Origin: Candidatus Iainarchaeum sp. | GTDB taxonomy: Archaea > Iainarchaeota > Iainarchaeia > Iainarchaeales > JAGVWC01 | Reading direction: 5' to 3' | Length of the DNA: 64,000 bases | NCBI GenBank assembly: GCA_018304465.1 | Contig: JAGVWC010000010.1 | Span: 127,211-191,210, forward strand | Shown here: in pieces, positions 1 to 64,000 of the stretch | Position numbering within the stretch: position 1 is the first letter of the stretch | How the letters are laid out: each line of letters begins with the position of its first letter | The notes under the pieces: generated by a model | Database searches by the model: none | What the model saw: the letters and a program-made list of their open reading frames with translations, nothing else | Told to the model about the DNA's origin: nothing | Made by a program: the position numbers and the translations under genes

Positions 1-1
1 T

Positions 2-1396
2 ATCCGCAAGCAACGTCTGGATATAATCGTCCAGTTTGTAAATGCTGATGGTTTGTTCGCGAATCAGTTTCGCGGATTTCGCGGCGCTGGCCTGGTCAAT
101 GTCCGAAAAACTGACGATTTTGTCAAACACGCTCGTGACGCGTTTGGACGGACAAATCGTGGGCAATACGTTTTTGACGATTTCCATCATGGTATCCTTG
201 GTGCGGTACAAGCGTTCGCGCATTTCCGAAAACATTCCCGTGACCGGATGATTCTGCAATCCGTGTTTTTTGTAATCGTCAATCACGTCGTCCATGATGC
301 TTTCGACCGACCGGTTCAAGGAAAGATACGTCGCGAACACCTGCAGTAAGTGCGGCAAATCCGCTTCGATATCGTGAATCCGCTGCCAGAGTTTCTTGTG
401 CGTGTTTACGTACATCCAAGAAATGATTCCGACTCCGATCGTGATTCCAAGCGTACTGGTCCAGATCTTGACGACGTTTTCAAACGAATACTCCTTGTTG
501 ATCACGAGGACTTGGGACAACGACAAAAAATGAAGAATCGTGGGAATCAAAAAAATTCCGACGATCACCACCGGAATCGCGTAAAAACTCGTGGGAATCC
601 GGCGGTAATCCGGGCTTCGGTCCAATTGAATCGCGCTGATCTGCACGCGGTTGGCCGCAAACTGCATCGCCATCATGAGCAGAATCGTCGGAAAAAAGAT
701 GTTGAAAATGAAAATAAGCATGGGCAACGTGATGAAATCCGGCATGAAAATCGAAATCATCGGGGTTAACATGAGCATCATGATCGGAAAAATGACGCCG
801 GCGCCGATCATGGTTTGCGTCTGGCTGGAGAGTTCTTCGGCGAACCGTTTTCCGCTTTGATGATACGCCACGATAATGGTTTCAATGACTTCCAGAATTA
901 TTTTTTCGCGTTCTTCCTTGGCGGAAAGCGTCGCGGTCTGAAGCAAACTCAAGCCTTTCACGAAATCGGGATTCACTTTTAACCAAATCGGAATGAAATC
1001 CTCGAATCCTTCTCCGATCGTCTTGTATTTTTTTCTTTGAATCCGCTCCAGCATTATTTCGAACTGGTCGTGCAACACGCCATGCAGATTCATGTTGGTT
1101 TGCTGGATCGCGTAATCGATCGACGTATCCAGCGAAATATAATTCGCGATTTCGAGGATTCCGACCAGCATTTCTTCCTTGTAATCGATGATGCGCTGGG
1201 CATAATACACGCTGGTAATGTACACGAATGCGGCCGCCATGATGACGACATCATAAAACAAAATCACCCAACCGATCAGCGGAATGCTGGAGAGCAAAAA
1301 CAGCATCAAGAAACCGAATAAACCGAATACCCCGCCAAAAATCAGGATTCCGGAAATGATGTCGCTGGAATTATACGGGCACGCGATCAATTCCAT
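2..1396 (-). CDS. Type IV pilus/archaellum assembly polytopic membrane protein (FlaJ/TadC-like), partial; runs off the window edge
   Basis: Not in the supplied ORF track, presumably because it has no in-window stop. Reverse-strand ATG at 1396 gives MELIACPYNSSDIISGILIFGGVFGLFGFLMLFLLSSIPLIGWVI..., and hand translation down to nt 2 has no stops (...EQTISIYKLDDYIQTLLAD). Multiple hydrophobic helices; sits directly downstream of the FlaI/TadA-like ATPase as in Tad/archaellum operons. Confidence 0.5.
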   Translation of the reverse strand, partial: MELIACPYNSSDIISGILIFGGVFGLFGFLMLFLLSSIPLIGWVILFYDVVIMAAAFVYITSVYYAQRIIDYKEEMLVGILEIANYISLDTSIDYAIQQTNMNLHGVLHDQFEIMLERIQRKKYKTIGEGFEDFIPIWLKVNPDFVKGLSLLQTATLSAKEEREKIILEVIETIIVAYHQSGKRFAEELSSQTQTMIGAGVIFPIMMLMLTPMISIFMPDFITLPMLIFIFNIFFPTILLMMAMQFAANRVQISAIQLDRSPDYRRIPTSFYAIPVVIVGIFLIPTILHFLSLSQVLVINKEYSFENVVKIWTSTLGITIGVGIISWMYVNTHKKLWQRIHDIEADLPHLLQVFATYLSLNRSVESIMDDVIDDYKKHGLQNHPVTGMFSEMRERLYRTKDTMMEIVKNVLPTICPSKRVTSVFDKIVSFSDIDQASAAKSAKLIREQTISIYKLDDYIQTLLAD

Positions 1397-1484
1397 TTTT
1401 TCGTCAATGGATTTTAATCTCGGGAAAAAATTATTCTGGCGGCCGAGTTTGTAAATGGCGTCAAACAACATGTCAATCCCGCCA

Positions 1485-3173
1485 TCAGCTCACTTTTAAC
1501 GCTTGCAGGTACTTTACGTACGCTTGCTTGAACTTTTCCTCGTTTTCCTTGTTTTCCAACGGATTCAATTCGTTGAACAACTGGGCAAACCCTATATTGC
1601 AGTGAACAATCGATTCGGATTCCAAAAAATTGCGTTCTTTTCCCAGTTCTTCGATGAGTTTTTTCTTGGACCACGCGCGTAGCTTCAAATCATCCATGAC
1701 GTTGTCATAATCACGATACCCTTTTGTGACTTCCAGAATATGCTTGATCAAAATGCTTTTTCCGCCCAGCAATTCCTTGGTGGGCTCCAATTGATCCGTT
1801 TTGGGGTTATACACCAATAAATCCTGGAAAACCGGTTCGGTTTCCCATTCCTTCAACACTTCCGTGACCTGCGTCACGCGCCGGACACGCTTTAACGTCG
1901 AAGGCGTCTTAATCTGCTTGACGATAATAATCAAATCCGTTGCTTTGAACGACCCGCGCGGAACATCCAAATCGTTCACGACACGATCATACACCCCATA
2001 TGGATTATCCGCGTGCACGGTTCCGGCAACGACATTGGACATCGCTCCGACCCGCATGGCTTCGTACAACACGGTTGCTTCTTTGGATCGGATTTCTCCG
2101 ACAATCAACACCGAGTCACCCAACCGCAAACTGGTCCGCAATCCTTTATCGTACGGAATTTCCATGCTTTCGGCCACCAACGCGGATTTTACTTTAAGCG
2201 AAACCAAATCGTAGCCCAGGCTTTGATAGGCTTCGATCGGCAATTCCTGCGTGTCTTCGATTGTAATGATCCGGTATTTGGGCAAAATCTCAAGCAACAG
2301 CGAACCCAGCAACGCGGTTTTTCCGCTTCCGCGCGGACCGGCAATCAAAAACGTGCGGCCATGCGTGATCGCAAGATCCATCAAACCCGCAAACCAATCG
2401 TTTAACGCGAGATTATCCATAAACAACGGCAACGTCCACGGTTTTTCGCGATGAACACGAATCGAATAACCGGTTCCAAAAATCGAAAACGGTTCGCGAA
2501 TCGCGGCGACACGGGCTTTTCGTTTCTCGACCTGGATTTCTCCGTCGAGCTGCGGCTGGCTTTTATTCAATGGCCGGCCGGTTTTGATTTTTAACGCGGT
2601 TGAAAGATAATTCAAAAAATCCTGAGTCGGATAAATGTTCGTAGTGCATTCGTCGAATTCCTCGTGAATGATCCGCATCGGCGTCTGGAATTCTGGCGGA
2701 TTGATGTTGATTTCCTGGATCGCGGGATCCGCAAGCAAATAATCCAAAATACCGAATTTCTTGATCCAGGTGTCGAGCATCTTGTTGGACAAGTCTTTTC
2801 CCTCGTACTTGTTGAACAATTCGAACAAATCCTCGAATTTCTGGTTCAAATCCGGAATCTCGATCTTGTACGTGGGTTGCACGGAATCCTTGGGTTTTAG
2901 GATCCGCACGGTCGCGTCCTTGATTTCGTATTTTTTCGCGAGTTTTCCAAATGCCGGCGCCAACACCACGTCGACGAAAAACGGAATGATCACGAATTCG
3001 TTGGTTTTACGGTAATGAATCTTGGTAAAGGTTTTGTTCTGGAACACGATCACATCGGTTTCGTCGGACAACGGAAACAACGGCGGAGAACTCGGACACT
3101 TGAATTTGCATTTCGGATGAGTAGAATCGCTAAAACCGTCACATCCGATACAATGAATGGTTTTGACTTCCAT
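1485..3173 (-). CDS. Type II/IV secretion system ATPase (FlaI/PilB/TadA/VirB11 family) with N-terminal Cys4 zinc-ribbon
   Basis: Walker A LIAGPRGSGKTALLGSLL, followed by an Asp/His-box-like region (IITIEDTQEL...). N-terminus HCIGCDG...KCKFKC suggests a zinc ribbon. 562 aa. Confidence 0.85.
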   Translation of the reverse strand: MEVKTIHCIGCDGFSDSTHPKCKFKCPSSPPLFPLSDETDVIVFQNKTFTKIHYRKTNEFVIIPFFVDVVLAPAFGKLAKKYEIKDATVRILKPKDSVQPTYKIEIPDLNQKFEDLFELFNKYEGKDLSNKMLDTWIKKFGILDYLLADPAIQEININPPEFQTPMRIIHEEFDECTTNIYPTQDFLNYLSTALKIKTGRPLNKSQPQLDGEIQVEKRKARVAAIREPFSIFGTGYSIRVHREKPWTLPLFMDNLALNDWFAGLMDLAITHGRTFLIAGPRGSGKTALLGSLLLEILPKYRIITIEDTQELPIEAYQSLGYDLVSLKVKSALVAESMEIPYDKGLRTSLRLGDSVLIVGEIRSKEATVLYEAMRVGAMSNVVAGTVHADNPYGVYDRVVNDLDVPRGSFKATDLIIIVKQIKTPSTLKRVRRVTQVTEVLKEWETEPVFQDLLVYNPKTDQLEPTKELLGGKSILIKHILEVTKGYRDYDNVMDDLKLRAWSKKKLIEELGKERNFLESESIVHCNIGFAQLFNELNPLENKENEEKFKQAYVKYLQALKVS

Positions 3174-3194
3174 TCCAACACCAATGCCTCAATC

Positions 3195-3866
3195 TCACGA
3201 TCTGCCGATCAAGCGATTGAAAAAATTCTTGATCTTGTCGCCGACGCCTTCTTTTTTCTTGGGCAACTCGGCATTCGGACCGTAGGGAGAAACAACTTGG
3301 GGTTGGTTAGGCACCGACATCCGCTCGAAACCCCTTCCCTTGGCGGCCTCATCTTCCTTGACTGTTCCGCGTAACTGCTGGACTTGGCTTTGGAACATCA
3401 ACGACGCGTTCGAATGCGAAATTTCTTCCAGCGTCTTGATGCGGGTCTCGAGATTCTTCATGATATCCACCATGTTCAAGAACACGTCCCGGGTTTTGTT
3501 GTTGTTGAAGGTTTCGAACATGGTTTCAATATTTTTCATCCGCTCGTTCATCAAGAGCATTTGCTTTAGGGACCCTTTTTCATCCAACTCTTTTTTCATG
3601 ACATCCTGGTCTTTTCGGATGTCTTTAAGCACGGTGCCGTAAATCTTGGTTTTCGAAACCTGAATCTTGAATTCGCGCTCTATGTTGTCGAGGCGCTCCA
3701 TCGTGTCCTCGGCTTCGCTCATCGGCAAGCCGACCGACACCACTTTTTCCAATCGATCCAGTTTTCCGCTGATCAAATTCAGTTGACCCTGCACATACCG
3801 GTCACGTTCCAGCATTTTTTCCGGTAATTTTTGTGGATTCCAAAGTTCGGAAATTTCCATTCCCAC
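3195..3866 (-). CDS. Hypothetical coiled-coil protein, first gene of the pilus/archaellum-like operon
   Basis: 223 aa rich in heptad-like E/K/L/M segments. Same strand as, and 22 nt upstream of, the secretion ATPase. Confidence 0.45.
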   Translation of the reverse strand: MGMEISELWNPQKLPEKMLERDRYVQGQLNLISGKLDRLEKVVSVGLPMSEAEDTMERLDNIEREFKIQVSKTKIYGTVLKDIRKDQDVMKKELDEKGSLKQMLLMNERMKNIETMFETFNNNKTRDVFLNMVDIMKNLETRIKTLEEISHSNASLMFQSQVQQLRGTVKEDEAAKGRGFERMSVPNQPQVVSPYGPNAELPKKKEGVGDKIKNFFNRLIGRS

Positions 3867-3951
3867 ACCCCATCATAAATGTATAAATGACACGCCGCCA
3901 ATATATAAACTTTCCTGGATGGCGTTCGCTCCGAGCAAGAGGAAAAGAAAA

Positions 3952-4554
3952 TCATTTTTTGAAAAAACCGGCTTTGCGGGCGTTTTCAACTTCGGTCATG
4001 ATCGCGTCCAACACCTGCACCGGCGAAAGCCGCGTGGTGTCCAAGACCACGTGAAACGGCGACAAATCGCCAAACTCAAAACCGTATAATTTCCGATAAA
4101 TTTCCCGGGTATTCGACTCTTTTTTTTGAACCGCCAACCGCACTTCTTTAACGGGTTTTTGATCCCGCTCCGCGATTCTTCCAAGACGCGTCGCGTCTTC
4201 CACGCCGAGCCACACCTTAAAGCCTTTTTTCGACAAATACGGCATGGTCCACGAATCCATCACCACATCGCCGTCGTCAATAATCGAAAGCAACAATTGA
4301 TCCAGTTTCCGATCCAAACCGCCTTGGGCCAAACGCGCCTGGTTGAATGTATCCGATTCTTTCGATTCCCAAAACCCTGTCTGCATTTTCGTTTTGTACA
4401 CGTCGATATCCGAAGCATTTTTTTGCTTTAACTGGCGCAACACATCCGACGTGTGCACCACCCGCAACGAAAGTTTTTCCGAAAGCAGGTCCACCAACGT
4501 CGATTTTCCGCTGCCTGCAAGCCCACACACCAAAATCACGATTTTTTCGGACAT
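3952..4554 (-). CDS. P-loop nucleoside-monophosphate kinase (archaeal cytidylate-kinase-like)
   Basis: N-terminal Walker A VCGLAGSGKSTL; ~200 aa, typical of archaeal Cmk/adenylate-kinase-like proteins. Confidence 0.5.
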   Translation of the reverse strand: MSEKIVILVCGLAGSGKSTLVDLLSEKLSLRVVHTSDVLRQLKQKNASDIDVYKTKMQTGFWESKESDTFNQARLAQGGLDRKLDQLLLSIIDDGDVVMDSWTMPYLSKKGFKVWLGVEDATRLGRIAERDQKPVKEVRLAVQKKESNTREIYRKLYGFEFGDLSPFHVVLDTTRLSPVQVLDAIMTEVENARKAGFFKK

Positions 4555-4619
4555 ACCAATACCACGAACAAAAAAAAATAAAAACGTTTCAATTCGAAAA
4601 AAAAGGAATATTCGCCGAT

Positions 4620-7460
4620 TCAGGGAACGTATTCGTACGCGCCGACGTCGGAAACGCTTCCGCGAGTGGAACCGGATTGATCGACCGGAAGAAGCGGGGA
4701 CGCGATCCGGTCCCGCAGGACGGATGTGCCAATCGGCCGGCCGAACGAATCGATTCCCGGATCTCCGATGAAATTCGGGATACCCGGAGTGATCGTCGGT
4801 CCCCCGCCGCTGGGAACGTTGTCCGTGAACGCATACGCGTTATTGGCCCATTTGTTGAAATCGAGGTGACCCAAATCGATCAAGGGCCCAAGGAACAGAT
4901 TTCCCATTCCGCTGGTGCGGCCCATCGGAAGGTTCCGGATCCAGATCAGGTCCGAATCGAAGGTATTGTTCCACCAAACGAGCTGGCTTGTCGGAATCGC
5001 CCAACTGAACAGATTGCCGTAGTTGTTTGGATTCATGTAGGATTTCCGAAAATAATTGTTCACGAACGCGGCGCCGGTGGACTGCGGGCAGGTCTCGAAG
5101 CCGTCGGTCCACATCACCTGGTACCGCGCGTTGGTGATCCGGTTGTTATAAACGATCACGTTGTCGCCGATGCTGCAGGGCGAACCGGATCCCGGACCCC
5201 ACCACTGGAGTCCGTCCGAATGATCCTCGGTCCAAAGCGTCGCGTTGATCGGCCCGTCGGACTGGTTCCACACCCGTCCACGGCCGTTCGAGCAGTCGTT
5301 GGGAAGAATCCGAATCGCGTCTTCGGATATTTTCCCGCCGACCTTGCAATTGTCCATGGACCAGGAACTTCCGGTGTAGACCCGATCGCGCGATGCCCAG
5401 TTGTAGTCGCGAAAAGCGCCTGTTTTCTCGATCACGAAATTGTGGTCGCTGGGATGACCATAAGCGGTATACGTGGCGTTGGTCAGGTCCGCTATGTTGG
5501 GATTCAAGTCATCGGCTTGCGAATTGATGATCAACGCGGTCTGCCGGAACGCGTCCGCTCCGATGCGATCGATTTTCACGTTGCGGGCCAATTTCGCCCC
5601 TGAAACCGCGTAGTCGACCGCAAAGAAAGTCGAGTTGGTGTAATACGCCGGATTAACCACCAGATAACCCGCTTGAACGAACCGCCCCGGCCCCACGAGG
5701 TTGGAATCATCCACCCACACCTGCGCATTGGGAACATGCGCCACATAAACCGCAAAGTCGTTCGTTCCGGTGCTCTTCAAGGTGAGTCCGGTGACTTTAA
5801 GCAACCGCACCTCGGGCGTCCCCCCGTTTCCGTGCGAAAGAATCGTGGTGTCTTTCGCTCCGCTGACAGCCGTCGTGACCGTCACCCACTCGTTTGTCAC
5901 CGGGATTTCCCCCGCGATTCCGCCCTTGGACATCGAGTGAATCCCTGGATTTAACCGCACGATTCCGCTGTCGGCATTGTTCCCGTTTCCTGCGGCCAGC
6001 CTCCACTTCCGGATCGAATCGATGGCTCTGCCGATGGTCTTGAACGGTTTCGCGGAATCGTTGACAGCGCCGGTCGAGTCGTTTCCGGCCAGATCCACCC
6101 AGGCCTGCGCCTGCGGCAGGGTTCCCTTCGGGTTCACGACAAAAATCAAGGCATCCAATCCGAGGTTTCCTCCCCCGGTGCTTTGATCCCGGATACCGCC
6201 GTCTTTTCCTACCACTTTCGCTTCCACGGAAATGACCCCGTCGGATGAAAATTCAGAAACGGAGAGCGAAACCCAATATTCCCACACGCCAGTCTGCGGA
6301 TTCAGCGTCATGGAGGTTGCGGTCTTGGTTCCGCCGGAATACCCCTGGCCGGAAACGGCGAATTCGACTTTTTGTATCCCGGGTATTGAGAACGCGACCA
6401 CGCCCAGATTCAACGTTTCGCCCGGATTGATCCGCTGAAAAGGCACCACGTCCCAGCGCGCGATCGGGACCAAGGCGGCCTGCATGCTACAGTTAGAAAT
6501 ATTGAAATCCTGGCAATTCGAACCGCAGGACAGAAGACCCGATACGAATCCTTCGGTTTGGCACGTTCGGGAATCAAGATCCCATCCGTCGCACTTTTCG
6601 CCCCCTTCCTTTACATTATCACCGCAGACCGGCATGGACAACGATGCGCACAAAGAAGCGTTGAAATCCGAACAATTCGACAAACAAGAAAGCGACCCGG
6701 ATTGGAATCCTCTCGATGCGCAGGTTTGATTGTTCAGATCGGAGCCGTCACATTTCTCATTTCCTTCACGAATGTTGTTTCCGCAAACCGGCGACGGATT
6801 CGAAACGCAACCGGACACGTTGAAATCGGCACAGCTTGAAACGCACGACAACGATCCTGACAAAAAGCCCTTGCTTTGGCAGGATTGCCCCGCAAGATCG
6901 CTTCCGTCGCAGGCTTCGGTCCCCTCCTTGCGGTTGTTTCCGCACACTGGATTCGGCGGGCAAGCGCCACAATCGCTTGGACAAGCGGAACAAGACTCGT
7001 TTCTGCTGCAGTTACGATCCCCGCAAAACGGGCGGGTCACGTTGCAATCGTCGGAACAAGACGCGATGGTTTCGCCGATTCGAGCATTGCAAAAACCATC
7101 CTTGATGCACGGTCCGGACTCGATTTTGCAATCCATCGGACAATTCGAAGCGTTTTCTTTCGGATCACATTTACCGTTGTTGTTACACATGGGCACGGGG
7201 CAGTCCTTTCGACAGGAATTGTAATTCTCCCCGATTTCTGCCTCGCATTCTCCGTTCTCGTTGCAGGCAAAACAATCCAGCAGGCAAGTGAAATAGTTCT
7301 CGCCGGTTTCGCATACCGTGTTCCCGCAGATCGGTTCGTCGGGATCAATAAAAGGCTCGCCGGAAAAAAACCAACCGGATCCCGCATAGATCAGTAAACC
7401 TAAAATCAAAATCCCGATCAGAATCGCTACGCCCGTCGAGAAACCAAGATTTCTGAGCAT
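4620..7460 (-). CDS. Large secreted/anchored surface protein: N-terminal TM/signal, three tandem ~50-aa cysteine-rich repeats, C-terminal right-handed beta-helix (pectate-lyase-like) domain
   Basis: N-terminal VAILIGILILGLLIY. Repeats PVCGNNRKEGTEACDGSDL..C..G..SGSLSC.S.C.DFN.S.C occur three times. C-terminal part has NNRITNA-type beta-helix rungs and is Gly/Asn/Thr rich. 946 aa. Confidence 0.75.
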   Translation of the reverse strand: MLRNLGFSTGVAILIGILILGLLIYAGSGWFFSGEPFIDPDEPICGNTVCETGENYFTCLLDCFACNENGECEAEIGENYNSCRKDCPVPMCNNNGKCDPKENASNCPMDCKIESGPCIKDGFCNARIGETIASCSDDCNVTRPFCGDRNCSRNESCSACPSDCGACPPNPVCGNNRKEGTEACDGSDLAGQSCQSKGFLSGSLSCVSSCADFNVSGCVSNPSPVCGNNIREGNEKCDGSDLNNQTCASRGFQSGSLSCLSNCSDFNASLCASLSMPVCGDNVKEGGEKCDGWDLDSRTCQTEGFVSGLLSCGSNCQDFNISNCSMQAALVPIARWDVVPFQRINPGETLNLGVVAFSIPGIQKVEFAVSGQGYSGGTKTATSMTLNPQTGVWEYWVSLSVSEFSSDGVISVEAKVVGKDGGIRDQSTGGGNLGLDALIFVVNPKGTLPQAQAWVDLAGNDSTGAVNDSAKPFKTIGRAIDSIRKWRLAAGNGNNADSGIVRLNPGIHSMSKGGIAGEIPVTNEWVTVTTAVSGAKDTTILSHGNGGTPEVRLLKVTGLTLKSTGTNDFAVYVAHVPNAQVWVDDSNLVGPGRFVQAGYLVVNPAYYTNSTFFAVDYAVSGAKLARNVKIDRIGADAFRQTALIINSQADDLNPNIADLTNATYTAYGHPSDHNFVIEKTGAFRDYNWASRDRVYTGSSWSMDNCKVGGKISEDAIRILPNDCSNGRGRVWNQSDGPINATLWTEDHSDGLQWWGPGSGSPCSIGDNVIVYNNRITNARYQVMWTDGFETCPQSTGAAFVNNYFRKSYMNPNNYGNLFSWAIPTSQLVWWNNTFDSDLIWIRNLPMGRTSGMGNLFLGPLIDLGHLDFNKWANNAYAFTDNVPSGGGPTITPGIPNFIGDPGIDSFGRPIGTSVLRDRIASPLLPVDQSGSTRGSVSDVGAYEYVP

Positions 7461-7511
7461 ACCCAGATTAAGAAATCGGAATTAAAAAGGCTTTCTTCGA
7501 CAGAAAGACAT

Positions 7512-8297
7512 TCATGCCACGCGCACGAGTTTGCCGGTTTTTTTGGCCTGGTGAAAACCCCACATGGTTACCGCATACCCGATTCCAAACCAAACCACCG
7601 ACAACACCAACAACGCGACCCAATCCACGGAACCCATTCCCACCGTGGACTTCAAGAGATTAAACGCATGCGTGCTTGGAAGCAACAACGCAACCGCTTG
7701 CACGGGACCCGGCAGCACCGACACGGGATAATACGCGCCTGAAATCAACACGAACACGTCCGCCATCGAAAACGAAAGCGGAAACGCCTCCGACTGAAAC
7801 AAAAACAACAATCCCAACGTGATCATACCCAGCGACAAACCGAAAACAAACAAAGCCAACGCCGCGATCAGGAAAATTCCAATATCCGGAACCACGAACC
7901 CGTACAAAAAAAACGTGAGGACATAATACATCAAAAACACGATCACGAATTTGAGAAACCCCGAAACCGCGGCGCCTGCCACCATTTCAATCGGACGAAT
8001 CGGCGTAATGAACAAATGCGTCAACGAATTCGACCAGAATTCTTCCTGATAATTATTCGCGACTTCGAATTGGGCATGATACACGGCCCGCCAACCCATG
8101 ACCCCCAAAACGACCAAGGTAACGAGACGCGGATCGTTTCCCACAAACGAAACGAACAACGTCAAGGAAAACAACAAAATCAACGGCCACACCGTCACGT
8201 CAAACCAACGAAACGGATTCTTGAACAACAGTTTTCCGCCTTTGTACAACTGGCTGTACGCCCGCAACAAACCGCTATTCATCTTCTTCCTCTTCAA
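7512..8297 (-). CDS. ABC-2 family transporter permease
   Basis: 261 aa, six predicted TM helices; overlaps the upstream ABC ATPase gene by 23 nt (operon). Confidence 0.7.
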   Translation of the reverse strand: MKRKKMNSGLLRAYSQLYKGGKLLFKNPFRWFDVTVWPLILLFSLTLFVSFVGNDPRLVTLVVLGVMGWRAVYHAQFEVANNYQEEFWSNSLTHLFITPIRPIEMVAGAAVSGFLKFVIVFLMYYVLTFFLYGFVVPDIGIFLIAALALFVFGLSLGMITLGLLFLFQSEAFPLSFSMADVFVLISGAYYPVSVLPGPVQAVALLLPSTHAFNLLKSTVGMGSVDWVALLVLSVVWFGIGYAVTMWGFHQAKKTGKLVRVA

Positions 8298-9033
8298 GAT
8301 TTTTTTTCGTGAGTTTCAAAAACGTGTCTTCCAAAGACGCATGCGGTTTTCCGGCCATTTTTTTCAATTCCGAAACCGAACCCAGTGCCACGATTTTTCC
8401 GTCCGAAATCAATGCGATGCGATCGCATAACTGCTCGGCTTCCGCCATGTAATGTGTCGTCAGCAACACGGTAATGCCCTGGGATTTAAGCGAACTGACC
8501 AATTCGCGAATTCGAATCGCGGTTTCAACATCCAAACCCACCGTGGGCTCGTCCATCAGCAAGAGCTTGGGCTTGGACAACAAGGCTTTCGCGATGTAAA
8601 ACCGCTGGCGATAACCGCTCGAAAGCGTGTACGCCATTTGTTTTCTTTTTTCGACAAGATTCGTGACCAACAACGCTTCTTCGATCGCTTTTTCCCGGTC
8701 CTTGATCGGATACAAAAAACTGTAATAACGCAACAAGTCTTCGACCGTCAACCCATGCAGCAAACCCGCAAACCCCGTCACCAAATTCATTTGCGGAATC
8801 ACTTCGCTTCGCTGGGTTTGCACGTTTTTTCCAAACACCTCAACCGAGCCCGAATCCAATTCCAGCAAACCGCATAACGCCGAAATCAACGTGGTTTTTC
8901 CCGCGCCGTTTGGACCCAGCAAACCGAAAATTTCTCCCGATCGAATATCCAAGGAAACGTTTTCTAACGCGCGAATGACCCGGCCATGGTCCGAAAAAGA
9001 CTTGTTTGCGTTTGAAACCAAAACCGCGTTCAT
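8275..9033 (-). CDS. ABC transporter ATP-binding protein
   Basis: Walker A GLLGPNGAGKTTL, signature LSSGYRQR, Walker B LLLMDEPTVGLD. Confidence 0.9.
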   Translation of the reverse strand: MNAVLVSNANKSFSDHGRVIRALENVSLDIRSGEIFGLLGPNGAGKTTLISALCGLLELDSGSVEVFGKNVQTQRSEVIPQMNLVTGFAGLLHGLTVEDLLRYYSFLYPIKDREKAIEEALLVTNLVEKRKQMAYTLSSGYRQRFYIAKALLSKPKLLLMDEPTVGLDVETAIRIRELVSSLKSQGITVLLTTHYMAEAEQLCDRIALISDGKIVALGSVSELKKMAGKPHASLEDTFLKLTKKNLEEEEDE

Positions 9034-9084
9034 GAAAACAAAAAAGCCTCGAACAATTTAAAATAAGAACAAAAAAAAGGGATT

Positions 9085-10386
9085 TTATTTGATGTGCTTT
9101 TGTCCCCACGTATCCAACGCGGCCTGTAACTGCGGATGAAACCGCGCGTAATCCGAAAGCGAAACTTTTTCCATTGCCGCCGAAACCGCTTGTCTTGCCG
9201 CCAACGCGCCGTCATGACTGCCGTTCGGATGACCATGGATTCCGCCGCCAATCTGAATGCAAATCTCAGACCCCAACAGGTTCATGACTTCCGGAACGTT
9301 TCCGGGGTGCAGTCCGCCGCTTGAAACCGGGATCACGTCTTTCATTTTTCCCCAGTCCTGACCCAGCAACCGCAAAGACGAATTGGCTTTCACGATTTGT
9401 TTTTGCATGGCGTTTGAAATCGCGAGCACTTCGGGTTTTGTTCCCGCCAGTTTTCCGATTCCCGTTCCCACATGAATGTTATCGGCACCGATCAAACGAG
9501 CGCTTTTGGCAATCACGTACATGGAAACCCCGTGCCGCGGATTCCGCGTAAACGCCGAATGAAACGCGCGATGACAATACAACGCAAGCCCCAAATCATC
9601 GCATTCTTTCCGCAATCCTTGAACCGCGCTCCAGCCCGCCGTTAACAAATCCACCATCACATACGGATTGCCATACTCGGCCACCACGTGGGCGCGCTGG
9701 TACAATTCTTTTCCCGGCGCCGTCACGTTCAGCAAACACGCCTTGGCTTCGCCGGTCATTTTTTCGGCTTTTTCGGCTTCTTTCATACACCATTTCACGC
9801 GATCCGAAAACCGGTTAAACGGCTGGCTTGTGAGGTTTTCGTCGTCCTTTAACAAATCCACGCCGCCGCTCCACACGTCAAACCCGATTTTGGCGTGTTC
9901 TTTGGATGTCATTCCGATTTTTGGTTTTGGAACGCACGCAAGCAACGGCCGCTTTTTAATTTTCATTCGTTTTCGAACGCCTTTCATTCCAAACTGCGGA
10001 CCCGGAAAACTATTCAAGATTTTTGCCGGCCATTTCACGTCTTCCACACGAATGTTTTCAACCGCTTTCATGCCCATAATGTTTCCGGCAATGGCCGAAT
10101 AAATCTGGGAGATGTTTCCCGCTTCGAAATTATCCAACGGATACGCGACTTGAATAAAATTGCCTTGGATATCAAACACGGTGGCCGCGATTTTCTGCAC
10201 TTGCTTTAAACCAAGCCCTTTTACTTCGGTCCAGGTTCCCACGCTGGATTCTGCCGCAACCGCGCCTGCCGCACGTTTGATAGATTCGCCTTTCATCGGT
10301 TCGATGTAAAACAAACAAACCAATTCGTCTTTGCCGGGTTTGTGGGACAAATTCACGAAATTTTCATAGACTTCTTTGAACGCCAT
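9085..10386 (-). CDS. rbcL: Ribulose-1,5-bisphosphate carboxylase/oxygenase large subunit, form III (or II/III) type
   Basis: GGVDLLKDDENLTSQPF matches the RuBisCO GGLDFxKDDEN motif, and KxKxG (KPKIGM) is present. The track ORF begins at 10470, but the conserved N-terminus starts at MAFKEVYENFV (ATG at 10386), giving ~434 aa. Confidence 0.85.
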   Translation of the reverse strand: MAFKEVYENFVNLSHKPGKDELVCLFYIEPMKGESIKRAAGAVAAESSVGTWTEVKGLGLKQVQKIAATVFDIQGNFIQVAYPLDNFEAGNISQIYSAIAGNIMGMKAVENIRVEDVKWPAKILNSFPGPQFGMKGVRKRMKIKKRPLLACVPKPKIGMTSKEHAKIGFDVWSGGVDLLKDDENLTSQPFNRFSDRVKWCMKEAEKAEKMTGEAKACLLNVTAPGKELYQRAHVVAEYGNPYVMVDLLTAGWSAVQGLRKECDDLGLALYCHRAFHSAFTRNPRHGVSMYVIAKSARLIGADNIHVGTGIGKLAGTKPEVLAISNAMQKQIVKANSSLRLLGQDWGKMKDVIPVSSGGLHPGNVPEVMNLLGSEICIQIGGGIHGHPNGSHDGALAARQAVSAAMEKVSLSDYARFHPQLQAALDTWGQKHIK

Positions 10387-10466
10387 GCAAAAATAACACC
10401 CGCCAAAAATAAAAACGCTTCGGAAAACAAAACGCAGACCAAAAATCGCGCAGTATCCGAAAAAAA

Positions 10467-11258
10467 TCACGCGATAGAAACGAACGGAACGCTTTGGCGT
10501 CGAACCGCGATAAACGCCTCGACGTTACGCAAAAACTTCACGCCAAAATACAGCACCAGCCACACTCCGAAAATATTATGGATATTCATCAGCGAAGAAA
10601 TGCCAAACGCGAGAAAAACTGACGGAACAAACCACATTCCGTGACGCATAGCCCGCTCAGTCACGCGAGTGGATGTTCGGACGGAAGAAACCAATTGTAA
10701 AAATGCGAGCCCAATTGCCAGCCAATCCCTTAAAATCGCCCAAAAAAAAGGAATGTAAATCAGCGAAATCAGCAAAGCCACTACAGTGCTTAATGCGGGA
10801 GATTTTATCGACTGCAAAAAACCGCCGACAAATCCCAGGGCATGCACGAATAAAAACTCGTTTAGTAAAATCAAAAACATCAGCAATTCCAGGGAACTCG
10901 GAAGAAGATTATTCGCAAAAACCGAAATCACTCCAAGCAACACCAAAAACAAACTGTACGCATGCCCCCACAACAAAAGCGGAACCGGCGTCTTTTGAAT
11001 ATCCGGATACTCGGCAACAGGAATCTTTGACAACCACAAACCCGCCAGGACAAAAGGCAACAGAAAAAGCCACATGAAAACCGGAAACCCCTCACCCCCA
11101 TAAAAGCCCGAGGACTCCAAACCAATATTGCTTTGCCCCAAGACCGTCGCAAAGACTGAACAAAAACAAACAAAAAACACGATTTCCCGAAAACGCACAA
11201 GCATCCAACACATGATTCTTTTTATGCATAAAAACGTTTGGATTTCAAAAAACCCCAA
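10467..11258 (-). CDS. Hypothetical polytopic membrane protein
   Basis: 263-aa ORF with about 7 hydrophobic helices; no recognisable motif; start uncertain. Confidence 0.4.
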   Translation of the reverse strand: MGFFEIQTFLCIKRIMCWMLVRFREIVFFVCFCSVFATVLGQSNIGLESSGFYGGEGFPVFMWLFLLPFVLAGLWLSKIPVAEYPDIQKTPVPLLLWGHAYSLFLVLLGVISVFANNLLPSSLELLMFLILLNEFLFVHALGFVGGFLQSIKSPALSTVVALLISLIYIPFFWAILRDWLAIGLAFLQLVSSVRTSTRVTERAMRHGMWFVPSVFLAFGISSLMNIHNIFGVWLVLYFGVKFLRNVEAFIAVRRQSVPFVSIA

Positions 11259-11341
11259 AACGGGTAATTTGGGTATTTTTAAAAGCCTTTAGGGGGCAAA
11301 TAGTTCATGAAACCTTTTTCTTTTACTTTGGGGGAATTGAT

Positions 11342-12031
11342 TTGAAACTGCTTTTAGTCCGAAATGCCGAAACCTTGTGGAACAAGGAAAAACGCCTGCA
11401 CGGGTACCAAGACAGCCCGATGACGGAAACCGGCCAACAACAAATGAAAACGCTTGCAAGCATCCTGGAAAACGAATCCATCGACGTGGTGTATTCAAGC
11501 GATCTCGGACGCGCGATTGACACCGCCAAACAAATCGTTTCCCATCACCAGGAGCTTGAAATCCAAAAACGCAGGGAACTACGCGAACGAAGCCACGGAA
11601 TCGCCGAAGGAAAAACCCAACACGACGTATTCGAAGAATACCCCAAGCTCCAGCAAGAACGCCTCAAAAACAAATACACGTACAAGAACCCCAAAGGCGA
11701 AAGCTATATCGACGCCGAACAACGCTTGCGACCCTTTATCGAAGAACTCAAACAAAAACACTTTTCTCACACCGTGCTGCTCGTTAGCCACGCCGGAATC
11801 AACCGCATCATCATCGGCGTACTATCCGGTTTAACCCCGGATGAAACCATGGCCATCGACCAGCCGCACGACGTTGTATACGTCATCGACAACGCGGATA
11901 CCGCGCCGGAAATTTCACGAATGAACCAAACCGGGATCGAAAAAGGAATTCTTCGACGCGAACACCTCAAGAAACCGTCTTTTGAAGAAGAAGAATCCGA
12001 AAACGTGGAACTCGAAGACGACTGGGTCTAA
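11342..12031 (+). CDS. Histidine phosphatase superfamily (phosphoglycerate-mutase-like) protein with a non-canonical catalytic motif
   Basis: LLLVRNAETLWN aligns to the canonical LVRHGETxWN, with RHG replaced by RNA; the downstream SHAG (canonical SHG) is retained. Acidic C-terminal tail. Confidence 0.65.
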   Translation: MKLLLVRNAETLWNKEKRLHGYQDSPMTETGQQQMKTLASILENESIDVVYSSDLGRAIDTAKQIVSHHQELEIQKRRELRERSHGIAEGKTQHDVFEEYPKLQQERLKNKYTYKNPKGESYIDAEQRLRPFIEELKQKHFSHTVLLVSHAGINRIIIGVLSGLTPDETMAIDQPHDVVYVIDNADTAPEISRMNQTGIEKGILRREHLKKPSFEEEESENVELEDDWV

Positions 12032-12034
12032 ACC

Positions 12035-12997
12035 CTAAAACAACGGGCCCATTCCCGCGTTCACCCATTCTTCGAAAAAAAGCTCGACCACCAAAAAAAT
12101 AACGTACAACAACACCAGTCCCGCGCCTTCTTTTTTTCCGATTTGCGTCCGACTGGAAAACAACAACGCCACGAGCAAGAGCATCAGCACCATCCACGTG
12201 CCGGTCACGATTCCAAGCACCGGTTGCACCAGACGAATCGGAGAAACAATCGCGATCAAACCGATCGTCAACAAACAATCCGCGACCACGTTGCCGAACA
12301 CGTCCCCAAAACCAAGTTCTGCGTGCTCGGAACGCGCCGATTCCAACGCAAGCGAAAGTTCCGGAAGACACGTGCCGATCGCGACGATTGTTCCGACGAA
12401 AAAAACCGGCAACGCCAAGGCCACGCTCAAACCGTTCGCGGTTTCCGAAATCACCCCGCCCATCAACAGAATAATCAACAACAAAAAAAGAACCGCCAAC
12501 ACGTCGCTCCAAACCTCGGAACTGATCTTTTTTTCGCCATGAAGTTTCGAACCCGTTGAATGCAACACGAACCACACGTACAACAAAAACGCGCCCACCA
12601 AAATCACGCCGTCAAAACGCGAAATCTCACCGTCAAGCAACAGCAACACGGGCAACAGAACCGCCAAAAACATCATGCGAATCAAACCCGCGGTTTCCTT
12701 GTGCAACCGCAAACTCGCCGAAGACAACGCCACCAAACCCAGCACCAAACTCAAATCCGCGACGTTTGAACCAAAAACGATTCCAAGGCCCAATTGAGAA
12801 CTCTGACTCAAAGCGGACTCCAACCCGATCACAAGCTCGGGAATAATGGACACGCCGCCGACCACCAAAAAACTGATGGAAAACTCGGACAAACCGAAAT
12901 GCCGCGACAAATTCACAAGCCGGCGAATCATGCGCCGCGCGGTTTCGGACAACACCAAAAACGCGAGAAAAATCACGCCAAGTTCAACAAAAACCAT
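12035..12997 (-). CDS. Ca2+/cation antiporter (CaCA family, YrbG-like)
   Basis: Two alpha-repeat motifs, SIIPELVIGLESA and GTCLPELSLALESA; 10 TM helices. The track ORF starts at 13081, but that would overlap the Kef gene by 65 nt, so the ATG at 12997 (MVFVELGV...) is preferred. Confidence 0.75.
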   Translation of the reverse strand: MVFVELGVIFLAFLVLSETARRMIRRLVNLSRHFGLSEFSISFLVVGGVSIIPELVIGLESALSQSSQLGLGIVFGSNVADLSLVLGLVALSSASLRLHKETAGLIRMMFLAVLLPVLLLLDGEISRFDGVILVGAFLLYVWFVLHSTGSKLHGEKKISSEVWSDVLAVLFLLLIILLMGGVISETANGLSVALALPVFFVGTIVAIGTCLPELSLALESARSEHAELGFGDVFGNVVADCLLTIGLIAIVSPIRLVQPVLGIVTGTWMVLMLLLVALLFSSRTQIGKKEGAGLVLLYVIFLVVELFFEEWVNAGMGPLF

Positions 12998-13016
12998 GGT
13001 TTCACCGAAAAAAAAA

Positions 13017-14708
13017 TCAATTTTGTTTTGAAAGACCCAAAAAACGCTGTTCAAGCCCAAACGAAGGCTTTTCGCCGGCAAGCACCCGGCGGATTTCCTG
13101 CAAACAATAATTGCTCGCCATAACTTGCGGCAAAATCACGCGATCCGCGCCCGCGTCATACAACTCGATCGCTTCCGACAATTTGTGGGCGCGCGCAAAA
13201 ATCGTCAAACCCGAATTTCTTTTTCTTGCGAACATCACCATGTTCAACGCGGTGCGATGATCCGGAATCGTGACCACCAAAATCGCGGCTTTTTCGAACC
13301 CCACTTTGTCCAGCACAGTGACGTTGTTGCGGGAAGAATAAATCGACGGGATTTTCCGGCGAATCATTTTTTGCACGATGTCAGGATCCTGTTCGATCAC
13401 CAGTACTTTTTGGGTTTGAGCCACGGCGTCCACGATTTGCTCCCCAAAAACGCCCGCGCCCGCGACGATCACGTGATCAAACAACAATTCGTCGTGCGGC
13501 ACCTGCTGATACTCTTTGACGTTCCGCTCGAAAAAACCCATATGCGGTTTTAAGCCCTTGAAGTGCTTGACCAAGGCATCGTGCAATCGACGGTTTAAAC
13601 GAATCATGTACGGCGTCGCGATCATGGAAAGCAAAATCACCCACACCGCGGCATCAAACGTGGCCTGAGACAACTGCCCCAATTCCAAGCCTTGGCTTGC
13701 GATGATAAACGAAAACTCGGACGCCTGAAACAACGTCAAACCAATCGTCAAACCCGTCTGCAAACCGAATCCCTGAAAAAGCGAAATTCCGATAAAAATC
13801 AAGGGATTCAACAAAAACACAACCAAGAGCAACACGAAAAAAAGCGGGGTGAAGACGAGCGCTTTCATTTGCAGTCCCAAAGCGACGAAAAAAACCGTTC
13901 CGAATAAATCCCGGATATAATGCACGCTGTTTTGCGCTTCCAGGTTAAACGGAATCCTTCCCAATGCCAATCCACCGATAAACGCGCCGACCGCGAGCGG
14001 AAACGAAAGATGATTCGACAAAAAAATGAATACGAAACAACTCGAAATCGTGGTCAGAAAAAAAATCTCCTGACTCTTGGCGGCTTCGGTCGTTACCCGC
14101 GGAAACACCCATTTGGCGAGCACAAAACCTGTGGCCACAAGCAAAGCAAAACCGGACAACAATTGGAAAAAAACCGCCGGAGAAAAAATCGTCGAAGGAT
14201 TCGCAAGCAACGGCAGCAAAATCACCGCAAGCAAGTCCTGGACCAACGCGTAACCAATAATCATTTTTCCTTCCAACGAATTCAATTGCTTTGAATCCGT
14301 CAAAATCTTGATCGCGATCACGGAACTCGAAAACGCGACAATCAAACCCAAATACACGGATTCCAAAAAAGTCAATCCAAGCAACGGCAAACCGATTCCG
14401 ACAATCCCAGCCGTAATCAACACTTGCGCGACCCCGCCTAAAATAATCGGTTTTTTGAACCGCGTCAGTTTTGAAAAATCGATTTCCATTCCAATGGCAA
14501 ACAACAAAAACGCGATCCCTAACTCCGACAAAACCGAAATAACCGAATAATCACTGATCAGTTTCAAAGCCAGCGGACCAATAGCCAGACCCGCCAAAAT
14601 GTATCCAGCCAGCAAAGGCTGTTTAAGCTCGCGGGCGATAAAACCGAACAAGGTGCCGGCAACCAACACGAGTCCCAAATCGTATAACAAGGTCAATTCC
14701 TGGACCAT
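13017..14708 (-). CDS. Monovalent cation:proton antiporter (CPA2, Kef-type) fused to a C-terminal RCK/TrkA-N domain
   Basis: N-terminal Kef-like TM domain (MVQELTLLYDLGLVLVAGTLFG...), then a Rossmann GxGxxG segment VIVAGAGVFGEQIVDAV. Confidence 0.85.
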   Translation of the reverse strand: MVQELTLLYDLGLVLVAGTLFGFIARELKQPLLAGYILAGLAIGPLALKLISDYSVISVLSELGIAFLLFAIGMEIDFSKLTRFKKPIILGGVAQVLITAGIVGIGLPLLGLTFLESVYLGLIVAFSSSVIAIKILTDSKQLNSLEGKMIIGYALVQDLLAVILLPLLANPSTIFSPAVFFQLLSGFALLVATGFVLAKWVFPRVTTEAAKSQEIFFLTTISSCFVFIFLSNHLSFPLAVGAFIGGLALGRIPFNLEAQNSVHYIRDLFGTVFFVALGLQMKALVFTPLFFVLLLVVFLLNPLIFIGISLFQGFGLQTGLTIGLTLFQASEFSFIIASQGLELGQLSQATFDAAVWVILLSMIATPYMIRLNRRLHDALVKHFKGLKPHMGFFERNVKEYQQVPHDELLFDHVIVAGAGVFGEQIVDAVAQTQKVLVIEQDPDIVQKMIRRKIPSIYSSRNNVTVLDKVGFEKAAILVVTIPDHRTALNMVMFARKRNSGLTIFARAHKLSEAIELYDAGADRVILPQVMASNYCLQEIRRVLAGEKPSFGLEQRFLGLSKQN

Positions 14709-14745
14709 GATAAAGAAACAAAACCGGAATTATTAAAGATTTGGA

Positions 14746-16158
14746 TTACGACCCGGTTTTTTTCCACGTGGTTCCCTGGGACGTGTCCATTAATTCGATT
14801 CCCGCGTTTAACAATTGTTTTCGGATATCGTCGGCTTCCGACCATTTTTTTTGCTTTCGCATTTCCTCGCGTTTGCGAATCAAATCCAAAAGCTTCGGAT
14901 CCAAGGCGTCCGCTTGTTTTTTTTCGAAGGAAAACACACCTAATACGTTGTCGATGCGATGAAAACCGTCAAGAATCAGTTTGGCATCGCTTTCGCTTAA
15001 CCCGTTTTCTTCCAAAAGCAAATTCGTTTTCCGCACCAGTTCGTTCAATCCGACCAATGCTTTCGGCACGTTCAAATCGTCATCCAAACCCATTTCGAAT
15101 CTTTCAAGGGCATCCGAAATCATCTTCGGCACGTTCGGGTTTGATTTTTTGGAACCCGTAACCGAAAGAAGCCGCCGGATGGATTCGTTGATTTTTCCCA
15201 GTCGATCCTGGGTTTTTCTGACTTCTTCGAACGAAAAATTCGCGGTTTTCCGGTAATGATTCGAAATCAACACGAACCGAATTGCCATCGGATCAAACGA
15301 TTTGAGATCTTCGAGCGTGAAAAAATTTCCCTTGCTTTTGGACATTTTTTCGCCGTTCACGAGCAAATGCTTGGCGTGCAACCAATACTTGACAAACGGC
15401 CGGCCGGTCGCCGCTTCCGATTGCGCGATTTCGTTTTCATGATGCGGAAACATGTTGTCGATTCCACCGGTATGAATGTCAAACGACTCGCCCAGGAACT
15501 TCATCGACATCGCGGAGCACTCGATATGCCAACCGGGACGCCCTTTTCCAAGCGGCGTTTCCCAAAAAACGTTTCCGTCGGATTCGTCATACGCTTTCCA
15601 CAACGCGAAATCATGGGCTTCCTGTTTTTCATACTCGTCTTGCTTGACACGCGCGCCTTCCTTCAATTTTTTGATCTTGAATTTCGAGAGTTTACCATAC
15701 CCCGGAAACTCGGAAATCTTGAAATAAATGCTTTTGTCCGCGGCCCGATAGGCGAGACCTTCGTCGAGCAGTTTTTGCACGAGGCTGACCATTTCGGGAA
15801 CATGCTCTGTTGCGGAAGGATAAAAATTCGCCGGCACCACATTCAAGGTTTTTAAATTATGAAAAAAAACCGCTTTGTAACGCGCGGTAAAATCGTTTAA
15901 CGGAATTCCTTCGACGCGACTGCCCCGAATCGTCTTGTCATCCACATCCGTCAAGTTCATGACATGCGTGACTTTAAACCCCTTCAAACGCAAATACCGG
16001 ACCAGGATATCTTCCCATACGAACGTGCGAAAATTCCCGATGTGCGGCGCATTGTACACCGTCGGACCGCACGTATAAATCCCGACTTTTTTGTTTTCAA
16101 TCGGAGAAAACGTTTCCAGTTTTCGGGTAAGCGTATTGAAAAACGTAAGCATACCCAA
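14746..16158 (-). CDS. cysS: Cysteinyl-tRNA synthetase
   Basis: HIGH motif CGPTVYNAPHIGN, KMSKS motif KMSKSKGN, zinc-binding Cys, 470 aa. Confidence 0.9.
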   Translation of the reverse strand: MGMLTFFNTLTRKLETFSPIENKKVGIYTCGPTVYNAPHIGNFRTFVWEDILVRYLRLKGFKVTHVMNLTDVDDKTIRGSRVEGIPLNDFTARYKAVFFHNLKTLNVVPANFYPSATEHVPEMVSLVQKLLDEGLAYRAADKSIYFKISEFPGYGKLSKFKIKKLKEGARVKQDEYEKQEAHDFALWKAYDESDGNVFWETPLGKGRPGWHIECSAMSMKFLGESFDIHTGGIDNMFPHHENEIAQSEAATGRPFVKYWLHAKHLLVNGEKMSKSKGNFFTLEDLKSFDPMAIRFVLISNHYRKTANFSFEEVRKTQDRLGKINESIRRLLSVTGSKKSNPNVPKMISDALERFEMGLDDDLNVPKALVGLNELVRKTNLLLEENGLSESDAKLILDGFHRIDNVLGVFSFEKKQADALDPKLLDLIRKREEMRKQKKWSEADDIRKQLLNAGIELMDTSQGTTWKKTGS

Positions 16159-16171
16159 AACCCAACACCGA

Positions 16172-16204
16172 CAAAATAAAAAAGGGAAGCGGCAAAGCCG
16201 CCGT
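16172..16204 (-). terminator. Hairpin plus oligo-T terminator-like element downstream of the 16213..16539 gene
   Basis: Minus strand reads GGCGGCTTTGCCGC hairpin followed by TTCCCTTTTTTATTTT. Confidence 0.3.
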
Positions 16205-16212
16205 CAAAACAC

Positions 16213-16539
16213 TCAGATTCCTTCGGGAATAATCGGCGGCCGCTCGTCGGTTAACAAGGAATAATAGGCGTAAAACCGCAGGTTATAGACCATCGCCAAG
16301 GTCATCAGTCGCGAAAAAAGCGAAAACCGTTTTCCAAGCACCAACACGGAAAAAAACGTGACAATCCACGAAATTCCGGCAAGCACTTGCAATACCCAGG
16401 TTACAATGAGCAACGGAATCCAATACACCAATCGCACCAACAATTCCAGGCGCGACGCTTTTTCGATTGACTCGACTTTTAACGAAACCGAATGCAAAAC
16501 AGATTCCCCCTGATGCGCAAAGAAGGCATAAAAAGGCAT
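16213..16539 (-). CDS. Small hypothetical membrane protein
   Basis: 108 aa with three hydrophobic helices. Confidence 0.35.
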   Translation of the reverse strand: MPFYAFFAHQGESVLHSVSLKVESIEKASRLELLVRLVYWIPLLIVTWVLQVLAGISWIVTFFSVLVLGKRFSLFSRLMTLAMVYNLRFYAYYSLLTDERPPIIPEGI

Positions 16540-16557
16540 AAAAAAAGAATAAACGGA

Positions 16558-16761
16558 TTATTTATCCTTGGTTCCCCACCAAAACCGTTTGTCGTGCTTT
16601 TTTTCCGCGACTTCTTTTTCAATATCTTCTTTGGTTTGCCGTTCGCGCACCCCGTAAATATGGCTCATGCGTTCGGCGTCTTTGACGCTTTGGCAATCTT
16701 CACACAACCCGCTTTTCAAATTGCGTTTTTCACCGCATTTTTTACAAAAATCATAGACCAT
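16558..16761 (-). CDS. Small zinc-ribbon protein
   Basis: CKKCGEKRNLKSGLCEDC (CxxC...CxxC). The long track ORF (to 16935) is probably over-extended; the ATG at 16761 gives ~67 aa. Confidence 0.3.
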   Translation of the reverse strand: MVYDFCKKCGEKRNLKSGLCEDCQSVKDAERMSHIYGVRERQTKEDIEKEVAEKKHDKRFWWGTKDK

Positions 16762-16822
16762 GAACAAACACCTATACATTCTGGTCCAAGGCGAAATAAA
16801 AAGATATGGGTGAAAAAAAGCT

Positions 16823-17272
16823 TCAGCGCAGTTTTGGCACGTCTTTGGGCTTTGAAGGCGAATTGGAAGAAGACGATTTTGGCGCCAAAACCTCAAGCAA
16901 ACCGTTCTTAAACGAAATTTTCGCTTTTTGAGCATTCACGGGGTGCGGCAAAGGCACCTGGCGAAAAAACTGCTGGCTTGAAAACTCCGAATACACGACT
17001 TCATGGTCCGATTTCGTTTTTGCGGTTCTAACGTTTCCCCGAATCGAAACCGACTGATCCGAAAGCGACACCTTCAAATCCTTCTTGTCGATTCCAGGCA
17101 ATTCCGCATGAATACGAATCGCCAACGGTTCCTCCGAAATCGAAATCGCCGGAACCCGAAAATCCATTTTTTTCAAATCCGTCGGCAAAGGCAGCGAAAA
17201 CACGTCGCTTCCCGAAAGCCAGTTCCACGGCTTTTTTTTTCCGAACGGGTCCAGTTCAATCAAATCGCGCAA
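16823..17272 (-). CDS. Hsp20/alpha-crystallin family small heat-shock protein
   Basis: Alpha-crystallin domain with a G-x-L motif near the C-terminus (KNGLLEVLAPK); 149 aa. Confidence 0.8.
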   Translation of the reverse strand: MRDLIELDPFGKKKPWNWLSGSDVFSLPLPTDLKKMDFRVPAISISEEPLAIRIHAELPGIDKKDLKVSLSDQSVSIRGNVRTAKTKSDHEVVYSEFSSQQFFRQVPLPHPVNAQKAKISFKNGLLEVLAPKSSSSNSPSKPKDVPKLR

Positions 17273-17287
17273 AACTTTTTCACCAAC

Positions 17288-17932
17288 TCAGAAAGACACA
17301 ATGACCGCGGAAAGATTCAGCCAAATCAACAACGCGGCCGCCCACACGACCAGCTTGGTCAACAAACGGCTTTTTGGAAGCATGTCGGACACCAAAAAAA
17401 ACAAAATCAACAATGCAAGACCCGCAAGCAAAATTCCAAACGCAAACAAACCAAGCCCCCACGCCGGTGAAAAAGACGAGTTCGCCAACGCAACGGCCAA
17501 TTGTTTTCCCGCTTCCTCAGCAGACACCACGCCAGTCGCCATGGTTTTAACGGCGTCCAATACTTGCGAACCCAAACTCAAAACAAACACGATTCCAATC
17601 AAGGTCACGATCAAAGCCAACACCCAGATCAACGAAGCCGCCGAAAGAATACCCGAAAAACGCCCCGCGACTTCTTTTCCGCGCACCAAATACGCCAGAA
17701 TATAAATCACGATTCCAAGCACAATCCAGTTCGCCACGCCTTTAAAGAGGTTCACGACCACCAGCAAAAAATTGATTGGAAACCCAAGCAAAAGCATGAC
17801 CAAAAACGCGATCAAGGTCGGCAACAACACCAAAAAAAATCCAAGTCCCACATCGGGTTTGTCCAAACCGGACTGAACCGCTTTTAAGGGATGCAAAACA
17901 TTCAGTTCCATACAGATACCAAGTAGGCTCAT
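17288..17932 (-). CDS. Hypothetical polytopic membrane protein
   Basis: 214 aa, five to six TM helices. Confidence 0.45.
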   Translation of the reverse strand: MSLLGICMELNVLHPLKAVQSGLDKPDVGLGFFLVLLPTLIAFLVMLLLGFPINFLLVVVNLFKGVANWIVLGIVIYILAYLVRGKEVAGRFSGILSAASLIWVLALIVTLIGIVFVLSLGSQVLDAVKTMATGVVSAEEAGKQLAVALANSSFSPAWGLGLFAFGILLAGLALLILFFLVSDMLPKSRLLTKLVVWAAALLIWLNLSAVIVSF

Positions 17933-17968
17933 CCCATATATAAAGATATTTCGAATCCGAAAAAACGG

Positions 17969-18499
17969 TTATCGCGTTGGTTTTCGACGATTCAACAACC
18001 CGTCCCATCGCAAGGATTCAAGTTCCATTACGAGCTGGAAAAATTTTCCTGGATTTGACGACGCCTCCAAAAACAACGGACGCATTTCATGCAACTCGTT
18101 GCGAGCCCCGTCTTTTGAAGCCGTTTCCAGCCGGCCCACCAGCCGGTCCACTTCGGTTTTGAAACCGTTTCCATTAAGTGCGGCCGACAACAACCGCGTC
18201 TTGGCCTCCAACAACGGCTCTTTTTCGAGTATTTCTTTGGGCGGACGCTCGGCCCCCAAATACCATCCGTTATGCATCACCAAGCGCAAAAGCGGGGCAC
18301 CGAACCGATCTTCAAAAAACGCCAGCTGGTTCCGCGACAAAAAAAAACCGCGTTCCCGCGAAACCCGAAACCCGGATTTTCCATACGACGACTTGTGAAA
18401 AACCGGCTTTGGAAACGGATCATTGGGCCCGGTTTTTTTTCCGAACGAAAACGAGGAAACGGGTTTTCGAACAGGCTTTTTCATTACAACAAGAAACAA
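17969..18499 (-). CDS. Hypothetical protein
   Basis: 176-aa ORF with no recognisable motif. Confidence 0.35.
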   Translation of the reverse strand: MFLVVMKKPVRKPVSSFSFGKKTGPNDPFPKPVFHKSSYGKSGFRVSRERGFFLSRNQLAFFEDRFGAPLLRLVMHNGWYLGAERPPKEILEKEPLLEAKTRLLSAALNGNGFKTEVDRLVGRLETASKDGARNELHEMRPLFLEASSNPGKFFQLVMELESLRWDGLLNRRKPTR

Positions 18500-18567
18500 T
18501 TCTGAATATATTAAACTTGCGGTGCCCGACCCCCATTCTTAAAGTACCCTTTTGTTGTTGTATTGTC

Positions 18568-19002
18568 ATGACGACAAAGAAAAAAATCCGGGTGCTTGGT
18601 TTTGGCACTTTTGATTTGCTTCACGCCGGTCACTTGTCTTATTTGACCCAAGCCAAAAAACTCGGAGACGAATTATTCGTCATCGTGGCCCGCGACTCGA
18701 ACGTCAAACAATTCAAAGGATTTTTTCCCGTTCACAACGAAAAAACGCGGCTCGCCTTGGTGCAAAACCTTAAAATGGTGGACCACGCGACACTTGGCGA
18801 CAAAAAAGATTTTTTTTCCAAAATCAAAAAACTCGCACCCGCCGTCATCGCGCAAGGATACGATCAATGGCCCGGCAAAAAAGAACTTGAAAAAATGCTG
18901 GTCGAACACGCCATCCCCGCCAAAGTCGTGCGCATGAAACCATTCCGAAAAGAACACCACAAAACAACGATCATCAAAGAACGAATCAAACGGGAATATT
19001 GA
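18568..19002 (+). CDS. Cytidylyltransferase-family nucleotidyltransferase, probable archaeal FAD synthase (RibL-like)
   Basis: (H/T)xGH motif GTFDLLHAGH near the N-terminus, ~144 aa. The upstream part of the track ORF (18178-18567) is antisense to 17969..18499 and judged spurious. Confidence 0.7.
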   Translation: MTTKKKIRVLGFGTFDLLHAGHLSYLTQAKKLGDELFVIVARDSNVKQFKGFFPVHNEKTRLALVQNLKMVDHATLGDKKDFFSKIKKLAPAVIAQGYDQWPGKKELEKMLVEHAIPAKVVRMKPFRKEHHKTTIIKERIKREY

Positions 19003-19003
19003 C

Positions 19004-19708
19004 ATGCCAAAAAAAATAACCGCACGCAAGCGAAAACCGATTACCCTTATGGATCTCGGTAGCGGACCGACCGCGGATACGGGATGGGATCTCGCAGCCA
19101 ACCGGACAAACAGGCCCGTTTCGAAACACGGGCGATTTGTTTCGGTGGATCTTGAACGGATGTTGCCCGTGAACTCCCGAGGACAATTGTTTACCCAGCC
19201 GCATCATTCGTTCCATCAAACCGATGTATGGGACCATTTTCGGAAAACCCGCTCAAATAGCGTAAAAGTAATCCAAGACTCATACCTACTTGTTTTTTTT
19301 TTAGTCGAAAAAACCTTGTCCGATTCCAAAATGCCGCGAACAGAACACGTTAGTGTGGATTCAGAAAGATACCTAAAACAAGTCCATCGGATTCTGGTTC
19401 CAAACGGGCGTTTTACGATTTATCTCAACCCGATGTATGTCCCGACGGTTCGCAAAGCCCTTGAAAAAACCGGATTTCAGGTGCTGAGCGAAAAAACCCT
19501 CACAGAAGAAGAAATCATGAAAGGAAAATCCGAAACCGCCAAACGGAGACTGATCGAGGTTTCGCCACACCAGGATAGAATCGATGCCGAATTCGCCGCG
19601 AGGGAAAAATACGAAATTTTTTTCAATGCACTTGGACACCCAGGAATAATTGACGCAGAAAAAATTCGGAGAACCGTCCGAATCAACGCGAAAAAACCGG
19701 CACGATAA
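19004..19708 (+). CDS. Class I SAM-dependent methyltransferase
   Basis: Motif I LMDLGSGP; motif post-I/II ILVPNGRFTIY. Internal T11 homopolymer at 19288-19298 is a possible frameshift-prone site. Confidence 0.6.
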   Translation: MPKKITARKRKPITLMDLGSGPTADTGWDLAANRTNRPVSKHGRFVSVDLERMLPVNSRGQLFTQPHHSFHQTDVWDHFRKTRSNSVKVIQDSYLLVFFLVEKTLSDSKMPRTEHVSVDSERYLKQVHRILVPNGRFTIYLNPMYVPTVRKALEKTGFQVLSEKTLTEEEIMKGKSETAKRRLIEVSPHQDRIDAEFAAREKYEIFFNALGHPGIIDAEKIRRTVRINAKKPAR

Positions 19709-19722
19709 GGAAATTTTTCAAA

Positions 19723-20121
19723 TTATTTTCGAGAAAGATGCTTTTTCTTTTGGAATTTTTTCAGAAACGATTTTTCATTCATGTAACCGCGGCAGTTCAA
19801 AGCACCGCACGAACATTTTTCCAATTTATCCGAAATCAATTCATAATCCGCCGTAATTTCCTCGCTGGAAGAAATAGTTCGAACCGCGACGTAAAAAATT
19901 TTCCCGCCCCGAACCGACACTCGAACATTGTTGTCACAGGAATGATTCACAAATTTCGATTCGTTTCCATGGATTCCATCCAGATCATGATAGCGATCCA
20001 AATAGAAAATATAGGTGTCCAAGCCCGATTTTTCCCTGGCCTTGGCTTCTCGCTTATCGATTTTTTCACCCACGTACTCCATGATCACCGTTCCTTTTTT
20101 GATTTTTCGAAGCGCAAACAT
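19723..20121 (-). CDS. SET-domain protein (lysine methyltransferase-like)
   Basis: NHSCDNN (canonical NHSCxPN), EEITADY, and post-SET CSCGALNCRG. The long track ORF (to 20394) overlaps tRNA-Leu, so the start is reset to the ATG at 20121; GTG/TTG alternatives at about 20142-20160 would add VTTKPLFEVRDSPIAGKG. Confidence 0.7.
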   Translation of the reverse strand: MFALRKIKKGTVIMEYVGEKIDKREAKAREKSGLDTYIFYLDRYHDLDGIHGNESKFVNHSCDNNVRVSVRGGKIFYVAVRTISSSEEITADYELISDKLEKCSCGALNCRGYMNEKSFLKKFQKKKHLSRK

Positions 20122-20239
20122 TCCTTTTCCCGCAATCGGAGAATCGCGCACTTCAAACAATGGTTTTGTCGTCACAGGTACCGATACAAGCAATGGAATT
20201 GGGTTTAAAAATGAATCAACAAATATGAAAAAAAGGAAA

Positions 20240-20324
20240 ATGCAGGGAGGCGGAATCGAACCGCCGAACGCACTAAGCGAAAGGATCTTGAGTCCTTCGG
20301 GTTTGACCGCTCCCCAATCCCTGC
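20240..20324 (-). tRNA. tRNA-Leu (anticodon CAA), class II with long variable arm
   Basis: Minus strand GCAGGGA..AAGGA-CUCAAGA-UCCUU..long variable arm..GGCGG-UUCGAUU-CCGCC..UCCCUGC-A; no encoded CCA. Confidence 0.8.
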
Positions 20325-20360
20325 AGAGGAAATACAATCCGAATGTAACAATGAATTCAT

Positions 20361-21041
20361 TCAGGGCAAGGCATAAAAACCTTGTTTTAGCCATTGCTCG
20401 AACTTCGCCAAGTGCTTTGGACTTCGGGGTTCAAGGATAGCGAAAAACGCTTTGGTATTCTTTTTTCCATATAATTCCACTTTATATGAAGGGACTGGAT
20501 TTCTTTTCCTTGGCTTTCCAATAGTTAATCTAAAACAAAATCCGATCCGTTGAAGCCCTGCCTTAAGACCAAGCGCTAATTCAGGAGAAACAGTTGTAAA
20601 GAAAACTCTTGGCCGATGCCGGTGCGTTTTTTTCCATAATACGGAAGACTTGTTATACGATTTTTGAAAATTGATACACCCATCCGTATCGAATAATCCA
20701 CGTGCAAACGGAATAAACAGCTCAGAATTTGATAAAACAAAATCAGGTACTTTTGCTATACGGGCTTTTTTTCCTATTGGTGCCCCAGCAGCGATAAATT
20801 TTTCAATGATCTTTCTTTGACCAATCATCACCCCATACGTCCCCCAGTAAAGAAAATCTCTGGGAAAAACGTCAAAGTCAAGCGATTTTTTGAACAATTC
20901 TTTGATGCGACCCAGGTAATATTCTTTTTCATCTTTTGGATTCCCTGTAATCCACATGGTAATCCCCGTATTCCCACGGCTCATCCACCCATCACCAGTG
21001 AAAGCACCATACAGTTCCGCAAACTCGGGCGTGGTGTTCAT
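20361..21041 (-). CDS. Free-standing LAGLIDADG homing endonuclease (double-motif)
   Basis: Two LAGLIDADG motifs, LYGAFTGDGWMS and GLFDTDGCINF; ~227 aa from the ATG at 21041. Lies 36 nt upstream of tRNA-Leu on the same strand. Confidence 0.8.
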   Translation of the reverse strand: MNTTPEFAELYGAFTGDGWMSRGNTGITMWITGNPKDEKEYYLGRIKELFKKSLDFDVFPRDFLYWGTYGVMIGQRKIIEKFIAAGAPIGKKARIAKVPDFVLSNSELFIPFARGLFDTDGCINFQKSYNKSSVLWKKTHRHRPRVFFTTVSPELALGLKAGLQRIGFCFRLTIGKPRKRNPVPSYKVELYGKKNTKAFFAILEPRSPKHLAKFEQWLKQGFYALP

Positions 21042-21155
21042 GCTACAAAAAAAAGAAAAACCTGCAAAGAATGTTTGCACGCACGTCATTGCCGGTGAAT
21101 CGAAGCTGATTTCCCTAAAGTCGTTACATGCGCAAAATCCAAAAAAGTTGCTACA

Positions 21156-23030
21156 TTACACGCCGTTTTCTTCCACTTGCGTGGATTTCTGGTTTTTGTA
21201 CATTGAAATGATTTCTTTGACCGTGGTCGCGTCTTTTGGGGCTTTGTCAATTCGCAGTCTGATCAAACGCGGAAACCGCAACGCGAATCCTTCGTCGTCT
21301 TTTTGCACGACTCCCGCAGTGTGAACCGGGCTCTTGGTGATTTCGTCCGCGCGCACTTCGGCCACGAGCTTTGGTTCCACCCAAAAATCAGGTTCGAGAT
21401 TCGATTCCACGTTTTTTGGACGCGTTTTTACTTTCAGTTTCGAAAGCGTCGATTCCAAATCCGAAAGCATTTGTTCGGTCATGCCGGTACCGATTTTCGC
21501 GAGTGTTTCAAACCGATCCTTGTCCGGATTATACACGGCCGAAAGCAATCCGCCCAACCCGAACTGGGTTCGCTTACCTTGACCCACGAAATAACCCACG
21601 ATCACGACATCCACAGTATCCGACAACTCGCCTTTGTAGGAACGCTTGAGTTTGATCCACGCGAATTTTCTCGCGCCGGCGATGTACGGCGCGTTCAAAT
21701 CCTTGGCGATGATTCCTTCAAGTCCCTGCGAAACACTTTCGTCAAAAAACTTTTCCAAATCCTCGACTTTTTCGGTGATAATGCTTTTGGTAAGCGAAAT
21801 CCGCTCGCCGGACGCGATGATTTTGGACAATTCCGCGCGACGCTCGACAAACGGCAAAGGCATCAGGTTTTTTCCCTCCAAAAACATCAAGTCAAAACAA
21901 AACAAACGCAGCGGATACTCCGTGCTTTTTTCCGAGACGCCGTATTTTCGCTTGCGCTGAATCGTCACCTGGAACGGAAAAAACTCGCCGGTCTTGACAT
22001 TGAACGCGATGGCTTCGGCTTCGAAAATCGCGGCTTTGGCGATGATCTGGCTCTTGATCGCGTCCACGACTTCCGGAAACATAGCCGTCACGTTTTCGCT
22101 GTTTCGCGAAAAAATCGTGACTTTGTCCCCGCTTTTATGGCACTGCAACCGAAAACCATCGTACTTGGCTTCCACCGCGCACTTGCCCAGTTTTTCAATG
22201 ATTTCAGCAGCGGAAGGCAACCGTTCCGCAGCCGTGGGACGAATCGGAATCCCCGGAACGATCTCGATTGCCGCAAGCCCCGCAAGACCGTTTTCCTTGA
22301 GTTTTTCACTTATTTTTCCAAGATCCGGATACACGTTGTATTTTTCCTCGATCATTTCGCGGATCCGCATGCGAAAACGCCGGTCGCGTTCTTCGATCCA
22401 TTCTTCGGGTTTTTTGTCCTTGTTTACTTTCAGTTCGGATTCGATTTCCTTGGCTTGACGCGAAAAATCCTTCGGAAAATCCGCGACAAACACCAACGCC
22501 ATGGCATCCATGATCGTCGGATCGCCAAGCCCCAAGCGCAATTCTTCCAGGGGAATCCGAACAATGAATTTCGCTTCAAGCGGAGACGCCGAATTCAACA
22601 GTTCCGCGAGCAACTTGATTTTCGATTCCTGGCTTCCGGTTCCTTCGGCACGCGCGATTTTTAGCATGTTGTCGAACACTTTTTTCAACCCCAGTTCCTG
22701 CGAAAAAAAAGCCTGTTGTTTTCTTTTTTTCAAGACTTCCTGGCCAACAAGTCCAAGGTCGCCTAATTTTTTGTAGACCGCGTTGATTTCGGAAACGGGA
22801 AAACCGCTTACCTTGGCGATCGATTGCTCGACAAACCGCTCGCCCATTCCGATCTTGATTCCCGAAAAATCAGGACCCAATTTGCCCTGCAGCAAATACA
22901 CGAGTTCCGCGACTTCGCTTGCATCGGCAGAGGAAAACGCGTCGGACACCAGTTTCATGATTTCCAACCGACCGGATTTTTGTTCGATCGATTCGAAAAC
23001 CTTGGCCACCGAAAGAAACTTCATATTCAC
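21156..23030 (-). CDS. lig: ATP-dependent DNA ligase (archaeal/eukaryal type)
   Basis: Adenylation motif I KYDGFRLQ; EGIIAK and DGE-like motifs present; 624 aa. Confidence 0.9.
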   Translation of the reverse strand: MNMKFLSVAKVFESIEQKSGRLEIMKLVSDAFSSADASEVAELVYLLQGKLGPDFSGIKIGMGERFVEQSIAKVSGFPVSEINAVYKKLGDLGLVGQEVLKKRKQQAFFSQELGLKKVFDNMLKIARAEGTGSQESKIKLLAELLNSASPLEAKFIVRIPLEELRLGLGDPTIMDAMALVFVADFPKDFSRQAKEIESELKVNKDKKPEEWIEERDRRFRMRIREMIEEKYNVYPDLGKISEKLKENGLAGLAAIEIVPGIPIRPTAAERLPSAAEIIEKLGKCAVEAKYDGFRLQCHKSGDKVTIFSRNSENVTAMFPEVVDAIKSQIIAKAAIFEAEAIAFNVKTGEFFPFQVTIQRKRKYGVSEKSTEYPLRLFCFDLMFLEGKNLMPLPFVERRAELSKIIASGERISLTKSIITEKVEDLEKFFDESVSQGLEGIIAKDLNAPYIAGARKFAWIKLKRSYKGELSDTVDVVIVGYFVGQGKRTQFGLGGLLSAVYNPDKDRFETLAKIGTGMTEQMLSDLESTLSKLKVKTRPKNVESNLEPDFWVEPKLVAEVRADEITKSPVHTAGVVQKDDEGFALRFPRLIRLRIDKAPKDATTVKEIISMYKNQKSTQVEENGV

Positions 23031-23064
23031 CAGAATGGAAAAAAGTGGTTAAAATGCCTTTTGC

Positions 23065-23670
23065 CTACACCAAGCGCTTTTTTAGGCGAAAAACACGGTT
23101 TTTTTCCGTTATTTGGTAAAAAATCGTATTGTGAACCTTTAATCGATTCGTCTTTTCTCGGTCCAATCCAAGCAGACATTTTAACAGCAAACGCATCGTA
23201 TTGGCGTGCGTGACCACCACAATGGTTTCCAGACGACTCTTTTTTAGCTTTCGTACAAACGGCCGCACGCGTTTTTCGATTTCCCAATAATTCTCTCCGT
23301 GCAACGGCCGGACTTTGTAATGGTCTTTTCGCCAGTTTCCCACCACGCCCGGAAAACGCGTTTCGATTTCATCCCGGGGTTTTTTTTCCCACCAGCCAAA
23401 ATTCTGCTCGACCAACGCGGGATCAAAAACGATTTTTTTCGAATCAAAATCCAGTTTCTTGCAAAGAATCAGCGCCGTCTCGCGTGCCCGAAACGCGGGA
23501 CTTGCAAACACCCCGTCCACGCGACTGTTTTCTTTCCGAATGACTTTTCCGATCGCCGCGGAATCGCGTTTTCCTTTCAAGGTCAACACCGCATGAGCCC
23601 GACCCGAAAAACGCTCCGCGCGGTTTAAATCCGACTGCCCATGGCGCAAAATCCAAATCGTTTTAGACAA
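23065..23670 (-). CDS. Histidine phosphatase superfamily (phosphoglycerate mutase / alpha-ribazole phosphatase-like)
   Basis: Canonical N-terminal LRHGQSDLN and C-terminal VVTHANTMR motifs. Confidence 0.8.
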   Translation of the reverse strand: MSKTIWILRHGQSDLNRAERFSGRAHAVLTLKGKRDSAAIGKVIRKENSRVDGVFASPAFRARETALILCKKLDFDSKKIVFDPALVEQNFGWWEKKPRDEIETRFPGVVGNWRKDHYKVRPLHGENYWEIEKRVRPFVRKLKKSRLETIVVVTHANTMRLLLKCLLGLDREKTNRLKVHNTIFYQITEKNRVFRLKKRLV

Positions 23671-23676
23671 AACCCA

Positions 23677-24963
23677 TCACTCAATCAACAAAATATCCGA
23701 AAGCGAAGACGCGTGTCGGTTCTCGTTTTTGCGCACCACGCGATCAGAACCCATTCCGATTCCAAGGCCCGATACCCGAAACAAAATCGCTTCGGACGCG
23801 CGCGCGGAAACAACCGCGGTTTCTTCCAGTTTCCAACCTTTTTTTTTCAACCATTTTTTAAACCAACTCAGCAAACTTTCGTTGTCCAAACAGGAGTCCA
23901 CGGCAATGTAATCATCCAAAAGCAACCGATTTGCCAACGATTCCAAACGCGAAGATCCGCCGCCGCCAAGCAAAACCGTGTTAAACCTCCGCTGGCGAAG
24001 CTTTTCAAGGACTTCGGGCACGTTTTTTTTCGGTTCGTCGTTTTCCAACAAAACGCTTTCCGAAAACACGACGTTTTTGAACCGATCGGCCGTCAAACCC
24101 GATTTTTTCAACATGGTTTCAAGCACTTGCTCGGACGTCTTAGCCAATTCTTCCATGCTTCGCTCCTTGTGCACAAGCTCGCCCACATCCACTTCCGCGA
24201 CCCGTTTTCCGTGTCGAATCGCGTCAAGCAAAATCGCGACGTCGATTCCCCACTTGGTTTCAATCCGCAAAGCGGAAAGAAAACTTTTGCGGCAACAAAA
24301 CTGGCCGCTTAACGGCTGGTCAATCTGCGTTCCGGGAAACAAAAGATTCATCATCGGACGCGCGGCCAAAACCGTCAAACGCCCGCGTTTACGCGAAAAA
24401 CTCGCCTTGACCAAATCCGCCTGCTTGTGCAACACCGGCATCGCCAACGCATTGATTTTTTCCGTCGGAAAATTCGACAAATCCGCGTCCAAAAACAACA
24501 GCACGTCATTGGACGCGTTCTCGATTCCAGACTTGATCGCGCGTCCTTTTCCAAAATTTTTCGAATGCGTTACAACCCGAACCCGCTCGATTCCCGCGAC
24601 TTGGGCCGCGGTTCCATCCGTACTACCGTCATCCACGACAATCACCTCGTTGACAAACCGAGACGCAAGACTCGACAACACCACCCGCTTGATGGTTTTT
24701 GCCTCGTTTAACGCCGGAATCACCACCGTGACTTTTTCATGAATGAGCCAGTCGGATGACTTGAACACCGCGCGATTAATGCCTTCCAGCACCGACAACA
24801 AAGAATCCAAAAAACGATTCATAAAAAACCCCGCGAATGTAAGAAAGAAGCCAAAAACCATTAAAAAGACTCTCAAGCAAACAATCCCTAACAGCCTTTT
24901 GATTAATCGATCAAAAGCCTGGGGAAAAAACCGCTTTTTGGGATTTTCGCCAGCCTTTTTCAA
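23677..24963 (-). CDS. Family-2 glycosyltransferase (DPM1/GpgS-like) with N-terminal TM helix and an uncharacterised ~130-aa C-terminal domain
   Basis: VVIPALNEAKTI, DDGSTDGT and LFLDADL (DxD) motifs, followed by a C-terminal G-rich LLGGGGSSRL region. Start sits 10 nt from the divergent tRNA-Pro, so it may lie further downstream. Confidence 0.75.
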   Translation of the reverse strand: MKKAGENPKKRFFPQAFDRLIKRLLGIVCLRVFLMVFGFFLTFAGFFMNRFLDSLLSVLEGINRAVFKSSDWLIHEKVTVVIPALNEAKTIKRVVLSSLASRFVNEVIVVDDGSTDGTAAQVAGIERVRVVTHSKNFGKGRAIKSGIENASNDVLLFLDADLSNFPTEKINALAMPVLHKQADLVKASFSRKRGRLTVLAARPMMNLLFPGTQIDQPLSGQFCCRKSFLSALRIETKWGIDVAILLDAIRHGKRVAEVDVGELVHKERSMEELAKTSEQVLETMLKKSGLTADRFKNVVFSESVLLENDEPKKNVPEVLEKLRQRRFNTVLLGGGGSSRLESLANRLLLDDYIAVDSCLDNESLLSWFKKWLKKKGWKLEETAVVSARASEAILFRVSGLGIGMGSDRVVRKNENRHASSLSDILLIE

Positions 24964-24972
24964 AAAGGCTGT

Positions 24973-25090
24973 GGGGCTGTAGTCTAGCCTGGTAGGACTC
25001 GTGCTTTGGGACAGCTTTTTTGCTGCGGCAAAAAACCTGGGAAAAACTGCAAACCAGCACGAAACCTGAGTTCAAATCTCAGCAGCCCCA
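24973..25090 (+). tRNA. tRNA-Pro (anticodon UGG) with a ~45-nt intron in the anticodon loop
   Basis: GGGGCUG..GUCU/GGAC D-arm..CGUGC-UUUGGG-[intron]-A-GCACG..CUGAG-UUCAAAU-CUCAG-CAGCCCC-A. The 52 nt between the anticodon-stem halves imply an archaeal-type intron after position 37. Confidence 0.7.
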
Positions 25091-25136
25091 AAACAATATC
25101 CGGTTTTAAAACACTCGTACAAGCAAGTAATTGCAC

Positions 25137-25209
25137 GGGGCCGTAGTGTAGCTTGGTATCACTTGAGGCTGGGGGTCTCAAAACCCGAGTTCGAATCTCG
25201 GCGGTCCCA
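25137..25209 (+). tRNA. tRNA-Pro (anticodon GGG)
   Basis: GGGGCCG acceptor; anticodon arm UGAGG-CUGGGGG-UCUCA; T-arm CCGAG-UUCGAAU-CUCGG; 3' CGGUCCC-A. Confidence 0.75.
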
Positions 25210-25340
25210 AACATTTTTTTTCCGAAAAAAAGTCGCGAAAGATTTTTGTTTTCGCCCTTCTTTTTTAAAAAAACCGTTCGCAAACCTTTTTATCCACCAA
25301 CCCCCCACAAAAATGCGGATCGACAAAAAAAGGATTTTTT

Positions 25341-25898
25341 ATGGCCAAAATAAAACGAACACGCCCCCCAAAAAGGCAGACAAGAAAAAGCACCGGACCC
25401 AAAATGCCGACTCGCAGGTCAACGGAACACGAAATCCGAAGGATGCTTCGTCGAGCCGCGCCCCGCGGGACCAGGGCAGCCGAGATGAAAAGCAGACGAT
25501 TGGCTGAAAACCAAGCCATCGAACAAGGCCTTCACCAATTCTCAGCCGATCCGGTGATCGTTGCCATCCAAGAAAAAATCCAAAACCCCGACGTATTCAC
25601 CTTTGCATTTGGCGCACCTGAACTCAATCATATCGCGCTTGGACAACTAGACGAAAAAGAATACCGATACTTGGCTCAACAACACGGCGTCCGATTGAAA
25701 AAAGGACAATCCACCCCGTACCTGGACGGGCTAAAAGCCCAAACGCCTCACCAACCCGCCGCGACAAACGTGCCGGCACCCAAAGAAACCGCTTCGCGAC
25801 GCCCCGCGCGTTTCGCTCGAAAACCAAAACTCGAACAAAAACCCATATTCACGGTTTTTAAAGAAACGCGAACCCAAATAAAACAGAGAAAAACATGA
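25341..25898 (+). CDS. Hypothetical basic protein (Arg/Lys-rich N- and C-termini)
   Basis: 185 aa; stop overlaps the proS start (ATGA), suggesting translational coupling. No motif recognised. Confidence 0.35.
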   Translation: MAKIKRTRPPKRQTRKSTGPKMPTRRSTEHEIRRMLRRAAPRGTRAAEMKSRRLAENQAIEQGLHQFSADPVIVAIQEKIQNPDVFTFAFGAPELNHIALGQLDEKEYRYLAQQHGVRLKKGQSTPYLDGLKAQTPHQPAATNVPAPKETASRRPARFARKPKLEQKPIFTVFKETRTQIKQRKT

Positions 25899-27406
25899 AA
25901 CCCAACGACAAAAAAAACAAGACATCCGAGTCCAAAAACGTTCGCGAAGACAAAGTCATTTTTAATCTTGACAAAGAAACACAGTTTTCCGACTGGTTCA
26001 CCGAAATCATCAAAACCGCGGAACTCGCCGACTTGCGCTACAACATCAAAGGCTTTTTGGTTTTCCAACCGTGGTCGGTTCTTGCCATGGAAGCCATGTA
26101 TGATTATTTCGAACGCGACCTGCAAAAACGCGGACACAAACCCTACTGGTACCCCGCGTTGATTCCGAAATCCAATTTAACCCGCGAATCCGAACACGTC
26201 AAAGGATTCGTACCCGAAGTGTTCTGGGTCACGGAACATGGAAACAACGAAAAACTCGAAGAACCCTACGCGTTACGCCCCACGAGCGAAACCGCGTTTT
26301 ACCCGATGTTTAGCATCTGGGTCCGTTCCTACAAAGACCTCCCGTTTTTGACTTACCAGCGCGCACAGGTCTGGCGATACGAAACCAAAGCCACGCGCCC
26401 GTTTTTACGCAGCCGAGAATTCTACTGGATCGAAACCCACTGCGGATTCAAAAACGCCTCCGACGCGTACCAACACGTACTCGGCGACATGCAGACCACC
26501 GAACGCGTCATGCACCAGATATTCGGAATCCCGTTCATTTTTTTCCAGAGACCCCAATGGGACAAATTCGCCGGCGCCGACAACACGTTTGCCGCGGACA
26601 CGATCATGCCGGATGGAAAAATCATCCAGCAACCCTCAACCCACATGCTCGGAACCCATTTTGCCAAGGCATTCAACGAAAAATTCAACGACGAAAGCGG
26701 ACAAGAACAACTGGTATACAACACCTGTTACGGACCCGCCATCAGCCGCATGTTCGCTTCCGTGATTTCGTTTCACGGAGACAACAAAGGCCTGCGCTTC
26801 CCTTTCGAAATCGCCCCGGTGCAAGTCATTATCACGCCGATCGCGGCACACAAAAATCCTTCCGTTAACGCGAAAGCCCTGCAGCTGCGAAACCAATTAT
26901 TCGACACGGGTTTACGCGTCGAAGTGGATTCGTCCGACAAAATGCCGGGAGAAAAATTCTATTACTGGGAAATGAAAGGAGTCCCGATCCGAATCGAAAT
27001 CGGACCCAAAGAACTCGACAAAAACGTCGTCATGCTGTACCGGCGCGACACCGAAACCAAAACCGAAATCAAGGAAAAAGACTTGCTTAACGCCATCCAA
27101 AAAAACGCTTTCGAACTATCCGCAAATTTGCGAAAACAAGCGGATCAAAAATTCGAAAACGTGATCCGGGACGCCAAAGACCGCAAAGAACTCGAAAAAA
27201 TCGTGAACGACAGGGGATTTTGCCGATGCAACTTCTGTTCCATCAATTTGGACGGCGCCCGATGCGCGGAAACCGTCGAAAAAGAAATCGGAGCGACCGT
27301 ACGCGGAAAACGCATCGACAAAGACGAAAAACCCTTCGGCACCCGCGAATGCGTCATCTGCAAACAAGCCGCCGGCGTCGTAGTGTACATTGGAAAGCAA
27401 TATTAA
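25895..27406 (+). CDS. proS: Prolyl-tRNA synthetase, archaeal/eukaryotic type
   Basis: Class II core, C-terminal zinc-binding domain (CRCNFC...CVICK), and the conserved C-terminal Tyr (..GKQY). Confidence 0.9.
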   Translation: MKPNDKKNKTSESKNVREDKVIFNLDKETQFSDWFTEIIKTAELADLRYNIKGFLVFQPWSVLAMEAMYDYFERDLQKRGHKPYWYPALIPKSNLTRESEHVKGFVPEVFWVTEHGNNEKLEEPYALRPTSETAFYPMFSIWVRSYKDLPFLTYQRAQVWRYETKATRPFLRSREFYWIETHCGFKNASDAYQHVLGDMQTTERVMHQIFGIPFIFFQRPQWDKFAGADNTFAADTIMPDGKIIQQPSTHMLGTHFAKAFNEKFNDESGQEQLVYNTCYGPAISRMFASVISFHGDNKGLRFPFEIAPVQVIITPIAAHKNPSVNAKALQLRNQLFDTGLRVEVDSSDKMPGEKFYYWEMKGVPIRIEIGPKELDKNVVMLYRRDTETKTEIKEKDLLNAIQKNAFELSANLRKQADQKFENVIRDAKDRKELEKIVNDRGFCRCNFCSINLDGARCAETVEKEIGATVRGKRIDKDEKPFGTRECVICKQAAGVVVYIGKQY

Positions 27407-27428
27407 ACCTTTTTCAGTCTTTTTTTGC

Positions 27429-27881
27429 ATGGAAGAATTTTCCCGAACCTTTTCCGCAAGCGCTTACGTGGTCCACGACCAAAAAGTACTCTTGGTGCGC
27501 AACAAAAAACTCGATCTGTGGCTTGCGCCCGGCGGGCACCTGTTGCCAAACGAACTGCCACACATCGGGGCAAAACGCGAAGTCAAAGAAGAAACCGGAT
27601 TAGACATCCGGATTTTTCCAAGCGATGACGAAACTGACATTGACGGCGCAAGCGTCTTACCCAATCCACATCACGTCATCGTGTACAAAATGTGGCCCGG
27701 ACACGAAGTCATCAACATGACGTATTTCGCCAAGCCCGTTTCCGCGATTCTAAAACCAAACGAACGCGAAATCGCCGAGGCTAAATGGGCGGATATTACG
27801 GAACTCGAAAAAATGAATCTTCCAAAAAACACGAAAAAATTCGCGATCGAAGCAATCAAAACCGTTGATGAAAAACCATGA
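27429..27881 (+). CDS. NUDIX hydrolase
   Basis: Nudix box GGHLLPNELPHIGAKREVKEETGLD. The track ORF starts at 27390 overlapping proS; the ATG at 27429 is preferred. Confidence 0.8.
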   Translation: MEEFSRTFSASAYVVHDQKVLLVRNKKLDLWLAPGGHLLPNELPHIGAKREVKEETGLDIRIFPSDDETDIDGASVLPNPHHVIVYKMWPGHEVINMTYFAKPVSAILKPNEREIAEAKWADITELEKMNLPKNTKKFAIEAIKTVDEKP

Positions 27882-28552
27882 AATCCCTCAAAGCAGTCAT
27901 ATTCGATCTGGACGGAACCCTCGTCGACACCATTCCGTTTCACTCGCAATCGTTTTTTGAACTGTTTTCCGACTTAAATCACCCGGTTCCCATGCGGCGA
28001 ATCAGGCCCTTAATCCGCCATCCAACCGAAAAAATATTCGAAAAACTTCACGCGCGAAAACGACTCGGAATGGACATCGAAAAACTCCTGGAACTACGCC
28101 GGAAAAAATACTACGAACTCATCAGAGGAAAAAAAATCGTGTTTTCGGACGCGTATCCCGCGTTATTGGAACTGCACCGCTACAAAAAAGGAATCGCGAC
28201 CAACTCCAGCCGCCAAACGCTTGAAGCCTCCACCAACCAGAGACTCCTGCGGTTTTTCAAATCCACGATCACGTTTTCCGATGTCTTGCGCGCCAAGCCC
28301 AATCCCGAAATGCTCAACAAAATCAGCCGGAAACTCCGCGTAAAACCATCCGAATGCGCGTTTATCGGAGACTCGGTCATGGATATTCGAAGCGCCAAAA
28401 ATGCCGGCATGACATCCATCGGGCTTTATCGAAAAACAGGCGCGTCCACCCTGGCCGACCTACAAAAAGAAAAACCCGATTACTTGATCCGAAAACTCAC
28501 TACGCTTCCCAAAATATTTCGCGAATTAGATCACGCCAACAAAAGGCTTTGA
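27878..28552 (+). CDS. HAD-superfamily hydrolase (beta-phosphoglucomutase-like subfamily IA)
   Basis: Motif I VIFDLDGTLVDT; later GDSVMDIRSAKNAG (motif IV). Confidence 0.8.
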   Translation: MKSLKAVIFDLDGTLVDTIPFHSQSFFELFSDLNHPVPMRRIRPLIRHPTEKIFEKLHARKRLGMDIEKLLELRRKKYYELIRGKKIVFSDAYPALLELHRYKKGIATNSSRQTLEASTNQRLLRFFKSTITFSDVLRAKPNPEMLNKISRKLRVKPSECAFIGDSVMDIRSAKNAGMTSIGLYRKTGASTLADLQKEKPDYLIRKLTTLPKIFRELDHANKRL

Positions 28553-28993
28553 CGAAAAAACCAACCGCCAGTATTCCACTTCTTTTCCCTGAATCGTTTC
28601 CGACCAAATCGAATCAAACGAAAAACCGAATTCGGAATACAGTTTTTTGGCGGCAGCATTGTCATGCGCGACAATGAGAACAACCGATTCCACGCCGCGT
28701 TTCTTTAGTTCCGAAAGCGAAAATTCAAGCAACGTCCGCGCGAGTCCTTGTCGACGAAACCCCTGGGCCACCACAAGACCGTTCATCCGCACCGTCCACG
28801 ATTCGATCCATTCGAACTCGATGAAACCCGAAAACACGCCGTCAGAAACCGTTTTGTACAACAAAAAATCGGGGTTGGATAGTTTTGACTCAAACGGAAA
28901 CTTGTCCACGTCAAGATACGAAAACTCTTTTTTCACAAGTTCGTTGAGCACCGGAAGATCATTGGTGGAAACCGGGGCGATCCGCGGTTCCAT
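28526..28993 (-). CDS. GNAT family N-acetyltransferase
   Basis: Acetyl-CoA binding motif VVAQGFRRQGLARTLL; 155 aa. Confidence 0.75.
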   Translation of the reverse strand: MEPRIAPVSTNDLPVLNELVKKEFSYLDVDKFPFESKLSNPDFLLYKTVSDGVFSGFIEFEWIESWTVRMNGLVVAQGFRRQGLARTLLEFSLSELKKRGVESVVLIVAHDNAAAKKLYSEFGFSFDSIWSETIQGKEVEYWRLVFSSKPFVGVI

Positions 28994-28994
28994 G

Positions 28995-29669
28995 CTAAAC
29001 AGACCTCAAAAAATCCGTGATCTCGATCCCGCTAACCGCGCAACCCGCGAATTTAACGCTCCATAACGCGGCTTCAAGACCCTGCTTTGATTGCGACAGT
29101 TCGCCTTCGAACAATTTTTCCGAAAACGCCAACGCCAACAAGTCGCAGCTACGCACCACGGTAGGCCGCCCCAACAGATCCGAGAGTTTTTTTAATCGGC
29201 TGCTATCGGTTTGCACCTGACGGTCCATCCGCCGCGCGATCAAGGACTGCAAGCGATACGGATCCTCAAGCATCATCCGGCACGTACGCTCGTCAATCGC
29301 CAACGCGTCCGCATTAAGCGACTTGAATACCGCTAGGGCTTCCAGTTCTCCCGCCTGAAGCAACTGCAATGGCTTTTCATTGACAAAAAAAGAATTATTC
29401 GACAATTCCGCAAACTCCGCGTACAACGATCGAAGCGCGTCGCTTTGCGGAATCACTTCGATCCACCGGTCCATCACGGCTTGCTTTAACCGGACCGCGT
29501 TCAGTTCGAAGCGCCGGATCGATTCCGGATGATGCACCGCTTCCTCGAACACGGACTGCGGAATCACGAACCGCAAGCCATGCTGGTGATGCAAACGCTG
29601 CAAAATTTTCAAAAAACACTTTTCGGTAATCGAAATCAAAACGCTCGAATCAAACACGATCGTCGTCAT
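28995..29669 (-). CDS. PIN-domain protein (~225 aa, long C-terminal extension)
   Basis: N-terminus MTTIVFDSSVLI, then FEEAV and AIDERT acidic motifs. The track ORF starts at 29807; the ATG at 29669 is preferred because it overlaps the upstream gene's stop (ATGA). Confidence 0.55.
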   Translation of the reverse strand: MTTIVFDSSVLISITEKCFLKILQRLHHQHGLRFVIPQSVFEEAVHHPESIRRFELNAVRLKQAVMDRWIEVIPQSDALRSLYAEFAELSNNSFFVNEKPLQLLQAGELEALAVFKSLNADALAIDERTCRMMLEDPYRLQSLIARRMDRQVQTDSSRLKKLSDLLGRPTVVRSCDLLALAFSEKLFEGELSQSKQGLEAALWSVKFAGCAVSGIEITDFLRSV

Positions 29670-30229
29670 GGTTTTTTCTCCGCAAGCAATTCTTTCAACC
29701 GATCCACACGCTCGGAAATGTTTTTGAGCACGGGCGTTTCCTCGTGCATTTTCGTAAAACCAATATAATTGAACAACGCTTGCTTGTCGCAACAAGTCAA
29801 ACCGCACGCCTGGCTCAAACTCAGCCCCAGCGCGTACGCGGAACTCGCCTGTTTTACCCGCGCTTTCTCAATGAGGTTTTGCCAGTAATTTCCGAACTCA
29901 AAATCGACCTTGGCCACGGTCGAAACGACGCTGGAAAGTTTTTTCTCAAGCAAACCGAATTCATCGGAGCGGGCCAACGAAACCGCTTCGTTTATTTCGC
30001 GCAAAATCGAATCCGCAACGCGCGGCCAGTTTTTCGAACGCTGAAAATGCGCCTTGCTCAACAGCTTTCCAAGCGAATACGAAATCACGGCGATTTCGGC
30101 TTTTTTAGAATCGTTTTCAAACGCCGCCTGGGCAATCGCGTCGTTTGCGGCTTCGCGTAGCCCCAATTCGCTTTTGGCCAAAAAAGCCTTGGAAACACGC
30201 TCAAGCAGCAACACCATCGATTCGGTCAT
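29666..30229 (-). CDS. Hypothetical all-alpha protein, translationally coupled to the PIN-domain gene
   Basis: 187 aa, predicted helical, no motif; its stop overlaps the PIN gene start. Confidence 0.45.
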   Translation of the reverse strand: MTESMVLLLERVSKAFLAKSELGLREAANDAIAQAAFENDSKKAEIAVISYSLGKLLSKAHFQRSKNWPRVADSILREINEAVSLARSDEFGLLEKKLSSVVSTVAKVDFEFGNYWQNLIEKARVKQASSAYALGLSLSQACGLTCCDKQALFNYIGFTKMHEETPVLKNISERVDRLKELLAEKKP

Positions 30230-30315
30230 ATCAACACCAACGCGTTTGCAATATTAAAACCCGACGATTAAAATAAAACCGCGGATTTAAATACTTTGAT
30301 TTTTTACTATATATT

Positions 30316-31659
30316 ATGAAAAGATTCTCCTTGCTTTTCACGGTTTTAAGCCTGTTTGCCCTGCTATTCACCCCTGTGTTCGCGGCGTTTTCTTCCTCGG
30401 ACGCGGTGTTGTTTGTCACCGAAGAAAACCATTTCCTTGAAAAAACCGAAGACGTCGAACAACCCACCGTTGCCATCACGCACGGCAACATCAAATACTG
30501 GGTGCTGCCCGTGATCCGCGGAACCGACGTCGTCACGTTCATTCCGATTCACATCAACGAAAAAACCGTTTCGCAAAACCAAGCCGTCAACGAACAATTG
30601 TTTTCCACCGCGAATTTTCTGCGATCCTACCTCACCTACAAAAACAGTCTGGCAAGTCAGAACAAAAAATGGTTTTTGGGAAGCGACAACCAATTGATCA
30701 TTGAAAATCTTTCCACAAGCCTCAAAGACTCCGTGTACCGGCTCAACATCGTCAAATCCGAATTTCCCGAGGGAAGCGCCGACATTGCCAAAATGCAAAC
30801 GAACCTGAATTCGATGGCAAGTTCCGCAGCCACCTTGTCCCAATCGATTTTCGAATTCCTGCAAACCGAAAGCGAATTCGTTTCCGCACCCGACACGGGA
30901 AAAACCGCGGCCATCAAAGACCAGCAAGCCGCCACCACGGAATTATTGCTTTTACTTGAAACCCAGGCGCGCGAATACAAAAGCCAAGTCAGCGCCCTCA
31001 AATTGAAAATCTCAAACTCGAATCTTCCGGCGGACAAAAAAAACAATTTCACCAAACTCGTCGACCCACCCGAAGAACTTTACACCATCGGAAGCACCTC
31101 GATCGGAAACTGGGTGATTTTAAGCAACGAAGCGTTGGCGCAAGTCCAATCCATTTACACGAGTTCCAAATCCAAAACGTTTCTCGAAGACGCAAGCAAC
31201 GCGTTTACGGTTCGAAACAACCAGAACGCGACGTACGCGGTATTGTTCGGATTAGACAACGAACTCAAAACCAAAACTCCGTATCCGACCCTTGAAACCG
31301 CCATCAAAGACATCGCGTCCGAACAAAAAAAATCCACGTGGACCAACCAGGACCAGTTGCAGGAAGCCTACACGAACTGGCAAAACGCAAGCGAAGCCTA
31401 CGACAACAAACAATACGATCTGGCGAAAACCCTCGGACAAAAATCCAAAAAAGCCGTTTTACGCGTGATTGCGGACGGAACCGTCGAAATCGAACCCGAT
31501 CCGATCAATTGGGATCTCCTCATGAACGCGCTCATCGCAGGATTCATTCTGATTATTCTGTTGTATTTTGTCAAAAACCGGAACAAAATCATCGGTGCCA
31601 TCGCCCAACCCGCCCCCGAAGAAGGAGTCGACTTAAATGCCTGGAAACGCAACATGTAA
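30316..31659 (+). CDS. Hypothetical secreted, C-terminally membrane-anchored protein
   Basis: N-terminal signal peptide MKRFSLLFTVLSLFALLFTPVFAAFS; C-terminal TM LIAGFILIILLYFV followed by basic residues. Confidence 0.5.
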   Translation: MKRFSLLFTVLSLFALLFTPVFAAFSSSDAVLFVTEENHFLEKTEDVEQPTVAITHGNIKYWVLPVIRGTDVVTFIPIHINEKTVSQNQAVNEQLFSTANFLRSYLTYKNSLASQNKKWFLGSDNQLIIENLSTSLKDSVYRLNIVKSEFPEGSADIAKMQTNLNSMASSAATLSQSIFEFLQTESEFVSAPDTGKTAAIKDQQAATTELLLLLETQAREYKSQVSALKLKISNSNLPADKKNNFTKLVDPPEELYTIGSTSIGNWVILSNEALAQVQSIYTSSKSKTFLEDASNAFTVRNNQNATYAVLFGLDNELKTKTPYPTLETAIKDIASEQKKSTWTNQDQLQEAYTNWQNASEAYDNKQYDLAKTLGQKSKKAVLRVIADGTVEIEPDPINWDLLMNALIAGFILIILLYFVKNRNKIIGAIAQPAPEEGVDLNAWKRNM

Positions 31660-32488
31660 ACTGCTGGTTCTTTTTTTCGTCTTGCTCGCAACCAACGCGT
31701 TTGCGGATCTTGCGGTTAGCATCCAGCCCGCCGACGGAAACACCTTGTTTTATCCAAACGAAGTCCGAGAATACCAGGTGCTGGTCATCAACACCGGAAA
31801 CCAAGCCGAGATCGGAACCCGGTTCGAACTCAACACGTCCGAATCCCTGGTTCTCCTGGAAGAAAACAAGGAAACCGACAAAATCCAGTTCACGTTACCC
31901 GAAATCAAAAGCCGCGACCAAGTCACGGTTCCCATCCGGGTCAAGGCCCGCGACTTGCCTTCGGACCGCGCCATCATCAGCGTCAATTACGGACAAACCC
32001 AGTTCACGGGACTCTCCGCGGTACAACATGTCGTCCGACAACCCGGATTCCAAACCCACACATCCATCCAATCCACCACGATCGCGTTAAACGAAAACAA
32101 CAAAATCGAAGTCACGGCCCGAAACGACTCCAACAACCCCGTTGCCAACATTGTAATCCGGCCCGCGTTGGAACCCGCGCTACAACCCCTCTCCCCGCAC
32201 GTGTACACCCTGGACCAACTGGATGAAAACGAAGCCATCCCCCCCCAAACATTCGAATTCGTTCCCAAAGGAAACGTCCTTGGAAAATTCAACGCTGGTG
32301 TCATCATTGAATTCGACGACGAACAAGGCCACCACGTCATCGACCGCCGATACATCGTAAGCGTCGAAGACCGCTCGATTTCCCTCTTGCTTGCCCTCCT
32401 GCTCATCGGAGCGTTGGCGTACATTTTTTTCGCCAGCAAAGAAAAAGCAAAACCCGCGTCCGAACCAAGAAAAACCGAAAAAAAATAA
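31637..32488 (+). CDS. Hypothetical secreted, C-terminally anchored beta-rich protein
   Basis: Signal peptide LLVLFFVLLATNAFA; C-terminal TM LLLALLLIGALAYIFF plus a KK tail. Confidence 0.5.
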   Translation: MPGNATCKLLVLFFVLLATNAFADLAVSIQPADGNTLFYPNEVREYQVLVINTGNQAEIGTRFELNTSESLVLLEENKETDKIQFTLPEIKSRDQVTVPIRVKARDLPSDRAIISVNYGQTQFTGLSAVQHVVRQPGFQTHTSIQSTTIALNENNKIEVTARNDSNNPVANIVIRPALEPALQPLSPHVYTLDQLDENEAIPPQTFEFVPKGNVLGKFNAGVIIEFDDEQGHHVIDRRYIVSVEDRSISLLLALLLIGALAYIFFASKEKAKPASEPRKTEKK

Positions 32489-32622
32489 CACGATCGGTAA
32501 AACCCGTGTAAAACGGCGCTCATACCTAATAAATCGATTTTTAATATGTTTGAATAAACAAGTCATATTCTTAGGACCCTATCAACATCCATTCCACCCA
32601 CCGTTTTTTCGAGTGAAAACCA

Positions 32623-33345
32623 ATGGACAACGTCATCGAAGCAGTCAAAGTATCAAAAATATACGACATGGGCGAAATCAAAGTGACGGCGCTCAATGAC
32701 GTCAGCCTCATGATCAAACGCGGCGAATTCGTCTCAATCACGGGTCCCTCCGGAAGCGGAAAAACCACCTTGCTCGACATCCTCAGCGCATTGTCCCGCC
32801 CAAGCAAAGGCGAAGTCCTCATTAACGGAGACCCGATTTCGCAAATGACCGATTCCGAACTCGCCTTGGTCCGCGGCAAAACCATCGGATTCGTTTTTCA
32901 AAGCTTTAACCTGATTCCCCGACTCACCGCCCTAGAAAACGTCATGTTACCGCTATGGTTTCAGGGAATCGCGCCGAAAGAACGGATCGAACGCGGTGAA
33001 AAAATCCTTTCCGAAGTCGGACTGGAAGAACGCATGCACCACAAACCCAACGAGCTCTCCGGAGGACAACGCCAACGCGTCGCCATTGCCCGCGCGCTTG
33101 CAGTCGACCCCGACATCATCGTCGCCGACGAACCCACAGGAAACCTCGATTCGAATTCCGGCGCGCTCATATTGTCTTTAATCGACGAACTGCATCAGAA
33201 ACGCGGAAAAACAATTCTTATGGTCACGCACGAACGCTACGTCGCCGAACGCGCCGAACGCATCATTCATATTAAAGACGGAAAAATCGAACAAAGCGAA
33301 GCCGTCAAGAAAAAAACCCAAGAAATTCGGAGGAACTACAAATGA
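32623..33345 (+). CDS. ABC transporter ATP-binding protein (MacB/LolD-like)
   Basis: Walker A ITGPSGSGKTTLL, signature LSGGQRQRVAIARAL, Walker B IIVADEPTGNLD. Confidence 0.9.
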   Translation: MDNVIEAVKVSKIYDMGEIKVTALNDVSLMIKRGEFVSITGPSGSGKTTLLDILSALSRPSKGEVLINGDPISQMTDSELALVRGKTIGFVFQSFNLIPRLTALENVMLPLWFQGIAPKERIERGEKILSEVGLEERMHHKPNELSGGQRQRVAIARALAVDPDIIVADEPTGNLDSNSGALILSLIDELHQKRGKTILMVTHERYVAERAERIIHIKDGKIEQSEAVKKKTQEIRRNYK

Positions 33346-34565
33346 ACCAAAAACCCATCGCCATACTTGCGATCCTGCTGCTTTTAACCGTCAATGCCGC
33401 GGCAGGCGCAGTCCAGATCAGCACCGTTACCTACACTCCTGCACCCGCGGCACCCGGACAACTCATCACGGTATGGGTCACCCTCAAAAATAATTCCCAA
33501 AACATCGCGCAACAAGTCACGGTCGAACCCCAGCCAGCCTACCCGTTTACGTTAAGCGCGACCGGAAACAACATGCTTTCATTTGACGCCATCGCTCCGT
33601 TCCAAACCGTTACCGGCAAACTCGAAATCGAAATCGACAAACAAGCCTTGAACGGAACATACCCGCTTGAAATCCGAGCTGCGGAAACCGGCGGAATGGG
33701 AGGCGTTTCCTCCGTATTACAAATCCGAGTTATTTCATACAAACCCCAGATTGAACTGATCACCGCGGACTTGCCCAGCGTGGAAGCCGGACAAACCGTC
33801 AACACCATGATCACCATCAAAAACATCGGCAGCTCCGGCGCCATCAACGTATTGGTCGGAACATTCGACAACGCCGCAAGCACCACCACCAGCACGTTTC
33901 CGATCAAAAACATCGGACCCACCTTGATCTACGTGGACGCGCTGGGACCCAACGAAACCAAACAAATCCCGATGATGTTTGGCGTTGACCCTACGGCCGA
34001 ACAAAAAACCCATTTGGTTCCCATTACCATCAAATACCAGGACGAAAACCGCTCCGACTTTTCGGTCACCCGATACCTCGGAATGCGCGTGCAATCGGAC
34101 GCCGAACTCGACGCATACCTCACGTACGAAGACACCGCCAAACCGACTCCCGGCGCAACGACCGAAATCACCGTCAATCTCTTTAACCGCGGAGCCGCCA
34201 CGGCCCGAAACATCGTGGTGCAAGTGGAAGACAGCCCTTCCATCGACATTTTGTCCGAATCCAAAGTCTTCATCGGAACACTCGACCCGGACGACTTCGA
34301 TTCCTTCAAACTCAACGCGCATATCAAAAACGATTTGGCACCGGGAAAAACCTATCCGATTCGACTGCGGTTTGAATTCAAAAACCAGGACAACCAAACC
34401 CAAGTCATCCAAAAAGACCTCAACCTAAACGTATTCGACGCCAATCTCGCCAACGGCGGCACCCAAACCGGATTCCCATGGGATCTTGTGGTGATCGTCA
34501 TCGTACTGGCCGTGATCGGATATTTCGGATACAAACGGTTCTTTGGAAAAAAAACCGGCAAATAA
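33342..34565 (+). CDS. Extracellular beta-rich (CARDB/DUF11-like) protein with signal peptide and C-terminal TM anchor; putative periplasmic-type component of the MacB/FtsX locus
   Basis: Signal peptide IAILAILLLLTVNAAAGA; repeated Ig-like segments; C-terminal WDLVVIVIVLAVIGYFGY followed by a KRFFGKK tail. Confidence 0.55.
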   Translation: MNQKPIAILAILLLLTVNAAAGAVQISTVTYTPAPAAPGQLITVWVTLKNNSQNIAQQVTVEPQPAYPFTLSATGNNMLSFDAIAPFQTVTGKLEIEIDKQALNGTYPLEIRAAETGGMGGVSSVLQIRVISYKPQIELITADLPSVEAGQTVNTMITIKNIGSSGAINVLVGTFDNAASTTTSTFPIKNIGPTLIYVDALGPNETKQIPMMFGVDPTAEQKTHLVPITIKYQDENRSDFSVTRYLGMRVQSDAELDAYLTYEDTAKPTPGATTEITVNLFNRGAATARNIVVQVEDSPSIDILSESKVFIGTLDPDDFDSFKLNAHIKNDLAPGKTYPIRLRFEFKNQDNQTQVIQKDLNLNVFDANLANGGTQTGFPWDLVVIVIVLAVIGYFGYKRFFGKKTGK

Positions 34566-34586
34566 AATAAAAACGGAAAATCCATT

Positions 34587-35798
34587 ATGGATCTCGAAAT
34601 CCTAAGCGTCGCCATCAATAACCTGCGGCACCAAGGCCTGCGAAGCTACCTGACACTCCTTGGCGTAATCATCGGAATCGCCTCGATTTTCGCCTTGGTG
34701 TCGATCGGCGACGGACTCAACGCGTCCGTTACCGAACAATTCGAAAAACTCGGAAGCAACACGATTTTCATCGCTCCAGGCGGCACGTTTTCAAGCGGCA
34801 GCGGAAGCCCCACCGCCACGGTGACGTTCAAAGACAGCGACATTGCACGCCTTGAAAGTTATCCCGAAGTCAAAAACGTCATTCCTTTTTTTGCCACAAG
34901 CACGGTCGGAAAACACGGAAGCGACCAAACCACCATCAGCATTTTTTCGTACGATCCCGACAAATCCGAATCCCTTGAAGAAACCGGAACCATCGAAGTC
35001 CAGGAAGGACGCTTGTTCAACAACCAAGACGTGTTCGCCGCCATGGTCGGAGAACAATTCGCCGAAAAAGCGTTTTCGCGCGAAATCGGACTCAAAAACA
35101 TCATTGAAATCAACGGAAAAAAATACAAAATCGTCGGAATCCTAAAACCCTCCAGCCAAAACATCGGCGGCGGAGGCCCCGAAACCAACAACACCGTGTG
35201 GATACCTGAAAAAGGCGCCCGACAAACATTTCCGAATTACGCGTCCAACTTCATGTTCGCCCAAACCTTCAACAAAGACCAAGTCGCGTCCGCCAAAGAC
35301 AAAATCCAGCGCTACTTTGACCGCGTTTACGGAAAAGACCAAACCACCGTGCAAACCAGCGAACAATTACTGGACCAAATCAAACAATTCCTCGCGATCA
35401 TCTCCGGCACCCTCATCGTGATCGCGCTCATCTCCCTGATTGTGGGCGGCATCGGCATCATGAACGCCATGGTCATGACGGTCCTGGAACGCACCAAAGA
35501 AATCGGCACCATGAAAGCGCTTGGCGCCACCAACACCCGCATCATGACCTTATTCTTGCTGGAAGCAGGCCTCATCGGACTCGTCGGCGGATTACTCGGA
35601 AGCCTGCTTGGATTTCTCATCGGCCAAGGCATGTCCATTGCGGGTCAAGCCGCCGGCATCAATCTCCAAGCCGTGGCCACCCCGGAATTATTCCTGTTCG
35701 TGCTCGCGTTTTCAATTATTATCGGAATGATTTCCGGTGCCTACCCCGCCTGGCGCGCCTCCAAAATGGATCCCGTCGTCGCGTTGCGATACGAATAA
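34587..35798 (+). CDS. ABC transporter permease, FtsX/MacB-like with large extracytoplasmic domain
   Basis: N-terminal TM, ~250-aa periplasmic domain, C-terminal FtsX 3-TM bundle; ends ...KMDPVVALRYE, as does the paralog at 60605. Confidence 0.85.
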   Translation: MDLEILSVAINNLRHQGLRSYLTLLGVIIGIASIFALVSIGDGLNASVTEQFEKLGSNTIFIAPGGTFSSGSGSPTATVTFKDSDIARLESYPEVKNVIPFFATSTVGKHGSDQTTISIFSYDPDKSESLEETGTIEVQEGRLFNNQDVFAAMVGEQFAEKAFSREIGLKNIIEINGKKYKIVGILKPSSQNIGGGGPETNNTVWIPEKGARQTFPNYASNFMFAQTFNKDQVASAKDKIQRYFDRVYGKDQTTVQTSEQLLDQIKQFLAIISGTLIVIALISLIVGGIGIMNAMVMTVLERTKEIGTMKALGATNTRIMTLFLLEAGLIGLVGGLLGSLLGFLIGQGMSIAGQAAGINLQAVATPELFLFVLAFSIIIGMISGAYPAWRASKMDPVVALRYE

Positions 35799-35820
35799 CT
35801 TTTTAAAACCCGAAGAACCA

Positions 35821-36306
35821 ATGCATACACTCATGGCTTCCACACCGCTTCGAAAAATAAAATTCGGCGATCTTCCGCTTTCCGTTCAACACCAGATTAC
35901 TCCGATTCTGCAGCACCGCAAAGACACCCGAATCACCACCGCTGCTTTTGCGTTCATCAACACTGCCGCGCTTGGCCGCGCGTTTCTTCCCAGCACGCCC
36001 AAACCCGACGTGGTAGCGCACGTACTCGCCGAAGCCGTCGTATTAGGCGCAAGCCTCAAAGCCTTGCACCATCACAACGAACCCTTCGAACTCGAAAAAA
36101 AAGGAGTTTTTCACGCGCTTCGAACCACGGACGATCCGAACATCAAAACCCTACTGACCCAATTTCCATTCGTGATCGTTGCCCGAAACGGCGACTTGAT
36201 CGGAAAACGATTCAATCCCCGCATCGGATTCGTTCCCATCGGCCGGCGACGCATTCCAACCCGAGAACGCCCCGCCAAAACCCTTCGCCGAAAACTAAGA
36301 AAATAA
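35821..36306 (+). CDS. Hypothetical protein, paralog A of a tandem pair (conserved GKRFxPRIGFxPIGRRRIPTR motif and basic tail)
   Basis: FGDLP...DPNIKTLLTQFPFVIVARNGDLIGKRFNPRIGFVPIGRRRIPTRERP; ATG at 35821. Confidence 0.5.
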   Translation: MHTLMASTPLRKIKFGDLPLSVQHQITPILQHRKDTRITTAAFAFINTAALGRAFLPSTPKPDVVAHVLAEAVVLGASLKALHHHNEPFELEKKGVFHALRTTDDPNIKTLLTQFPFVIVARNGDLIGKRFNPRIGFVPIGRRRIPTRERPAKTLRRKLRK

Positions 36307-36334
36307 ATAGAACAAAGACCCACAGGTTTCAATC

Positions 36335-36856
36335 ATGAAAAAACCGAACAAGCTCTACTTCGAGGACCTGCCGCAGGACATCCGACAATCCATCCGAGAA
36401 ATCGTTTCCCACCGGAACCGAATCCGACACTTTACAGACGATTTTTTAGTTATCAGCGGAGTGGCCGGCGGCTTGCTGTACCTCAGCACCCGTTCGTTTC
36501 AAAACGGACATCCCACAACAGGAATCATTACCGGTATTGCCGCGTCAATTCCGGCTAAAATAGTCGGAACCGCCCTTGCGGACCATGAACAGGAACATTA
36601 CCGCGAAGCATTATCGCTCCAGCACCGATTAACTAATTCCACAGACCCGAACGTCCAAGCCTTGTGTCAGCGCTTCCCTTATATCATCGTGACCAATAGC
36701 TTTGATCTGGTCGGAAAACGATTCGCTCCACGCATCGGATTCATCCCCATTGGAAGACGCCGGATTCCGACTCGAAAACCAGTGCCAAAACCGAGGCTGC
36801 CCTTTCCACGAACAAGACGAAGAATCCGAAAACGGATCCAGAAACGATTCCATTGA
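36335..36856 (+). CDS. Hypothetical protein, paralog B of the tandem pair
   Basis: FEDLP...DPNVQALCQRFPYIIVTNSFDLVGKRFAPRIGFIPIGRRRIPTRKP followed by an Arg/Lys/Pro-rich tail. Confidence 0.5.
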   Translation: MKKPNKLYFEDLPQDIRQSIREIVSHRNRIRHFTDDFLVISGVAGGLLYLSTRSFQNGHPTTGIITGIAASIPAKIVGTALADHEQEHYREALSLQHRLTNSTDPNVQALCQRFPYIIVTNSFDLVGKRFAPRIGFIPIGRRRIPTRKPVPKPRLPFPRTRRRIRKRIQKRFH

Positions 36857-37046
36857 TAAAAAAAAAACAGTAAAAAAAAGTGCGGGCCCTCAGAGTTGAG
36901 TTATTTCGTCATCTTCCTTTCGGAATCCAAAGGTGTTAACGTCCGCATTCGGCCCGCATACAAATTCCCCCCAAACAGGTTTTTAACTGCATGCAAAGCC
37001 GCATTTTGAATATTCATACAATGCCAAGGAAAAGCGAAAAGGAACA

Positions 37047-37649
37047 TCAGTTTTCTTTTTTTTCGCTTGGAATCGCGACCGAAACCGACACCGGCACCTT
37101 GGGTGGTTTTCGGATTCCGAGCGTAATTTCGGTTTCTTTGGGATTTATTTTTTTCTTCCGGGCTTTTTTTCTGCGCTTGGGCTTTTTCTTCAACTGGTCT
37201 TTTGGAACGAATTCCAACAAGGTTCCATCCGGAATATCCAAACCGATTTTGGCCACGATCTCGACGCTTCCACGGCTACCGGACGACAAGCGCTGGGCTT
37301 TCTGCAAGCCTTCCTGAATCGCCTTGATCGAAATCAATTCTCCGTTATAGACCGCCACCATGCCTTTTTGCAAGACCCCGGACAAAACCTTGCCGTTTAC
37401 CACAAACAAAGGCAAGAGCTTAAACGACGTTGAAACCAAAAAACGGTTTTTTTGACCCGCCAGTGGAACCAACTGTTTTTTTTTCCGTTTTTGATCCGAC
37501 GAAACCGCGGTATTCAAATCCGATTCTTCAATCGCTTCTTCCAAAGGGGTTTTTTCGCCTTTTAACACCAAGGATTGCCTGATCTTTTCCTCGACTTCTT
37601 CCGGTGTATACCGATACTTAGGCCGTTTTAAAAAATCCAATAACCCCAT
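37047..37649 (-). CDS. Hypothetical protein with a possible EF-Tu-domain-2-like beta-barrel and Lys-rich C-terminus
   Basis: GKVLSGVLQKGMVAVYNGELISIKAIQ loosely resembles translation-factor beta-barrels; the ATG at 37649 is preferred over the 37736 start. Confidence 0.35.
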   Translation of the reverse strand: MGLLDFLKRPKYRYTPEEVEEKIRQSLVLKGEKTPLEEAIEESDLNTAVSSDQKRKKKQLVPLAGQKNRFLVSTSFKLLPLFVVNGKVLSGVLQKGMVAVYNGELISIKAIQEGLQKAQRLSSGSRGSVEIVAKIGLDIPDGTLLEFVPKDQLKKKPKRRKKARKKKINPKETEITLGIRKPPKVPVSVSVAIPSEKKEN

Positions 37650-37808
37650 CGAAGACCCATACAAAAAACAGTTCCGATCTATATAAACCAAACGGATCGA
37701 AGCGGAAAACGCCTTCCAAAACCCAAAAAAACCCAAAAAAACCGTTAAACCCCGTTTTTTTGAGAATCAAAGATCGAAATCGCAAAAAAAAGAGGTTCCG
37801 AGAACGAC

Positions 37809-38507
37809 TCATTTTCGGGCAAAAACGCATTTTTTTCTCAAAAAACAGGGTTCACACGCCGGCGTGACCCGGCAAAATTCTTTGGCATGACGAACAATCA
37901 ACGCGTGAAAATCCGAAAAAATTTCGGAGTCCGTCGGAACACCTTTCATCAAAAAGGATTGACACGCATCATAATCCATTGTTTTTCCGAACACCCGCTG
38001 CACCAACCGCCGCGAATACGCATCCACCACGAGCACGGAATGCCCCCCCGCGTACAACAGCATGGAATCCGCGGTTTCAGGACCGATGCCATGCAACGAA
38101 AGCAATTCTTTTCGAACGATTAACAACGGTCGCGACAACAAGCGTTCCACGGACCCGTGGTTTTTTTTGACGTGACCACAAAACCGTTTCAAGCGATCCG
38201 CTTTCTGATTGAAAAAACCCGCGGAACGAATCAAACCCCCTAATTTTTTCGAATTCATTGCCGACAACGCATCCAGATCCAACACCCGGCGACGCTTGAG
38301 ATTGGCCAAAGCTTTTTCGGCATTCGACCACGCGGCATTCTGGGTCAACATCGCCCCGACACAGATTTCAAGGCGCTGCGCCTCGGTCAACTCCAGCCGT
38401 TTCTTGTACGATGCCGGACCCAAGGGTTCATCCGAAACCGGCCACCAGCCTTGAGCACTAAACCGATGTTGCAGCAAACCAAACAAGGCAAACGAATCCA
38501 AAGACAT
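37809..38507 (-). CDS. HhH-GPD family DNA glycosylase (endonuclease III-like) with C-terminal 4Fe-4S Cys cluster
   Basis: HhH motif LLSLHGIGPETADSML; C-terminal Cys cluster C..ACEPCFLRKKC; ATG at 38507. Confidence 0.75.
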   Translation of the reverse strand: MSLDSFALFGLLQHRFSAQGWWPVSDEPLGPASYKKRLELTEAQRLEICVGAMLTQNAAWSNAEKALANLKRRRVLDLDALSAMNSKKLGGLIRSAGFFNQKADRLKRFCGHVKKNHGSVERLLSRPLLIVRKELLSLHGIGPETADSMLLYAGGHSVLVVDAYSRRLVQRVFGKTMDYDACQSFLMKGVPTDSEIFSDFHALIVRHAKEFCRVTPACEPCFLRKKCVFARK

Positions 38508-38541
38508 GCAAAAAAAAGAGTCGAAAAAAATAAATGACAAT

Positions 38542-39297
38542 CTATTCGAGCCGGATGCCGGTTTCCGTGATTTCAAACGGGTGCGCGAACAAATCGATTT
38601 TGGTCAAACGCATCTTCAAAATCGCAAGCGTTCTGCGAACCGCGGTTCCGACACTGCCGATTCGAAGCAACAAAATACCGTCGCACAAAAACTCGCTGAT
38701 GGTATCCCGCGTCAACCCGCCTTGATTTCCCGGGCTTTCCACGCGCTCGCTGGTCAAGAGAATCGTGGAATTCGATTGGCCCAAGGCCTTGAAAATGCTT
38801 TTCAAACGCAAACGGTTCATGTTCAACGGATCCATCGCAAATACCTTGGACTCTTCCTTAAACGAAAGATTCGACGGCGACACGGGATTAGAAGTAATCG
38901 AATCCAAGGAATCCAAACACACCACATCGTACTGTGAATTCTTCAGTTCCAAAAGCAAAAAATTCACGAGATTCGGATCATCCGCATCCAGGGACAAAAG
39001 CTTTAGGTTCTTGGCTTTTTTGGGATCCCAGCCAAACTGAATCATCTGGCTTTCGATCCGCGAACTATTCTGCTCCAGATTCAAATACAAGCATTTTTTT
39101 CCTTCCATCGCGTTAAAATACAGAATCTGGGAACACAAAATCGATTTTCCCACTCCCGGCGTACCCGCAACCAAAATCACGTGGCCTTTGGGAAAACCGC
39201 CTTGAATCAATTTGTCCATTCCAGGAACAAACGTTTTGACACGCTCAAAAGCATCCGGCACAAAAGCAACCCGTACCATACCTAACGCAAAACGCAT
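38542..39297 (-). CDS. KaiC/RadA-like RecA-superfamily ATPase (single domain)
   Basis: GGFPKGHVILVAGTPGVGKS Walker A in a KaiC-like context; Walker B VVCLDSLD; ~245 aa. Confidence 0.75.
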   Translation of the reverse strand: MRFALGMVRVAFVPDAFERVKTFVPGMDKLIQGGFPKGHVILVAGTPGVGKSILCSQILYFNAMEGKKCLYLNLEQNSSRIESQMIQFGWDPKKAKNLKLLSLDADDPNLVNFLLLELKNSQYDVVCLDSLDSITSNPVSPSNLSFKEESKVFAMDPLNMNRLRLKSIFKALGQSNSTILLTSERVESPGNQGGLTRDTISEFLCDGILLLRIGSVGTAVRRTLAILKMRLTKIDLFAHPFEITETGIRLE

Positions 39298-39392
39298 ATA
39301 TAAACAATGAGGTTGTTTGTTTCACCGGCAATGCACTCACTGCGGCGATGGATTAAACAGCTTCTTTTTCCCCAACTATTCCAGGGATACGG

Positions 39393-39632
39393 ATGGAGGA
39401 AAAAGAAAACATCATCACGCTGGTTTTGATGTCGATTCAAAAACTGGTTTTTCGCGACAAATTGGCAAGCACGTTCGTATTCACTGGCGTCATCCTGTTG
39501 CTAGGCGCGTTTTTTCTGGCGCGATCCGAAATCGGACAAAACATCGGCGCCACGTACATGATGATCACCGGATTGATGCTTGCATTGCTCGGCTTATACA
39601 GCCAACACCCAACCAAGAAAAACAAACGATAA
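39393..39632 (+). CDS. Small hypothetical membrane protein
   Basis: 79 aa with two hydrophobic helices. Confidence 0.3.
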   Translation: MEEKENIITLVLMSIQKLVFRDKLASTFVFTGVILLLGAFFLARSEIGQNIGATYMMITGLMLALLGLYSQHPTKKNKR

Positions 39633-39651
39633 AAAAAAGAGATGAATCGAC

Positions 39652-39885
39652 TTAGGAACACGAAACCACAATGTCGCTAAATCGCGATCCGTCGGGACAC
39701 CCCTGCGGAAGATCGCAATACTCGATATTGACGGTGCCCCACGGCTTGTCGGAGTCCCGGCAAATTCGAACCGCGGGATTTTCCTGCGTCGAATACACGT
39801 ATCCGAAGAAGCCGCCCAACACCAAACCGATCAGCAGCACCAAAACCAACAAAAAACGCACATCCATCATGTTGAAAAAAAGCAT
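39652..39885 (-). CDS. Small secreted/anchored Cys-containing protein
   Basis: MMDVRFLLVLVLLIGLVLGGFFGY followed by a Cys-containing soluble tail (CRDSD..YCDLPQGCPDG..SCS). The track ORF start at 40077 overlaps the opposite-strand gene, so an internal ATG (39885, or alternatively 39870) is preferred. Confidence 0.3.
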   Translation of the reverse strand: MLFFNMMDVRFLLVLVLLIGLVLGGFFGYVYSTQENPAVRICRDSDKPWGTVNIEYCDLPQGCPDGSRFSDIVVSCS

Positions 39886-39961
39886 CTTTAGGCTTTTAAT
39901 CGTATCGATGGAAAACAGCCACAAAAAACCATTTAAAATTGTTCGAATCCGAATATGAGCC

Positions 39962-40645
39962 ATGAACAATGCGGAATTAAACAAAAAAATGGTCCGCCAC
40001 AGCCGAACCCTTACGTACATTCTGGCCGCCTTTTTGCTGGTCGCGTTGTTTTTGAAGAATTCTGTTTCAAAAACCACGGATTATTCAAACCTTGCCAGTG
40101 AACTTGGAATCCTGTCGTTTATCTTCATCAGCCTGGCTTTAAGCGTCACCCCCATCCGAACCTTGTTTCCCGCGTTTGTGTTTAACGGCACGATTTTTTT
40201 TGCCCGACGCGCGATTGGAGTCTCAAGCTTTGCTTTTGCAGCCCTGCATTTTTCCCTGCAATTCGTTTTTTTCTTCGGAAGCAGTCTTGACGCCTTGTTT
40301 TTGTTTAACCAAAACGCGTCGAACGCGATTTTTTTCGGAATCGTTTCGGCCTTGATTTTGTTTTTCATGACGATTACGTCCACGGACTGGGCGGTTGCAA
40401 AACTCGGCAAAAACTGGTTTTTGCTTCACCGATTCGTTTACCTTGCGTACCCCCTGATCATTCTCCACGCGGTTCTCATCGGATCCGATTTCACACGGCT
40501 TTCATTTCTCTCAGGAGTGTTCCTGTTGGCGGCCGCGCTTACCATTATTTTGGAAGCCGCGCGACTGAACAAAACTCTTCGGCAAAAAACCATTTCCATC
40601 AACCCAAAACCCGAACCGGAAAAACCCCCAAAACGAAACCCATAA
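39962..40645 (+). CDS. Polytopic membrane protein, ferric-reductase-like TM domain (YedZ/MsrQ-like) candidate
   Basis: Six TM helices with conserved His in helices (ALHFSLQ, ILHAVLIG). Assignment is tentative. Confidence 0.4.
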   Translation: MNNAELNKKMVRHSRTLTYILAAFLLVALFLKNSVSKTTDYSNLASELGILSFIFISLALSVTPIRTLFPAFVFNGTIFFARRAIGVSSFAFAALHFSLQFVFFFGSSLDALFLFNQNASNAIFFGIVSALILFFMTITSTDWAVAKLGKNWFLLHRFVYLAYPLIILHAVLIGSDFTRLSFLSGVFLLAAALTIILEAARLNKTLRQKTISINPKPEPEKPPKRNP

Positions 40646-40658
40646 TAATCCGAAATAC

Positions 40659-41183
40659 GTGATCGATAGAATGACCAAAGCGAATTTTCAAATCGAGCGC
40701 GAACCCATCTGGGCTGGATGGTGCCCTATTCACAGCGGCGTTCCACCCGCGTTTGACGCCGGCGGATACGTGTGCACCAAATGCCGAAAAACGGTTTGCG
40801 CCGCCTGCATTTACACTACGAACATCGGCATCATCTGCCAAAACTGCGTTCGCACTTCCAAACACGCCGTCACCGAAGCCACGTCGCTTTATCCCCAACA
40901 AAAAATTTCCGACAAAGACCGCGTCGGAATCGCGCGAATCGAAATCCTGTTGTTTTTGGCCTTGACTGTGGTCGCGGCGGCTATTTCGGTGCTGAGCGTT
41001 TTTAACGAACCCAATCATTTTTTCGTAATACCCATTCTGTACGGCGCCATTGTGACACTCGTGATCGCGTACGCCGCGATGTTCATCAAAAATTACCTGG
41101 ATAAAACCAGGGCCAAGGAAATTTCGCTTACGTCGGACGAAAAAAAAGAACTCGAACGCTTGTCCAATCCGAAAAAGAAATGA
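40659..41183 (+). CDS. Zinc-ribbon plus 2-TM membrane protein
   Basis: Cys pairs WCPIH...CTKCRKTVCAACIYTTNIGIICQNC, then two TM helices and a charged C-terminus. Confidence 0.45.
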   Translation: MIDRMTKANFQIEREPIWAGWCPIHSGVPPAFDAGGYVCTKCRKTVCAACIYTTNIGIICQNCVRTSKHAVTEATSLYPQQKISDKDRVGIARIEILLFLALTVVAAAISVLSVFNEPNHFFVIPILYGAIVTLVIAYAAMFIKNYLDKTRAKEISLTSDEKKELERLSNPKKK

Positions 41184-41284
41184 TTTTCCGAAACTGACCG
41201 GCAAATCACCCCCGTTTTACCGGCAACACACCGCTTCCAAACCTTAAAAGCAACTCGCCGCGTTATCCCTATCCGGGGAAAACA

Positions 41285-41797
41285 ATGGACGAAAAAGAAC
41301 TGATTATTTATTCGAATCCAACGAACGCGAACGCCGCGCACTTCGCATTGATCAAAGCCATCGAAGACGCGCACCACGGATGCGTGTTGTTTGTCGACTG
41401 CATTAACGGGTTTGATCCGTACCAAGTGCTTAAACTCTGCGCAAACCCGCCGCAAGCGCGCCAGATTCTTCACAACGTGCTCGTGTCACGCCCGTTCACG
41501 TTTCATCAGTTCAAACGATTGCTTGACACCGAACTCGCATCCACGTTCGACCGGCACCAGGGACGCGCCGTCATTATTTTGGGTTACACCAATTTGTTTT
41601 TGGATTCCGATGTCGCGGAAGAAGAACGCCTCGCGGTGCTTGGCACCGCCACCAAAAAACTCCACAGCCTCGTGATCGAACACCCGTTGCCCGTCCAAGT
41701 CATGCTCTCCGAAAACGCGTATTCCGAACTCGTACGGGGGTGGCTGGATGGGGCGGACCGTACCGTCGTTTCGACAAGTCGTGGGAAACGAATATAG
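41285..41797 (+). CDS. Hypothetical protein, possibly a Walker-A-less RecA/KaiC-like fold
   Basis: A beta-loop-alpha-beta pattern (LIIYSNPTNANAAHFALIKAIEDAHHGCVLFVD) resembles the RecA core but lacks the GxxGxGKT loop. Speculative. Confidence 0.35.
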   Translation: MDEKELIIYSNPTNANAAHFALIKAIEDAHHGCVLFVDCINGFDPYQVLKLCANPPQARQILHNVLVSRPFTFHQFKRLLDTELASTFDRHQGRAVIILGYTNLFLDSDVAEEERLAVLGTATKKLHSLVIEHPLPVQVMLSENAYSELVRGWLDGADRTVVSTSRGKRI

Positions 41798-41983
41798 CAC
41801 ACTGGAAAAATACTGTAAAGCGCTGCGAAAACAAGACGGAGAACTACTTCGCGAATTGATTCTATCCGCACGCATGCACACGCACGCCGCCGGATACGCG
41901 GGCTTTCTGGATCCCATGCAAGCAATACTTCTCGGAATGCTGCTTGAACAAGAGAAAAAAATAAAAGAAATCGAAAAACGGAA

Positions 41984-42343
41984 ATGATTCAAGTGAACAT
42001 CGTTATTCACCGGAAACAAACCCGCTTAGATGGAAGCGCACACGATTTTTTGTTTACGACCGTATATGTCGATGTTTCGGAAAGAAATCCGCGCCTGGTG
42101 GACTTTAGCGTGTCCCAATTCCTTTTTCTTGACCAAAAACACGCGGTGATCCGCTTCGATTGTGCACACGGGTATCTGAATGTCCATCGTTTTTTTGAAT
42201 CAAAAACGAATCGCACGGATTACCAGGACCAAGTTCCAAGCGCCGAACTGTATGAGCAATGCAAAAAAGATATTCATTCAAATTGGACGGAATACCGGGA
42301 AAAATACCTAAAAAAATGGAAAACAAAACACCACTTTATATAA
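41984..42343 (+). CDS. Hypothetical protein, downstream member of an overlapping two-gene module
   Basis: 119 aa; start overlaps the stop of the 41748..41987 ORF (ATGA). Confidence 0.3.
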   Translation: MIQVNIVIHRKQTRLDGSAHDFLFTTVYVDVSERNPRLVDFSVSQFLFLDQKHAVIRFDCAHGYLNVHRFFESKTNRTDYQDQVPSAELYEQCKKDIHSNWTEYREKYLKKWKTKHHFI

Positions 42344-42359
42344 CATTAGGAGTTATATT

Positions 42360-42734
42360 ATGTGCGGGCTTGAAATGAAAAAAAAACTGACCATCAAAAT
42401 CGGCGGCGACATGGACGCGGACGACCGCGAACTATTAACCAATATCAAGAAAGCCCGCCGACCCTCGCACACCCTTTACCTGGACTCGATCGAGCAACTG
42501 CACGCGCTTTTATCCCCCAAAAAAATCCATATTCTCAAAAGCCTGCTCGAAAACGATGACAATCCAACGGTTTCAGAACTCGCCAAAAAAACAAACCGAA
42601 AACAAGAAGCCATCAGCCGCGACATCCACGACCTTTGCGACCGCAACCTGGTTCGCCTGGAAAAAAAAGGGCAGCGCGTGCATGCAAAAACAAATTACGA
42701 CAAAATCGTGATCGAAATCCCGCTTGCCCGCTAA
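42360..42734 (+). CDS. Winged-helix transcriptional regulator
   Basis: HTH segment TVSELAKKTNRKQEAISRDIHDLCDRNLV, then wing VRLEKKGQRVHAKTNYDKIV. Confidence 0.5.
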   Translation: MCGLEMKKKLTIKIGGDMDADDRELLTNIKKARRPSHTLYLDSIEQLHALLSPKKIHILKSLLENDDNPTVSELAKKTNRKQEAISRDIHDLCDRNLVRLEKKGQRVHAKTNYDKIVIEIPLAR

Positions 42735-42769
42735 ACCGATTTAAAAACTCTTGTTGGGAATATCACGGT

Positions 42770-43606
42770 ATGCCAAAAGTCCTTATTACAGGGGCCAGCA
42801 GTTATGTCGGAGCCCGCTTGTATGCCGATCTTCGGAAAAAATTCGACGTCACCGGAACGTACCATTCGACCCCGCTGTTTCCAGAGCTTGTCAAACTGGA
42901 TGTCACCAATTCCGGCGAAGTCCAGGAAACGGTTTTCAGGCTAAAACCGGATTTTGTCGTGCATGTTGCCGCGAATCCTTCCGCAAAATGGTGCGAAGAA
43001 AACCCGACACTTGCCAAAAAACTCAACGAAGACGGAACCCAGAACGTGGTCGATGCGGCAAATCGAATCCACGCGAAAGTCATTTACATGTCTTCGGTTG
43101 CCGCCAAAAAGCCGTCCAGCCTATATGGAAAAACAAAAGGCGAAGGCGAAAAAATCGCTGTCCAAACCAAAGCAGGATACGTTATTCTGCGCCCATCGCT
43201 TATCATCGGATTCAGCCCGAACACGGTAAACGACCGCGCATACAACCGCTTGCTCAAAAACATCATGGAAAAAACCCCCGCAGTTTACGACACGTCGTGG
43301 AAATTCCGGCCCACTTGGATCGGACACATTTCCGAGATCATCGAAAAAGTGATCGACCGCAACATCACCGGTGAAACGATTCCCATTCTGGTTCCGACAT
43401 TAAAATCTCGGTTCGACATCGCAAAAGACCTTCTTACGGCGTTTGGCATTCAGGCAGCCCCAAAAGACCTTAACGACACAACTCCAGCCGACTCCGAAGA
43501 TCTGGACAAGCTCCGCCAATTGGATCTTCCCCAGTATACGTACCCAGAGATCCTTGAAAAGATAATCCGCGAAACAAAAGACTATCTCCAAAGTATCCGA
43601 TCGTAA
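42770..43606 (+). CDS. NAD(P)-dependent epimerase/dehydratase family protein (dTDP-4-dehydrorhamnose reductase RmlD-like)
   Basis: N-terminal Rossmann KVLITGASSYVGARL; YxxxK-type region (SLYGKTK); ATG at 42770. Confidence 0.7.
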   Translation: MPKVLITGASSYVGARLYADLRKKFDVTGTYHSTPLFPELVKLDVTNSGEVQETVFRLKPDFVVHVAANPSAKWCEENPTLAKKLNEDGTQNVVDAANRIHAKVIYMSSVAAKKPSSLYGKTKGEGEKIAVQTKAGYVILRPSLIIGFSPNTVNDRAYNRLLKNIMEKTPAVYDTSWKFRPTWIGHISEIIEKVIDRNITGETIPILVPTLKSRFDIAKDLLTAFGIQAAPKDLNDTTPADSEDLDKLRQLDLPQYTYPEILEKIIRETKDYLQSIRS

Positions 43607-43678
43607 CGAATACATTTCACCGGCAATCCACCCTCTTTTCGTTAAAGAACCCCCGCTAACCTTTTCGTACGGAATCCC

Positions 43679-45928
43679 ATGCACGGCACTTTAATCGATG
43701 TTTTTTCGGACAAAAACGAACTCGTCCTCTGGATCCGGTACGGAACCCAGAATCTGTTCCTGAGGGACGCCTACAAACCCGTTTTTTTCATCCAAAGCCG
43801 CGAACACGACTTGATTTCGATCGCCGACACCATTTCAACCGAATTTCCAGGCGACGACTATGTCATCCGGCTCGTGAAAAAACGGGATTTTGACACGAAC
43901 CGATTGCAAGACGCCTTGCAAGTGCAAGTCAAAGATTTTCGAAAACGAAGCAAACTCGTTCGGTTTTTGAACACCGAATACCAATTCGAATCCAATCTGT
44001 TTCATGCCGACCTATCCGTGGAACAACTATACTTGTTCGAAAAAAACCTCCGGCCATTGCAAGACGTGGAATTCGGCGTGCAAGGCAAACGAATATGGTT
44101 TTTGCAGCCCTTAAAATTCCAGGCATTCACCGACGAGTTTCCCGCTTTTACCCACGTAACCGTGGAAGCGATTCCGAAAGGCGACGTACGGCAAACCAAC
44201 GAAATCGCGCTTGAAGCGATGCGTTTAGACGAACAATTTTTCCGCGGAAGCGAAGACGAAATTCTTTTGCAATTCAAGAATGCGTACGAAAAAAAAGATC
44301 CTGACATCGTGCTGTCTGTTTCCGGAAACAAATGGATGCTCGAATATGTCAAACAACGCTTTCTTTTTCACCGGATTCCGTTCGAATGGGGCCGGTTTTC
44401 CGACAAAGCCGGCGGAAAACCCAGTTCGTATTTTTCCTACGGACAAATCATTCGCCGGGACCTCAGCCATTTTTTGTGCGGACGACTGCACATCGACACC
44501 AGCGGTTTTCATTTCAAGGAATGCGGACTCGACGGCGTGCTCGAAATGGCGTACACCACGGCGATGCCCGTGCAAAAAGCCGGCTTCAAAAGCTCCGGTT
44601 CGTGCATTTCGAATTTGCAGTTGTTTTACGCCTACCAGCAAGGATACCTGATTCCCGACCGGAAAAACCAGGTGGAAAAATTCGACTCGGGCTGGCACTT
44701 GTTTGAAGTCGACAAAGGCGGCATGGTATTCGAACCCAGAATCGGATTGCACGAAAACGTCGTCGAGCTCGATTTTTCCAGTTTGTATCCCTCGATCATG
44801 GTCGAACACAATATTTCACCCGAAACCGTGTTATGCCATTGCTGCGACAACGACGTGGTGCCCGAATGTCATTACAACATCTGCGAAAAACGCCGCGGAC
44901 TGATTCCGATCGTACTCAAACCCGTGCTGGAAAGACGATTGTACTTCAAGCGCATGAAAAGCATGACGAAAGGAAAAGAACGCGAAACCTACAAACAAAA
45001 AGCCAACGCCCTCAAATGGCTGCTCGTAACATCGTTTGGCTATACGGGATACAAAAACGCGCGTTTTGGACGCATCGAATGCCACGAAGCCATTTGCGCG
45101 TATTCGCGCGAAAAACTCCTTTCCGCCGCCCGAATATGCGAAGACGCCGGTTTTGAAGTACTGCACGCCATCGTGGATTCCGTCTACATAACCAAGCCCG
45201 GATTTTCGCTTGACGACCTCTCCGCACTGATCAACACCATCACCGAAAAAACCCGGGTCGAAATCGTTCTTGAAGGAATATTCAATTGGATCGTGTTCGT
45301 TCCGTCTCGACGCGATCACCGCATCGCCACCCCCACCCGTTTTTACGGAGTATACCAAAACGGGGAAGCCAAGCTCCGCGGACTCGAAATCCGGCGACGC
45401 GATTCCCCCACCGCCATTAAAAAAATGCAATCCGAACAAATCGCGATTCTTTCCAAAGCGACCGACAAAACCTTGTTTGAAAAACAAATTCCCAAAGTCA
45501 AGCGCAAAATGAAAGAATGGATCCAAAAACTCCACAACGGCTTGATCCCCTTCGAAGAACTCGTGATCACCAAACGCGTGTCAAAACCGCTTTCGAAATA
45601 CCGCGGCACCAACGCCCAAAAAACCGTGTTGACGCAACTGGCCCGCCGCGGAATCGAAATACACCCCGGGGAAAAAATACGTTTTCTTTATACCAAAACC
45701 GATTCGTCACAACCCGAAAAACGCGTCACGGCGTATTCAAACCAAACGCCGCCGGTTACGGTCGATCACAAAAAATACGAAGAATTATTCGTCAACGCGA
45801 CGTGGGAATTACTGCATTTTAACGGAACCAAAAAAGAAGAATTATTCGAAACGCTTTTTGACCAACAACAGACAAAACTCAACGCGTTTTCAGAAACGAA
45901 ACCCGCGAAAATGAGCCGACATGGATAA
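43679..45928 (+). CDS. polB: Family B DNA polymerase, with apparently degenerate exonuclease motifs
   Basis: Motif A DFSSLYPSIM, motif-B-like K..LLVTSFGYTGY, motif-C region HAIVDSVY; 749 aa. Confidence 0.85.
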   Translation: MHGTLIDVFSDKNELVLWIRYGTQNLFLRDAYKPVFFIQSREHDLISIADTISTEFPGDDYVIRLVKKRDFDTNRLQDALQVQVKDFRKRSKLVRFLNTEYQFESNLFHADLSVEQLYLFEKNLRPLQDVEFGVQGKRIWFLQPLKFQAFTDEFPAFTHVTVEAIPKGDVRQTNEIALEAMRLDEQFFRGSEDEILLQFKNAYEKKDPDIVLSVSGNKWMLEYVKQRFLFHRIPFEWGRFSDKAGGKPSSYFSYGQIIRRDLSHFLCGRLHIDTSGFHFKECGLDGVLEMAYTTAMPVQKAGFKSSGSCISNLQLFYAYQQGYLIPDRKNQVEKFDSGWHLFEVDKGGMVFEPRIGLHENVVELDFSSLYPSIMVEHNISPETVLCHCCDNDVVPECHYNICEKRRGLIPIVLKPVLERRLYFKRMKSMTKGKERETYKQKANALKWLLVTSFGYTGYKNARFGRIECHEAICAYSREKLLSAARICEDAGFEVLHAIVDSVYITKPGFSLDDLSALINTITEKTRVEIVLEGIFNWIVFVPSRRDHRIATPTRFYGVYQNGEAKLRGLEIRRRDSPTAIKKMQSEQIAILSKATDKTLFEKQIPKVKRKMKEWIQKLHNGLIPFEELVITKRVSKPLSKYRGTNAQKTVLTQLARRGIEIHPGEKIRFLYTKTDSSQPEKRVTAYSNQTPPVTVDHKKYEELFVNATWELLHFNGTKKEELFETLFDQQQTKLNAFSETKPAKMSRHG

Positions 45929-46248
45929 CGGTCGGTTTCCACAAAGCCCCAACAATTCGCTCATTTTTTTCACCCATCACCGGTTACCAACAATAGGAAA
46001 TGAACCCCCTACTATTTGTTTTGGAATGCGTTTTTGGAGGGGAAAAAAAACCAAAAACAAGCACCGAAAACATTTAAAAAACAATTATAAGTTAATTATA
46101 GTTCTGGTGAAGTGCTTGAAAAACGACTCTTCGCGCATCGAACTATATTTTTTCATCACATTGGTCGCCATGCTCATCGTCGCCTTTTCCGCGCAATCCA
46201 AAACCCAAAACGGCTCCTTTAAAGAAAATATCGAATCCAATTCACTCC

Positions 46249-47529
46249 ATGAACCACTGGTGGGAAATTCCGAAACACCAAACCAGCCGCAACAACCAAT
46301 TGTGGATTGCGAACCAAAAAGCGACGCGACTCGCGAAACAATTCCAAACACCGTTATTTGTCTACAACGCAAATCGAATCCGTGAAAATTACCGGCGTCT
46401 CTGCGAAGCGTTTGACGCCACTGGGGCGCCGTATTCCATTCATTACGCCATGAAAGCGAACCCGCATCCCGCGATTCTTGCGCTTCTTCGAAAACTCGGC
46501 GCAAGAATCGACGCGGTTTCCCCAAACGAAGTGCGACTGGCCAAACAAACCGGGTTTTCACCCGAAAAAATTTTTTTCACCGGAACCAGCGTCAGCAACG
46601 ACGACTTGACCGAATTAATCGCATCCGGCGTCCTGATCAATATCGATTCGTTTTCTCAGATGCGTCGCCTGACCGAAAAAAAATTCGACGGAAACGCGTC
46701 GATTCGATGGAACCCCGGAACTGGCGCGGGAATCCACGACCACACCATCACCGGAGGAAAATTCATCAAATTCGGAATCCCCGAAAAATTCATCCTCAAA
46801 GCGTTTCAAACCGCGCGAACAAACGGCCTTTGTGTCGTGGGCCTTCATCAGCACATCGGCTCCGGTTGGCTTGGAAACGACGTTCAAAAATTCCTTAAAA
46901 CCGTCGAAAAAACGATTTCGGTCGGGAAAAAAGCCGAAAAAATCCTTTCAAAACCCCTTGAATTTATCGACTTTGGCGGCGGCCCCGGCATCCGGTACCA
47001 AGAAAAACAAACCGATTTCCCCATTGAAAAATACGCGCAAGGCATCGCAAACGCCATGAAAAAAAACAGCTTGAATTGCCCCGTCGTGATCGAACCCGGA
47101 CGATTCATCGTTGGCGACGCCGGAATTCTGCTGACCGAAGTCAACACAGTGGAAACCAAAAACATTCCCGTGATCGGAGTCAACGCGGGATTCAACGCAT
47201 TGATTCGTCCGGCGTTTTACGGCGCGTACCACGAAATCGTCAACGCGAACCGCCTGCACACCCCCGTTAAAGTGGCCAGTATGGTGGCAGGAAACCTCTG
47301 TGAAAGCGGAGACGTCTTTAACACCGACAAGTATTCTCTTCGAAAACTCCCCAAAACCCGCGAAGGCGACATCTTAGCCATCTTAAACGCCGGCGCCTAC
47401 GGGCGGGCCATGGCCTCCAATTACAACCTGCGCGAACGCCCCGCAGAAATCCTGATCGACGAAAAAAAAACCCGCGTGATCACGCGCAAAGAAACATTCC
47501 GACAACTCATTCAAAACCAAAAACCCTAA
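46249..47529 (+). CDS. PLP-dependent group IV decarboxylase (diaminopimelate / ornithine / carboxynorspermidine decarboxylase family)
   Basis: YAMKANPHPAILALL (PLP-binding Lys), an EPGR-like motif (EPGRFIVGDAG), and a C-terminal beta-sandwich domain. Confidence 0.8.
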   Translation: MNHWWEIPKHQTSRNNQLWIANQKATRLAKQFQTPLFVYNANRIRENYRRLCEAFDATGAPYSIHYAMKANPHPAILALLRKLGARIDAVSPNEVRLAKQTGFSPEKIFFTGTSVSNDDLTELIASGVLINIDSFSQMRRLTEKKFDGNASIRWNPGTGAGIHDHTITGGKFIKFGIPEKFILKAFQTARTNGLCVVGLHQHIGSGWLGNDVQKFLKTVEKTISVGKKAEKILSKPLEFIDFGGGPGIRYQEKQTDFPIEKYAQGIANAMKKNSLNCPVVIEPGRFIVGDAGILLTEVNTVETKNIPVIGVNAGFNALIRPAFYGAYHEIVNANRLHTPVKVASMVAGNLCESGDVFNTDKYSLRKLPKTREGDILAILNAGAYGRAMASNYNLRERPAEILIDEKKTRVITRKETFRQLIQNQKP

Positions 47530-47561
47530 AAGCGAACTTTTTTATTACGAAACCGCGTGTA

Positions 47562-48284
47562 ATGGATATGCAACGATTTTTGGCGCTCATATTATTTGGA
47601 ACGCTGTTATTTGGCTGCGTTTCCAACTCGTCGCTTTCCGCCCCCGACCAGTCTCCGCCCACGCTACGCGCGATTTTACGCAACACGCTAAATGTCACGG
47701 ATTATTCCATGCTACCCGAACACGCCGTAAACGAGACTGTGCAAATCAACGAAATTGAAATCAAACCGTTGCGCATTGAAACGTTTTTTTCAGAGGAATC
47801 CCAGATCACAACCGCAGTCGAAAACAAACCCGAAACAGAATCCAGTGAAATGCGACTCGTGCTGGTCGTCCTCAAACTCACCAATCATTCGAACACGGTT
47901 TATTCCTTTGACCCCGCATCATGGGTGGTCACACCCAACGCATTTTCGTTTGAATCCAATGAAGCACCCGAAAACCGGTTTTTGGAATCAAAAGGACCGA
48001 TACGCCCAAACGAAACCAAAAAATTCGTTTTTTTCATCCGACAACCCACCGCGGGTCCGGCGAACATCGTTTTTTCATTGAACCCCACGGCTTCGAACCC
48101 TTCCCCCGAACCGACAATTGTCAAATACGGCTTTTGGCTTCCGACCGAATACACGTTTCTTTCGGTTGAAAAACTATTCGAAGAAAGCTGCAAAAAAAAC
48201 GCGGAAAACACCCGCGGATGCCAGGTATTCAAAAACACGTTTGGAAACGAATGCGCGGACGGACAAATCCGACGCGCCTGCTGA
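47562..48284 (+). CDS. Hypothetical secreted (lipoprotein-like) protein
   Basis: Signal peptide with LFGC lipobox-like motif MDMQRFLALILFGTLLFGCVSNSS. Confidence 0.45.
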   Translation: MDMQRFLALILFGTLLFGCVSNSSLSAPDQSPPTLRAILRNTLNVTDYSMLPEHAVNETVQINEIEIKPLRIETFFSEESQITTAVENKPETESSEMRLVLVVLKLTNHSNTVYSFDPASWVVTPNAFSFESNEAPENRFLESKGPIRPNETKKFVFFIRQPTAGPANIVFSLNPTASNPSPEPTIVKYGFWLPTEYTFLSVEKLFEESCKKNAENTRGCQVFKNTFGNECADGQIRRAC

Positions 48285-48333
48285 ATTTTCGCCACCTCAA
48301 GCTTTTTTAATCCCCGTTTCCTTTTATTAGCAC

Positions 48334-48810
48334 ATGCCCAAATTGCGCGTCGGAATATTTTCGTTTACCGGAGACGAAGGCTGCGTCATTACTTTTTTGG
48401 AAATACTAAACACCAAGTTTTTCGAATGGATCGAAAAAGTAGATTTCGTCAATGTCCGCGTCCTCCAAAAAAAAGTCTCGATGGAAAACATTGACGTTGC
48501 GTTCGTGGAAGGCGCGATTTCAACCGAAAAAGAAGTCGCCAAACTCAAGGAAATCCGCCAAAACAGCAAAAAAGTCGTGGCGATCGGAAGTTGCGCCATC
48601 AGCGGAGCCCCCAGCAACCACCGCAACCTATTTGACGAAAAAACCCGGCTTGAAATCCTTCCGATTCTCGAGCGATTTCATCACCGCGAAAAAGTCGTTC
48701 CGCTTTCAAACCTCATCCTTGTCGACGACCAGGTTCCGGGGTGTCCGATCATCGAGGAAAAATTCATCGAAGTCATGGAAAAATACGTCAAAGAAATGGG
48801 AGGAAACTAA
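48334..48810 (+). CDS. [NiFe]-hydrogenase small subunit, short HoxY/delta-like form (proximal 4Fe-4S only)
   Basis: Cys ligands GDEGCV, GSCAISG and PGCP; 158 aa. Confidence 0.75.
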   Translation: MPKLRVGIFSFTGDEGCVITFLEILNTKFFEWIEKVDFVNVRVLQKKVSMENIDVAFVEGAISTEKEVAKLKEIRQNSKKVVAIGSCAISGAPSNHRNLFDEKTRLEILPILERFHHREKVVPLSNLILVDDQVPGCPIIEEKFIEVMEKYVKEMGGN

Positions 48811-50112
48811 ATGTCCCACACGCACGATTTAGACATCACGATTGACCAAATATCCAAAATCGAAGGACACGCCGAAATCTCGGTTACGGTCCGAAACGGC
48901 GAAGTCACCGACGTCAAACTCAAAATCAACGAAAACAAACGATTTTACACGCAAGCCGTCCGCGGAAAACCCTTCGTTTCCGTTCCCCAACTCGTCAGCC
49001 GCATTTGCGGCACGTGTTCGGTTGCCCACCTCAACGGTTCCATCATGGCGCTCGAAAACGGACTTGGACTTTCGCCTTCTCCGCAAGACCAACTGCTTCG
49101 CGAACTCTCCATGCACGGCCTCATGGTCCGCGATCACGCCATGCACCTGTATTTTTTCTGCCTGCCAGATGAAATGAACGCCGATTCCGTCATGGAACTC
49201 GCCAAAACCAATCACGACCTCGTGCACGAAGCGTTTCACGTCAAAGGCGCCGGAAACGCGCTTTCCCGCCTGGTGCTTGGACGCGCGGTCCACGGATTAT
49301 TCGCCCAAGTCGGCTACTACTCCCAAACTCCAAGCAAAGAACAGATTAACGAAGTGATCAAAGAACTCAAAGAAAACCGAGACGCCGCCTTGCGATTATG
49401 CGAAATATTTTATAATTCCAAATTCGAATTCGAACGCACCACCAATTTCGTTTCCTTGGTCGGAGAACGCTTTGATTACCTCACAGGAGAAATCCATTCG
49501 AGTTTGGGACTCTGCATTTCGCCTCAAATGTACCGAAAACACCTTGATCACGTCGTCAAGCCGTATTCCCAAGCGTCCGCGTACGCACTGGAAGGAAAAG
49601 ACTACATGACCGGCGCGTTACCGCGACTCAACATGATCAAAGACAAACTGCATCCCGACACCCAAAAATCCTGCCACGAATACCTTAAGGTATTCCCCTC
49701 CAAAAACATTTTCCACAACAACCTGGCGCAAGCCATCGAAATCGTTCATGGCATCGACCGATCCGTCGAAATACTCGAAACCAACGAATTCAAAGCCGAT
49801 ACCAAACCCGCATTGATACCCAAAAAATCCGACGGCATCGGATTGTTGGAAGCCCCCCGCGGAAACCTGTATTACTTGTTGTCCACCGACGAACAAGGAC
49901 ACGTCACGTTTGCCGACATCATCACCCCCAGTTCCCAAAACCAAATCAACATGGAAAACGACTTGCGCAAACTCATCAGAGGAAACCTCGACAAAAGCCG
50001 CGAAGAAATCGAATTCGAAATGGAAAAACTCATCCGCGCATACGATCCCTGTTTTTCCTGCGCGAGCCACTTTCTGAAAGTCAAATGGAACGGACAAAAA
50101 CCGGCGAAATAA
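48811..50112 (+). CDS. [NiFe]-hydrogenase large subunit (groups 1-3 type, cytoplasmic group-3-like)
   Basis: N-terminal L1 motif RICGTCSVAH; C-terminal L2 motif DPCFSCASH followed by a short cleavable extension. Confidence 0.85.
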   Translation: MSHTHDLDITIDQISKIEGHAEISVTVRNGEVTDVKLKINENKRFYTQAVRGKPFVSVPQLVSRICGTCSVAHLNGSIMALENGLGLSPSPQDQLLRELSMHGLMVRDHAMHLYFFCLPDEMNADSVMELAKTNHDLVHEAFHVKGAGNALSRLVLGRAVHGLFAQVGYYSQTPSKEQINEVIKELKENRDAALRLCEIFYNSKFEFERTTNFVSLVGERFDYLTGEIHSSLGLCISPQMYRKHLDHVVKPYSQASAYALEGKDYMTGALPRLNMIKDKLHPDTQKSCHEYLKVFPSKNIFHNNLAQAIEIVHGIDRSVEILETNEFKADTKPALIPKKSDGIGLLEAPRGNLYYLLSTDEQGHVTFADIITPSSQNQINMENDLRKLIRGNLDKSREEIEFEMEKLIRAYDPCFSCASHFLKVKWNGQKPAK

Positions 50113-50130
50113 ATGTCCAATCCGGGGACG

Positions 50131-50523
50131 TTAAGCCCGTTCCATCGCTTCAATCACCGGAACGATTTCGGAAAACGCTTTTTTGGCGGGGTATGTCATC
50201 GGGATCCCGATGATGTTAACGGTTTTCAACAACCCCATCGCTTTCAATAGTTTCAAACTCTGACCCAAATCAAAATCGTGCATGGAAAACCGTTTCGTGT
50301 TCTCGAACGAATCGATATCCGTCAACACCGATACTTTTTCAATTCCTTCCACAGCGTCCAGAATCGTCAAATCCGAGCCTTCTTTTTCGAGGTCTTCGAC
50401 CGCGTCAAACTCGACAAACGCGATTGTTGGAAACCGTTTTCGAAGAAGCGGCAAAATTTTCAAAGCAATTGAATCTTCCGCGACCAACGGGTTTCCAAAC
50501 ACCAAAATCCGCACTGTTCCCAC
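50131..50523 (-). CDS. Hydrogenase maturation endopeptidase (HycI/HoxW-like)
   Basis: 130 aa, N-terminal VRILVFGNPLVAEDSIALKIL, typical of the small hydrogenase proteases; convergent with the large subunit gene. Confidence 0.65.
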   Translation of the reverse strand: MGTVRILVFGNPLVAEDSIALKILPLLRKRFPTIAFVEFDAVEDLEKEGSDLTILDAVEGIEKVSVLTDIDSFENTKRFSMHDFDLGQSLKLLKAMGLLKTVNIIGIPMTYPAKKAFSEIVPVIEAMERA

Positions 50524-50577
50524 TGAAAGGGATTACGCGGCATCGGTTTAAAAAACAAACGAGCTTTTTTCTATCGA

Positions 50578-51501
50578 ATGGCCGGACCCAATCCCCGACT
50601 AGGCACCCTCCTTGTTTTGATTACCGCGTTATCCAGCGGAATCGCGATTTTTCTCAACAAATACTCGATCGCAAGCTTTGACAACGCCTTCGTGTTCACG
50701 TTCCTCAAAAACGCATTGGTCGCCGCCGTACTGCTGGGATTTATTTTTCTTTTCCATAAACGAAAAACCCTCGAATCAATGCGGCTCAAAGAATGGGGCG
50801 CGTTGATTTTAATCGGGTTGATCGGAGGCGCCGCCGCGTTCGCGATTTATTTTTACGCGCTCAAAACCGCCAATGGTCTTGCCGCGGGACTTTTGCACAA
50901 AACCCTTTTCGTTTGGGCAGGCGCACTCGCCGTGATCGCGCTCAAGGAAAAAATCGACAAACGATTCCTCGTTGCCGCCGGACTCATCGTTACTGGCAAC
51001 CTGTTGCTTTTTAGCGGAAACCTGTCATTTGGATTATCCGAAGGATTGATACTCGTCGCGGTATTGCTTTGGGCCGTTGAAAACATGCTGGCCAAACGAC
51101 TCCTCAATCAAAATCAACACCTGGACGGTTTAACAGTGGGCTTTGGACGCATGTTTTTCGGAGCCTTGTTTTTGTTTGGATTACTGGTTTTTACCGGTGA
51201 CGTTTCCGGAATCGGTTCGCTTTCCTTTGACCACTGGCAATGGATCGCCCTCACCGGCCTTTTTTTGGTGGTCTACGTGGCCACGTATTACGTGGGACTC
51301 GAACACATTCCATTGCATCAAGCCGCCGCGTTATTGGCGTTCGGACAACCCGTGACCGCAGTACTCACGTTTTTTTTCGTGGGAAAAACGCCGCTCCTGC
51401 CTGAAGCCGTCGGATTATTGCTTTTAGTGCTGGGCACGCTTTTTATCGCATTGGCTTCTTTTTGGAACCAATCCCACTCCCAACCGGTGCTGGCCGGGTG
51501 A
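50578..51501 (+). CDS. EamA/DMT-family transporter
   Basis: 307 aa, ten TM helices arranged as two EamA-like repeats. Confidence 0.7.
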   Translation: MAGPNPRLGTLLVLITALSSGIAIFLNKYSIASFDNAFVFTFLKNALVAAVLLGFIFLFHKRKTLESMRLKEWGALILIGLIGGAAAFAIYFYALKTANGLAAGLLHKTLFVWAGALAVIALKEKIDKRFLVAAGLIVTGNLLLFSGNLSFGLSEGLILVAVLLWAVENMLAKRLLNQNQHLDGLTVGFGRMFFGALFLFGLLVFTGDVSGIGSLSFDHWQWIALTGLFLVVYVATYYVGLEHIPLHQAAALLAFGQPVTAVLTFFFVGKTPLLPEAVGLLLLVLGTLFIALASFWNQSHSQPVLAG

Positions 51502-51505
51502 GCCG

Positions 51506-52231
51506 TTGCAGGGAATCGAATTACTGGTTCGCCATTCGTTTGCCCCTAACCGGTTGCATTATTGCGGAGACGACGATTATTCAAGCCGCATCCAGCAGTT
51601 TATCCAAAGCCGCGATCCCACGCTTGGACAAACCCTCAAAAAAGAGTACACGACGTTTCGAGCCGCTTTCGGATACGTTAAAACCATTGCCGAATCGGTT
51701 CAAAAAAACCCGTTTGATTTCGAAGTCGCGGAAGCCTACTGGATCGGAAACGCGTTACTGGACCACGTTTCCTCCGACATCCTTTCGAAATTGTTCTTAA
51801 CCCGTTTTTCAGCGGGAGAATACCTGGGAAGCGAACTTGCCGCGGAAATGGCCGCCCAACTTCCAGCCAAAATCTATCCGCATCATTCGTTTCACGTGCT
51901 ATACCTGCATTTTTTGAGCGGCAAAGTCCCCGTCACACTGCCCAACATCAACCATTGCCTGATTTTGCCCGCAAAAGTGCTGGATGTATCCCCCGGAAAA
52001 CTGACGGTGGAAAAAAAGCCATTTGAAATTCATAACGGCGATTTTCGGATTGGAAAACCCGTTCACCAGGAAATAGACCGGTTTTTTTCCGATCCCATAC
52101 AAACCGGGGATTGGGTTTCGGTCCACTGGAACACGTATTGCATGACGCTTACCCCCCTTCAAAAAGAAAACTTGGAAAAATACACCGCGGCCAATTTGGC
52201 TTTGCTTAACGCCGCTTCGATTTTTTCTTAA
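51506..52231 (+). CDS. Hypothetical protein
   Basis: 241 aa, no motif recognised; its 3' end overlaps the convergent HypC gene by ~26 nt. Confidence 0.35.
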   Translation: MQGIELLVRHSFAPNRLHYCGDDDYSSRIQQFIQSRDPTLGQTLKKEYTTFRAAFGYVKTIAESVQKNPFDFEVAEAYWIGNALLDHVSSDILSKLFLTRFSAGEYLGSELAAEMAAQLPAKIYPHHSFHVLYLHFLSGKVPVTLPNINHCLILPAKVLDVSPGKLTVEKKPFEIHNGDFRIGKPVHQEIDRFFSDPIQTGDWVSVHWNTYCMTLTPLQKENLEKYTAANLALLNAASIFS

Positions 52232-52430
52232 TTCGCCCCGACAAAATCGTCGCCATTTCTTTTGCCGCTTTTTCTTCCAATCGCTCGACCACGCTGTTCT
52301 GCCACACCAGGACAAAATCGCCTTTCTTGGCTGCCACCGTGTTCAGTACTTTTCGACGCACCCGGCCGATTCGAACCACGGCAAAAACGTCGTCCAGTTC
52401 CTCGATTTTTCCCGGAATCCCAAGGCACAT
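52206..52430 (-). CDS. hypC: Hydrogenase assembly chaperone HypC/HupF
   Basis: Begins MCLGIPGKI (canonical MC(L/I)(A/G)IP); ~75 aa from the ATG at 52430; the track ORF is over-extended. Confidence 0.6.
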   Translation of the reverse strand: MCLGIPGKIEELDDVFAVVRIGRVRRKVLNTVAAKKGDFVLVWQNSVVERLEEKAAKEMATILSGRIKKKSKRR

Positions 52431-52713
52431 GCACACACAACAACCACGATAGAGAATAAAAAATCGGCGCACCAAAGCGAAAAAAAGCGCATAGGTTTAA
52501 AATGAGTTTTTATAATTCAATTATAGATTACGTTTTTTTCACCGAAGGAACCCAATATGCAGACCAAAAACACGAACCACAAAGTCGTTCACTTGCGTCT
52601 CGAACCGTTTTTTTTTCAATTCACCAGTATCCCGGGGGAAATCACCAAACAAACGACCGTTGGCCAAAAAGCCGAACGAAACAAAACAAACACAAAGGAG
52701 GAGGAAAAAACGA

Positions 52714-54336
52714 ATGAATCAAACTCATTTACCCACTAAAATCAATGTTCGGATCGCCATCCTGTTCATGGTGTTCATCACCATTGCCGGAGCCACCCAC
52801 GCCGCCGGCACCTCGATGCAGATCACCACGTTCAACGAAGGAACTGAAGAAAACGGCTGGATCCAAATACAGGGACCGGCAGACGGCATTTCGGTCGACA
52901 CACACCCAGCCCACGTCGACGACGGAAGCGGGATCAAACTGGCTTCAAGCAACGAAACCCCCACCCGCGCCGTCAAAACGCTTTCAACACCGCTTGATTT
53001 AAGCAATTATCAGTCGCTTTATCTGGAATTCTACGCGGACAAAAACGAAAATCAGGTTCAAAAAGTCGGAGTCCAATTCGTCGACACCATCCACGGACAC
53101 GCTTTTTTCCACTGCGTTTACCTCACAAGCCCCGTTAATCCAGGAAACACGCGGATGAAGCAAACCGTCATGAAAGAAGACTGTTCAAGCATCGTTCAAA
53201 ACGGAGAAAGCCCCAACTGGAACAGCATCACCCAAATCCGTGTTCTTGCCACCGCGCGGCAAGGACAAAGCGTCCACGTGACATTCGATCGCTTGTCGGC
53301 TTACAAAAATCTCTTGACCCGCGGAAAAATCCTGCTGTCCTTTGACGACGGATACAAAAGCCATAACACCGCAGCACTACCCATCCTGAACAAAAACAAC
53401 CTGAAAGGAACCTCATACGTCATCATGCACGGATCCTCGTCGATTGGAACCGGAAAAAACTACATGACGACAGAACAAGTCCAGGAACTGTACGACGCGG
53501 GATGGGACATCGGAAGCCACGCGTCGCCGTCGCTTACCCGACTGGATCCGGATGCAGCCGCGGAACTGGTCAAAGAAACCGTCGAACGCATTGACGCCAA
53601 TGGTTGGACCCGCGCCTCAGAGCACTTTGCGTATCCGCGCGGAGAATACTCGCAAGACCTGATCGACCGGTTAAAACCCTATATCTCCACAGGCAGAACC
53701 GTTGAAGACGATCCAAACCCGGCGTCGTTCCCAAACCCTTACGCGATCAACGCGTGGTCCATCGACTCCACCGACAGCGTGGACTCGCTCAAGCAATGGG
53801 TTGACCGCTGCGCCGCGAACAAAGACGCCTGTATCCTGACGTTTCACAACCTCGTGGACACACCGGGAAACATCAAGGAATACAACAAAGCGGATTTCGA
53901 AAAATTCGCGGAATACGTGGCGTTGCTGGACCAGGAAAACACGGCGGATATCGTAACGATCTCGCAATTATACCAAACCCACCACGCATTAACCACGGTG
54001 GACCCGACCGTCCAGTATGAAGGAAGCAAATGGGGAAAAGTCATGCGAAACAACGGCCGGCCCATGCGCGTCGAAAGCCGCGTATACCGGTTCAACCAAA
54101 ACCGTATCATCCTCGCGAACTATGAAGCCGCCACGTTCAACGGAAACGTAACGTTATACCATTCCCGGTTCGACTGCGGAACGCTTCGGGAACTGCGATA
54201 CACGAGCCAAACCGGAAAATACCAGAAAACCTACGGAGTAGGCGAGTTTTCGTGTAACGCGGAACAAGGCAAACTCGTATTTCAAGTGAACGGAATTGAA
54301 CCCGGCGAAAACAATCTGGTTTACCTGGTCCGGTAA
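52714..54336 (+). CDS. Secreted polysaccharide deacetylase (NodB-domain) protein with N-terminal beta-rich domain
   Basis: Signal/TM VRIAILFMVFITIAGATHA; NodB motif LLSFDDGYKSH...GWDIGSH. The ATG at 52714 is preceded by GGAGGAGG. Confidence 0.7.
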   Translation: MNQTHLPTKINVRIAILFMVFITIAGATHAAGTSMQITTFNEGTEENGWIQIQGPADGISVDTHPAHVDDGSGIKLASSNETPTRAVKTLSTPLDLSNYQSLYLEFYADKNENQVQKVGVQFVDTIHGHAFFHCVYLTSPVNPGNTRMKQTVMKEDCSSIVQNGESPNWNSITQIRVLATARQGQSVHVTFDRLSAYKNLLTRGKILLSFDDGYKSHNTAALPILNKNNLKGTSYVIMHGSSSIGTGKNYMTTEQVQELYDAGWDIGSHASPSLTRLDPDAAAELVKETVERIDANGWTRASEHFAYPRGEYSQDLIDRLKPYISTGRTVEDDPNPASFPNPYAINAWSIDSTDSVDSLKQWVDRCAANKDACILTFHNLVDTPGNIKEYNKADFEKFAEYVALLDQENTADIVTISQLYQTHHALTTVDPTVQYEGSKWGKVMRNNGRPMRVESRVYRFNQNRIILANYEAATFNGNVTLYHSRFDCGTLRELRYTSQTGKYQKTYGVGEFSCNAEQGKLVFQVNGIEPGENNLVYLVR

Positions 54337-54434
54337 CGGAAAAAAAACCCTTTCGGGGGAACTATTTCTTTTTTTAACGAAAGTCAAATCCGAGCATACC
54401 TATAAATTCGGATTTTCTCTTTTTTTTATCCGTT

Positions 54435-55493
54435 ATGATCGAATGGAAAGACGAAATCCAAAACGCGAATTGGATCAAACAGTTTTCCGGCCACTGGAGC
54501 ATCCTGTCCTGCCATTATTTCACGGAAGCCTACGCCCTTGCTAACCTTCACCGCTTTGGCGTGAATATTCCGCGGTTTTTGTGCATGGTAAAACAAGGAA
54601 ACGCCACGGGTTACATTGACAAAAACGATCTGGACTACTTTGGCCAGGCGCTTAGTCATCGCATCGAACACAACCCGCATGAATCCGAAGAATGGAGCAA
54701 AGAACTCCGGCAACACACCGACCAACTCAATTCTTTTTTTTCTCAATTCGAGACAAAAAAAATAACTCCCGCCGACTACTTTGAATTGTGGACCCGCGCC
54801 TACCCGTTCATAGCGTTAAATTCCGCCATCAAACGAACCCAAGACTACCTGCCGCAGCCCCTAAGCGAAAAAATACTGCCGTTTTTTTCCGAGACCCGAA
54901 AATATTCCCAAACGATTTACACCAACATCGAGTTTTTTCTGGAAAAATGGGCGCAGCAAGAAAGCAAACCCTCGCATTACCCGGCAGAATTGCTTTTATG
55001 CATGTCCAAATTCGAAGCCGAAGAATACCTGCATCACCACGCCTTGCCCCAGCTACCGCTTTTAAAAGAACGCGCCAAAGCCTGCGCCGTACTGTACACC
55101 AAACACGAACACACCGCCATCGAGTATCCCGAATTATGGGAAGTCGAAAAAAAACTGGCACCGCCGCATTTGGAAGAATCTTTTTCGGGCCAAATCGCCC
55201 AACCCGGAAAAGTCACGGGAAACGCAAAAATAAGCCTGGATCCCCACGCCAAAAACGATTTTTCAACCGGCGACATTCTCGTGACGCAAATGACCCGTCC
55301 CGAATACATGCCTTTCATCCGAAAAGCAAGCGCCATTGTCACGGACGGGAACACGCGACCAGCACACTCAAAACAGGCGACCGGATCGAAGTGGACGCCG
55401 ATGCCGGGATCATCCGACGACTGTCTGTTGACCGAACCAAAAAAAACTAGATGCTCGTGCGGTCAAACAAGGTTCCCGCGATTCCGAACATGA
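54435..55493 (+). CDS. PEP-utilizing-enzyme mobile-domain protein (PEP synthase / rifampicin-phosphotransferase-like C-terminus); 3' end apparently frameshifted or deleted
   Basis: GKVTGNAKI...GDILVTQMTRPEYMPFIRKASAIVTDGNT matches the PEP-utilizers mobile domain. The expected terminal ...LKTGDRIEVDADAGIIRRL is in another frame (track ORF 54788..55450), and the SHAAIVARE-like segment appears absent. Confidence 0.45.
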   Translation: MIEWKDEIQNANWIKQFSGHWSILSCHYFTEAYALANLHRFGVNIPRFLCMVKQGNATGYIDKNDLDYFGQALSHRIEHNPHESEEWSKELRQHTDQLNSFFSQFETKKITPADYFELWTRAYPFIALNSAIKRTQDYLPQPLSEKILPFFSETRKYSQTIYTNIEFFLEKWAQQESKPSHYPAELLLCMSKFEAEEYLHHHALPQLPLLKERAKACAVLYTKHEHTAIEYPELWEVEKKLAPPHLEESFSGQIAQPGKVTGNAKISLDPHAKNDFSTGDILVTQMTRPEYMPFIRKASAIVTDGNTRPAHSKQATGSKWTPMPGSSDDCLLTEPKKTRCSCGQTRFPRFRT

Positions 55494-56196
55494 TGACCAA
55501 TCCCACCAAAAGCACCGCGAAATTCAACGCCAAGGAATTAACCCCGACCCCGATAATCAATCCCCTTAATGCGTCCACGGCATAACTCACCGGATTAAAC
55601 AAACTGAGGGTTTGAAGCCAACCCGGCATTTTATCCAGCGGAAACAAGGCATTGGAAAGAAAAAACAGGGGAAAAATAACCAGGTTCACGATCAACTGGA
55701 ACGTCTCGACTTCCGTAATCACGGACGCCAAACCGATTCCGATCGAAACAATCAACGCCGAAAAAACAATCATGACCAGCAACGCAAGAAAAATCTCGAA
55801 CAAACCCGGAGACGCAAGCCCCAACAGCACCCCGATGATCAGAATCACGAACCCCTGCAACACCGAAGTCGTGGCGCCGCCCAACGCCCGGCCGATCACG
55901 ATCGAAAAACGGCTGGTTGGAGCCACCAACAGTTCTTTCAGGTATCCCAATTCGCGATCCCAAATAATCGAAACCCCTGAAAAAACCGAATTGAACAAAA
56001 TCGTCATTCCGATGATTCCGGGAAGAATAAAAGACTGGTAATCAAACTCAGGAACCAACCCTCCGATTCCCGCGCCAAGCGCAAACAAGAAAAACAAGGG
56101 CATGGCGAGGCTTCCGATAATCCGCGACTTCGAATTCGTAAACCGCTTGGTTTCCCGCAACCACACCGCATAAATTTTTCCCGCTTCAATGGCCAT
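55447..56196 (-). CDS. ABC-2 family transporter permease
   Basis: 249 aa, six TM helices; overlaps the upstream ATPase gene by 11 nt. Confidence 0.75.
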   Translation of the reverse strand: MAIEAGKIYAVWLRETKRFTNSKSRIIGSLAMPLFFLFALGAGIGGLVPEFDYQSFILPGIIGMTILFNSVFSGVSIIWDRELGYLKELLVAPTSRFSIVIGRALGGATTSVLQGFVILIIGVLLGLASPGLFEIFLALLVMIVFSALIVSIGIGLASVITEVETFQLIVNLVIFPLFFLSNALFPLDKMPGWLQTLSLFNPVSYAVDALRGLIIGVGVNSLALNFAVLLVGLVIMFGIAGTLFDRTSI

Positions 56197-57169
56197 GGTT
56201 CATCCTCCGCTGAAATTCATTCGGCCCGGGTCGCTCGTCCCGAATCTGCTCGCCTGTTAGTTTCAAGAAAACATCTTCAAGACTCGGCGTGTGAAGCTCG
56301 ATGTTTTCGATCACGACCCCGCTTTTTTCGGCCAAAGAAACGACTTTGGCAATCAACGTGCTTCCGTTTTGGACTTCGACCAAAACCGCACGGTCCAAAA
56401 TCCTTCCGTGCGAGCCGATTTTTTGTTTTTCAAGAATCGAAAGCATTTTTTTCGAATCCGAAGTCTTAAGCGAAAGCACCTGGCCGCCGATAAGGGATTT
56501 AAGTTTTTGCGGAGTATCCAACGCCACGATTTTTCCACGGTCGATAATCGCGATCCGGTCACATAACGCGTCCGCTTCTTCCAGATAATGGGTCGACAAC
56601 ACGATCGTGATCCGCTGTTCCCGCAGCTTTTCGATGTATTTCCACATGTGCCGCCGGGTCTGGGCGTCAAGACCCAACGTGGGTTCGTCCAAAAAAAGAA
56701 TCTGCGGCTGATGCATCAATCCCCGCGCGATTTCAAGTCTTCGCCGCATTCCCCCTGAAAACGTCTTCACCAATTTTTGTTCCCAGTCCGCCAACTCCAC
56801 CAACTGCAAGACTTCCTTTATTTTTTGTTTTCGATCTCCGGACGACATGCCGTACAACCGGCCGTGAATGTCCAGATTATCATACGCCGTCAAGCGGTTA
56901 TCCAATGTCTGGTCCTGAAAAACAATCCCGATGCTTTTACGCACTTTTTCCGAGTCCGTGATAATGTCAAACCCGTTAATAATCGCGGTTCCCGACGTCG
57001 GCGGAAGAATCGTCGTCAACATGAAATCCGTCGTGCTTTTTCCAGCGCCGTTAGGACCAAGAAAACCGAATAATTCCCCTTTTTTAACCGAAAAATTAAT
57101 GTGATCCACGGCCGTGAAATTCCCGAATTTTTTGGTCAAATCCTTGACCACAATCGCGTCATCCGTCAC
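56186..57169 (-). CDS. ABC transporter ATP-binding protein (with C-terminal extension)
   Basis: Walker A FLGPNGAGKSTT, signature FSGGMRRRLEIARGL, Walker B LFLDEPTLGLD. Confidence 0.9.
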   Translation of the reverse strand: MTDDAIVVKDLTKKFGNFTAVDHINFSVKKGELFGFLGPNGAGKSTTDFMLTTILPPTSGTAIINGFDIITDSEKVRKSIGIVFQDQTLDNRLTAYDNLDIHGRLYGMSSGDRKQKIKEVLQLVELADWEQKLVKTFSGGMRRRLEIARGLMHQPQILFLDEPTLGLDAQTRRHMWKYIEKLREQRITIVLSTHYLEEADALCDRIAIIDRGKIVALDTPQKLKSLIGGQVLSLKTSDSKKMLSILEKQKIGSHGRILDRAVLVEVQNGSTLIAKVVSLAEKSGVVIENIELHTPSLEDVFLKLTGEQIRDERPGPNEFQRRMNHGH

Positions 57170-57692
57170 GATTTTCCCTTCCGTTTTTTTCTTTTTTTTC
57201 CTGTAACGCCATTCGAATGTTGTCCCCGATAAACGGGTTTCGCGACATGTAAAGCGCCATTTCTTCCAATAAAGACGCCAACTGTTCCGTTTTTTCTTCC
57301 CCCAATTTTCCGAGGCTTACCACCAGCAAATCCTTCGCATCCACAAACGGAATTTTCTTGTTCAGTCTTTTGCCTTTCGGAGTCAAGGACAACGGAGCTC
57401 TTCGACGATCCGATGGATCCGCGTTCCGCTTCACCAAACCGCTTTTCTCAAGCGAATCCACCACTGGAATGAGAGTGGCAGACGCAAGCATCAAATGATG
57501 CCCCAGATCCGACAAGGTCATTTGATGATGCGAAAGAATCTGCACCACCACGGCGCCAAGCGGAGTAACGCCCAGTTTTCCGTCGTTTAAGCGCTTTTCA
57601 AAATCCCTGCGGGCCAGTTTGATTAAAACCGCCGAAAGCGCTTTGATGCGATACGCCTGATCCTCAAACGAACTGGAAGCCATACAAATCAA
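57159..57692 (-). CDS. MarR-family transcriptional regulator
   Basis: Winged HTH MTLSDLGHHLMLASATLIPVVDSLEKSGLVKRNADPSDRRR; first gene of the ABC-2 operon. Confidence 0.75.
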   Translation of the reverse strand: MICMASSSFEDQAYRIKALSAVLIKLARRDFEKRLNDGKLGVTPLGAVVVQILSHHQMTLSDLGHHLMLASATLIPVVDSLEKSGLVKRNADPSDRRRAPLSLTPKGKRLNKKIPFVDAKDLLVVSLGKLGEEKTEQLASLLEEMALYMSRNPFIGDNIRMALQEKKEKNGRENRDG

Positions 57693-57755
57693 ATGATTAG
57701 GATACTAATCATTAGGCACCAAACACTATTAAAATCCCTCTTCGAAACGAAAAAA

Positions 57756-58364
57756 CTATTCAAAAACTTCTTTTTTCAGAATAATTTTGTTAGTCAAGCC
57801 GTATTTGTGTTTTTCGAGCACACCTTTCGCTGCCAACTTGTTCACCGTACGATGAATTTGAACCTTAGATAACCCAGTATCCTTCGCCAGACGCGATTGG
57901 GTTGATTCAAACCCGGATTGCTTTAGCGTCTGGATAACAGACCGTTCATCCGGAAGTAGAAGATTATCGGTTGTTTCTTCCCTAATTTTTTTGATTTCTT
58001 TTTCCCTTGTGATTTTCCAAATCGTCAAACCCGCGGCAAACGCAACAATTCCTCCGATTAACTGGAAAAGGGGAGAAGGAGAAAAGATTTCAACATCCAG
58101 ATCACGCGGCGGTCTAAAGCCCGCGGAAATTCCGATTTGAATCAGCCGGTTCGCGTCACTGTTCAGGTCACGAACAAACATCGTTGGCCGAAAATCGGAA
58201 CGCCAAACCGAACGAGAAACATGATCCGCGAACAAAAATAAGGAATATCCTGAAAAAAGAAAACACGCCAGCATAACCAGTACATACGTTTTCTGCCAAG
58301 ACCAGAGCGTTTTCGGCACAGTCATATTACAATTAGTTTCATGAACATAATAAAAAGGTTTCAA
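57756..58364 (-). CDS. Membrane-anchored winged-helix regulator (2 TM + C-terminal HTH)
   Basis: TM helices VLVMLACFLFSGYSLFLF and LIGGIVAFAAGLTIW; C-terminal HTH LSKVQIHRTVNKLAAKGVLEK. Divergent from the second MacB/FtsX locus. Confidence 0.5.
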   Translation of the reverse strand: MKPFYYVHETNCNMTVPKTLWSWQKTYVLVMLACFLFSGYSLFLFADHVSRSVWRSDFRPTMFVRDLNSDANRLIQIGISAGFRPPRDLDVEIFSPSPLFQLIGGIVAFAAGLTIWKITREKEIKKIREETTDNLLLPDERSVIQTLKQSGFESTQSRLAKDTGLSKVQIHRTVNKLAAKGVLEKHKYGLTNKIILKKEVFE

Positions 58365-58431
58365 GTCGTTTCAAACAGAGTTAATAATGGTTTCATCGCA
58401 TTCTTTTCGAAACCAAATGGACACCGAAAAT

Positions 58432-59142
58432 ATGACCCGCTGTATCTTGCAACTTGAAAAAGTATCTAAAACATACCAAATGGACGAAGTCCAAGTCCAA
58501 GCCCTAAAAAAAATAGATTTAACTGTCAACGAAGGAGAGTTCGTCGCGATTATCGGCGCGTCCGGATCCGGAAAATCCACTTTACTCAACATGATCGGAA
58601 TACTCGATTCCCCGACCTCAGGAACGATCCGAATCGACGGAAGAGATATTACTCATTTGGACGAATCTCATGTCGCCCGCATCCGAGGAAAAAAAATTGG
58701 ATTCGTATTCCAGGCATTCAACTTGTCTCCCACCCTTAACGTATTCGAAAACATCGCGCTTCCGATGCGCATACACGAGTTTTCCGAACAAGACATTCGC
58801 CAAAAAGTAAACCAATTGATTCAACTCGTCGGATTGGATTCGCGAAAAAACCATCTCCCCACCCAATTGTCCGGCGGAGAACGCCAACGCGTCGCCATTG
58901 CCCGTGCATTGTCCACGGAACCAGCACTTGTTTTAGCGGACGAACCCACAGGAAACCTAGACACCAAAACAAGCAAGGAAATCATCGCATTATTTGAAAC
59001 CTTAAACCAAAGCCAAGGAAAAACAATCGTTCTTGTAACTCATGAACCCAACATTGCCCAACACTGCCACCGCATCGTGACCGTCAGGGACGGAACAATT
59101 ATTTCAGACAAAACCAATCGACAAAGGAGGAAAACAAAATGA
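58432..59142 (+). CDS. ABC transporter ATP-binding protein (MacB/LolD-like), paralog of 32623..33345
   Basis: Walker A IIGASGSGKSTLL, LSGGERQRVAIARAL, LADEPTGNLD. The track ORF starts at 58387; the ATG at 58432 matches the paralog's N-terminal length. Confidence 0.85.
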   Translation: MTRCILQLEKVSKTYQMDEVQVQALKKIDLTVNEGEFVAIIGASGSGKSTLLNMIGILDSPTSGTIRIDGRDITHLDESHVARIRGKKIGFVFQAFNLSPTLNVFENIALPMRIHEFSEQDIRQKVNQLIQLVGLDSRKNHLPTQLSGGERQRVAIARALSTEPALVLADEPTGNLDTKTSKEIIALFETLNQSQGKTIVLVTHEPNIAQHCHRIVTVRDGTIISDKTNRQRRKTK

Positions 59143-60608
59143 ATCAAACAAAACTATTCCTGGTCCTGGGAACACTGTACCTGCTTGTAGCCGTGTTTCC
59201 AACCGTCATCGCACAAAGCACCGCGCGAGACGTCGTTTACCTGGGCAACGTGACCGGAACAAGTTTTCTTCCGTCCACGATTTACGCAGGGGACATTGTC
59301 AGCATCGCCGTCAACATCCAAAACCGCGGACTTGTCGTTTCAATCCGAGATCTAAACGCAAGCATCGGAATCGGAAACCAATTCGAGCCCATTCAACTCG
59401 TTGACACGGCCCAAGAAATCCAACCGCAAGCCACTCAAACCGTGGTATTCAAATTCCGAGTCAAACCCGAGACTGTTCCCGGATACTACCCTATTCAACT
59501 CAATCTCGCTTACCATCGAAACGACCAAAGCGATCAAACCACGACTCAAACCCAAACACTCCAAGTTCCGGTTTCAAAAACCGGAAAAAACATCGAAATT
59601 AGCGTGCAACCCAGCGTCATAAACCCCGCAAGCCAAACCCAACTCAATTTTTACATCAAAAATGCCGGAAGCACACCCATTTCAAATATTTCCCTTGCAT
59701 GGACCGAAGCAAACAGTTTGATTCTACCCATCGGAACGGACAATATCAAATACCTCGAGATGCTAGACAGCCAAGCAACCGAAACGATTTCATTCCTGGT
59801 GACCGCCGACCCCAACATCACCACCGGCGTCTACCCGCTTGAAATCACGCTCACCTACACTGACACCAATGGAACCAAAACCCAAACATCCCAAGTAGGC
59901 ATTATCATCGGAGGCGGAACCGACTTCGAAGTCAGTGCCGACACACTCTCCAGCGGAACGCTTTCAGTAAGCGTCGCCAATATCGGAAGCAATAATGCCA
60001 GCGCCGTGGTCGTCAAAATTCCGCATCAACCCAATATTTTCGTAAGCGGAAGCAATACTTCAATCCTCGGAAACCTCAACAAAGGAGACTACACCATCGC
60101 GAATTTTACGGTTTCCACCACCGGACTCGATCAAAACCGGGCCAGTAGCAGAGTCCAAACAAGCGGCCAACCCATCATCCGAACGGGACAAACGAATTCC
60201 GTGGAACCAACTCGTGTCCGAGATTTGAACGCAAACCAAAGGCAAATCATAATCCAAATCGATTACACCGACACGACAGGCACCCGCCAAACCGTTGAAA
60301 AAACCGTGCTTTTGTTCCAAACAACGACCAGTGGAACCGGCGACATCCAAATCCAACGTCAAAACCCCCTTGGACTGATATCATGGGCGATAGCGATTAT
60401 TTTGGCCGGCGGCACCTTGGTGTTCTGGAGATTTAAAGCATCCCAAATCCCCTTCCAAAAACTCATTGTCCCGCTCGGCATCATCACCCTCATGTTTTTG
60501 GTCATCATCTTCGGGTTTAACGCCAGCGTGGAATACAGTATCGGAGCCGGAGCAGTTTCCCTTGCCGGACTCGCCTGGTTCTTTAACAAAAACCGGGGAA
60601 AACCATGA
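59139..60608 (+). CDS. Extracellular beta-rich (CARDB/DUF11-like) protein with signal peptide and C-terminal TM anchor, paralogous in architecture to 33342..34565
   Basis: Signal peptide LFLVLGTLYLLVAVFPTVIA; Thr/Gln-rich Ig-like repeats; C-terminal TM segments. Confidence 0.55.
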   Translation: MNQTKLFLVLGTLYLLVAVFPTVIAQSTARDVVYLGNVTGTSFLPSTIYAGDIVSIAVNIQNRGLVVSIRDLNASIGIGNQFEPIQLVDTAQEIQPQATQTVVFKFRVKPETVPGYYPIQLNLAYHRNDQSDQTTTQTQTLQVPVSKTGKNIEISVQPSVINPASQTQLNFYIKNAGSTPISNISLAWTEANSLILPIGTDNIKYLEMLDSQATETISFLVTADPNITTGVYPLEITLTYTDTNGTKTQTSQVGIIIGGGTDFEVSADTLSSGTLSVSVANIGSNNASAVVVKIPHQPNIFVSGSNTSILGNLNKGDYTIANFTVSTTGLDQNRASSRVQTSGQPIIRTGQTNSVEPTRVRDLNANQRQIIIQIDYTDTTGTRQTVEKTVLLFQTTTSGTGDIQIQRQNPLGLISWAIAIILAGGTLVFWRFKASQIPFQKLIVPLGIITLMFLVIIFGFNASVEYSIGAGAVSLAGLAWFFNKNRGKP

Positions 60609-61903
60609 AACTGCGAGACTCTTTCAAGCTTTCGGTCAACAGCATTCTGCATCGAAAACTCAGATCCTGGCTCACGTTGCTCGGGATCATCATCGGAGTC
60701 GCGGCCGTGGTTTCGATTGTTTCAATTGGAGACGGCGCTCAAGCCCAAGTCAATGAACGACTCTCCGGATTCGGCGCTGACATTCTGACGGTAAGCGCAG
60801 GATCCACCCGAACCCAAGGATTCGGAGGAATTGTCCGCGGCGGAGGACCTGGAAGTGGAGGCGAAATCATCATCCGATCGAGAACGGAGACCGGAAGCCA
60901 AACCGAAAAGGAACCAGTTCTTACCCTTGTTGATGTTCGAATGCTCCGGGGAAATTCCAACGTTCTTGCCGTCAACCCGATTGTTTCCGGCCGAGAAGAA
61001 CTCGCTTTCCTAGCCGAAAAAACAAACACCAGCATCCAAGGCGTTAACCCCAACGCGTGGAAAACCACCTCCAATATTGAACTTGCTTCCGGACGGCTAC
61101 TTACTTCAAGCGATTCGAGCGCGATCGTTATCAGCGACCGACTCGCAAATTCCACTTTCAAACAACCGTTAACGCTCGGACGCACCGTGACCATCAACGA
61201 AAAATCGTTCACGATCGTGGGAATACTCAAAGCCACCAGCAGCGGAAGCGCATTCGGAGGCAGCGGAGACTCGACCGCATACATGAATTACACCAGCGCA
61301 TGGGACGTTACCGATGTCAACCGGGATACGTTTTCCTCCATCCAAGTAAAAGTATCCGATCCAAACCAAATCGATCAAATTGTCGCTGAACTCACTCAAA
61401 CCCTCCAGTTATCCCGCAAAGTCACGGAGCGAAACCAAGATTTTAGCATCACCTCCGCCAAAGCGATCCAAGAACAAATCTCAAGCGTTACCCAAACCCT
61501 AACATTATTTCTGGGCGCGATTGCCATGGTTTCTTTATTAGTTGGCGCGATTGGAATCGCCAACAGTATGTTCACGTCCGTACTCGAAAAAACCAGGGAA
61601 ATCGGGATCATGAAAGCACTGGGCGCCACCAACAATGAAATCTTACGCCTGTTTTTAATCGAGTCAGGATTATTCGGCTTCGTTGGCGGTACCATCGGCG
61701 CCATCGTGGGGACAATCGTTTCGCTTGGATTCAATATGCTTGGCGCACGATTACTTGGGATGGGAACCACGGTCACAATGATCACGCCGCAATTAATCTT
61801 TGCAGCAATTGTGTTATCCACTTTCATCGGAGTCGTTTCCGGCCTCATGCCTGCGCGAGCGGCTTCAAAATTAAGACCGATCGAAGCACTTCGATACGAA
61901 TAA
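60605..61903 (+). CDS. ABC transporter permease, FtsX/MacB-like with extracytoplasmic domain, paralog of 34587..35798
   Basis: Same architecture as the paralog and the same C-terminal ...PIEALRYE ending. Confidence 0.85.
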   Translation: MKLRDSFKLSVNSILHRKLRSWLTLLGIIIGVAAVVSIVSIGDGAQAQVNERLSGFGADILTVSAGSTRTQGFGGIVRGGGPGSGGEIIIRSRTETGSQTEKEPVLTLVDVRMLRGNSNVLAVNPIVSGREELAFLAEKTNTSIQGVNPNAWKTTSNIELASGRLLTSSDSSAIVISDRLANSTFKQPLTLGRTVTINEKSFTIVGILKATSSGSAFGGSGDSTAYMNYTSAWDVTDVNRDTFSSIQVKVSDPNQIDQIVAELTQTLQLSRKVTERNQDFSITSAKAIQEQISSVTQTLTLFLGAIAMVSLLVGAIGIANSMFTSVLEKTREIGIMKALGATNNEILRLFLIESGLFGFVGGTIGAIVGTIVSLGFNMLGARLLGMGTTVTMITPQLIFAAIVLSTFIGVVSGLMPARAASKLRPIEALRYE

Positions 61904-61965
61904 ATCGAAGCGACCGGTAAACCAATAGCTTTATATTCGGTTAAACGTTATTATTTTCGATTAAA

Positions 61966-62316
61966 ATGGGCCGAAGAACACTTGCAGTCGGGAAACAAAT
62001 CAGTCGACGCGTACCGTTTGGAAGAGCGCCGGCAACACCAAAGCCTTCAAAAGGAAAACTAATTTCAGAAAACAGCGGGGTAAAAACCAATATCCCGTCC
62101 CAAGTGACCAGGGAAATCAACGCATTGTATGCCAGTTCCGGAAAATGGTCCCATCCGGCGTCAATTGTCGCGGACCGACTCATTGCGATCTGCGTCACTC
62201 ACGGCGTTCCGCTTGAAACAATCAAAACGCATTTTCTCCGGCGCGTCAGCGATGCCGCGGTCCTCACTGCGCTCACCAAAAGAATCCAAGCGCTTGAACG
62301 AACCAAAAAGAAATGA
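61966..62316 (+). CDS. Hypothetical protein
   Basis: 116-aa ORF, no motif recognised. Confidence 0.3.
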   Translation: MGRRTLAVGKQISRRVPFGRAPATPKPSKGKLISENSGVKTNIPSQVTREINALYASSGKWSHPASIVADRLIAICVTHGVPLETIKTHFLRRVSDAAVLTALTKRIQALERTKKK

Positions 62317-62560
62317 AATTTCCCCTTTCATTTCGATCCCCCCACCCCGACGAATTGCACTTCAAATTTTTCACTCCCCGCAAACGATGCGCCTTAGCGT
62401 TTAACCACGGGCATTTTGATCATTGAATCATTATTTTCGCTGCCGCCGGCAAAAAAATAAAGAAAACACAAAAAAAAAGCAGCGGACACGGAGCGGCAAA
62501 AGCAAACCGGTTTTTGTAAACCCAAACCTTTTTATTCTACCACTTCCGAATAAAATTGAA

Positions 62561-63406
62561 ATGAATCGGGAAACTATCTTTTTCGCGTTGATTTTTTCAG
62601 CTGCCTTGCTTTTTGGTTGCGTTACCCTCAATGACGGGTTTCCAAGGAGCGGGTTTGGCGACTTAAACGCGCCTCCGATGTACATTGACCCCGTCATGTT
62701 CGATCCCAACCGCGATCCCCAGTTGAACGCGCCGAATCCAAACCTCGGTGGCCTCCCAAGCTGCGATACGATCATGAGCGCGCAAGACCGCGAAGTATGC
62801 TACAGAAATTACGCCAAAGAACACAACCAACCCGAATTATGCGAACAATTATGGGAACAATACAACGACTGTTACACCGGCATGGCGTTTTCCACGTACG
62901 ACCGAAAATACTGCGACAAAATCAAGTACAATCAGGATTACAAGGACATGTGCTATCTGGGAATGGCCAAGCACGCCAAAGACCTTTCCCTGTGTGCCAG
63001 TATCCAGACGCCGTCCATCAAACAACAATGCGGAAACGACAATACGCCACCCGAAATTCCAACCGACGCGAATCCAAATCCCACCTTACCGGCTTCGGAT
63101 CAATGCAGTGTCCTAAGCGATTCCCTGCTCCATGACATGTGCTATGTTGGAATGGCCAGCGATACCAAAAACCCGTTGCTATGCGAAAAAATCTTCTTAT
63201 CCGAAAACAAAGACACCTGCTACGGCGCAATCGCATCCGCAAAACAAAACGCCTCCTACTGCACATATGTTCAAAATTTACAAAAAAGACCGTACTGTTA
63301 TACCCAAGTTGCCATTGAAACCAACGACCCCGGCGTCTGTAACGGGATTCAAGGATATCCGGACATGATCGACCTCTGCAAAGACGCTGTCGCACAAAAC
63401 CAATAA
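62561..63406 (+). CDS. Secreted (lipoprotein-like) protein built of ~20-aa C-Y-x(n)-C cysteine-pair repeats
   Basis: Signal MNRETIFFALIFSAALLFGCVT with lipobox-like LFGC; repeats EVCYRNYAKEHNQPELC, DMCYLGMAKHAKDLSLC, DMCYVGMASDTKNPLLC, DTCYGAIASAKQNASYC, PYCYTQVAIETNDPGVC. Confidence 0.5.
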   Translation: MNRETIFFALIFSAALLFGCVTLNDGFPRSGFGDLNAPPMYIDPVMFDPNRDPQLNAPNPNLGGLPSCDTIMSAQDREVCYRNYAKEHNQPELCEQLWEQYNDCYTGMAFSTYDRKYCDKIKYNQDYKDMCYLGMAKHAKDLSLCASIQTPSIKQQCGNDNTPPEIPTDANPNPTLPASDQCSVLSDSLLHDMCYVGMASDTKNPLLCEKIFLSENKDTCYGAIASAKQNASYCTYVQNLQKRPYCYTQVAIETNDPGVCNGIQGYPDMIDLCKDAVAQNQ

Positions 63407-63794
63407 AAAAGTTAAGAAGCACGCCACTAGTGCATCAGACTGATTTCAGTAAAAAAAAATGAAACAAGTAAAAACCGATTAATCAGGACACGCCCTACAG
63501 AAACGAGTATAGACTATCTGTTTTTCGTCAATCCTAGTCTTTCTCGGTTTCTTCGGTCGTGGTTATTTTTGAGACTGTACGCCCATCCGAATCTTTTTCC
63601 GTAGTGGTTTCTTTTCTTGTCAGCTTGTGTTTTCCGAATTCGGTTTCACTACTGGTTTCGGCCGTTTCTCTCGTCGTCCACGTTTTTCTTCCGAAAATAG
63701 TTCCAAGGAATCCCATGCCATCACTTCCGAAATATTTATGCACGCGAGGGTTTAACCACAGATGTTTAGACCCCGTTTGAAAACACTAAATAAG

Positions 63795-63830
63795 TCATAT
63801 AATGATATATTTTATATTATCGAGATATAC
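63795..63830 (+). promoter_or_regulatory. AT-rich archaeal-type promoter candidate (TATA-like TTTTATATT) upstream of the small ORF starting at 63877
   Basis: ATATAATGATATATTTTATATTATCG in a 100-bp AT-rich intergenic stretch. Confidence 0.3.
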
Positions 63831-63876
63831 GGTGTGTTATTATAGTGTTCCGCATACAATACTACTGGATAAAGGT

Positions 63877-64000
63877 ATGGCAGCAGAATTATTCGTCGGA
63901 CCGGCATTGACTCTTCTTTCCGTCGCCTTATTGATCATCGTGGCGTGGAAACTTGGAAAAGGACTGGTTTTGCTGTTAATCAACAGCGTCGTGGGAATGA
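63877..64000 (+). CDS. Small hydrophobic protein, partial (continues beyond the window)
   Basis: MAAELFVGPALTLLSVALLIIVAWKLGKGLVLLLINSVVGM... with no stop before the window end. Confidence 0.25.
   Translation, partial: MAAELFVGPALTLLSVALLIIVAWKLGKGLVLLLINSVVGM

Follow-up and report, generated by a model that had tools for sequence, protein, structure and literature searches.

A two-subunit [NiFe]-hydrogenase with a truncated small subunit in Candidatus Iainarchaeum belongs to a group-3b-related clade

Results

The window analysed here is a 64-kb stretch of a Candidatus Iainarchaeum contig, and positions 48334-52430 within it code for a hydrogenase small subunit of 158 aa and a [NiFe] large subunit of 433 aa, together with a maturation protease and HypC (Table 1). 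This is the two-subunit core with a protease and HypC of its own that the initial annotation had described, and all of the genes were found where it had placed them. The start codon of the large-subunit gene abuts the stop codon of the small-subunit gene, and the protease gene is convergent with the gene for the large subunit. The mechanical open reading frame for HypC is 89 aa long and extends to position 52475; the HupF_HypC match begins at its residue 16. The same range also contains the DUF6390 open reading frame, which was absent from the initial description.

Table 1. Genes of the hydrogenase locus and putative cluster ligands of the small subunit (positions within the window).
Feature	Position	Strand	Evidence
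Truncated [NiFe]-hydrogenase small subunit, 158 aa	48334..48810	+	Pfam Oxidored_q6 5e-20
[NiFe]-hydrogenase large subunit, 433 aa, group-3b-like	48811..50112	+	NCBIfam ShyA 3.7e-73, HydA 5.9e-63
Hydrogenase maturation endopeptidase, 130 aa	50131..50523	-	Weak HycI 4e-4, TIGR00072 3.8e-5
EamA/DMT-family permease, 307 aa	50578..51501	+	Pfam EamA 7e-31
DUF6390 protein, 241 aa	51506..52231	+	N-terminal all-helical domain and C-terminal HypC-fold OB domain
HypC chaperone, 74 aa from MCLGIPG	52206..52430	-	Pfam HupF_HypC 1.2e-13, TIGR00074 2.6e-10
Putative ligand D14, small subunit	48373-48375	+	Alignment, family conservation
Putative ligand C17, small subunit	48382-48384	+	Alignment, family conservation
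Putative ligand C87, small subunit	48592-48594	+	Alignment, family conservation
Putative ligand C137, small subunit	48742-48744	+	Alignment, family conservation

Both motifs reported earlier for the large subunit, RxCGxCxxxH and a C-terminal DPCxxCxxH, proved to be complete. L1 reads R64-I-C66-G-T-C69-S-V-A-H73 and L2 reads D412-P-C414-F-S-C417-A-S-H420, followed by a 13-aa tail, and neither varies among the 30 sequences of a family alignment. Full-length NCBIfam matches were obtained to ShyA (247 bits) and HydA (213 bits), ahead of VhuA (134 bits) and FrhA (102 bits), with the first two scores lying below the equivalog cut-offs of 700 and 880, as does that of the small subunit against ShyD/HydD (64 versus 500). 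The best PDB matches were likewise group 3b structures (5yxy, 4e-56; 9nez, 7e-56), at 194 bits, compared with 154 bits for Mvh, 105 bits for HoxH and 105-112 bits for the group 3d HoxHY and A. mobile HydSL structures taken together. The closest characterised enzymes are SHI and SHII of Pyrococcus/Thermococcus (alpha-beta-gamma-delta; PDB 9nez, 9e15, 5yxy), both for the large subunit, at ~31% full-length identity, and for the N-terminal domain of the small subunit. The window enzyme resembles them in its predicted cytoplasmic location and in the similarly short C-terminal tail after the His, but differs in having no HydB, HydG, or medial and distal clusters, and in the exchange of the first cluster Cys for Asp.

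Whereas canonical group 3b small subunits are ~250 aa long and carry proximal, medial and distal clusters, the small subunit in the window has HydD, ShyD, VhuG and FrhG profile matches confined to the first ~150 positions, aligns with residues 1-146 of the 261-aa P. furiosus SHI delta subunit, and stops exactly where the medial/distal-cluster domain begins. Every small subunit in the family ends within 9 residues of the core domain, and match lengths jump sharply from ~160 aa to ~250 aa. The protein has three Cys residues (C17, C87 and C137), and in the alignment with SHI delta Asp14 takes the place of the first Cys in the proximal-cluster CxxC. Of 120 close homologues, 99 have Asp and 18 have Cys at this position, and the adjacent Glu15 is invariant. 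The description of a short subunit with a single proximal-cluster Cys set holds for its length, but the putative ligand set consists of three Cys and Asp14 rather than four Cys. Judging from alignment and conservation, the proximal [4Fe-4S] cluster is probably ligated by Asp14, Cys17, Cys87 and Cys137.

There is a precedent for Asp at a proximal cluster in Asp60 of the group 3a subunit FrhG (Mills et al. 2013, PMC3591093), a likeness that concerns the Cys-to-Asp exchange itself. Unlike the window subunit, FrhG has retained a ferredoxin domain, which holds two more clusters, and it docks FrhB. Short small subunits with a proximal cluster only (179-189 aa) are also known from group 3d HoxHY and from A. 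mobile HydSL (PDB 5xf9, 7t2r), and these hand electrons to a flavin-containing diaphorase. The window enzyme is set apart from group 3d by the lower similarity of its large subunit noted above, and by the lack of HoxF or HoxU in the window.

Pfam, motif scans and tblastn over all 64 kb of the window revealed no gene for beta/gamma (HydB/HydG), HoxFU, ferredoxin or HypDEF, and none turned up in the 10 kb past either end. The earlier statement that HydB/HydG and HoxFU-type subunits are missing nearby can accordingly be extended to this entire region. The window also lacks a Complex1_51K or HoxU-like gene and, in any reading frame, a ferredoxin motif; no flavoprotein gene was found there or in the 10-kb flanks, and hypA, B, D, E and F were not found in the ~84 kb made up of the window and 10 kb on each side. 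The nearest group, 3b, normally keeps its partner subunits in the operon, so a standard operon with partners encoded elsewhere, which had been considered at the outset, is not what was found: canonical 3b clusters (L085, L086) hold beta and gamma together with alpha and delta, whereas the window and 80 related loci do not. Since the small subunit ends where the medial/distal-cluster domain would start, we regard the lack of electron-partner genes as structural.

We found the core of small subunit, large subunit and protease again at 80 non-redundant loci, spread over DPANN archaea, CPR bacteria and soil Nitrososphaeraceae, with a small subunit of ~160 aa, a large subunit of ~428 aa and the protease on the opposite strand. 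Because the lack of partner genes holds across these loci, it is not an accident of one of them; tblastn detected neither HydB-like nor medial/distal-domain sequences in any of the 80. A neighbour-joining tree of the large subunit, a check called for by the initial annotation, set four canonical 3b enzymes apart from the family, all of which sits on one long, group-3b-related stem. Members share at least 49% identity with one another and 31-33% with canonical group 3b, and the architecture of the clade spans three superphyla. The window falls in an Iainarchaeia/Micrarchaeota subclade, and CPR Gracilibacteria (L074) and Falkowbacteria (L075, CG02) nest in the clade with 50-53% identity to the window.

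The protease shows a weak match to HycI, under the cut-off, but keeps a D17/D56/H82 triad that is conserved in 62-63 of 63 homologues, and in 62 of the 80 loci its gene sits in the corresponding place; together with HypC, it lies nearby on the opposite strand, in agreement with the earlier reading of these two genes. The EamA gene had been taken for a flank. It is indeed present, but as a conserved cluster member rather than a random neighbour: it occurs in 33/80 related loci, and the trio of HypC, EamA and DUF6390 is also found in bacterial four-subunit 3b clusters. EamA and DUF6390 are conserved members of the hydrogenase cluster, and we consider the DUF6390 protein a candidate maturation accessory factor. 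In some relatives, hypCDEF is adjacent to the hydrogenase.

What the enzyme couples to had been posed as a question. The ~84 kb covered contain no partner gene, and a lead comes instead from the family, in which the truncated small subunit is fused to flavoproteins in relatives with the same synteny. These represent three independent types: TrxR-like (L031, 497 aa; P0363, 500 aa), FNR-like (L073, 430 aa) and NuoF-like (P0371, 702 aa), the last with a NuoF/HoxF-like module. Such fusions suggest that the proximal cluster passes electrons directly to a flavin. In 17/80 loci the enzyme has a TrxR-like, FNR-like or ferredoxin gene next to it, and the stand-alone FNR-like proteins match HydG over its FAD/NAD part but lack the 2Fe-2S tail. 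Counting against a flavoprotein partner, 63 of the 80 loci have no candidate at all. The fusions and most flavoprotein neighbours belong to subclades other than that of the window (Woese-, Pace- and Aenigmarchaeota and basal Micrarchaeota in the neighbour-joining tree), and Asp-type small subunits have a TrxR-like, FNR-like or ferredoxin neighbour in only 3 of 25 loci, and the association between motif type and partner was not significant (p = 0.15). The TrxR-like partners retain a CxxC but show no obvious NADPH signature, so that the final acceptor may be a disulfide and not NAD(P).

Discussion

The best account of these data, to which we give an even chance, is that the window carries a reduced, cytoplasmic, group-3b-derived hydrogenase, in the form of its catalytic core and some of its maturation genes, and that this enzyme passes its electrons to a separate flavoprotein. 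Derivation from group 3b is argued by the best NCBIfam and PDB matches, which are to 3b, and by the HypC-EamA-DUF6390 trio shared with bacterial four-subunit 3b clusters. The clade would have lost three canonical parts: the beta subunit, the gamma FeS tail and the medial/distal-cluster domain of the small subunit. H2 would be split or made at the Ni-Fe site, with electrons crossing the single proximal cluster and going straight to a flavin. The flavoprotein carrying it would be soluble, interchangeable and encoded separately, and would provide the connection to NAD(P)(H) or a disulfide. In Candidatus Iainarchaeum this partner would be encoded outside the ~84 kb covered, and the maturation genes present here would be those for the protease, HypC, the DUF6390 HypC-fold protein and the EamA permease.

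The main rival, less probable but a serious possibility, dispenses with the flavoprotein: the exposed proximal cluster would exchange electrons with a soluble ferredoxin, and fermentative reducing equivalents would be disposed of as H2. DPANN are predicted to have minimal hydrogenases and a fermentation that depends on ferredoxin (Greening et al. 2024, PMC11216029), and their minimal and ultraminimal [FeFe] hydrogenases resemble the window enzyme in consisting of a catalytic core only in genome-reduced archaea, while belonging to an unrelated superfamily with different maturation. Most loci lack a flavoprotein neighbour, single-cluster ferredoxin genes adjoin the protease or large subunit in 6/80 loci, and one lies 5 kb downstream in L007, a Micrarchaeota locus with the synteny of the window. 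Set against this are the absence of a ferredoxin motif from the window, the pairing of ferredoxin with a TrxR-like gene in several of the ferredoxin-bearing loci, and the fusions, the sole evidence of physical linkage, which join flavoproteins and not ferredoxin.

An improbable alternative is an H2-driven disulfide or sulfur reductase serving redox homeostasis rather than pyridine-nucleotide coupling, in which the core feeds a TrxR-like CxxC flavoprotein or acts as the reductase of polysulfide or thiol-disulfide substrates itself. Sulfur-reductase activity is known for group 3b enzymes (cited in PMC7304191). TrxR-like partners, fused ones included, keep a CxxC (HYCVNCDG); DsbA/thioredoxin-like and cysteine-desulfurase-like genes occur in 12/80 and 17/80 loci, respectively. 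The FNR-like and NuoF-like fusions, however, point to NAD(P)(H), and the window holds no TrxR-like, DsbA/thioredoxin-like or cysteine-desulfurase-like gene.

We consider it very unlikely that the enzyme is a standard NADP-coupled (sulf)hydrogenase of group 3b whose beta and gamma genes lie elsewhere in the genome. The gene search covered ~84 kb of the genome, the best matches are to group 3b, and the DPANN relatives AR10 (CP010424.1) and LFWA-III were classed as 3b by HydDB (PMC8561730). Yet the small subunit lacks the very domain that wires delta to beta, an architecture conserved over three superphyla with zero HydB-like matches in ~85 related loci; the large subunit scores far under the equivalog cut-off, and the four genes stay together in canonical 3b clusters. 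We give equally little credence to the view that a reduced genome has kept a decaying or non-catalytic relic, or an H2 sensor. The cluster is short of one canonical ligand and hypA/B/D/E/F are absent from the ~84 kb, but all catalytic motifs are invariant across the family, purifying selection is indicated by the 50% or higher identity that its members share between superphyla, the protease, HypC and DUF6390 are retained, relatives have hypCDEF adjacent, and no signalling partner is present.

The window enzyme is a new member of a clade that has already been described yet is uncharacterised. The arrangement itself is known, as 'group 3b' in DPANN (PMC8561730) and as hyd2 in CPR (Jaffe 2020, BMC Biol, PMC7304191), and with hyd2 the window shares a long-branch 3b-related large subunit, a consistently truncated small subunit (mean 164 aa there versus 158 aa here), the lack of beta/gamma, a nearby HypC and, at the level of its clade, PF07992 flavoproteins as occasional neighbours, a correspondence drawn with the published description and with CPR genomes nesting in the clade. 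Unlike hyd2, described as CPR-specific, the window comes from a DPANN host (Diapherotrites), and the clade takes in Nitrososphaeraceae.

More tentatively, and with rather less than even confidence, the clade may form a distinct [NiFe]-hydrogenase subgroup and not merely a part of group 3b. It would comprise minimal alpha-delta enzymes whose single proximal cluster, solvent-exposed and unusually ligated (Asp/3Cys or tandem-Cys), would accept interchangeable electron partners like a universal socket, be they flavoproteins (TrxR-like, FNR-like or NuoF-like) or ferredoxin, with maturation aided by DUF6390 and EamA and with lateral spread among DPANN, CPR and aerobic soil ammonia-oxidising archaea. 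If so, the enzyme of the window's subclade would work without any dedicated partner gene, and DUF6390 would be a previously unrecognised HypC-fold maturation helper. New details here are the putative ligand set of three Cys and Asp14, the DUF6390/EamA module and the flavoprotein fusions; the hyd2 account (PMC7304191) includes none of these, nor the tandem-Cys ligand variant.

A two-subunit hydrogenase with a protease and HypC

The initial annotation had described a two-subunit [NiFe]-hydrogenase core accompanied by a maturation protease and HypC, with no redox partner nearby, and all the open reading frames (ORFs) that it named were found in the window. This description was upheld both by the gene content of the window and by the partner searches described below. 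The start codon of the large subunit abuts the stop codon of the small subunit, and the large subunit matches the group 3b equivalogs ShyA and HydA over their full length, with scores that lie far under the cut-offs (700 bits for ShyA and 880 bits for HydA). Its Ni-Fe ligand motifs, which the initial annotation had reported, are both intact (L1, R64-I-C-G-T-C-S-V-A-H73; L2, D412-P-C-F-S-C-A-S-H420) and do not vary across an alignment of 30 family members, nor do the EGH and EAPRG motifs. The tail past the cleavage-site His is short (13 aa in the window copy and ~6 aa in most relatives), and F421, L422 and W426 within it are family-invariant. This C-terminal peptide is normally discarded, and invariant residues there are unusual. 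In the convergent protease, D17, D56 and H82, kept in 62-63 of 63 homologues, would form the metal triad expected of HycI/HybD-type enzymes.

A protein from a Candidatus Diapherotrites MAG in NCBI is 100% identical to the window small subunit, which identifies the window as DNA of a DPANN archaeon. In profile searches, this protein covers only the first ~150 positions of HydD, ShyD, VhuG and FrhG, and it stops exactly where canonical small subunits start the Cys-rich domain that carries the medial and distal clusters.

Features of the window and of related hydrogenase loci (positions without a locus prefix refer to the window)
Feature	Position	Strand	Length	Remarks
RuBisCO large-subunit gene	9085-10386	-	433 aa
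LAGLIDADG-domain ORF	20361-21089	-		Between SET-domain gene and ATP-dependent DNA ligase
Ferric-reductase-like (heme b) membrane protein	39962-40645	+		8 kb upstream of hydrogenase
[NiFe]-hydrogenase small subunit	48334-48810	+	158 aa	Pfam Oxidored_q6, 5e-20
[NiFe]-hydrogenase large subunit	48811-50112	+	433 aa	ShyA 3.7e-73, 247 bits; HydA 5.9e-63
Large-subunit C-terminus	50068-50112
Predicted maturation protease	50131-50523	-	130 aa	Convergent with large subunit; weak HycI/HybD match
HypC	52206-52430	-		Counted from start giving MCLGIPG
Protein with PEP-utilizers mobile domain only	54435-55493	+	352 aa	2 kb beyond HypC
TrxR-like (Pyr_redox_2)-small subunit fusion	L031:2994-4487		497 aa	Single ORF
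TrxR-like-small subunit fusion, P0363	L088:6001-7503		500 aa
FNR-like (FAD_binding_6 + NAD_binding_1)-small subunit fusion	L073:8440-9732		430 aa	Pacearchaeota
NuoF/HoxF-like (Complex1_51K + NADH_4Fe-4S)-small subunit fusion, P0371			702 aa
Ferric-reductase-like gene	L002:6712-7365			Aenigmarchaeota; directly upstream of small subunit
PEP synthase/PPDK-looking ORF (by eye)	L033:1738-4053		~780 aa	Nitrososphaeraceae; right after protease
CbiM/NikM-type Ni/Co transporter component	L034:11700-12563			Micrarchaeota; directly after protease

A clade misfiled as NADPH-coupled group 3b

Homologues of the large subunit number in the thousands; the top 120 share 51-100% identity with it, span 335-447 aa and have Diapherotrites, Micrarchaeota, Aenigmarchaeota and Nitrososphaerales MAGs among their named sources. 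A scan of GTDB species genomes placed relatives in 369 genomes. Across 80 non-redundant related loci from DPANN, CPR and soil Nitrososphaeraceae, the small subunit was found in 76 and an opposite-strand protease in 62, and a HydB-like gene is absent from all 80, as is a small-subunit domain for the medial and distal clusters. A neighbour-joining tree, in which canonical 3b was represented by P. furiosus, T. kodakarensis and two bacterial four-subunit enzymes, places the whole family on a single long stem apart from the canonical set (31-33% identity, as against at least 49% within the family). Within the family, the CPR sequences are nested, the Nitrososphaeraceae form one nested clade, and the window enzyme lies beside those of Micrarchaeota and Iainarchaeia, among them that of the complete genome GW2011_AR10 (AR10; CP010424.1). 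A full-library search with the small subunit returned ~160-aa proteins at E < 1e-30 and ~250-aa ones from ~1e-21, with a sharp switch between them.

A long-branch, 3b-related clade of this kind has been described in CPR bacteria as 'hyd2': small subunits there are consistently truncated (164 aa on average), beta and gamma are lacking, HypC is nearby, PF07992 flavoproteins are sometimes present, and the function was judged uncertain (Jaffe et al. 2020, PMC7304191). We count the window hydrogenase as a DPANN newcomer to a clade that earlier genome studies described, not as a new kind of system, and are highly confident of both its anatomy and its clade assignment. What is added here concerns the family: its misfiled class, an unusual putative proximal-cluster ligation, an EamA/DUF6390 module with a HypC fold, and candidate flavoprotein partners.

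Class was ranked by NCBIfam and PDB scores, together with published HydDB calls for relatives. Since the related AR10 and LFWA-III enzymes were put in group 3b and read as NADPH-coupled fermentative hydrogenases (Vazquez-Campos et al. 2021, PMC8561730), HydDB would most likely label the window large subunit '3b', a group whose defining tetramer features this enzyme lacks. The enzyme is routinely labelled 'group 3b, NADPH-coupled, fermentative' when the metabolism of DPANN, CPR and related organisms is reconstructed (e.g. PMC8561730). The beta and gamma subunits are absent clade-wide, and inferences of an NADPH-coupled 3b enzyme are therefore without basis: the clade is misfiled.

Putative non-canonical ligands at the proximal cluster

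Of the single proximal-cluster Cys set proposed in the initial annotation, the one cluster domain stands and the full Cys set does not, the window small subunit having just three cysteines (C17, C87 and C137). When aligned with P. furiosus SHI delta and MvhG, Asp14 pairs with the first Cys in the CxxC of the proximal cluster; canonical bacterial 3b small subunits read TCCEGC at this place, whereas the window protein reads TGDEGC. Of the 120 close homologues compared, 99 carry Asp and 18 carry Cys at position 14, and the adjoining Glu15 is invariant. Two non-canonical variants dominate a survey of 85 small-subunit ORFs (83 from the family and 2 canonical outgroups): xCCED[SN], a tandem-Cys form in which C17 is lost (54/85), and the window type, x[GCSA]DEGC (26/85), with the canonical motif confined to the four-subunit outgroups. 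Judged from these alignments, the proximal cluster is likely ligated by Asp. FrhG Asp60 offers a precedent for an Asp ligand (PMC3591093), although it may not occupy the same CxxC position as Asp14. An apparent 375-codon small-subunit frame at locus L058 proved to be a stop-free upstream stretch and not a fusion.

Flavoproteins as candidate redox partners

A Pfam scan that covered nearly all ORFs of at least 80 aa across the 64-kb window turned up no beta, gamma, HoxFU, ferredoxin or hypDEF gene. Within the window, tblastn found no true match to HydB, HydG, the small-subunit C-terminal FeS domain, TrxR-like or FNR-like proteins, ferredoxin, HypD/E/F or CbiM, and no CxxCxxCxxxC ferredoxin motif occurs in any of the six frames. 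Extending the search by 10 kb past each window end in matching public contigs (~84 kb in total) revealed no partner or HypD/E/F genes. An apparent CbiM match at 50345-50509 was an artefact of the query, whose spurious ORF runs antisense to the protease gene.

The strongest partner lead comes from relatives in which the truncated small subunit is itself fused to a flavoprotein. There are three independent fusion types (TrxR-like, FNR-like and NuoF/HoxF-like), all in the same synteny. The TrxR-like fusion P0363 lies in the order HypC, u181-like, EamA, fusion, large subunit, protease, and the NuoF/HoxF-like fusion P0371 is followed by large subunit, protease and DUF6390. All three fused small subunits read (L031, L073 and P0363) carry the tandem-Cys motif SCCEDS; no proximal-cluster ligand motif was found in the fused small subunit of P0371. 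In addition, 17 of the 80 loci have a stand-alone gene for a TrxR-like protein, an FNR-like protein or a single-cluster ferredoxin beside the enzyme. The FNR-like proteins match the FAD/NAD portion of HydG in alignments and have no counterpart of its 2Fe-2S tail. Taken together, the fusions, the stand-alone neighbours and the HydG alignment support a mechanism in which the lone proximal cluster would transfer electrons directly to the flavin of an interchangeable partner. For the window organism itself we regard this mechanism as an even call: the fusion loci fall in subclades other than that of the window, and a candidate partner gene is absent at 63/80 loci. Ligand-motif type (Asp or tandem-Cys) was no significant predictor of a nearby partner gene (Fisher p = 0.15).

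The main rival is direct coupling of the enzyme to ferredoxin, a gene type that figures among the stand-alone neighbours and has no true match in the window. A further possibility is that a disulfide serves as acceptor, via the CxxC of TrxR-like partners. A reading as a sensor hydrogenase was dropped, the signalling partner being absent. Returning to direct transfer to a flavoprotein, the fusions nominate concrete partner candidates. If a single FeS cluster and a flavoprotein that plugs in suffice, this would be the smallest known [NiFe]-hydrogenase of its class and an attractive engineering scaffold, a parallel to the minimal [FeFe] enzymes of the same organisms, which were recently shown to be active.

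As a separate observation, a ferric-reductase-like gene lies upstream of the window hydrogenase, and such genes lie directly upstream of the small subunit in several Aenigmarchaeota loci.

An EamA/DUF6390/HypC module

EamA is present in 33/80 loci and DUF6390, or its shorter homologue u181, in 45/80, usually in the order EamA, then DUF6390 or u181, then HypC. DUF6390 and u181 are related to each other (hhalign, 98.7% probability), and the C-terminal domains of both match HypC (97.5-98.6%), with the conserved internal C151 of DUF6390 aligning with HypC Cys1. C20, H126, H127, H130, C151 and H207 are invariant in DUF6390 and C212 is kept in at least 90% of sequences, a pattern of conservation that would suggest a metal site. 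For the helical domain at the N-terminus of DUF6390, a PDB search yielded no convincing match. Because bacterial four-subunit 3b clusters also carry the HypC-EamA-DUF6390 trio, and in Chloroflexi HypA-HypC-DUF6390 adjoins a large hydrogenase of group 1/2 type, EamA and DUF6390 are best read as a maturation module that links the reduced enzyme to its 3b ancestry.

In some Micrarchaeota, a CbiM/NikM-type gene (L034, with homologues in L046 and L069) directly follows the protease, and DsbA-like and cysteine-desulfurase-like genes come next; overall, the last two types occur in 12/80 and 17/80 loci, respectively.

The same hydrogenase in soil Nitrososphaeraceae

The same two-subunit hydrogenase is found in MAGs of soil Nitrososphaera/Nitrososphaeraceae, which are ammonia-oxidising archaea (loci L013, L014, L016, L017, L023, L028-L030, L033, L039, L042, L043 and L067), where HypC/D/E/F and class II aldolase genes adjoin it. 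A 2023 review of the metabolism of these archaea lists only the four-subunit 3b of Nitrosocaldus and Ehr complexes (PMC10432482); a full hyp set alongside the hydrogenase points to possible H2 metabolism beyond that list. Five of these loci have a PEP synthase/PPDK-looking ORF; the presence of PEP-type genes near the hydrogenase both here and in the window may be coincidence.

Other features of the window

The RuBisCO encoded in the window is presumed to be form III, given the DPANN genome, and the LAGLIDADG ORF is possibly a homing endonuclease of the free-standing type. All 2-kb bins from 1 to 64000 show negative GC skew (-0.05 to -0.22), whichever way the genes point, and AT skew is for the most part positive, so that the window is strongly biased in strand composition throughout.
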